Source: Halogeometricum borinquense DSM 11551 (GTDB taxonomy: Archaea; Halobacteriota; Halobacteria; Halobacteriales; Haloferacaceae). Taken from it: a DNA stretch of 32,000 nucleotides. The stretch lies in the NCBI RefSeq assembly GCF_000172995.2, contig NC_014731.1, forward strand, positions 300,001-332,000. Reading direction: 5' to 3'. Shown one piece after another: positions 1 to 32,000 of this stretch. The notes beneath the pieces were generated by a model, which ran no database searches, had not been told where the DNA came from, and saw only the letters and a list, made by a program, of their open reading frames with translations. The first letter of the stretch is position 1, and each line of letters starts with the position of its first letter. The position numbers were made by a program, and so were the translations under genes.

Positions 1-2
1 CA

Positions 3-560
3 TCACGTCTCCCACCGCTGGACGAGCGCCCGACCGTTGGTGTACTGAGTGCGTTCACGAATCCGGAGAACAGCGGTCACTTCGGCGTCTCCAACCCGAT
101 TCCCGCTCTCGATGCGACCCACGAACTCAAACACTACGGGGACTTGGGAGTTGTTGACGCGTTCGCGGAGCAGTACGGGGAGGAAAGAGGCCATTACGAT
201 CTCACAGTCGGCTTCGAAGGGCTGCTTGCGGTTGACCCGGACGTTCTGATCTTCGATGAGGCGGTGAACGCACTCGGCGGACAGACCGTCTACGGAAACA
301 CGAAAGCCTACGAGCGGACCCTCGAACTTCTCCGTACCGACGATATCGGCCAGCGACTCACCGCAGTCCAAAACGACCGGTTGTATCCCGGCGGAACGGG
401 ATCACAGGGGCCGATTATTAATCTCTTCCAGACCGAAATGCTCGCAAAACAGCTGTATCCAGCGGAGTTCGGTCCGTGGCGCGGACTCGGTGAGACGCCT
501 ACGGACGAGCAACTGTTCGACCGTCAACGGGTTGCAGACATCATCAACGGGGATCTCTGA
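3..560 (+). CDS. ABC transporter periplasmic substrate-binding protein (Fe-siderophore/cobalamin type), C-terminal part; 5' end lies outside the window
   Basis: Frame +3 is open from nt 3, with no stop before the listed start at 144. The translation ...VDPDVLIFDEAVNALGG...TAVQNDRLYPGG...LFQTEMLAKQLYP resembles the C-lobe of class III solute-binding proteins. Confidence 0.7.
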   Translation, partial: SRLPPLDERPTVGVLSAFTNPENSGHFGVSNPIPALDATHELKHYGDLGVVDAFAEQYGEERGHYDLTVGFEGLLAVDPDVLIFDEAVNALGGQTVYGNTKAYERTLELLRTDDIGQRLTAVQNDRLYPGGTGSQGPIINLFQTEMLAKQLYPAEFGPWRGLGETPTDEQLFDRQRVADIINGDL

Positions 561-579
561 TCTCGTTCGCACTAACGAA

Positions 580-1137
580 TTACTCGAAGCGGTTCGATAT
601 CGTCTCTTCGTCGGGCGTCCAGCCGATGAACTCGCCACCCTCGAACGGGAGATCGATGGAGGCGATATAGTTGCACAGTCCGACGTAGAAGTCCACGAGG
701 AGGCCGAGCGCAACAATCTCGGGCGGTGAGTACTGCCGAGTGAGTGCCTCGTGTATCTGGTCGGTGACTGTTCCGGATTCGACGGCCCGAGCGTACTGGA
801 GCAGGACGTACTCGGTGTCGTCGAACACTGAGAGGTCACCGCCACCGATCGCTTGCATTTCCTCGACTGTAACGCCCTTGTCGCGGGCGATATCGACGTG
901 TTGGTGCCACTCGTAGCGAGCGCCGCGAGCCCTTGCGACGGTGAGGATCACCAGTTCTTTGCGTCTCTCTCCGAGTTGATCGTACAGCGTGTTCAAATAC
1001 TCCAGCGTCGCTTCGAGAACTTCGGGGTTGTGCGCCCATGCACGGAAGATGTGGCGGTCGCCCAGATAGTCGTCGCTGAACAGGTAGTGGTACTCCTCCG
1101 GGATTTCGTCTAACTCAAGTAGCGGAAGTCGTGACAT
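580..1137 (-). CDS. carboxymuconolactone decarboxylase (AhpD-like) family protein
   Basis: 185-aa acidic ORF with ...ARARGARYEWHQHVDIARDKGVT..., a CMD-domain-like helix pattern. GC is high and matches the backbone. Confidence 0.75.
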   Translation of the reverse strand: MSRLPLLELDEIPEEYHYLFSDDYLGDRHIFRAWAHNPEVLEATLEYLNTLYDQLGERRKELVILTVARARGARYEWHQHVDIARDKGVTVEEMQAIGGGDLSVFDDTEYVLLQYARAVESGTVTDQIHEALTRQYSPPEIVALGLLVDFYVGLCNYIASIDLPFEGGEFIGWTPDEETISNRFE

Positions 1138-1547
1138 GTCTCTTGGGTTCTCAGTTTACAGCCGATTTCAGCCGTGGGACGGAAACTCGCCATCACAGGG
1201 ACTGTTATCTATCGTTGCGGTGGTACCGCACTCGATGATCATGTCAAATTGTATCATGAACTAGGTTAACAGATGTGAGATGCGTAGTAAACTGCATCGC
1301 GAGCGTTAAACAGTAATGCACACTTGCACAGTCCATTTCTCTTGCTGAGTCCGATGATTTCTCTAATACCGGCTCGAATGATCCGCAAACTAGCCATCCC
1401 CGGAAATGTGCACAACCTCGGAGGATGATTCTGATGCGTGGCTTATTTGCAGTATCGGTAAGGAAGAATCATCTACTCAGTAGCGCCTGCGAATTGATTG
1501 TCGTGTGATTCGTTAAAGATTACACTTGGAAGAACAATACGGTTGAC

Positions 1548-1760
1548 ATGGTCATTTCAACGAAGTCGGTGTGGGACGAAGTTGCGGAGGAACTTTCGGA
1601 CGGAACGGTGATTGAGTACGAGAATGCAACGGTATACGGCGATTTCGAACAAGAACAGATTCTCCACGAAGGTAATCTCAGAATTCTTCCGAACAGTTGG
1701 GTTGCTTTACCAACTGGGCGTCTCCTTTCTCCTGAAGCAGTGCATCATATCGACCCATAA
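1548..1760 (+). CDS. hypothetical small acidic protein
   Basis: 70-aa ORF of acidic composition in the AT-rich island. No recognisable motif. Confidence 0.3.
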   Translation: MVISTKSVWDEVAEELSDGTVIEYENATVYGDFEQEQILHEGNLRILPNSWVALPTGRLLSPEAVHHIDP

Positions 1761-1861
1761 AGATAGTATACCAACCGATTCGTAGCTCACCTGTATTGAG
1801 CGACGACCCTCTATAGATCAATGGTAGTAGCCTTATCTGTGAAGAACGCGGGCATCTAATA

Positions 1862-2497
1862 ATGGCCGACGGGAGTAAGCCCAGTAGTAGTGAACGACTC
1901 GCCGAGGTATTAGGTGAGATAGATGTGGACGAGTTAGAGGAGGCTATCAAAGCCGGGATGGAAACCGTCAAGAAAGCGGACGGTTTCCACGAATCTGTTG
2001 ACGGACCGGACGACGAAACGAAATATATCCTCCACAAAGATAGGCTTCCGTCCAACCGATACCACGAACTCGCACGGACGATTACGAAAGCAGTTCTGGA
2101 CGTGAGTCCTCGGGAAGTAGCCACAGTCGGAGTCCAAGGAATCGACGACTTTCTCCGAAATCGGAATGAAGAAGCCGTCAAGACGCTCTTGGAAGGTGGA
2201 GTCTCGTACGTCGAAAGCGAGTACAATGATGGAACGATTGAGGGACAATGCGTTGCGACTCCAGATGTAGTCGAAGCCGTGCTGTCGTTGTATATCCCCG
2301 GACTGATACATACATACTTCTTAGATGGCGAAGGTGAAGCGATTGCAGCACGCTTTGACGACACCTTACAGTATTATTGGTTGTCCGAAGCCGCATATCG
2401 ACAGCTTGGTGAACGGTTGAAGCCCGATCTGTTCTCGGCAGTCATAACCCTTGAAGAGTTGGAACAGATAATAGAGAGAGAACGCAAGCATAGGTAG
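1862..2497 (+). CDS. hypothetical acidic protein
   Basis: 211-aa ORF with haloarchaeal-type acidic composition and an ATG start. The overlapping antisense ORFs are Ser/Arg-rich shadows. Confidence 0.55.
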   Translation: MADGSKPSSSERLAEVLGEIDVDELEEAIKAGMETVKKADGFHESVDGPDDETKYILHKDRLPSNRYHELARTITKAVLDVSPREVATVGVQGIDDFLRNRNEEAVKTLLEGGVSYVESEYNDGTIEGQCVATPDVVEAVLSLYIPGLIHTYFLDGEGEAIAARFDDTLQYYWLSEAAYRQLGERLKPDLFSAVITLEELEQIIERERKHR

Positions 2498-2687
2498 ATG
2501 GTCTGTGTATACTGAGTGATCGAGGAGAAAGATCCATCACCGTTGTTGCATATTTACTGGTAAGAGGTTCTGGTGAAATCCTCTTCTTCAGATACATTGT
2601 AGCGTGAATCGCGGGCTCACTACACGTGCGAACTTATCGGAGTTCACCGAACACAAACGTTATACGGTGTTAAGTTAATGTTTTGAT

Positions 2688-2903
2688 GTGTATAAAACGG
2701 TTCGGGATTCGCTTGAGGACTGGTACAATCCGAGTGTTCAGTCTGCGGTGATTCTGTTAATGGGTTCGAGTTTTAGTCTCTTTCTGTTCCTCAACAGCCC
2801 CGATTTTACGAATCCGTACTACGTTTTCGGAGTCGGAGTAATGGGCATCACAATCGTCTTTGCGGTGGTTATGCTCATCTCTGTGTTACTAAAGCGCCAA
2901 TAA
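2688..2903 (+). CDS. small membrane protein (2 predicted TM segments)
   Basis: GTG start. Two hydrophobic stretches: AVILLMGSSFSLFLFL and VFGVGVMGITIVFAVVMLISVLL. Confidence 0.4.
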   Translation: MYKTVRDSLEDWYNPSVQSAVILLMGSSFSLFLFLNSPDFTNPYYVFGVGVMGITIVFAVVMLISVLLKRQ

Positions 2904-2956
2904 ACTACTACTCTGTATATAGCGGACCGCTCTGTCCCGATTTGTATGTTTTCTGC

Positions 2957-3175
2957 CTAGACGGATTCCTGAGTCGCCTCATGACGCCAACGAAATAACA
3001 TACATCCGACCCCGAAGACAAGAAAATAAAACACGTATCCCAGTACTGCGGGATAGTAACCGAACTCACTGATATTCTGGAGCGAAAGCAACGGCGTACC
3101 TCGGTAGACCAGAGAAACGATACCGACCAATCCGATTCCGCAGACAATCAGTCCATAGCGCTCTGTGGATTCCAT
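2957..3175 (-). CDS. small membrane protein (2 predicted TM segments)
   Basis: 72-aa ORF with hydrophobic stretches YGLIVCGIGLVGIVSLV and VLGYVFYFLVFGVGCML. Convergent with 2688..2903. Confidence 0.4.
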   Translation of the reverse strand: MESTERYGLIVCGIGLVGIVSLVYRGTPLLSLQNISEFGYYPAVLGYVFYFLVFGVGCMLFRWRHEATQESV

Positions 3176-3333
3176 GATGTTGATGAATTAGCTACACGTT
3201 GTCTTGAGTAGTTCGTCGCTCCCCTGTACTCAGCACGTCGCTCCTGACAGCATTCGGTGAGGGTGCTGCGGTCATGCTGAATAGAGGGCGCGAGTCGGTC
3301 ACGCGACGTTCCCGGTCTGAGTGTTATGTACAG

Positions 3334-3768
3334 CTACTCGATTGGTCTGGGGAGTGGATAGAAGACACCGTACCAGAGTCGGTAAAGTACACCACCAACT
3401 GCGATTCCCAAGGAGAAGCTCTCGCGTTCTGCCTCTGTAAGCGAATCAAACCATTTCAAACTTAGGAGAACACCCGCAACGAAGGTGTACAAACGACGCC
3501 AGTAGTTCGTGCGGAGTCTCCAGTAATCACGGTCATGTATCCATGATGCTGTAAGTTTCTCTACAAGTCCCAGAAGGAAGTATTGAAGATCGAGTCGAGT
3601 TGATTCATTTTCTTGATTGGCACATATTCGATTAATTCTTTTAATAAATAAGAACAAACTGCGTAAAAACTCAACTCGAGCCCACGTTCGACGCGAAATC
3701 ATTATTCCTTTATCATGCTGACTCAATATAAGTATTCGGCTGGGCTGCGGATTGGCAGGTACGCACAC
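3334..3768 (-). CDS. hypothetical basic/membrane-associated protein (start uncertain; alternative ATG at 3702)
   Basis: 144-aa ORF in very AT-rich DNA with a Trp/Arg-rich sequence and a C-terminal hydrophobic segment. No known motif. Confidence 0.3.
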   Translation of the reverse strand: MCVPANPQPSRILILSQHDKGIMISRRTWARVEFLRSLFLFIKRINRICANQENESTRLDLQYFLLGLVEKLTASWIHDRDYWRLRTNYWRRLYTFVAGVLLSLKWFDSLTEAERESFSLGIAVGGVLYRLWYGVFYPLPRPIE

Positions 3769-3899
3769 CTACTGATAAGCTAATACACCCTTGGCAACGC
3801 TGCAAGTAAACCCTATATCAAACCAATTCCCCTAGTGGGAAGGAAGGGTGAGAATCGCTGGGTTCAAAATAAATCTTGCCACAAAATAGGTCGAAAACC

Positions 3900-5825
3900 C
3901 GATATTCGCTCGGTTTGCTCTTGAGCCCGCCGTGTAGCCAGTCGATATTTACTCTTGAGTGTGGCGAGGAGGGGAGATCATAGCAAGAACGAACACCAGC
4001 ATCCCCCTCATAGACAGACAAACAGATGATCTCCTACACGCCCCGAATGACCGATACGTTCGCTATCTCGCTTGAGCTGAAAGAACGCCTACAAAGAGGA
4101 ACCAGTCTTTACGACGCATTCGAAGCGCTTGACCATCCGTTTTCGTTCCCAGAGAATCAATATCCTGAGTGGCACTCCACATCATATCCGTTTCGCGGCA
4201 TGGTCAAACTGTTTTACTACCGGGAAATCACCGGAGAGAGCTATCGATCGCTAACGCGCCAGCAAGAACTTGCAGTCTTGTTCGGCCTCAAGAAAATCCC
4301 AGACGAATCAGTACTCTCTCGAACTTGGCACAACCGATTCGACGATGCGGGTCGTGCCTTCGTCACCAATGGAGCACACGATCTCGTCTGGAGGATCGAA
4401 AACGGGGATTTCTACGCTCCTGAAGTACGGTCACTAGAAGAGATCGAGACACCACTCAACGAGACTGACGACAAATCTGAGAGTCAACCCACGTTTACTA
4501 ACGCCCAGATCTCTCGGACAACCCATCTCGCACGCGACCACGCATTTAGGTCGTTCAACTCTGGTCGAGCCCAGAACACGACTTACGAGGATACTCGCTT
4601 TCTCGAACTTCAGACGTTCATTGGGATGGCTGGTTGTGGAACACCGCAGGGCGCGAGACGGTTTCAGATCCGCCGAGGTACGGAGTACGGGCCACATGGC
4701 GATACGCACCTTCGGACAGTCAAAAAATTCGATCCTGAGGGTCTGATCGCTGGATTTCAACAGGCGACAGAGCGGCTTCTATCTGTGATCCAGTCAGAAG
4801 TCACGTTCCGTCGTCCTGTTACCGTTGCGATCGATATCACGACGCTGCGATACTATGGCGATGTCGAAGGAATGCGGATGGTTAGCGGGACGAAAGACGG
4901 TGATGGACGGGGATTCAAATTTGCGACGCTCTCGATCGTCGGATGGAACATTCCCATCATATTAGCCGTTGAGCCCGTCCGTGAGAGCTCCGCATGGGAT
5001 GAGAACCCGCCGAATCGGATTCATCGTGTGGTCCGACGGCTCGTTCGACGAGCACAAGAGCTCGTTCCGATTGAGACGGTTCTCTGTGACGCTGAATTCG
5101 ACGCAAAGTTGGTCTACCAAACGCTGTCAAACCTCGGCGTGAACTACCTGGTTCCAAAGCGGTCGTTCAACGCAGAGCGAGCAGCGATCAAGCGGATGAG
5201 CGAGGATGGGCAAGACGTCGCGGTCGAATCAACGACGGTTCACACTGATCAGGGATCGCATGCGATGCGGTTCTTGTATGTCCCCTCGACGAAAGGAGAC
5301 GGTACAGCCGTCTTCGCAACGAACCTCAGGGTCGGGCCAGCCGAGGCCGAGGCGTACTGTCAGCGATATAGCCGCCGATGGCAAATCGAAAACGAGTACA
5401 AGTCGATCAAGTACGACTTCTTAGCGAAAACCTCCTCGAAAGACTACCGCGTTCGATTGTTTTACTTCGTGTTCGCAGCGCTACTGCACAATATCTGGCG
5501 GCTTACCGACTTCCTCCTGAAAACGGGAATTAGCGACGATATAGACTACGCGCCCGTACTGACAGCTGGTGAGTGTGTAGAATGGGTTTCTTCTGCACTG
5601 ATTCCAGCAGACTAAGCAGCTCTCAACTCGGTACGCCCTTCGCGAGTGGAAACACTTTCTCGAAGCAGGAGTTTCAGACGGGAATCCGACACTTACAGAG
5701 TTCACTTCGAGAATCGACCGAAGAGTTCGATCAGGATAGATGATTCTGGCGAATATCCTATTGAATAAAACCGGAAACTGGCCATCCTCCGAAACTGTGA
5801 AATGTGAAACTGAGCGAATTTCATA
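3900..5825 (+). mobile_element. IS4-family insertion sequence; ends only tentatively placed
   Basis: Transposase CDS plus a weak candidate terminal inverted repeat: atattcgctcggtttg at 3902-3917 versus the reverse complement of gaaactgagcgaattt at 5806-5821 (13/16 match). I could not find a target-site duplication. Confidence 0.35.
4026..5615 (+). CDS. IS4-family DDE transposase (ISH-type)
   Basis: 529-aa ORF. The C-terminal YSRRWQIENEYKSIK matches the IS4-family Y-(2)-R-(3)-E-(6)-K signature. Candidate DDE residues are VAIDITT... and LCDAEFD. Confidence 0.85.
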   Translation: MISYTPRMTDTFAISLELKERLQRGTSLYDAFEALDHPFSFPENQYPEWHSTSYPFRGMVKLFYYREITGESYRSLTRQQELAVLFGLKKIPDESVLSRTWHNRFDDAGRAFVTNGAHDLVWRIENGDFYAPEVRSLEEIETPLNETDDKSESQPTFTNAQISRTTHLARDHAFRSFNSGRAQNTTYEDTRFLELQTFIGMAGCGTPQGARRFQIRRGTEYGPHGDTHLRTVKKFDPEGLIAGFQQATERLLSVIQSEVTFRRPVTVAIDITTLRYYGDVEGMRMVSGTKDGDGRGFKFATLSIVGWNIPIILAVEPVRESSAWDENPPNRIHRVVRRLVRRAQELVPIETVLCDAEFDAKLVYQTLSNLGVNYLVPKRSFNAERAAIKRMSEDGQDVAVESTTVHTDQGSHAMRFLYVPSTKGDGTAVFATNLRVGPAEAEAYCQRYSRRWQIENEYKSIKYDFLAKTSSKDYRVRLFYFVFAALLHNIWRLTDFLLKTGISDDIDYAPVLTAGECVEWVSSALIPAD

Positions 5826-6267
5826 TAGCATCATACAATATATTCTGGGCTGAATTGACTCTGAAATCCAGAATGCAGGCATTTCAGGCGGTTTCTGTGG
5901 TGAATAAGGACTGTCCAAGATCACTTTGTTTTAACCACGTAAAGACAAGTGGATTCGAGGGGGTCCGCGCTGTCCCCTCATCCCAACCGATGCCCGCTGA
6001 CTCAGACGCCCAAGAACTGGACAACGTAGCACGTCCAAGCCACCGGGAACAGCGGCTGGTCAAGATGCACCATATCAGTTGCTGTGCATGCGGTTTCTTT
6101 ATTCATGAACGGTTGTGTAACTGTCGGCTCATATTTTCTAACCATATCAGTAGAAATATAGCGCCACCCATAGTGTCTAGTTGAGGAATCTCCACCTACA
6201 TTCCAGCATATTTTCGGATAATCATTGCACAAACAGTTGAGGATCTATATTCCAGTTCGTTATGGCT

Positions 6268-6474
6268 TTAGAGACCTGACCTGTCTTGCCACTTCGAGAC
6301 GGCGTAAAGAAAGAAGATCGCGATTGCTACCGTGAATATCGCTCCCTTAATTAAAAGATCTTGAACAGTCGTCACATCTTGCATCACTCGAAGAAATAAG
6401 CCGAGAAAGATGATCCCCAGTATGAGCAAGAGGAATATATCAAATCGACCTATCGATCTGATCTTCTCCACCAT
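6268..6474 (-). CDS. small membrane protein (2 predicted TM segments)
   Basis: 68-aa ORF with FDIFLLLILGIIFLGLFL and GAIFTVAIAIFFLYAV. Confidence 0.4.
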   Translation of the reverse strand: MVEKIRSIGRFDIFLLLILGIIFLGLFLRVMQDVTTVQDLLIKGAIFTVAIAIFFLYAVSKWQDRSGL

Positions 6475-6743
6475 TACCTATCTGTCGGGTGGCTACAAGA
6501 AAAATTCTCGGTTCAATCTCTGTAGCTGAGCGCTTCTCCTCCCGTCGCGAAGCACACCATGACATTAGTACCGCCGTACCTGTAATCAATGAGGTCAGAT
6601 ACAATTTTCATATCGGTGAGAAACATCGGTGCGGCTCTGTTGAAATCATTAGAACCTGGCAAAACCATGTGACACAGACAGAGGGTGATACAGCAGGTAG
6701 TACTCCGTCGAAATTGGTATCGTAAGACACATAATACCAGCGT

Positions 6744-7028
6744 ATGTCTGAAGCAACCACGGGATCAAGCGGCGATGATGAAATCGTCACGGTGAATTTC
6801 AAAGTCACACAGGCGTTTCTCACCGAAATAGACAACACATGGCAGGAACGCGGGTTCAACAGCCGAAGCGAATTTGTTCGCTACACCCTCCGAGACGCGA
6901 CTGAATTTCCGACATTCGACCGCGATGAACTCATCGCTCTCCTCCAAGCAGAGGAAAACATCCGTGAAGGACGGACGATGAGTACAGACGAAGCCCGCGA
7001 GCAGTTCGGAACGGACAGCGATGAGTGA
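6744..7028 (+). CDS. ribbon-helix-helix (CopG/RelB-ParD-like) antitoxin
   Basis: IVTVNFKVTQAFLTEIDNTWQERGFNSRSEFVRYTLRDA fits a beta-strand/helix/helix RHH layout. The C-terminal part DELIALLQAEENIREGRTMSTDEAREQFG is typical of haloarchaeal RelE/ParE partners. The stop overlaps the ATG of the next reading frame (ATGAGTGA). Confidence 0.7.
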   Translation: MSEATTGSSGDDEIVTVNFKVTQAFLTEIDNTWQERGFNSRSEFVRYTLRDATEFPTFDRDELIALLQAEENIREGRTMSTDEAREQFGTDSDE

Positions 7029-7270
7029 GGTGGGCTGGACGTGGGAACTCACAGCAACAGCACAGGACGTCCTTTCGGTCCTTTCTCCAACTGAGCAAGA
7101 GCGGATACTGAAAATCTCGACGTGATTATTGACCGAACAACCCGTGTGTGGTGGTAACTCTGCCCAAACAGATAGCACGGGGGTTAAAGAAGATCAAACA
7201 AGCCTGGATCAATGAGACAGAATCCTTGATTAAAAAGATCCCTTTAATGAAAGGAGACTGCCTGTGTACC
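7021..7270 (+). pseudogene. RelE/ParE-family toxin remnant (frameshifted and truncated)
   Basis: From ATG 7021 the frame reads MSEVGWTWELTATAQDVLSVLSPTEQERILK, which is toxin N-terminus-like, then stops at 7123-7125. The sense continues one frame over as NLDVIIDRTTRVWW* across the A4 run at 7111-7114 and stops again at 7155-7157. Confidence 0.55.
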
Positions 7271-7274
7271 ACGC

Positions 7275-10200
7275 CTAATTCGACGTAAGGGAATCAACCG
7301 GCGTGACTGATGTATCAGCATCAATCTGGAACTGAGGATCACCTTCATACTCCCCTACAACAACGTCATCTATTCGATACTGGTGTTCCTCTTCAAGAAG
7401 TGGAATGTCCGTTGCCTCATCCTCGATTACGAATTTCAATTTATAACCGTCCTTCGTAACGAGTGTCCCAAGCTGACGTGAATTCCAGAACGGCTTTGCC
7501 TCACGTGTATCTTCCGCAGTGACTGTGATTGTCGTCCGTTCTGCGTCGGGATCAATAACTGTTGAATCCGTAATAACGTGGTTCTGGATTTCATCTAAGA
7601 ACGGTGATTGCTGATCAACTCGACTTTGAATATCCAGCCGTTCTTCAGCGCGCGTGAGTGCTACATAAAACAGACGACGTTCTTCGTCCATATGGGACCC
7701 TGTATCTATTTCCACGAGTTGGGTGAGGCTTCGGTCCCGTTCAGTTGGGGGAAATCCGTCACTCATACCTCCAGCTGCATTAGCGATGATTACGTGACCT
7801 GCTTCTTTCCCTTTTGCTTGGTGTGCTTTCGTTACCTCGACGCCGTTTTCTCCTCCAACAGGAATGTCAGCATCACGCAGTCGCTTTGATATTTCCCGAA
7901 TGAATGGAGATCCTGATTGATTCCGGGCCAGCACCATCACGTCATTTGGCTTTCGGTCAGACTCTCGTACAGATGACTTCACTAATTGAACGATCTTTTT
8001 AATCCCATTTCGACGATATTGGAAATCATCGCTTCCAGGAACCAAGTGTACCCTCGGAGTTGTTTCGAGCGATTTGTGGGCTGTGACCGTTTTGTCTGTT
8101 TTCGCCTCATTATTCTTGATGAGGTCATTCCCAGCTTTGACGACACTTGGTGGACATCGATAGTTGGTTTCTAGCCTCGTCTCTACAGCGGGTGAGAAGT
8201 GATCTGCGAAGTCGATAAAGTAGTCTGGTCGAGCACCCTTGAAGCCATAGATACTCTGCCAATCGTCGCCGACCGCAAACAACCTGGCGTCGTCATGTCG
8301 AGATAATAGTGCTTGAACGAATTCAATCTGAACCAGATTGAGGTCCTGAAACTCATCAACCATTACGTGCCTAAACTGAGCAATATTGTCGATTTCTCCG
8401 CTCTTGATGGCATCGGTCGCCATCACGATCATATCTACAAAATCATATGCATTGTATCGATCGTATACCGACTGATATTCTTGGAGCAATCTTGTTGCAG
8501 CGTGACTGAAATGGTAGAGCTCTTCGTCCTCCGATTCAGAAAGATTGTCCAGTTGATCTTCCGGATTGATCCGATTCGTTTTTGCCTTTTTGACGAACTC
8601 TGCGAAGGTGGACTCGACGTCACGCCAGCAAATATTGTGCTCGTAGGTTTCATCCCGAAGGGCTTTCCCCCGAAGAGGACTCTCAAATGTGACGCCCAGT
8701 TTTTCCAGCTGTGTCTTGACAACCGTCTCAACACGGCTAGGATCAGTTTGGTCACCGGAGACGATCAGCAGCGTTTGATCCGTCCCCTCGAAAATTTTCT
8801 CCACCTCGTCACGAGACCGTTTTTGATTGTACCAGCGTTTACGTTGACGGGTAGGTTCAGATGGAAGATACTCGATAACAATATTGTGTTCCGGGAGGCT
8901 GAAATCGGGGATATATGCCTGGTCTTTTGGATTTCCTGCCCAAGCCGCATATTTACGATAGTGATATGAGATATCGTGTTTGAAGAGTAGATCCGCAACT
9001 GATGTGTGGGCGTCTTTTTCTTCATTGAACCGGGATTGTACTTCTTCCCCTCTAAGCGTTGTATCAGATTTGTACCTAAGAGAGTTCAGGAAATCACGTC
9101 GTTCTTTGTCATCATCTTTGAGGTTTGCTTCCTTGTACAACTCGAGAAACTCATCGTAGTGTTTTCTAAACTCTTGATCTGCTTGGTAGAGTGATCGAAT
9201 CAGACGCCCTACCTCTCGTAACCGACTCTGATCTTCGATCTGAACCAGAGTTGGATCGATTTCATTCAGTGCTCTATTACCAAACGAATGCAGTGTCGAC
9301 GTTTCCACGCCCGAAATATCGAACATCTCATCGAGTCGGTCTGACATCTCTGTCGCCGCTTTCCGTGTGAATGTCATGGCAAGAATATCGTCTTCAGAGA
9401 CACCCTCTTCGACGAGATATTTGACCCGACACGACAGAGAAAAAGTCTTTCCTGTTCCTGCGCCCGCAATCACTTGGTTGTGGATATCGTTTCGATAGAC
9501 GGCAAGTTCTTGTTCTGCATTGAGAGAGAGATCATCATCACCGAACCCACTGAACGTCTCTTCGTACTTGTCTCTCTGTTGCTCAATGAGTTTCTGGTTG
9601 TACCCTTCCAACTGCCCTCGTATGTTAGCAATCTCACTAGCAATCGATTCAAACCGACTCCGATCCGAGTTCGCTAAGAGATTAAGATCGATATTTTCCT
9701 CGGTCTTCACCACCCGAGATTGTGCCTCATCGAACCTTTTCTCGTAACACCTCTGCTCAGGAGTTGCCAGATACGACCTTTCGTTGAAAATATCTTCGAC
9801 AGTCGATTTAAGCTCATCCGCCCATTCCTCTAACACTTCAATCTGATTGTCGAATGCTGATTTTGCGTTTACAAATTTACGAGTTCTCTGCAAGATCGAG
9901 CCGTACTGTCGAAGTTCGTCTTCCTGCTTGGCTGAGATATACTCGGTACTTCGCGAAGAGAGGAAGTCAGCTATTGATTCGAGGAGAGGATCGAGTTCGC
10001 AAACGATTTCATCATGCTCTCGGGGAAGCGGAACCCCTTCTTCACGGGATTGTTCAACCTCGTGTTTGAGTTCGGGGACCTCAGATTCTAACCTACCAAT
10101 CAACGATTTATATGTGTCTTCTGTTTGCGATTCGTTATAGATGGTAACACGCTGACGTAGACCACTAGTTCTTTCAAAAAGCTCATCGAACCTTTCTAAA

Positions 10201-10853
10201 TCTGTCTCTGACAGTTGTCGGGTTTCTATATCTTCCTTTGCAGAAGTGATCCAACCTTCTGCTTTACTGACCCGTTCTCGGAGTTCTGACTCAGTTTCCT
10301 CACTGAGCAATCCTTCAGCGCTACACTCCGCTTGAATTTCTGACTCTAATGCTTCGATAGCACCCTGTATTTCGGATATCTCAGCGTCCTGCTCTCGCTT
10401 CGCTTTGAGATAGGACTCAAGTTCTTTTACATCTGAGCGGAGTGATTCTGCTGTCGTCTGTTCACTGGTGCGTAAGAACTGTTTATTGTCCTGGAGTAGT
10501 CCAGATAAATCAGCACGGATTTCCTCAAGGGTTCTGAGGGATTCTTGGGCTTCAGATGGTAACGGCTCGCCTCGCCGGCGTGGCCCTCGTATCATCTCTT
10601 CCACTGTGGAGGTTATCTCACGCGCAGATTTGTTGAGAGAGTGGTATTCCTTCTCTATTTCTTGACGGCGTTGATCGGCAGATTCAATCTCAGCTACAAG
10701 ACTCCCATATAAAAGACGTTGCAGGCCTCCTGGAAGGATGTTAAATAGCGTTTTATTCTGCTTCTGCTCTAATTCTCGTTGATATTCGTCCCAGGAAGGT
10801 GGCGTTTTGGAATCCATAGATATGATCTGTGTGAGTGTTGTTACAGCTGACAA
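7275..10853 (-). CDS. helicase IV (HelD)-like SF1/UvrD-family helicase with a long N-terminal coiled-coil repeat region, an embedded PD-(D/E)xK-like module and a C-terminal OB-fold-like domain
   Basis: 1192-aa ORF. SF1 motifs: AGAGTGKT, AMTFTRKAATEM, TLHSFG, VMVDEFQDLN, LFAVGDDWQSIYGFKGA, TNYRC, AHQAKGKEAGHVII, EERRLFYVALTRAEERL, QSPFLDEI. Insert: YIPDFSLPEHNIVIEYL. The tail TITVTAED...GYKLKFVIEDE...YRIDDVVVGEYEGDPQFQID is OB-like. Confidence 0.85.
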   Translation of the reverse strand: MSAVTTLTQIISMDSKTPPSWDEYQRELEQKQNKTLFNILPGGLQRLLYGSLVAEIESADQRRQEIEKEYHSLNKSAREITSTVEEMIRGPRRRGEPLPSEAQESLRTLEEIRADLSGLLQDNKQFLRTSEQTTAESLRSDVKELESYLKAKREQDAEISEIQGAIEALESEIQAECSAEGLLSEETESELRERVSKAEGWITSAKEDIETRQLSETDLERFDELFERTSGLRQRVTIYNESQTEDTYKSLIGRLESEVPELKHEVEQSREEGVPLPREHDEIVCELDPLLESIADFLSSRSTEYISAKQEDELRQYGSILQRTRKFVNAKSAFDNQIEVLEEWADELKSTVEDIFNERSYLATPEQRCYEKRFDEAQSRVVKTEENIDLNLLANSDRSRFESIASEIANIRGQLEGYNQKLIEQQRDKYEETFSGFGDDDLSLNAEQELAVYRNDIHNQVIAGAGTGKTFSLSCRVKYLVEEGVSEDDILAMTFTRKAATEMSDRLDEMFDISGVETSTLHSFGNRALNEIDPTLVQIEDQSRLREVGRLIRSLYQADQEFRKHYDEFLELYKEANLKDDDKERRDFLNSLRYKSDTTLRGEEVQSRFNEEKDAHTSVADLLFKHDISYHYRKYAAWAGNPKDQAYIPDFSLPEHNIVIEYLPSEPTRQRKRWYNQKRSRDEVEKIFEGTDQTLLIVSGDQTDPSRVETVVKTQLEKLGVTFESPLRGKALRDETYEHNICWRDVESTFAEFVKKAKTNRINPEDQLDNLSESEDEELYHFSHAATRLLQEYQSVYDRYNAYDFVDMIVMATDAIKSGEIDNIAQFRHVMVDEFQDLNLVQIEFVQALLSRHDDARLFAVGDDWQSIYGFKGARPDYFIDFADHFSPAVETRLETNYRCPPSVVKAGNDLIKNNEAKTDKTVTAHKSLETTPRVHLVPGSDDFQYRRNGIKKIVQLVKSSVRESDRKPNDVMVLARNQSGSPFIREISKRLRDADIPVGGENGVEVTKAHQAKGKEAGHVIIANAAGGMSDGFPPTERDRSLTQLVEIDTGSHMDEERRLFYVALTRAEERLDIQSRVDQQSPFLDEIQNHVITDSTVIDPDAERTTITVTAEDTREAKPFWNSRQLGTLVTKDGYKLKFVIEDEATDIPLLEEEHQYRIDDVVVGEYEGDPQFQIDADTSVTPVDSLTSN

Positions 10854-10899
10854 TAATTGGGAGACACGAACTTCTTTCGGTGTTTGTCTGCAGTTTGAA

Positions 10900-10940
10900 C
10901 AGCTATCGAAGAATGTCGACGACCCCCTTCGACATAGCTG
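10900..10940. promoter_or_regulatory. imperfect hairpin/palindrome in the divergent intergenic region between the helicase IV-like gene and the secreted-protein gene
   Basis: cagctatcgaag (10900-10911) pairs with cttcgacatagctg (10927-10940) apart from a 2-nt bulge. An inner gtcgac palindrome is present. Confidence 0.2.
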
Positions 10941-11124
10941 GTTGAGTAATCATTCTGTGGAAAATAGGGCTGACAGAACTGGTTAGAGAACATTGCTGTA
11001 CGGATACTCCTAAGCGTCGTGATGCGTGACTAACAACAAGTATGACTTACCCTCAGACGGATTCACTATCACATATGATACTCTGACGAAGTGTTAAATA
11101 CAACCGTCATTTTATTTCGTTTGG

Positions 11125-12045
11125 GTGTACACAGTGAGAAAAGTCCGATCTTATGGGGTGTTGCTTGTCTTGTGCATACTGATGGTCTCTAGTGTGTTTG
11201 TAGCCACACCAGTTGCGTCTGCTGAGGATGATGATCATGGGGTCAATGAATCGAAATTACAAGAACAAGCAATTAATCCTGAGCTCCGACCGTTTTTGTG
11301 GAAAGACGGTGCGGGGCAGTACCCCTCGTACAAACGGCAGGAAGTCGCGGGGTTCAGCGGCTATCTAGAACGAAAAAGTGCAGATCGACTCACTACACTG
11401 CGGTATAATTTCAATGAATCTGTATTCAGCGACGAGTATGATACATATCTGGTCATTGCTCGCGTGGCGTGGCATGCAAATGGGAATGGAGACCAAGAAC
11501 GCGCTGTGACCAACCAAGGTCAACAGGATATCCCCGGCAGTAGTGCGAATGAGGACTGGGGAACCGTCCGGTTGCCGCTGGCTCCAGATGACGATCCGTT
11601 CGTCAAGCTTTCTGCAGAGTATGAAACTGGCTACTTGTCGTCTGGAACTGCCGTTGTGCGTGTACAACGTATTACTGTTATTCCTGCTCGCCTCGTTGGG
11701 AGACTCTCTAATGAGGAGGTGCTGGAAATTACTTCACAGTCTGGTGATGCCGACACTACTCGGACCGTCACGAATACGGAGCCGGCTACAACACCATCTC
11801 CCAGTGTGCAATCTACTTCTATCCCCTCTCCCACACCGACGGCTGTTCCTCCGACGGCCCAACCCATTGTCAGCCCTACGCCGATTACGCCTGATGTGAC
11901 CACTGATTCGAAACTCTACGATGACCGCGGTCTATTCTTGCCGAACGACGAACTATTGCAGGCAGGGTTGAATGCGTGGGTGTTGTCTGTGCTTGGGTTT
12001 GTAGTTTCAATCATAGGTGTTGGGTACTCAATGTGGAGGGACTAA
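11125..12045 (+). CDS. secreted protein with Sec-type signal peptide, Thr/Pro/Ser-rich linker and C-terminal TM anchor
   Basis: GTG start (alternative GTG at 11134). Signal peptide ...GVLLVLCILMVSSVFVATPVASA/EDDD, linker TTPSPSVQSTSIPSPTPTAVPPTAQPIVSPTPITP, C-terminal AWVLSVLGFVVSIIGVGYSMW. Confidence 0.6.
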   Translation: MYTVRKVRSYGVLLVLCILMVSSVFVATPVASAEDDDHGVNESKLQEQAINPELRPFLWKDGAGQYPSYKRQEVAGFSGYLERKSADRLTTLRYNFNESVFSDEYDTYLVIARVAWHANGNGDQERAVTNQGQQDIPGSSANEDWGTVRLPLAPDDDPFVKLSAEYETGYLSSGTAVVRVQRITVIPARLVGRLSNEEVLEITSQSGDADTTRTVTNTEPATTPSPSVQSTSIPSPTPTAVPPTAQPIVSPTPITPDVTTDSKLYDDRGLFLPNDELLQAGLNAWVLSVLGFVVSIIGVGYSMWRD

Positions 12046-12046
12046 C

Positions 12047-12676
12047 ATGTCTGGCTCAATTTCGCTCCTCTGGAGTCTCGTGTCTGGTGGGCTGTTGGCA
12101 ATTGTTGGTGGTGTAATTGGATTAAACAGCAATCCGCCATTGATGTATGCCGGGTATCCCCCGGCGTTTTTCGGACTCTTTGCGATCCTCGGTGGGACGT
12201 ATTCATACCTCCTATCCCCGCAGACGATGACTCCGCGCGGTGGGGAGGCAATTGTCTTTCAGACAGAGCCAACACAGTGGGTCGCTGGCAGTAAATCAGT
12301 CGGCGGTCTCGCTCTCGCATCAATCGGTGTGTGGGGCATTGCAGAAACGTCACTGCCGCTTGCGTATCCGGTTTGTGTCAGCGTCGTTGGCGTTTGGTTT
12401 TACACCCTCGGGCTGACTCGGCTCTGGCGCAACTCGCTAACGAAGTACTACGTCACCACCGACCGAGTCGTCGAAACGTACCAACTACTCAGCGTCACTC
12501 AGAAGACAATGCCGCAACGACAGGTCCAGGGCATCGAAAAGCGGAAAACGCTCATCGAGAGGTTGTTGTCTGTCGGCCATGTCCGCATTGAGTCTGCGGG
12601 AGACACTGGGACATCGAGAATCATCGCTCGGAATATCCGGGACCCAACACAGCTTGTCAACGCGATTCGAGAGTGA
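12047..12676 (+). CDS. membrane protein with C-terminal bacterial-type PH (bPH_2/DUF304-like) domain
   Basis: ATG lies 1 nt after the upstream TAA. There are four hydrophobic segments, followed by YYVTTDRVVETYQLLSVTQKTMPQRQVQGIEKRKTLIERLLSVGHVRIESAG. Confidence 0.6.
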   Translation: MSGSISLLWSLVSGGLLAIVGGVIGLNSNPPLMYAGYPPAFFGLFAILGGTYSYLLSPQTMTPRGGEAIVFQTEPTQWVAGSKSVGGLALASIGVWGIAETSLPLAYPVCVSVVGVWFYTLGLTRLWRNSLTKYYVTTDRVVETYQLLSVTQKTMPQRQVQGIEKRKTLIERLLSVGHVRIESAGDTGTSRIIARNIRDPTQLVNAIRE

Positions 12677-12791
12677 GTTCTCCCACTATGGAGGCAGAAA
12701 AGCCCGGTCTAAGATAGTTGGAATGGTTAACCCAGTGAGTCACCCAACAAGCAAACAAAGTGAGTTCCCTAGGACCTAGCCCCGAGGCGAT

Positions 12792-13763
12792 TCACTCAAG
12801 GTTGCCTTCATTTTCGAGTCGCCGCATCACTTCTTTGTGTTGCTGTTCAGCGGCATCTTCAGGTGTATAGCGGTCACCACCCGTGTAATCGTCGTCTTCC
12901 CACGGTTTGTCAGGACCAACACCGACCGGCGGCGTATCACCGTGAGTCGTATCACACGTGAGGCAGGTCCAGAGTGCGACACCATCAACGTGGACCGAGG
13001 GGTGGCCCCCGTCATACCCGTCGAAAATATGCTGTGTCGCCTCGCCACAGTTCGGACAGCTCCGATTTCGAACTGTTTTGTCGGTGGTGTTGCGCTTGCG
13101 GTCGTAAAGGACTGCAGGAACCACCCAGTAGTCGTGGCTCTCACAGTGTGGTTTCTCGTCGAAGTCTGCCAGTCGGTCCTTGTCAACGAGCCCGTCACCG
13201 TTCTCGGTGAAGATGTACGGGTCGCTGTCCGAAAGGGGTGAATTGGTCACATCGGGTGATTCTTCGACGGATAGTGTCGTCTCCCAGTCGGTCTTATCAA
13301 CCGCGGTCTCGAAGAGTCGCTGCCCGTCGTTGGAGTCCAGCGGGACTGCGTCGGGGAGGCTTCCCCACCCAGCGGTCAGTATTTGGGCGGGGTCGTCGAT
13401 ATCGTAGAACAGTTCATAGCTGCTACGCGACTTGTGGCCTCCGTCTCGAAGGCGGAACGATGAACTTCCGATGGCGAGCGCATGGTAGCGATTTGATGCT
13501 GGGATGATGGCGATCGCAGTCTTCGAAATCGACCACTCGTAGTCGGTAGCGTCGGCCGCTCGCGGCGATGACTCGCGGTGGTCGACACAGCGAGCGCGCG
13601 TCGGTGGAATCGACCCGCCACAGACTTCACAGTGTGCTGGGCTGGCTTCGACATCGTGGTTTGCAAATTGCCACTCATGCTGATGAGACTGTCTTCCGGT
13701 GTGATTTGGTCCGCCTGCTGTGCCAGGGAGTTCCTCTCGTGGAATCCGACCTTCGTCGTCCAT
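12792..13763 (-). CDS. double zinc-ribbon protein of unknown function
   Basis: First ATG (13763) gives 323 aa. The longer listed ORF runs through the AT-rich promoter region. Metal-binding motifs: CEVCGG-x10-CVDH, and CPNCGEATQH-x-WTCLTCDTTH (CxxC-x27-CxxC). Composition is acidic. Confidence 0.6.
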   Translation of the reverse strand: MDDEGRIPREELPGTAGGPNHTGRQSHQHEWQFANHDVEASPAHCEVCGGSIPPTRARCVDHRESSPRAADATDYEWSISKTAIAIIPASNRYHALAIGSSSFRLRDGGHKSRSSYELFYDIDDPAQILTAGWGSLPDAVPLDSNDGQRLFETAVDKTDWETTLSVEESPDVTNSPLSDSDPYIFTENGDGLVDKDRLADFDEKPHCESHDYWVVPAVLYDRKRNTTDKTVRNRSCPNCGEATQHIFDGYDGGHPSVHVDGVALWTCLTCDTTHGDTPPVGVGPDKPWEDDDYTGGDRYTPEDAAEQQHKEVMRRLENEGNLE

Positions 13764-13843
13764 CAGGCACCCATAGAGGCGGCTTGTATTTATGTTGTAA
13801 ACATAATATGTCCGAATAGAATATACGTATTGATATTGAATAA
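13764..13843. promoter_or_regulatory. 80-bp AT-rich divergent promoter region with a short palindrome
   Basis: Lies between two divergent starts. Contains tatgtt-gta-aacata (13791-13805) and TATA-like runs (atttat, atatac). Confidence 0.35.
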
Positions 13844-16800
13844 ATGCCAATGCCACCGAGCGATGACCAGAATACTGGTGACTCACCCCATGTTCCCCCA
13901 TGGATATCTGACGGAGAGACGGCTGATCCAGACATTATCAACGTTGATTCGAAGCATGATTCGACAGAATCTCCTGACTCACTGACTAGAGGTGTGGGTC
14001 CGGTCACTGTTTCTGACCTCGACAGAACATGGGCACCCTACTTTCGGTACGACTCTGTCTACCAAGACCAGATTGATGCAGTTGATACGTTCCTTGAACT
14101 CCTCTCGGAGAACGGCTATTACGTTTTTGAGGGAGCATGTGGGACTGGCAAGACGTTGGCGGCCGTCACTGGCGGGATTCACGCGATTCGCGACCAGTCG
14201 ACACTGACGAAGACCCTTGACAACGTTTCTGGAGACTTTCCTGACTACTCGCGGCTGTTCGTGGTTACGCCACTCAAACAGCAACTCCACCAGTTCGTCC
14301 GGGAAATGAAGGGTATCAATGCGTCCCTTCCTGAAGCTAAAGCTCCCGTCTCAACGGTCGTGATCAGGGGTCGAACTGATATGATGCCGTATGCGTACGT
14401 CGACTTCCCACCGTTCGATAGACACGGTGTCGGTGAGAAGATGGATGATCTTAGGGAGATGACGCGAAAGCTCATCAAGTTCGATAGCGACATTCCACTG
14501 GACTGGCCGGGGGACATGTCACCACCAGATTTCTCAAAGGTTGACTACAACTGGGAAGAAGCTAGCTTGACAGCGGAAGACCACCGTGAACGGTTTCGAT
14601 ACGATCCCGTTCGAGCAGAGGCAGTCACCCGAATCGTCAAGGATATGGATCCAAGAGGCGACGAGAGTTTCGATCGCCTGACAGTCAATGGTGTTGAGAC
14701 ACCATATCCGGACCTCGTTCCTCATACGAACGACGTCGTCGATACAGACGTACTCCAGCGACGAGGGACAGGCCAACTTTCCGTTGGGCTTCAGGGCAAG
14801 TTCGATCCGTTCTATGCCGGGGCGTTCATGGAGGACGGTTTGCCGTTCGACTTCCATCACGCGGACCATCACGTATTCGACCAAGAGACGCTTTTCCAGA
14901 CAGCGGCCTCTCGAGGTATCTGTCCACACGAGGCGATGGCGATGCTGGCAGGTCGGGCGGAGGTCGTTCTCGGGAACTACTACCACCTCTTCGACCCCCA
15001 GACCCGGCTACTGACCGACGATAAAATTGGTCTACTGGACTCGGAAACCATCGTTGCCGTCGACGAGGGGCACCAGATTGAGGAGCGGGTCCGCGATATG
15101 CTCTCGATGTCGCTGGATATCTATACACTTGACCGGGCAATTAACGACATCGAGATCACACGAAATTACGCGGTGGGTGACCTCGCCAAGACGCCTACGC
15201 CGAACCTCAATACCAGCGACGCAAGATTGGCCGAATCGCTGGCTGACAGCGCACTCGATACGGTCGGAAACTACTCTGTGACTCCTGAAGATCTCGCTGA
15301 GGTCGAACAGCTACTTCGATTCGCCAAGCAAAAGCTGACTGTCTACGGTTCGGACGCCGTGAGCGAGCGCTACCAGGACATCTCGTGGCAGGATGCCGTC
15401 GAACGCTGGGGTGCAGACCCTATCGAGAACGCGCTTTCTGACCCAGAGTGTCCCGACGAGTCCGACGAGTTCCTTACGGACGCGATTGCTGAGGACGACT
15501 TTGACACTCGCTCGTTCTTCAAGGTCTATCCGGCGATGTTAGGGACGAAGTTCGTGTTCGAGGCACTCGAAGAGGCGGGGATCCACGACCGAACCCCACA
15601 GGGCGTAGAGGTTGGGAAGTTCTTCAAACGCTGGGCAGCCGAGGGTACCGTTGAGTACCACCGTGAGGTCGTCCTCGACGACCGGCGAAAGGAGACCATA
15701 CCGACGGAGTTCCCCGACTGGGTGAAGGCGTGGACACCGAAATTCCAGCTATTCAACTGCATCCCTCGGGACGAACTCCAAGCGGTGTTCGGAGAACTGG
15801 GCGGGGGCGTCCTCATGAGTGCGACCCTCCAGCCTGAGGAGGTTTATACTGAGGCGGTCGGCATCAACGATATCCCGTTCCCCACGGAAGACGAAGAGGA
15901 CGACGATGCCGAGGAGACGGACGTGGTGACGAAGCCCTCTGCGGGAACGAGCCACGATAACTCCGACATCCGTCCAACCGCGTTTGAGCAGTACCCATTG
16001 CGATTCCCTCAGGAGAACCGGGTGTCGCTTATCGCCGACCTCCCGAAGTTCACGAACCGGAATCGAGGGAAACGAACGACTGACCCGCGCCAGATGAAGC
16101 CGGTCCGTAAGCAGTATGCAGATCTTATTGAACAAGCGATTGCCGGCCGTGGGAATATCCTCGTGGCGATGCCGAACTACCGGGAAGCGGAGTGGGCATA
16201 TAACTATCTCAAGAAGCAAGGGTCGTCCAAACGGTTTCACCTCGACCAGTCGAGTTCGGCGCTCGAAACCGACGAGACGCTGGAGTCGTTCTTTGCCGAC
16301 GGTGACGCGGTCATCTTCACCAGTTCGCGCGGCACGATCACTGAAGGCGTTGACTATGACGGCGAGAAGTTGCACGGATGCGTGGCCGTGGGGATTCCGC
16401 TTCTTCCAACAAACTCGAAGCGTATTGATGCTGTGATAGAGGCCTATGACGAGCGTATTGGTGTCAAATCGGGATTCGAGACGGCGCTTATGATCCCAGC
16501 TGTTCGGAAAGTTCGCCAGGCGTTCGGCCGGGTGATTCGTGGGTCGGACGAAGCTGGCTTCCGTCTCCTCGTCGATGAGCGCTACGGATCGACAGGTTGG
16601 GACGGTGTGAACGAGTACCTCTCCGAACAAGAAAGAGAAGAGTTCCAGACTGCAGACCCAGAATTCATCAGCCAGATGATCTCGACGTTTTGGGACGACG
16701 TGGACGAACGGGAACGGGAGCGAGAGGCGGAGGACGACCCGAAGAAGAGTGATATAGAAACGACGAGAACCACGGCGCCGACCGACGATATAGTCCAGAA

Positions 16801-17122
16801 GTCGGCTGTCGGGACGGAAGCAGGCGGTACCAATCAAAAATCCACGACCGAAGTGACGGCAACGAGTGATCCCTCGGCAACGTACTCGAAAATCTACTTT
16901 GGAGATGGTTCAAACCTCTCCAACTGGACTCCCATTAGGACCGATATCGCCGAGAACGAAATCATCCCTATCGTGCGTGAACACACAGTAGATGAAGAGA
17001 GCGGTACGGAGTACATCCAACTCAACTTCGCCAAGGAACTCTCAGTCAGTGGTTGGACAAAAGTCGATGCAGAGATTGTCCATACGCAAATCGAGCCGAT
17101 AGCAAAACGGGCGAGGAAGTAG
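13844..17122 (+). CDS. XPD/Rad3/DinG-family SF2 helicase lacking the Fe-S cluster cysteines, with a ~190-aa C-terminal extension
   Basis: 1092-aa ORF. Motifs: EGACGTGKTLAAV (I), VAVDEGHQIEE (DExH), GGVLMSATLQP, GICPHEAMAM and GNYYHLFDP (XPD-like), TSSRGTITEGVDYDG, VRQAFGRVIRG (VI). Only one Cys falls in the region that would hold the 4-Cys cluster. Confidence 0.85.
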   Translation: MPMPPSDDQNTGDSPHVPPWISDGETADPDIINVDSKHDSTESPDSLTRGVGPVTVSDLDRTWAPYFRYDSVYQDQIDAVDTFLELLSENGYYVFEGACGTGKTLAAVTGGIHAIRDQSTLTKTLDNVSGDFPDYSRLFVVTPLKQQLHQFVREMKGINASLPEAKAPVSTVVIRGRTDMMPYAYVDFPPFDRHGVGEKMDDLREMTRKLIKFDSDIPLDWPGDMSPPDFSKVDYNWEEASLTAEDHRERFRYDPVRAEAVTRIVKDMDPRGDESFDRLTVNGVETPYPDLVPHTNDVVDTDVLQRRGTGQLSVGLQGKFDPFYAGAFMEDGLPFDFHHADHHVFDQETLFQTAASRGICPHEAMAMLAGRAEVVLGNYYHLFDPQTRLLTDDKIGLLDSETIVAVDEGHQIEERVRDMLSMSLDIYTLDRAINDIEITRNYAVGDLAKTPTPNLNTSDARLAESLADSALDTVGNYSVTPEDLAEVEQLLRFAKQKLTVYGSDAVSERYQDISWQDAVERWGADPIENALSDPECPDESDEFLTDAIAEDDFDTRSFFKVYPAMLGTKFVFEALEEAGIHDRTPQGVEVGKFFKRWAAEGTVEYHREVVLDDRRKETIPTEFPDWVKAWTPKFQLFNCIPRDELQAVFGELGGGVLMSATLQPEEVYTEAVGINDIPFPTEDEEDDDAEETDVVTKPSAGTSHDNSDIRPTAFEQYPLRFPQENRVSLIADLPKFTNRNRGKRTTDPRQMKPVRKQYADLIEQAIAGRGNILVAMPNYREAEWAYNYLKKQGSSKRFHLDQSSSALETDETLESFFADGDAVIFTSSRGTITEGVDYDGEKLHGCVAVGIPLLPTNSKRIDAVIEAYDERIGVKSGFETALMIPAVRKVRQAFGRVIRGSDEAGFRLLVDERYGSTGWDGVNEYLSEQEREEFQTADPEFISQMISTFWDDVDEREREREAEDDPKKSDIETTRTTAPTDDIVQKSAVGTEAGGTNQKSTTEVTATSDPSATYSKIYFGDGSNLSNWTPIRTDIAENEIIPIVREHTVDEESGTEYIQLNFAKELSVSGWTKVDAEIVHTQIEPIAKRARK

Positions 17123-17370
17123 CAGATCAGGGTTCACCCATAGAAAAATCCGGTTCTGTAGTTTCGCTAGACCGAGACGCCGCACCTGCAATAAGATAAC
17201 AGCCAATGAACTGCATTGGAGAACTGCAGTTCTGTATTGTTAATCTGTGAAGGGATTAGAACTGATGAACGGGCTTCACGCGGAACGTATCTGGGTCAGC
17301 GTTCGGCGTCGTGGGCACCGTCCGGAAGAAACGCTGTCTGAGAATGAGAGTAGATCGCGAAAGAAGCATA

Positions 17371-18951
17371 CTATCCGTCTTCAGAATCGGTGATTACCTC
17401 CGTATATCCGAGCTTGATGTGGCGCCATTCGAGGTGTTTCGCATCCTGTTCGGCGGCCTTGAGCTTGGCTTGGTTCGCGAGCGCCTCTAGGTCAGCACCC
17501 GACCAGCCGTCAGTATGTTCCGCAAGACGCTTGACATGGTCTTCCGTCAATTTGTGTGGAACGTCCAGTACGGTCAGCTTGAGGATCTCTGTCCGTGCTT
17601 TGATGTCGGGGAGTCCGATCTCGAACTCACAGTCAATACGACCAGGACGAAGGATTGCTTCGTCCATCCCATCCCGCTGGTTCGTCGTCAGCAGCAGGAT
17701 GAAATCCTGCTCCTCCTTGGTGAGCGCAGAGAGGAACATATTCGTGACCTTCTGATCCTCCGCGTGTGCGTTCTCACCCCGCGTGCGGTCGCTCAGTAGC
17801 TGTTCAGCCTCGTCGATGAAGACGACGCCGCCGAGGTGCTGCGCTTCCTCGAACAGCCGCTTGATGAGCTGTGGGCTCTTGTTAATGTACTCGTGGGTGA
17901 GGTCAGCCTGCGTCAGTTCGACGAAAGGCCGGTCAAGAGCGTTCGCGATCGCCCGAGCGAATAGCGTCTTCCCCGTCCCCGGCGGGCCTTGGAACAGGAG
18001 GCCACGCGACGGCTCCACGTCGAACCGATCGTAGCTCTCGCTGTCCGACTGTAGCGGATTGATGACCTGACTGGAGAGTTCCTCCTTGACGTCGTTGTAG
18101 CCACCGATGTCTTCGAACCGAACCTCCGGTGGCTCCTCCCAGGGATACGCGAATGATTCTATCCCGGTGTCCTCATCGTCCTCATCGCCCTCGTCAAGGT
18201 ACTCTTCGGTGCTGTCGGCGTCTTCTTCCGTCAAGGCTTCTTCCGCGTTCTGCTGGACTATTTTCACCAATTTCTCTTTGTCAATATCGGGCTCCGGATC
18301 ACTCTCGGCAGGATTGATCGAGTGGTTGTGGTTCGATTGCTCCGCCTCCGACTTGTCGTTCGATTCAGTCGGTTGACTGGCCGGCGTGTCAGATCCAGTC
18401 TCTCCTACCGTGGAAGTGGAATCCGTTTGCCACTGGGTTTCACGATTCTTGGACTCAAATTCTGGGGAATACGTCCCGTATGGATGTTCTCCTCCGAAGG
18501 TTGCGTTTTCGTACTTTCTAGATCCGAAGGGGCTCGTATCCAGATACCTCTCAATTGGATTCCCGGTCATATGGGCGACGCATGCTGCGACTGCGGTCGC
18601 GATACCCGCGCTGGCGAACACCTCAGTATTGCCAGTCCCATTGATCCATTCGACAGGGGAATATCCTAGGGTAATCCCGTGGAGAGTAACGATTCCGACC
18701 GCGAAAGCGCCAGCAACGATGCCCGTGTGAATGGGCTCCCAGAGATCCACATGCAGGTGGATCAACGCGCTGAGAATGACCACTACCAATAGTAGCGCCG
18801 GAGCGTTTGTCATGCTGCCGAACGCAACCAGCAGTACGATCTGCAAGGTCATTCTCTTGAAGGGAAGCCGTTCTTCTTCTTCCCAGTAATAAAACCACGT
18901 CAGGCTCATCCAGATGTAGGCGATGGCAAATAGCAGTAAGCTAAGACTCAT
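17371..18951 (-). CDS. membrane-anchored AAA+ ATPase (single Cdc48/FtsH-type AAA module, no protease domain)
   Basis: 526 aa. About 4 N-terminal TM segments, an acidic low-complexity linker, Walker A GPPGTGKT, Walker B VVFIDEAE, and TTNQRDGMDEAILRPGRID (sensor 1 / second region of homology). Confidence 0.85.
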   Translation of the reverse strand: MSLSLLLFAIAYIWMSLTWFYYWEEEERLPFKRMTLQIVLLVAFGSMTNAPALLLVVVILSALIHLHVDLWEPIHTGIVAGAFAVGIVTLHGITLGYSPVEWINGTGNTEVFASAGIATAVAACVAHMTGNPIERYLDTSPFGSRKYENATFGGEHPYGTYSPEFESKNRETQWQTDSTSTVGETGSDTPASQPTESNDKSEAEQSNHNHSINPAESDPEPDIDKEKLVKIVQQNAEEALTEEDADSTEEYLDEGDEDDEDTGIESFAYPWEEPPEVRFEDIGGYNDVKEELSSQVINPLQSDSESYDRFDVEPSRGLLFQGPPGTGKTLFARAIANALDRPFVELTQADLTHEYINKSPQLIKRLFEEAQHLGGVVFIDEAEQLLSDRTRGENAHAEDQKVTNMFLSALTKEEQDFILLLTTNQRDGMDEAILRPGRIDCEFEIGLPDIKARTEILKLTVLDVPHKLTEDHVKRLAEHTDGWSGADLEALANQAKLKAAEQDAKHLEWRHIKLGYTEVITDSEDG

Positions 18952-19163
18952 GCTGTGTTCCTCCTTGAGTCGGGTGAACGGGAGAGAAGCCCAGCGCTCG
19001 GGCCGCAGGTGCGGGCACGCGCCGCCGGGAGTCGAGGTGGGCTTTCATCCGTTCTTACTACCTGTTTCTGAGATTTCAGTTATAAAGTTCCGCCTCTGAA
19101 AGGTAGATCGGAACTAGTACGGCGGCACGAACCGATGTTTGGAGAAGGAAGCCGAGAACGCGG

Positions 19164-19412
19164 CTACGAGTCACCGACTGCGAGTGTAACCGTTCGCAAA
19201 GCTGCGTCTTGGCTAACGCCATACACATCGACGAGGACGTTCGCGAGCTGGTCTCGAGATGGGTGCTCGCCGTTGTGCTCGTCCAGATAGTAGCTGATCG
19301 CTGGCCGGACGCACCCACAAAGATACTCAGCTACGCCTCTATCTCTCTCCCGCGGAGTTGCGTAGCAAAAACAAACGAACAGCGACCGTCTACGCTCGAC
19401 CGCTATTCCGCG
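19164..19412 (-). other. open reading frame without a canonical start codon, encoding a CxC...CxC plus acidic helical segment; status unclear
   Basis: The minus frame reads ...RRRSLFVCFCYATPRERDRGVAEYLCGCVRPAISYYLDEHNGEHPSRDQLANVLVDVYGVSQDAALRTVTLAVGDS*. It has no ATG/GTG/TTG and overlaps the ARH stop region by about 20 nt. Confidence 0.2.
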
Positions 19413-20742
19413 CTAACTTGCGGCTCTGTCGAGCGATCTTGGAACCAGTTTTGATTCCGCGTTCAGTAAGCTGGCCGGCTTCAAGCAGGTCGGGGATGAT
19501 GTAATCCTCATAGGAGTCGATATCCATCCTGAGATCGTTCAGCCAGCGGGCTGGGAACGTCGAATCAGGCTTATGATCGACGCGGTAGAGACGCCATCCT
19601 GCACCAAATCGTGCTCCGACGATAGTGCCGGCGACAGCGCCGATCGTATCCGCATCACCGCCGTTGTTCACAGCGGAAACGATTGCGTCTTCGGCAGAGT
19701 CAGCGGTGAGGCCGTAGTAGAGCGCGGTCTCAAGCGTATCAAGGACGAATCCACTGTTCTCAAGGTCATCCTCACTGACCTCATCTGGAACCCGCTCCAG
19801 CCGTTCTACAAGTTCTGCGGGTGCGTCATCAGAGAGAGCCGTAAGAGCGACCTGCAGCGGTTCTTCTGAACCGTTGAGTATCGCTGCCAGCGTTAGGTTG
19901 AGGACCGCGCATCCGTGCGTGCAACGCGGGTCTGCATGCGTGATTTCAGACGACTTCCGGCTCATCTCTTGGAGCATCTGTTGGTCGTCAGGGTACGCAA
20001 TTGCGAGTGGAGCGCACCGCATTACACTCCCGTTCCCTGCAGCGTTGTTCGCACCACGAGATTCGAGCGTTTTGTGCCCGGCTTCACTAGCCGGGACACC
20101 ATTCTGAAGCCACGTGATGGAACTAATCGTCGTCACGCCGACGTCGAATGGGTCCGACTCGAACCACTCCACCAACTGTTCAGCGTACCGGGCAGCGTTG
20201 AACTCACCGTGCGCAAGGAGGTTCGCAACTAGATAGAGTGCAAGGTTCGTATCGTCAGTAACCGTCCCTGCCGGCTGGTTGTGGCTACCGTCCCCGAAGA
20301 ACTTGGTAACGGTCCCGTGTTCCGCTTCGATTTCACTCGAGGACATGAACTCAACAGGACGCCCGAGCGCATCGCCACATGCGAGACCGAGGATGATACC
20401 GATAGAACGGTCGAGTCGCGTAATCAGTTCTTGGTCGTCGACGTCCCGCCCGATCGTGTTGTCTGCAGTTGCTTCCAGCCCCCACGTGCGCCGGATCCGC
20501 TCGGCCTGGAGAGAGAGTTGGCGACTGGACTGGTGCTCAGACGGCGTTTCGAGGAGGTCGAACCCGGTCAGGTCGGTGTACCTCGTGACGAGCTCGTAGT
20601 CGGACTTGAAGGGATGAAGTTCGTAGAAGTGACCTTCCGTCGGTAACGGCTTATCCAGGTCGCTGTATGGGGCGTGATCGTAGTTGTTCCCCTTAGTAAA
20701 CGGATTCTCCGGAGGCATTGTAACATCCGACTCATCTTCCAT
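19390..20742 (-). CDS. ADP-ribosylglycohydrolase (ARH/DraG) family protein with ~125-aa N-terminal and ~65-aa C-terminal extensions
   Basis: GLACGDALGRPVEF, GNGSVMRCAPLA and NNGGDADTIGAVAGTIVGARFG are ARH-family motifs. I take the first ATG at 20742 (MEDESDV...), which has an AT-rich taattatt box about 30 nt upstream. The listed ORF starts at a TTG at 20769. Confidence 0.85.
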   Translation of the reverse strand: MEDESDVTMPPENPFTKGNNYDHAPYSDLDKPLPTEGHFYELHPFKSDYELVTRYTDLTGFDLLETPSEHQSSRQLSLQAERIRRTWGLEATADNTIGRDVDDQELITRLDRSIGIILGLACGDALGRPVEFMSSSEIEAEHGTVTKFFGDGSHNQPAGTVTDDTNLALYLVANLLAHGEFNAARYAEQLVEWFESDPFDVGVTTISSITWLQNGVPASEAGHKTLESRGANNAAGNGSVMRCAPLAIAYPDDQQMLQEMSRKSSEITHADPRCTHGCAVLNLTLAAILNGSEEPLQVALTALSDDAPAELVERLERVPDEVSEDDLENSGFVLDTLETALYYGLTADSAEDAIVSAVNNGGDADTIGAVAGTIVGARFGAGWRLYRVDHKPDSTFPARWLNDLRMDIDSYEDYIIPDLLEAGQLTERGIKTGSKIARQSRKLARNSGRA

Positions 20743-20904
20743 ACCGAATCGGTAGATGACACTACACAATAATTACCTAGCTCATCACGGGGATCACGGA
20801 CTGCAGCCGTTGGCTCCCCTGACTGAGAGGAATGCTCTGATGGCATCGGGATGTCAAGCGTCGAGATTGGGGAGTGTGCGGTTGGGACACATGCCCCAGT
20901 CTAA

Positions 20905-21096
20905 TTATGCCTCGCGTTGCAAGAGGAGACTCACTGTCGCGCCACGCTTGTCAGTAATCGGAGCGACGACATCCCAGCCATCTGCCCCGAGTTCGTTCAG
21001 TCGCCCAACCGGCGGGTCAACGTTGCCACCGAGTCCAGCCACCATGACGCTGCTGTCGACTTCGACAGTCCGATATTCGTAAGAGGGCATGCGCAT
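20905..21096 (-). CDS. DUF4177-like small protein
   Basis: MRMPSYEYRTVEVD...LNELGADGWDVVAPI has the pattern of DUF4177 proteins (YEYKTV...LN.LG..GWE.V). Confidence 0.55.
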   Translation of the reverse strand: MRMPSYEYRTVEVDSSVMVAGLGGNVDPPVGRLNELGADGWDVVAPITDKRGATVSLLLQREA

Positions 21097-21246
21097 GCTC
21101 TGATGACGACCAGTAGCAAACCTCTTGTGATTTTCGCAGTGGTGGAGAGGTGCTGCTGCACCACTGATCGGTACTCCGCGTTCACGCGGAGGAGGATGTC
21201 AACTGGCTCGGGTACCGAAGGGCGATATGCAGTCGTTCGCTCAACC

Positions 21247-21963
21247 ATGGGGACTATCAAAAGAGAGTATGATGTACCAGTATCGAGTTCAAAAGAGGCT
21301 CATGACGTGACTCGTAAACCGCTCCCCACCGAACATCTCTCACCACTCGCTACGCTCGTGGATGAAGTACTTGCATGCGTTGGGTACGAGATGGCGGCCG
21401 CCACCGACATCATCGACGACGCTGTCCCCGGCTACGGCGGCCTCTTCGACCCTGCGACGACCCCCGGAGAGTTGCGACACGCGCTCGACAGCGTGCTGGC
21501 ATCAGACCTCAGCCGGCCTCCCGCCCCTGAGTCGACGGACGACTCGTTCATCCTTTACGTCGATGGCGGTTCACGCGGCAACCCCGGCCCAGCGGGTGCA
21601 GGCGCGGTCATCATGGACGCCACCGAAACCGAACTCGCCCGGCTCGGCCGTCCTGTCGGCTCCCGGACGGGGAACAACACCGCCGAGTACGTTGCCCTCC
21701 AACTGGGACTTTCCGAACTACTGGCTCGCTACGACCCCCGGAGCCTAGAAGTACGCATTGACTCGATGACGGTCATCAGGGACGCCTGGGATGACGACGA
21801 CCCGACAGAGCCAGGCGTCGAGACGTACAGCGAGGCGATCGCCACGGCACTCTTGAGCGTTCCAGAACACCGGTACACGCATCTCGCGGATAGTGACCCA
21901 AACCCAGCCGATGCGCTGGCGACAGTCGGGGCCGATATCGCAGCATTAGGACCCGGATCGTGA
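21247..21963 (+). CDS. rnhA: ribonuclease HI (type 1) with haloarchaeal-type N-terminal extension
   Basis: FILYVDGGSRGNPGPAGAGAVI, TGNNTAEYVALQLGL and IDSMTVI are RNase H catalytic-core motifs. Start is placed at MGTIK (21247), with 21196 as an alternative. The listed 20917 start would overlap the opposite-strand DUF4177 gene. Confidence 0.8.
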   Translation: MGTIKREYDVPVSSSKEAHDVTRKPLPTEHLSPLATLVDEVLACVGYEMAAATDIIDDAVPGYGGLFDPATTPGELRHALDSVLASDLSRPPAPESTDDSFILYVDGGSRGNPGPAGAGAVIMDATETELARLGRPVGSRTGNNTAEYVALQLGLSELLARYDPRSLEVRIDSMTVIRDAWDDDDPTEPGVETYSEAIATALLSVPEHRYTHLADSDPNPADALATVGADIAALGPGS

Positions 21964-22052
21964 ACCGCCTCGCTTATCTGTAGAGCTTCATCGCCCGAGA
22001 CCCCAGACCGAGCGCATCGTCAAGACGAACGATTGGTATCCCGTCAGCCGCA

Positions 22053-22784
22053 ATGTACGGACACACTCGAATGGACTCGCTACTCACGATCGATGACGAG
22101 CTATGCACTGGAACCATCGTCGACCGGCCCAATCGGTTCGTCGTCCGCGTTCGGTTCGAAGACGAGCCAGAACGTGTCTTCCTCGGGGACCCTGGCGCGC
22201 TCGAAGGGACGATCGAACCGGGACACGAGATTCTCTGTGCACCAGTCGACGATCCGGAGCGGGCGACAGACTACGACGCTATCGCCGTCCATGTTGACAC
22301 CGTGTACGTGAGCGTTCGACCGGCGTTAGCGAACGACCTCTTCGAGCGCGCACTCGGCCGCAACGCGATTCCTGCGTTCGACGGATACACCTGCCGAAAA
22401 CGAGAACCTGCGCTGCCCGACCACGGCCGGACGGATTTCCGTCTCGAGACACCGAGCGGCAACACCGCCTCCGTCGAAATCAAATCCTGCACCCACGTCG
22501 AAGACCGCATCGCCAAGTTTCCAGATCGGCAGACTGAGCGTGGTCGGCGTCACCTCCGAAGCCTCGAAGCGCTCTGTGAAGACGGCCACGAGACGCATGT
22601 CGTGTTCGTGGTGCAGCGACCTGACGTCGAACGCTTCCGACCCTACCGAGATGTCGATCCGGAGTTCGCCGAACTACTCAGCCAGGTGCAGGAAACTGGG
22701 GTGGGCGTACACGCGATAACCACCTCGTTTAAGCCGCCCCACTACGTGCTTCGGAAAGACGATCTGCCCGTGGACATCGACTGA
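22053..22784 (+). CDS. sfsA: SfsA-family nuclease / sugar fermentation stimulation protein homologue
   Basis: VDRPNRFVV, YVSVRPALAN, VEIKSCTHVED and AKFPDRQTERGRRHL follow the SfsA layout. Alternative start at 22071. Confidence 0.85.
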   Translation: MYGHTRMDSLLTIDDELCTGTIVDRPNRFVVRVRFEDEPERVFLGDPGALEGTIEPGHEILCAPVDDPERATDYDAIAVHVDTVYVSVRPALANDLFERALGRNAIPAFDGYTCRKREPALPDHGRTDFRLETPSGNTASVEIKSCTHVEDRIAKFPDRQTERGRRHLRSLEALCEDGHETHVVFVVQRPDVERFRPYRDVDPEFAELLSQVQETGVGVHAITTSFKPPHYVLRKDDLPVDID

Positions 22785-22832
22785 CAGGCGTCAGCTCAAG
22801 GATTGAATAACGGCCAGTCCGTATGTGTTCGT

Positions 22833-23165
22833 ATGGCAAAGCGATTCGTTCGAGCCCGGCCGAAGCGCGATCAACTCCCGGACCTGCGGGAGCGACTCGA
22901 GAGCGGTGAGATCGAAGCGATGGAGCCGTTCGGCCGTGCGATGACGAAGGCGTTAGAGAACGCGCGATTCGACCCGGCGAGTGGAGAGGCGATTTGGATC
23001 GAGGAGGATTACTGCGTTCCACCACTCGCGATGGAACGGGCAGAAGTCCTTGACGACTACTTCACAGAGATCACGATCGTCGAGGAGGATGTCGACGAAG
23101 CCGCCGGGTGGCAACAGATAGACGACCTGCCGGGGTTGTGGGAGCAGATACTCGACCAAGCCTAA
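22833..23165 (+). CDS. conserved-looking hypothetical acidic protein
   Basis: From the ATG at 22833: MAKRFVRARPKRDQLPDLRERLESGEIEAMEPFGRAM... High GC and acidic. Confidence 0.5.
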   Translation: MAKRFVRARPKRDQLPDLRERLESGEIEAMEPFGRAMTKALENARFDPASGEAIWIEEDYCVPPLAMERAEVLDDYFTEITIVEEDVDEAAGWQQIDDLPGLWEQILDQA

Positions 23166-23431
23166 CGATGGTCGGACTGAGGCGTTTGCTATTCCGTCGG
23201 CAGACTGCGTCTGGCGGGCACTCAGAACGCAGATCGGTCTGGTGACGCCCTGTAGGGCGGGGAGAATGTCGAATGCAGCACCGACAACCCGTGTCCAACC
23301 ACCGGGATAATTGAGGCATTATATGACACAGGCACGTTGGTCACAATAATGAGAACCGTTGAGTCAGCTGATATCAACGATTCCCGCCCGCTCGAGAAAC
23401 TTCGAGCGGTTCTACAGGAACACTCGGTACA

Positions 23432-23830
23432 GTGTGCACCCTCTTCGGTTCCCACGCCACCGGAACGACACATCCAACAAGTGATACCGACATTGCAGTA
23501 GAGCTTGAGACGACCGACCGTGAGGACCCCGCGTACAACGACGCATTCTTCGGTCTCAGTGCGGATCTGAGCGATGCGCTCGGAACGGATGACGTATACC
23601 TCGTCGACATCCACACACTCTCACCAAGCGTTGCTGCGTCGGTGTTCGAAGCGGGAGTTCTACGTATCGGCGACGTAGCTCATGCTGAAGACCTTCGTCA
23701 ACGTGTGACCAATACAGACGCTCCAGACCAGTCCCCACGCGAACGTTTCGACACTGCACTTGCAAAGATTGATGACCATCTCGGTGGGTCTGGCGTCACG
23801 GCAACAGATGGCAACGACCGTGAGCGATGA
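23432..23830 (+). CDS. MNT-type nucleotidyltransferase-domain protein (antitoxin-like); N-terminal helix displaced into another frame
   Basis: LFGSHATGTTHPTSDTDIAVE matches the GS-x(n)-DxD NTase motif. The ATG at 23349 in frame +3 reads MRTVESADINDSRPLEKLRAVLQEHSVQ and meets this ORF at about 23425-23432. Confidence 0.6.
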   Translation: MCTLFGSHATGTTHPTSDTDIAVELETTDREDPAYNDAFFGLSADLSDALGTDDVYLVDIHTLSPSVAASVFEAGVLRIGDVAHAEDLRQRVTNTDAPDQSPRERFDTALAKIDDHLGGSGVTATDGNDRER

Positions 23831-23867
23831 CAGATTACATGTTGTTAGGGCGTCGTGTTAGGGGTAC

Positions 23868-24140
23868 ATGGAGCAGAATAGCAAGTATGGTGGGTGGGGA
23901 AAAATCTCAGACATAGGTGTTGCTGTGTTTTGCTTGCTGGGAAGCGTTTTCATATTATTTATGTCGCACGCGCTAGCTAGTGCTGGAATCTTGACCATTG
24001 CAGGGATCGCTCTATTGCGACTTCGATCGCAGGATGTGCGTGACTGGACCGACGAGCACACAAGACTGTTCCAGTTGATTTTGGTCCTAATCGGTCTAGT
24101 TATGCTAGTTGATGTGTATCCTGTGGAAGCGCTTCCTTGA
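23868..24140 (+). CDS. small membrane protein (3 predicted TM segments)
   Basis: 90-aa ORF with hydrophobic stretches IGVAVFCLLGSVFILFM, AGILTIAGIALL and LFQLILVLIGLVMLV. Confidence 0.4.
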   Translation: MEQNSKYGGWGKISDIGVAVFCLLGSVFILFMSHALASAGILTIAGIALLRLRSQDVRDWTDEHTRLFQLILVLIGLVMLVDVYPVEALP

Positions 24141-24785
24141 GATTGTTATCTACGAGTAGTGGATGAGTTGCTTGGTCCCCGAGGTCGCAAAGGAGACGGC
24201 GAGGACGACGAACGGCACGAGTAGCGCGCCGACGGCTCAGGAGAAGGCGACGACCGAAACCGCAGTGGCCGCCGACGCCAACGCGAGATAGACGCCGTAG
24301 GTGAGCGCCCGACGCCGAAGGGAACGGCGGATCGCATCGCCGCCGCCGTCGGAGAGGGAAAAGCGGGGTCTTCTCGGTCCCGCGGATGGTCGGCGTCCCC
24401 GCATCGACGGACAGCTCGCCGTGGACCGTCAGCCGGGCCCCCTCGGGGACGGCCTTCGACAGGAAGTAGTCGTTCTTCAGGTCGATGTCCGGGTCATCGA
24501 CGACGACGCCTCGGAGCCGTTCGAGCGGCAGTTCCGTCGAGTGATCAGCCAGCTGGACGTACGGCGAATTCCTGAGGTAGACGTGCCCGTCCGGCTCGGG
24601 GGGAAGCCGACCGGCCGTACCGCCGCCAGCCGGTCGGCGTCGTGGACGTCTCGCAGCCACCCCGGGTCGACCCGGAGCTTCCCGTTCTCGGTCGCGACGG
24701 TGAACGATCCGAACTCGACGCCGGAGGCGAACCGCACGACCGTCGCTCGAAAGGTTTCGGCCAGCTCTTCTCCGTTGGCTCATTT
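24140..24785 (-). pseudogene. high-GC remnant of a membrane-anchored protein gene (N-terminally truncated, at least 2 frameshifts and an in-frame TGA)
   Basis: Sensible translation needs three frames: ...GEELAETFRATVVRFASGVEFGSFTVATENGKLRVDPGWLRDVHDADRLAAVRPVGFPP / EPDGHVYLRNSPYVQLADHSTELPLERLRGVVVDDPDIDLKNDYFLSKAVPEGARLTVHGELSVDAGTPTIRGTEKTPLF / LSDGGGDAIRRSLRRRALTYGVYLALASAATAVSVVAFS*AVGALLVPFVVLAVSFATSG. The first frame switch sits at a G7 run (24598-24604). Confidence 0.6.
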
Positions 24786-25310
24786 CGTAGATGAGTTATT
24801 GACCGCAGTTGTACCGTTCACCGTAGTTGAGTTGGTCAATAAATTCCGTTGGACAGTAGACCTGCAGTTCCACGTCTCACAGATCTAAGTACGGTCTGCT
24901 GGAGTGATTGAGATTATTCGAGGGGGCAGAAAAGATTTCCAACGAACTTCCTTGTTCCTACAGATTGCAGATGAGAGAATGGAACTGATGTACGAGTCCA
25001 CTCTATTAGAAAAATATTATCCATACTATTTTGCATATTTTTAAGTAATATCATCGATCCGACGAGGGTCGTGAAGAATACGATAACAACAACAGCTCTT
25101 CAGAGAGTCCTTGGCTCAGCATTTCCTCCAATAGCAACGCCAGCGAGCATAGCTACAATCAATGCAGTAAATAATTCAATAGAACTGAAATAATAACGGT
25201 CTCACATTCCTATTTCCCTGATTCGCGATTGTGTCGAGTCTATCTCTCTGGGATGGATTCGCGGTAGTCTGTCATTTCTAAAATGTATGATCTGCTCCAG
25301 TATTGTGGTA

Positions 25311-25745
25311 ATCTACAGTTGGAAAGCGGCAGGTGTAGGCAGTAGTGCGTTCTCATATGCATTCTTAGTTATTTCACAGTACCCGAGTACTATTTAATAT
25401 TAAAATAGTGTATCTACTGCTATAGTTCTTCTATATAGTAGTGTACATCGTAGATATACGAACAATCTGGCGATTGATTAGCGTCGGATTCAAAAATGTC
25501 GTGAAGTGTGGGTGGTCGAAGCGAAATTTGTCACCGATACCGTGTTTATTCTCCAATGTAGTTCTCCTGGAGACCTCCCGTCCGTCGTGTTCTGGGCTTG
25601 TGGCGTGCCAGCGAGTAAAATCGAGCAATCCGAATCGTGGGTACGTAGACGTTAATCATGTCATATGTTCTATCATTACAATATTATTCTTGTAAGGCCG
25701 GAATATGCCAGCCTCCATTCAGAATTCCAGTCGAACTGGAATCTT
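25311..25745 (-). repeat. left arm of a long diverged inverted repeat (helicase 5'-fragment-like, decayed)
   Basis: The reverse complement aligns with 30514-30930. Identical blocks: 25708-25730 vs 30527-30549 (23 nt), 25582-25606 vs 30651-30675 (25 nt), 25522-25544 vs 30708-30730 (23 nt). The stretch 25608-25707 vs 30550-30649 gives 73/100 identities ungapped by hand. Confidence 0.85.
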
Positions 25746-25806
25746 CTTCTGATCGCTTCGTACAGACCAATATCGAACGAAAACAAAAATAAAAAATTCG
25801 CGGCTG

Positions 25807-25843
25807 TAGCTGACAGGCAGTAATTGTTATATTTCGTCAGCTA
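25807..25843. promoter_or_regulatory. 8-bp perfect inverted repeat flanking a TATA-like box upstream of the wHTH regulator gene (candidate operator)
   Basis: tagctgac (25807-25814) and gtcagcta (25836-25843) flank aggcagtaattgttatatttc. The site ends 6-24 nt before the possible starts at 25850 and 25868. Confidence 0.35.
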
Positions 25844-25867
25844 AGACAAGTGGCCGCAAGAGAAAAT

Positions 25868-26635
25868 ATGGAGACAACAATCCGAAAGCGCCATGACATC
25901 CTAGAGGAACTCGTCGATAGCTCGCAGTCAAAGCCAGATTTGGTCTCTCAGATGGACCTTTCGAGGTCAACAATCGACCGAGGAGTGAACGAGTTGCTTG
26001 AGCACGACTGCATAACGAGGACTGGTTCGACCTACGAAGCCACGGAAACCGGTCGGTTAGCCATCAGAGAATACGAGCGGTACCTCCGGTTTGTAGAAAC
26101 CATAAAAGCATCACCGAAAATACTCAACGAAGTTCCGACGAATACGTTTGACACCGTTTTCTTACGAGATGCAGATTTCGATCTCGTTGACGACCAGCAA
26201 CCGTGGGCGGTGCTCGAGAAGAGTACAGAACTTATGAAAAACGCGAAATCTCTGAAAGGCACGGTCCCCGTCATTTTCCAGCGGCATTTTGCTGACTTGA
26301 CTGACTCCTTTGACACTGGCAAGGAAGTGGAACTAATCTGGGACAACTCCCTGTATCACTCGCTGAGTGAGGAAATGCAAGAGATGATAGCTACTTTTCA
26401 GGAGTACGACCAAGCTACAATGTACCGAACTGATTTAACAGATTCATACGCAATCTGGATACTGGACTCTCCGGAAGGAAATCACGCTAGTATCGCGGTC
26501 TTCACGAATGGCGGAATTCGTGGAATCATCCGCAATGATACTTGTGCCGCGGTTGATTGGGCGCTGTCTCAATACGAACAGCGGAAAGAAAGTGCGGTAA
26601 GTATCACGTCGAGACACACCCACAACTGTAACTGA
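25868..26635 (+). CDS. winged-helix transcriptional regulator with DUF1724-type C-terminal domain
   Basis: RKRHDILEELVDSSQSKPDLVSQMDLSRSTIDRGVNELLEHDCITRTGSTYEATETG is an ArsR/MarR-like wHTH. The C-terminal ...YAIWILDSPEGNHASIAVFTNGGIRGIIRNDTCAAVDWA resembles the haloarchaeal DUF1724 family. A GTG at 25850 is an alternative start. Confidence 0.75.
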   Translation: METTIRKRHDILEELVDSSQSKPDLVSQMDLSRSTIDRGVNELLEHDCITRTGSTYEATETGRLAIREYERYLRFVETIKASPKILNEVPTNTFDTVFLRDADFDLVDDQQPWAVLEKSTELMKNAKSLKGTVPVIFQRHFADLTDSFDTGKEVELIWDNSLYHSLSEEMQEMIATFQEYDQATMYRTDLTDSYAIWILDSPEGNHASIAVFTNGGIRGIIRNDTCAAVDWALSQYEQRKESAVSITSRHTHNCN

Positions 26636-26639
26636 AAGA

Positions 26640-27131
26640 CTACTTAGAATTCGCGGTCGTTTGGTCTTTCGGCACTATGTAGTCGTCCACCATTGTTATC
26701 TCCCCGTTGGCCTGTTGGTGCCGCACGAGAATGAAGGTGTCACTGTCAGGAACCCACTCGAACTGAAGCACCAGGAGATACCGGTACAGAGAACGGTTTT
26801 GTTGAGCAGATTCGACGTCTGCTTCCAGTCGGACATCGATGGTAGTGCGAGCCTCATTATTTACCGTAGGCACGTGCGCATAGAGATCGGTAAGTTTTCC
26901 GCTGGAGACAAAGTTACCCGTGATAACGAGTTCTGCTTCGTTTCGTGAGTAGAGTATCTGTGCTGTGTGGTCAGTGTCCGCCGTTTGGTTCTTTCTCCAA
27001 GTGACCTCGCGTGATTCAAGATTGATTGACCGCTCATTCGGGTTCTCGTCAAGTACTGTACATCCCGCAAGCGTTGTTAGTAGTACAGTGCCAACCGTAC
27101 GCCGACTGAGAACGTGATCTCGCTCACTCAT
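26640..27131 (-). CDS. Tat-dependent lipoprotein of unknown function
   Basis: From the ATG at 27131: MSERDHVLSRRTVGTVLLTTLAGCTV, which has a twin-arginine motif followed by a LAGC lipobox. The mature part appears beta-rich. Confidence 0.65.
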   Translation of the reverse strand: MSERDHVLSRRTVGTVLLTTLAGCTVLDENPNERSINLESREVTWRKNQTADTDHTAQILYSRNEAELVITGNFVSSGKLTDLYAHVPTVNNEARTTIDVRLEADVESAQQNRSLYRYLLVLQFEWVPDSDTFILVRHQQANGEITMVDDYIVPKDQTTANSK

Positions 27132-27321
27132 ATCTACGGTTTTGCATGTCATGGGGGATTTATCTTTTCTTTCAGGGTTAGTGATGTGCCTCACTCTCTG
27201 TGGGAATGACCACCTGCTGACAAACTCTCTCAAAGGATACCTAAAAGTATAACAAGATGAAGATTCAGTCAGGAATTAAAATAAAGAAATCAGCAAAATC
27301 ATGATGAAAGTGTCGTATACA

Positions 27322-28386
27322 ATGTCACGAGACAGCGAAAGCGACTTGGCAAAAAATGGCACAGGAGTGACTCGACGAGGCGCGCTGAAAGGCCTCGGTG
27401 GAGTAGTAGTTGGTAGTGCCGCACTTGGGTCGAGTGCAAGCACTGGTGCTGTAGCATACGAAACTGACCCGAACGCAGATTCTAACAAATGCGGACCCAG
27501 ACCGAGCCCATGGAAAGATCATGGTGAATATGATACGCAGTTCCCATCCGGAACTACCCATCACGTATGTTCAGTCCTAGATCTCACTCACTCCCATTAC
27601 GAACCCAAAGACGAAAACCAAAATATAGACGACTACTGGATACACGAGTTTCAATTTAGTAGTCAGGTCAGTGCAGTGGAGACCGAGTCAGGGGATCCCA
27701 CCGACAAGCTCCGGTCTCAAGGAGTTCGGATCAAGAATAACAACACAACGAAAGTCCCAGTTCGTGCAGCGAAAGGCGAGCAAAACAACGCCCTAGCACC
27801 TCAGTCCAACAATCCAGACAATGTCGAGGACTTTAATGGTGCAGTTATCAGCGCAGCCGGTCTTGCAATCACGCTTGCAGAAAAGACTCAGGCGGCGCTC
27901 GTACTGTCTGGTGCCCAACTTGCGAACTCGCTTGGACAGATAGCGTACGACAAAAAGACTCCCGATGACTCCGCGTCATTCATCTGGGAAGGCGGATACA
28001 GTGGAATTGAGAGGGGTGCCCATCAGGTTGTTTTCAGCGTCGCCAACTATCTAACGTCCTCATCTGACACACCGCCCGTCCAGATCAGTGCGCACGCAGG
28101 TCAAGCCTATACTGGTTGGGATCTCAAATTCTCCAAGTGCGACGTCTCAACATCTGGAAAAGATGGGTCCTCCAGTGAGGCGCAGGGACCGATGGGAGAT
28201 CCGCGGAAGATGTCTAAAGCAGAAAAAGAGGAATTCGGGATCAAGGAGGTTCAGCGATCACAACTTGCTAAGGAGGTTGGAGAACACCGTATACAAACTG
28301 AGAATGAACGGGTCTACGTCGCAGAAGACCCGCCAATCTCTGCTACTCCGATGAGTCGGGAGGAAAGTAAAAAACTCTGGGAGTAG
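27322..28386 (+). CDS. Tat-secreted protein, candidate halocin H4-like archaeocin precursor
   Basis: MSRDSESDLAKNGTGVTRRGALKGLGGVVVGSAALGSSASTGAVA/YETD is a Tat signal. There is a central uncharged hydrophobic stretch, then PDDSASFIWEGGYSG, and a C-terminal EEFGIKEV...ERVYVAEDP. The layout matches halocin H4 as I recall it; this is unverified. Confidence 0.6.
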   Translation: MSRDSESDLAKNGTGVTRRGALKGLGGVVVGSAALGSSASTGAVAYETDPNADSNKCGPRPSPWKDHGEYDTQFPSGTTHHVCSVLDLTHSHYEPKDENQNIDDYWIHEFQFSSQVSAVETESGDPTDKLRSQGVRIKNNNTTKVPVRAAKGEQNNALAPQSNNPDNVEDFNGAVISAAGLAITLAEKTQAALVLSGAQLANSLGQIAYDKKTPDDSASFIWEGGYSGIERGAHQVVFSVANYLTSSSDTPPVQISAHAGQAYTGWDLKFSKCDVSTSGKDGSSSEAQGPMGDPRKMSKAEKEEFGIKEVQRSQLAKEVGEHRIQTENERVYVAEDPPISATPMSREESKKLWE

Positions 28387-28394
28387 GAAGGGTG

Positions 28395-28742
28395 TCAAGG
28401 TTGGCTGATGGCATTATGGTACGCGGCGAAGGCTTTGGCCCAGCGGTCGACTGATTTCTAGGAGCTATTGTGGGGAACTGGCTGTGAACCGCCCCGGGGT
28501 CAAGCCCCGAGGCACTCGCCTTGTTTTCTCTGTAGATCGACTTGATGAACCCAGTTGTGAACGGCGACCTCGCTCCGATCGATCCTAAACCTTCCGAGAT
28601 ACTTACTTACCTCACGCAGCGACATGCCGGCCAAGTGACTGCGGATCCCTATTTCAATCGCCCAGCGCGGCGTTTGATCTCGCTCCACAAACGACAAGTC
28701 GATCTACATGATTCGTTCGCTGAGGCGTTCGATTTCGGTCAT
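28395..28742 (-). mobile_element. IS6-family insertion sequence remnant (transposase with nonsense codon and internal deletion)
   Basis: The minus strand reads MTEIERLSERIM*IDLSFVERDQTPRWAIEIGIRSHLAGMSLREVSKYLGRFRIDRSEVAVHNWVHQVDLQ, an IS6 N-terminal HTH region with TAG where W is expected. This jumps to a C-terminal piece ...SVDRWAKAFAAYHNAISQP* (28395-28460). Confidence 0.6.
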
Positions 28743-28866
28743 AGACACTCTGAAGTGAGCGCCTCATCCTCTAACTTAACCCGAGCGAGCGGTTGTGAAG
28801 CAGGTTTCAGGTGGGTGATGGCCGCCGGAGTAGTTTCAACGAGTGAGTTGATGGCTCCTAGCGAGT

Positions 28867-29808
28867 TTAGTCTTGCGCGAGTGCGGCTTGTAGTTCGTCG
28901 TCGTCAGAGAGACCTTCGAGATCTCCGGTTTGGAGCCGCCAAAGGTCTGTATAGAGTCCATCTTGGGTGACGAGGGACTCGTGCGTTCCTTCCTCTTTGA
29001 GCTCTCCTTTTTCGATAGTAAGGATGTGATCGGCAAATCGGACTGTAGAGATGTTATGCGCGACGACGAACGTCGTGCGGTTCGCGGTAACCTCTCGGAG
29101 TGATTGCTGAATGAGGACCTTCGTTCGATTATCAACGTCGCTGGTTGCCTCGTCGAGAATCATGATTTCGGGGTCGCCGACGACTGCGCGAGCGAGCGCG
29201 ATGCGTTGCCGTTGGCCACCCGAAATCCGGTTGCCGCCTTCACCGACGTCGGTCTCGTATCCGTCGTCGAGGTCCTCGATGAACTCGTGTGCTTTTGCTT
29301 GTTTGGCGGCTTCGACAATTTTGTCTGTGGTTGTGTCTGGGGCTCCGTAGCTGATGTTCTCGGCGACGGTTCCAGCGAAGAGGTACGGGTCCTGACTGAC
29401 ATAGCCGATAGCAGACCGGTAACTGTGTTTCGAAAACTCGCGGATATCGGTGTCGTCGACGGTGATCGTTCCGCTGGTGGGGTCGTAGAAGCGGAAAAGG
29501 AGCTTGAGGATTGTTGATTTCCCGGAGCCAGTCGGGCCGACGATGCCAACGGTGTCGCCGGACTCAGCATGGAAGCTGAGATTATTGATGGCTGGTTCGT
29601 CGATTGATACCCGCCTGCGCCTGAAGACGCAGGAAGATGGCCATGTCTCACTCCGTGCGACGACGGGCGAGGTGCGTCCATCCAGCGATGATGGCTATAG
29701 CGACTACGAGGAATCCCCATGTGAAATGAGAACTGAAAGTACCTCGACGATACCAAACTTAACGCGCGTCGGAAAATCTCTCATACGAATTGCTTCGATA
29801 GCGGACAT
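28867..29808 (-). pseudogene. ABC exporter (ABCB/MsbA-type) remnant: intact-looking NBD without start codon, membrane domain largely missing
   Basis: The in-frame minus translation from about 29610 reads VSIDEPAINNLSFHAESGDTVGIVGPTGSGKSTILKLLFRFYDP...ISGGQRQRIALARAVVGDPEIMILDEATSDVD...TTFVVAHNISTV... It is preceded by a stop at 29695-29697. Upstream there are only short TM-like pieces in other frames. Confidence 0.75.
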
Positions 29809-30050
29809 ACATTAATTCGGCTCTATTGAAATTCTCAGCCGCTGATAATTTTCTGGGGCCGTGCTGAATACAGGGCGTGAGTCGGTCGCTGACAGGTGAA
29901 TATCACTGTACTCGGTGAAGATCGAACGATTCGGACACCTCCATGGAGCCAATGGCTGCTCAGCTAATTCGTGGATATTATTTGGATTGTTGTATGTGAC
30001 GATAATATATAATGTAACTATTTTTATTGTCGGGCTAGAGACTAAACGCA

Positions 30051-30290
30051 ATGTCGGCCGAAAACACAGGAGGAACTGTCGAACGGAGGAGCCTTTGGAG
30101 AATTTTGAAAAAGTACGGCGCCGATTATAAATGATATTTCATTGTAGGAGTCATCACAACCGCATTGACAAATCTCATTGGCCATGCTGCTCCGTTAGTG
30201 CTAGGTTCTGCAATCAATTCGATCTTCACCGATAGTGCTCCGCTGAACATTCCATTCCTTCCTGCGGGCTTGGTACCTACCGTAGAAACC
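30051..30290 (+). pseudogene. N-terminal fragment of a second ABC exporter gene (in-frame TGA, then truncated)
   Basis: MSAENTGGTVERRSLWRILKKYGADYK*YFIVGVITTALTNLIGHAAPLVLGSAINSIFTD...FLPAGLVPT. The TGA at 30130-30132 sits where W is expected. Similarity to TMDs ends near 30290. Confidence 0.55.
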
Positions 30291-30483
30291 AGCGGAGAAA
30301 TCAGGATAGCAAATGAACATCACCACCAGCCCTACGACCTACGGATACATCAAAGTCTCTGCCCAAGAAGAAGACCATGACAGCGTCTGAGAGTACTTCC
30401 TTTCCGACATCACCGAGAGTCAGACTGAGTCTGTCTCCCACGACGAGGAATTCAAAAACGACAAGGTGACAGTCTCGATCACG

Positions 30484-31263
30484 ATGGAGAACGTCGCCCT
30501 CTGCGACCGGACAAATTCTAATTCGGCTGGAATTCTGAATGGAGGCTGGTAGATTCCACCCTTACAAAAATGCTATTGTAATGGTGTAATAGATAACACG
30601 ATTGACGTCCACGTATCCATAATCTGGAGTGATCAATTACCCTCGCTGGTACGCCACAAGCCCAGAACACGACGGTCGGGTCTTAGGGGGAACTACATTA
30701 GTGGACACACGGTATCGGTGACAAATTTCGATTCGATTCTCCACTACATTTTTGAATTCTATCCTAACGAAGAGCAAGATTGCTCGTATATATCGGACTT
30801 ATACCACCATACAGAGGCATTATAGTAGTAGATATGTTATTTTAATATTAAATATCATCCAAGTATGGTGGTACAACCAGAGAACACATCTAGGAACGCA
30901 CTACTGCCTACATCTGCCAATTCCCAACTCTTGCTGATTGGATTGGTGGGAGCCATAGTGATTCGGGTGACTGGCGTATGATTCCATTATACGAAGGAAT
31001 ATATCTTGAAGAGGGTGAGCGTGGTGAGATAGAATTTTTTCAGAGACGGTGAATCAACCGAGACCAACGATTTCCCGCGGAGATTTGAGGATCCCAAAAA
31101 GAACGCTATTGTCCAATATCTCTCAACCACTGAACCGACAGAAAGTGGGCGAGAGCGACGAGCAATGGTCTTTGCCCCAAAAAGAGATAGGACCGAAGAA
31201 ATTGCTGAAATGCTTGCTGACCATATTAGAGATGACTGGTCTTCTACGGAGTGGTTTGCGTGA
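30484..31263 (+). pseudogene. Ski2/Hel308-like SF2 helicase pseudogene (multiple stops and frameshifts)
   Basis: Pieced translation: MENVALCDRTNSNSAGILNGGW*IPPLQKCYCNGVIDNTIDVHVSI (Q/motif I region), IIVVDMLF (DExH position), NALLPTSAN (SAT position), LADWIGGSHSDSGDWRMIPLYEGIYLEEGERGEIEFF, NAIVQYLSTTEPTESGRERRAMVFAPKRDRTEEIAEMLADHI (start of RecA2). Confidence 0.55.
30514..30930 (+). repeat. right arm of the long diverged inverted repeat
   Basis: See the left arm. This arm is embedded in the helicase pseudogene 30484-31263. Confidence 0.85.
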
Positions 31264-31323
31264 GTCTCGCGCTCTCGAAGAGTCGAGAGACACCGTTGAA
31301 GCAACCGTACGGAATCTCCACGA

Positions 31324-31881
31324 ATGCACTTCCTGCCGAAATATCTAGGAGATGCCGTCGTCGTGACTGATCCCGAACCCATCCATAAGGGTAGCATCGA
31401 GATCACGGCACTTAGAAAACTCGTGTACCGGCTCGCTCCAGCAGACCGCGAGTACGATCACGTTGCTGAAGCTGCGTCTGCCGTCGTTGAACGATTCCAG
31501 AGCCTCGAAGAGGAAAGTGAGCAGCTCAGGGATAGACTCGACAAACTTGGCGACATTGGTGAACGGAAGACATCGAAAGAGGAGAAGATAGCGGCTATCG
31601 TCACCTTCGCAGCCCGAAAGAAAGGGGAGAAACCCGCTATCACGGTCAAGCCAAAGACGATCAAAGGCCTAATCGATTTCTCTCGTCGCTATGCCTACGA
31701 TTTAGTTGACGATATGCACGATGAGTATGAGTGGGCACACGACCCGACACAAGTCGATCAGTACGGGATGCTAGAAAAAGATACCTCGCAGAAGGGCATT
31801 CTCATCGACTTCGACGGAGTTCACGGAGACCCCGTACCTGTGAACAAGTTCACCACTGGAACAGCCGAACAGGGCCGCTGA
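31324..31881 (+). CDS. hypothetical protein (N-terminus uncertain; possibly chimeric with the helicase remnant)
   Basis: 185-aa acidic ORF with a coiled-coil segment SLEEESEQLRDRLDKLGDIGERKTSKEEKIAAI and a C-terminal part ...SRRYAYDLVDDM...VNKFTTG. The only ATG in frame is at 31324; a GTG at about 31423 is possible. Confidence 0.45.
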   Translation: MHFLPKYLGDAVVVTDPEPIHKGSIEITALRKLVYRLAPADREYDHVAEAASAVVERFQSLEEESEQLRDRLDKLGDIGERKTSKEEKIAAIVTFAARKKGEKPAITVKPKTIKGLIDFSRRYAYDLVDDMHDEYEWAHDPTQVDQYGMLEKDTSQKGILIDFDGVHGDPVPVNKFTTGTAEQGR

Positions 31882-32000
31882 CTGATGGTACCGTTACGAG
31901 ACAAACCTCCGCCGCGTAAGCCAAGTTTAGAATTCGTGAGGCAGGTTGTGGAAGGAAGGAAGTGTTAGTGGTAGGTAGCTCAGCGGAAGCGCAGCAGAGC

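What the first reader, a model, noticed from the sequence alone, without database searches (positions are those of the whole stretch)
25311..30930. Two diverged 420-435 bp inverted repeats bracket a 4.8 kb cassette, and both arms read as decayed 5' halves of a Hel308/Ski2-like helicase gene
The reverse complement of 25311-25745 aligns with 30514-30930. There are perfectly identical blocks of 23-25 nt (ctggaattctgaatggaggctgg, acgccacaagcccagaacacgacgg, cacggtatcggtgacaaatttcg, tattttaatattaaata, gaacgcactactgcctaca). Between them lie mismatched stretches (73/100 by hand in one ungapped stretch) and several indels that are not multiples of three.

The arms read outward from the cassette. Their six-frame translations look like the same protein region, with stops at different places:
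- Right: AGILNGGW*IPPLQKCYCNGVIDNTIDVHVSI; left: TGILNGGWHIPALQE*YCNDRTYDMINVYVPT. This fits the helicase PPQ / motif I region.
- Right: IIVVDMLF; left: TIAVDTLF. This sits at the DExH position.
- Right: NALLPTSAN; left: NALLPTPAA. This sits at the SAT position.

Only the right arm continues into further helicase-like sequence (DWRMIPLYEGIY..., AMVFAPKRDRTEEIAEML). The left arm ends abruptly in 27-40% GC DNA.

This points to an old inverted duplication of a helicase gene 5' region flanking an accessory cassette. Such a structure could once have allowed inversion or mobilisation of the enclosed genes.
Basis: partly seen in the sequence, partly recalled or inferred. Interest (0 to 1): 0.72.

Follow-up and report, generated by a model that had tools for sequence, protein, structure and literature searches.

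The report
Orphan inverted repeat beside helicase relic
Two old, diverged 420-bp inverted copies of non-coding DNA really do bracket a 4.8-kb segment in Halogeometricum borinquense, but they are not helicase remnants; the only helicase sequence is a 320-bp gene relic that starts where the right copy ends, so this is ordinary genomic debris.

Summary
Window 25317-25745 (reverse complement) aligns with 30514-30929 at 77.8% identity, with five indels and five perfect blocks of 17-25 nt (blastn E 6e-55). It is the only long repeat in 42 kb.

- Pfam and PHROGs scans of all six frames found nothing.
- A frameshift-tolerant alignment of the closest intact helicase (aa 1-200) against each arm scored 24-38, the same as shuffled DNA (about 29 ± 4). 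The positive control scored 465.
- Arm-versus-arm mismatches show no codon periodicity.

A genuine relic of a rare Hel308-like helicase does exist, covering codons ~199-305 with one frameshift. It occupies 30930-31249 and starts exactly at the outer edge of the right arm.

The arms are 41-42% GC orphan DNA. They have no relatives in plasmid, phage, viral, metagenome or genome collections. They carry no target-site duplications, no terminal repeats of their own, and no third copy.

The enclosed segment holds one intact three-gene module (FilR1-type regulator, small protein, secreted protein). It also holds IS6 and ABC-transporter gene relics.

Best reading: an old inverted duplication of non-coding DNA in a repeatedly rearranged accessory region, now inert. 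One unexplained detail is that the perfect blocks are more numerous than uniform drift predicts (P about 1e-4). Interest is low.

The parts
25317..25745 (-). Left arm of the inverted repeat (429 nt, 42% GC), non-coding orphan DNA. Read on the minus strand it is collinear with the right arm.
   Evidence: No protein-family signal in any frame. No helicase signal.
30514..30929 (+). Right arm of the inverted repeat (416 nt, 41% GC), 77.8% identical to the left arm.
   Evidence: Arm similarity ends at 30929.
30651..30675 (.). Longest perfect block (25 nt, ACGCCACAAGCCCAGAACACGACGG); its left-arm twin is at 25582-25606. The other perfect blocks (right arm / left arm) are 30527-30549 / 25708-25730 (23 nt), 30707-30730 / 25522-25545 (24 nt), 30838-30854 / 25391-25407 (17 nt, AT palindrome) and 30894-30912 / 25334-25352 (19 nt). 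Background identity outside the blocks is 67%.
   Evidence: The excess of long perfect runs has P about 1e-4 by permutation.
30930..31249 (+). Internal relic of a rare Hel308/Ski2-like DEAD/DEAH helicase gene (codons ~199-305 of a 941-aa homologue). It has a 1-nt insertion frameshift near 31044 and is cut off sharply at both ends.
   Evidence: 84.4% nt identity to Natronosalvus plasmid NZ_CP101159. tblastn 89% aa identity, E 4e-47. Third-codon-position bias 5/4/21. Homologue classified by PDB hits to Hel308.
25868..26635 (+). Intact FilR1 / HVO_A0261-type winged-helix regulator, first gene of a conserved three-gene module.
   Evidence: Pfam PF08350 at 1e-24 and PF25213 at 9e-17. Gene call in L004. 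Same module layout in L012.
26640..27131 (-). 163-aa protein of unknown function, second gene of the module.
   Evidence: Gene call in L004. A 162-aa counterpart sits in the same position in L012. No Pfam hit.
27301..28386 (+). 361-aa protein with a twin-arginine-like signal (RRGALKGLGG...) and unknown function, third gene of the module.
   Evidence: Seven homologues at 46-100% identity, repeatedly next to FilR1-type regulators. No Pfam hit.
28530..28784 (-). IS6-family insertion sequence relic (one IS end plus transposase codons 1-71 only).
   Evidence: 88.7% nt identity to a Halorubrum ezzemoulense IS6. tblastn aa 1-71 of 212.
28903..29601 (-). ABC transporter relic: nucleotide-binding domain only (aa 387-619 of a 629-aa homologue); the membrane domain is missing.
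   Evidence: tblastn 54% identity, E 1e-79. Plasmid hits.
30051..30380 (+). 5' relic of a second ABC exporter gene (N-terminal membrane domain, with an in-frame stop), pointing towards the right arm.
   Evidence: tblastn aa 19-87, E 4e-6. Translation. Frameshift-tolerant score 94.
24889..25316 (.). AT-rich (about 38% GC) orphan flank outside the left arm, with no helicase similarity.
31324..31881 (+). Intact 185-aa ORF of unknown function after the helicase relic. It was used to locate the source contig.

Best explanation
The two arms are the diverged copies of one ~420-bp stretch of AT-rich, non-coding, lineage-specific DNA. This stretch was duplicated in inverted orientation long ago (about 22% divergence, ts:tv 2:1, no coding constraint). 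It lies in an accessory, repeatedly rearranged region of the Halogeometricum borinquense DSM 11551 genome.

The arms are not helicase-derived. A 320-bp internal relic of a rare Hel308-like helicase gene (codons ~199-305) happens to be fused to the outer edge of the right arm by an illegitimate junction.

The 4.8 kb between the arms is not a coherent cassette. It holds one intact three-gene module (FilR1-type regulator, 163-aa protein, secreted 361-aa protein). The rest is three gene relics (IS6, ABC ATPase domain, ABC 5' end) joined at sharp breakpoints.

Shown: the repeat, its boundaries, the absence of coding or helicase signal, the relics and their junctions.

Inferred: that the duplication arose as a by-product of mobile-element-driven rearrangement, and that it is now inert. 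Homologous recombination between the arms would invert the segment. With at most 25 nt of uninterrupted identity in a 67% background it should be very rare.
For: Repeat and boundaries. Neutral divergence: 62 transitions to 30 transversions, mismatches by phase 7/13/12 and 13/17/10, and indels not in threes. This contrasts with 5/4/21 for the true coding relic.

No helicase in the arms. No other protein ancestry: Pfam and PHROGs on all frames, ABC and IS6 proteins against the arms, no 5-mer-sharing candidate, and only two spurious low-complexity hits in 1.84 billion proteins.

Orphan status: no match in plasmids, phages, viral contigs, metagenomes or genomes (a chance hit only). There is no third copy in about 216 kb of related DNA.

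Debris context: IS6 relic and ABC relics, helicase relic cut at both ends, and a DDE transposase elsewhere in the window.

An independent short-read assembly of the same strain crosses the right arm in the reference orientation.
Against: The five perfect blocks of 17-25 nt in a 67% background are far more than uniform neutral drift gives (P about 1e-4). Either short motifs are, or were, under constraint, or short conversion patches occurred; a purely inert relic does not predict this.

Both arms end at exactly the same nucleotide at both ends. This also fits a discrete element with defined termini.

The rest of the source genome could not be searched with a sensitive method, so 'only two copies' holds only for the DNA examined and for exact 20-21-mers in the public collections.
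Confidence: 0.6

Rival explanations
1. The arms are two copies, or the long terminal inverted repeats, of an extinct non-autonomous mobile element. One possibility is two insertions of a ~420-bp element. Another is intramolecular replicative transposition, which leaves inverted copies around an inverted segment. One end landed inside the helicase gene.
For: Both arms share exactly the same inner and outer end points. The right arm interrupts a helicase gene at a razor-sharp junction. The region is rich in mobile-element debris, including an IS6 relic inside the segment (IS6-family elements transpose replicatively, from established knowledge) and a DDE transposase at 4026-5615.
Against: No direct or inverted target-site duplication in any of five flank combinations. 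Neither arm has terminal inverted repeats of its own. No helicase N-terminal part lies at either position that an insertion or an inversion would predict. No third copy exists and no relative was found in any collection, including haloarchaeal megaplasmids that are full of IS elements. The arm termini do not resemble the IS6 relic end.
Confidence: 0.2
2. The arms are functional cis-acting DNA: paired promoter or operator regions, perhaps for the adjacent FilR1-type regulator, or recombination sites of an invertible switch. Selection on five short motifs would have maintained them.
For: There is a significant excess of perfectly conserved 17-25-nt blocks (P about 1e-4). One block is an AT-rich palindrome that resembles an archaeal TATA box (TATTTTAATATTAAATA). 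The inner end of the left arm forms a small hairpin (z = -2.1). An HTH regulator gene starts about 105-120 nt inside the left arm.
Against: No arm-like DNA or blocks accompany homologous regulator modules elsewhere. No intact gene lies inward of the right arm; only ABC relics do. No invertase or recombinase gene is in or next to the segment. No iterons or arrays were found. The hairpins are marginal and not conserved in the right arm. No second orientation is on record.
Confidence: 0.12
3. One reading: both arms are heavily decayed 5' halves (motifs I-III) of a Hel308/Ski2-like helicase gene that was duplicated in inverted orientation.
For: A true helicase relic is contiguous with the right arm, and it starts just after the position of motif III (SAT) of the homologue. 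There is about 52% nt identity over the last ~29 nt of the right arm in a MAFFT alignment with the helicase gene.
Against: Identity drops from 84% to background at one nucleotide. This is not what contiguous decay would give, because the relic itself is equally a pseudogene. Frameshift-tolerant alignments of aa 1-200 of two family members equal the shuffled controls. The last 90 nt of each arm against aa 161-200 is not significant (29/300 and 272/300 shuffles reach the score). No DEAD or ResIII signal appears in any frame at E<=1. No Walker A motif is present. Mismatches have no codon periodicity.
Confidence: 0.03
4. The arms encode a structured non-coding RNA present in two copies.
For: Conserved blocks are separated by variable stretches.
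Against: No Rfam family reaches gathering threshold, and none lies in the arms at E<=1. The consensus fold is weak (-42.75 kcal/mol for 430 columns), with only 2 of 74 pairs compensatory.
Confidence: 0.03

Closest known systems
Diverged inverted segmental duplications and gene relics in haloarchaeal accessory regions (IS-rich, low-GC islands)
   Same: The repeat is AT-rich relative to the genome. It is surrounded by truncated genes with sharp breakpoints (IS6, ABC transporter, helicase). It has no coding capacity and diverges neutrally.
   Different: No IS or known repeat family could be assigned to the arms. The five perfectly conserved blocks are not expected for plain debris.
MITEs / non-autonomous IS derivatives of prokaryotes
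   Same: Similar size (~420 bp), non-coding, AT-rich, with defined identical end points in both copies. One copy interrupts a gene.
   Different: No terminal inverted repeats within an arm, no target-site duplication, only two copies, and no relatives in any collection searched.
Invertible DNA segments (phase-variation switches, shufflons) and composite transposons bounded by inverted repeats
   Same: Geometry: inverted repeats bracketing a gene-carrying segment of a few kb.
   Different: No invertase or transposase is present. The arms are 22% diverged with at most 25 nt of uninterrupted identity. Half the enclosed DNA is gene relics. Only one orientation has been observed.
Hel308/Ski2-like SF2 helicases (PDB 9b15, 2p6r; Natronosalvus WP_254810776)
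   Same: The 30930-31249 relic is 89% identical in protein to aa 235-305 of the Natronosalvus family member, which aligns with Hel308 over aa 18-702.
   Different: Only about 107 of 941 codons remain, with a frameshift. The arms themselves share nothing detectable with this family.

Membership tests
Hel308/Ski2-like SF2 helicase (claim for the two arms) | Match to DEAD/ResIII (RecA1 domain) profiles | tested here: not met
There is no DEAD/ResIII hit. The intact homologue gives DEAD at 6e-27.
Hel308/Ski2-like SF2 helicase (claim for the two arms) | Collinear similarity to aa 1-198 (Q motif, motifs I, Ia, II, III) of the closest intact family member | tested here: not met
   tblastn at E<=10 found nothing in the arms. 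Frameshift-tolerant alignment scores 24-38 against a null of 28-29 ± 4, with a positive control of 465. The outer 90 nt against aa 161-200 is not significant.
Hel308/Ski2-like SF2 helicase (claim for the two arms) | Walker A motif GxGKT/S in some frame | tested here: not met
   None is seen in any of the 12 translated frames.
Hel308/Ski2-like SF2 helicase (claim for 30930-31249) | Significant similarity to a family member that itself aligns with Hel308 structures | tested here: met
   tblastn E 4e-47 with 89% aa identity. The homologue against PDB Hel308 gives E 1.5e-69. Coding-type substitution pattern 5/4/21. It is a relic: about 107 codons, frameshifted, truncated at both ends.
MITE / non-autonomous IS | Terminal inverted repeats at the two ends of each copy | tested here: not met
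   No inverted repeat joins the ends of either arm.
MITE / non-autonomous IS | Target-site duplication flanking each copy (or inverted TSDs after replicative inversion) | tested here: not met
   No shared run of 5 nt or more in any of five flank combinations. After 22% divergence, decay of a TSD cannot be excluded.
MITE / non-autonomous IS | Multiple dispersed copies in the genome or in related genomes | tested here: inconclusive
   Only two copies in 42 kb of the contig and about 216 kb of related loci. No relatives in plasmids, phages, viral contigs, metagenomes or genomes. The rest of the source genome could not be searched sensitively.
Invertible segment / site-specific inversion switch | Recombinase (invertase or tyrosine recombinase) in or next to the segment, and both orientations present in a population | tested here: not met
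   No recombinase domain in the segment or its neighbours. Only a 71-codon IS6 relic is present. The two assemblies on record have the same orientation across the right arm. Population-level data were not available.
Archaeal replication origin (ORB repeats around an AT-rich unwinding element next to orc1/cdc6) | Repeated ORB boxes and an adjacent orc1/cdc6 gene | tested here: not met
   No repeated boxes within or between the arms other than the arm homology itself. No Cdc6/Orc1 domain among neighbouring genes.
Known structured RNA family | Rfam covariance-model match or covariation-supported fold | tested here: not met

The most novel reading that the evidence does not exclude
The arms are the only two sampled members of an undescribed archaeal cis-acting element: either the long terminal repeats of a new kind of non-autonomous mobile element, or paired regulatory or recombination regions. 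The five perfectly conserved 17-25-nt blocks would be protein-binding sites, for example for the adjacent FilR1/HVO_A0261-type regulator, kept by selection while the spacers drifted to 67% identity.
Probability: 0.1. Interest if true: 0.4.

Novelty: new member of a known kind. Interest (0 to 1): 0.15.

Why it matters
It matters little beyond annotation hygiene. The result corrects a tempting misreading: short motif-like strings in stop-ridden translations taken as a decayed helicase. It places the real helicase pseudogene fragment at 30930-31249. It also shows that the 'cassette' is a patchwork of one intact three-gene module and several gene relics.

If the conserved blocks proved functional, the locus could give a handle on the binding sites of the poorly understood FilR1/HVO_A0261 regulator family, or on a new non-autonomous element. 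Present evidence for that is thin.

Tried and rejected
1. Helicase origin of the arms. Rejected by tblastn, Pfam, frameshift-tolerant alignment with shuffled controls (two earlier script attempts timed out) and a codon-phase test.

2. Arms as continuations of the neighbouring ABC or IS6 relics. Rejected. One score of 41 against a null maximum of 39, for IS6 versus the left arm, was not reproduced in the sister arm.

3. Any other protein ancestry. Pfam and PHROGs on all frames, a word-indexed search of the 65-aa arm ORF and an exhaustive HMMER search of the 84-aa arm ORF gave nothing. The two hits from the last search were a low-complexity tandem-repeat translation and a multi-receiver-domain protein.

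4. Relatives of the arm DNA. Searches covered plasmids, phages, viral contigs with four blocks, metagenomes with two blocks and genomes with one block. The only hits were a 20-mer match in an Acidobacteria MAG and one in a viral contig. Neither extends, so both are chance.

5. Arm-like DNA next to homologues of the enclosed genes or of the helicase (loci L001, L006-L016). None was found.

6. Structured RNA, a replication-origin-like array, and TSDs or inverted TSDs. All negative.

7. Alternative arrangements in other assemblies. Only the same strain is on record.

8. A literature search for H. borinquense repeats or MITEs gave nothing relevant.

Full report
**Source.** An exact-protein look-up of the ORF at 31324-31881 places the window on contig AOHT01000017.1 of assembly GCA_000337855.1. 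AOHT00000000 is Halogeometricum borinquense (PMC3783009). Locus L004 extends the window 10 kb to the right. An independent short-read (Logan) assembly of the same strain is 100% identical over 26714-32000 and beyond.

**Observation.** The inverted repeat is real.
- The repeat finder returns five collinear inverted blocks that link 25317-25742 to 30515-30929.
- blastn gives 75.6% identity over 427 nt, E 6e-55.
- A global alignment has 323 matches, 92 mismatches and 15 gap columns (77.8% identity). Indels are 2, 3, 2, 7 and 1 nt, and there are 62 transitions to 30 transversions.
- The arms are 41-42% GC in a region whose left neighbourhood is 58-62% GC.
- No other long repeat exists in the window or in the next 10 kb.

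**Where the helicase really is.** A distant blastn of 30460-31330 against plasmids hit a single record, Natronosalvus amylolyticus plasmid NZ_CP101159. The hit lies inside a 941-aa DEAD/DEAH helicase gene and covers only window 30929-31249, at 84.4% identity.
- tblastn of that protein against the window aligns aa 235-305 at 89% identity and aa 193-237 at 68%, in two frames (E 4e-47). Nothing else of the protein is found anywhere in the window.
- The three-way DNA alignment shows arm-to-arm similarity ending at ...CCAACT (30929). Helicase similarity begins at CTTGCTGATTGG (30929/30930) and stops abruptly after 31249. A 1-nt insertion near 31044 causes the frameshift.
- The intact homologue carries DEAD, ResIII and Helicase_C domains. 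Its best solved relatives are Hel308 (9b15, 2p6r; E about 1e-69), then Ski2-type helicases, Brr2 and Pol theta.

The relic's differences from the homologue fall 5/4/21 on codon positions 1/2/3, which is the signature of real coding sequence.

**The arms are not helicase.**
- A frameshift-tolerant protein-to-DNA Smith-Waterman alignment was run with aa 1-200 of the Natronosalvus helicase and of a second family member (P0001), against both strands of both arms. It scores 24-38, against 28-29 ± 4 for 100 shuffles each. The same routine scores 465 on the true relic.
- The last 90 nt of each arm against aa 161-200 is not significant either.
- No flank of either arm contains further helicase sequence.
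- Arm-versus-arm mismatches are spread evenly over the three phases (7/13/12 and 13/17/10).
- The drop from 84% identity to background within one nucleotide is a recombination junction, not gradual decay. The relic on the other side of the junction is just as much a pseudogene.

**What the arms are.** Every attempt to find a relative failed.
- No match in plasmids or phages.
- Exact scans with four conserved blocks in viral contigs, two in metagenomes and one in genomes gave only two chance 20-mer hits that do not extend. The window's own copies were not returned by the genome scan, so they are either masked or absent from that collection.
- An nhmmer profile built from the two arms finds no third copy in about 216 kb of DNA in hand. 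That DNA includes the neighbourhoods of homologues of the enclosed genes and of the helicase.
- ORFs inside the arms have no real homologues among 5.8 billion and 1.84 billion proteins respectively.
- The arms are not continuations of the adjacent ABC or IS6 relics.
- They have no terminal inverted repeats or iterons of their own.
- No direct or inverted target-site duplications occur at any edge.
- There is no Rfam match, and the consensus fold is weak, with 2 of 74 pairs compensatory.

**What lies between the arms.** The segment is a patchwork.
- Intact genes: a FilR1/HVO_A0261-type regulator (25868-26635), a 163-aa protein on the opposite strand (26640-27131), and a 361-aa protein with a twin-arginine-like signal (27301-28386).
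- This three-gene layout recurs in a metagenomic contig (L012). Homologues of the secreted protein often sit near FilR1-type regulators, and in two contigs they sit among integrase, MCM, PolB, Cdc6 and resolvase genes.
- The right half is debris: an IS6 relic (28530-28784, transposase codons 1-71 only), an ABC nucleotide-binding-domain relic (28903-29601, minus strand, aa 387-619 only), and the 5' end of another ABC exporter gene on the plus strand (about 30051-30380, with an in-frame stop).
- The wider window holds a DDE transposase, UvrD-like and XPD-like helicases, an AAA ATPase and other accessory genes.

**One unexplained feature.** Five perfect runs of 17 nt or more (three of them 23 nt or more) lie in a background of 67% identity. 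This is far more than a random placement of the 107 non-matching columns gives: a mean of 0.75 runs of 17 nt or more, P(at least 5 such runs) = 2e-4, and P(at least 3 runs of 23 nt or more) = 5e-5. Short motifs under past or present constraint, or short conversion patches, could explain it. I could not discriminate between these. One block is an AT palindrome that resembles a TATA box. The inner end of the left arm forms a small hairpin of marginal significance that is degraded in the right arm.

The best explanation (confidence about 0.6) is an ancient inverted duplication of orphan non-coding DNA in a mobile-element-scrambled accessory region. It is now inert, with a Hel308-like gene relic fused to one arm. 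A degraded non-autonomous mobile element (about 0.2) or a functional cis-element (about 0.12) remain possible.

From established knowledge of RecA/RadA-type recombination, 22% divergence with at most 25 nt of perfect identity makes inversion by homologous recombination very inefficient. The only second assembly on record crosses the right arm in the same orientation.

This is an ordinary feature of low interest.

Noticed in passing
L001 7405-10230; L015 10001-10969; L016 2714-5521; window 30930-31249: The Hel308-like helicase family of the relic is very rare: only two other members among 5.8 billion proteins. Three of the four known loci are broken at roughly the same place. P0002 stops at aa 279 and a 637-aa Helicase_C ORF follows 55 nt later. 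P0001 stops at aa 322, next to type I R-M and Mrr genes. The window relic ends at aa ~305. This could be a naturally split gene or a recurrent breakpoint in a defence-island helicase.
   Followed up: partly
window 25868-28386; L012 481-3112; L006, L007, L010: A conserved three-gene module of unknown function: a FilR1/HVO_A0261-type regulator, a ~163-aa protein on the opposite strand, and a ~345-360-aa protein with a Tat-like signal. In two metagenomic contigs it lies among integrase, MCM, PolB, Cdc6 and resolvase genes, which suggests carriage on integrative elements.
   Followed up: partly
window 28903-29601 (-) and 30051-30380 (+): Two separate ABC-exporter relics lie on opposite strands: an ATPase domain only, and an N-terminal membrane-domain start with an in-frame stop. 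Either two different genes were truncated, or an inversion split one locus.
   Followed up: partly
window 28530-28784: IS6-family relic (one IS end plus transposase codons 1-71), 88.7% identical to a Halorubrum ezzemoulense megaplasmid IS6. In Halorubrum lacusprofundi record NZ_KX906370 an IS6 and an ABC ATPase gene lie similarly close together.
   Followed up: no
window 25334-25730 and 30527-30912: Five perfectly conserved blocks (17-25 nt) sit in a 67%-identical background, P about 1e-4 under uniform drift. This is unexplained.
   Followed up: partly
window 24100-24888: Two long overlapping ORFs lie on opposite strands (24100-24783 minus, 24301-24888 plus) in high-GC DNA, both without a Pfam hit. 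Gene callers kept parts of both. At most one is likely to be real.
   Followed up: no
window 24889-25316: AT-rich (38% GC) orphan stretch outside the left arm. It contains what looks like a stop-interrupted small two-helix membrane-protein ORF on the minus strand.
   Followed up: no
window 12796-17141: An 86%-identical 4.3-kb stretch is shared with a Haloferax larsenii megaplasmid; it covers most of the XPD-like helicase gene (13844-17122), the ORF on the opposite strand at 12792-13901 and a neighbouring hypothetical gene. A 97%-identical 0.5 kb is shared with Haloferax mediterranei plasmids at window ~24195-24732. Both point to inter-genus exchange of this accessory region.
   Followed up: no
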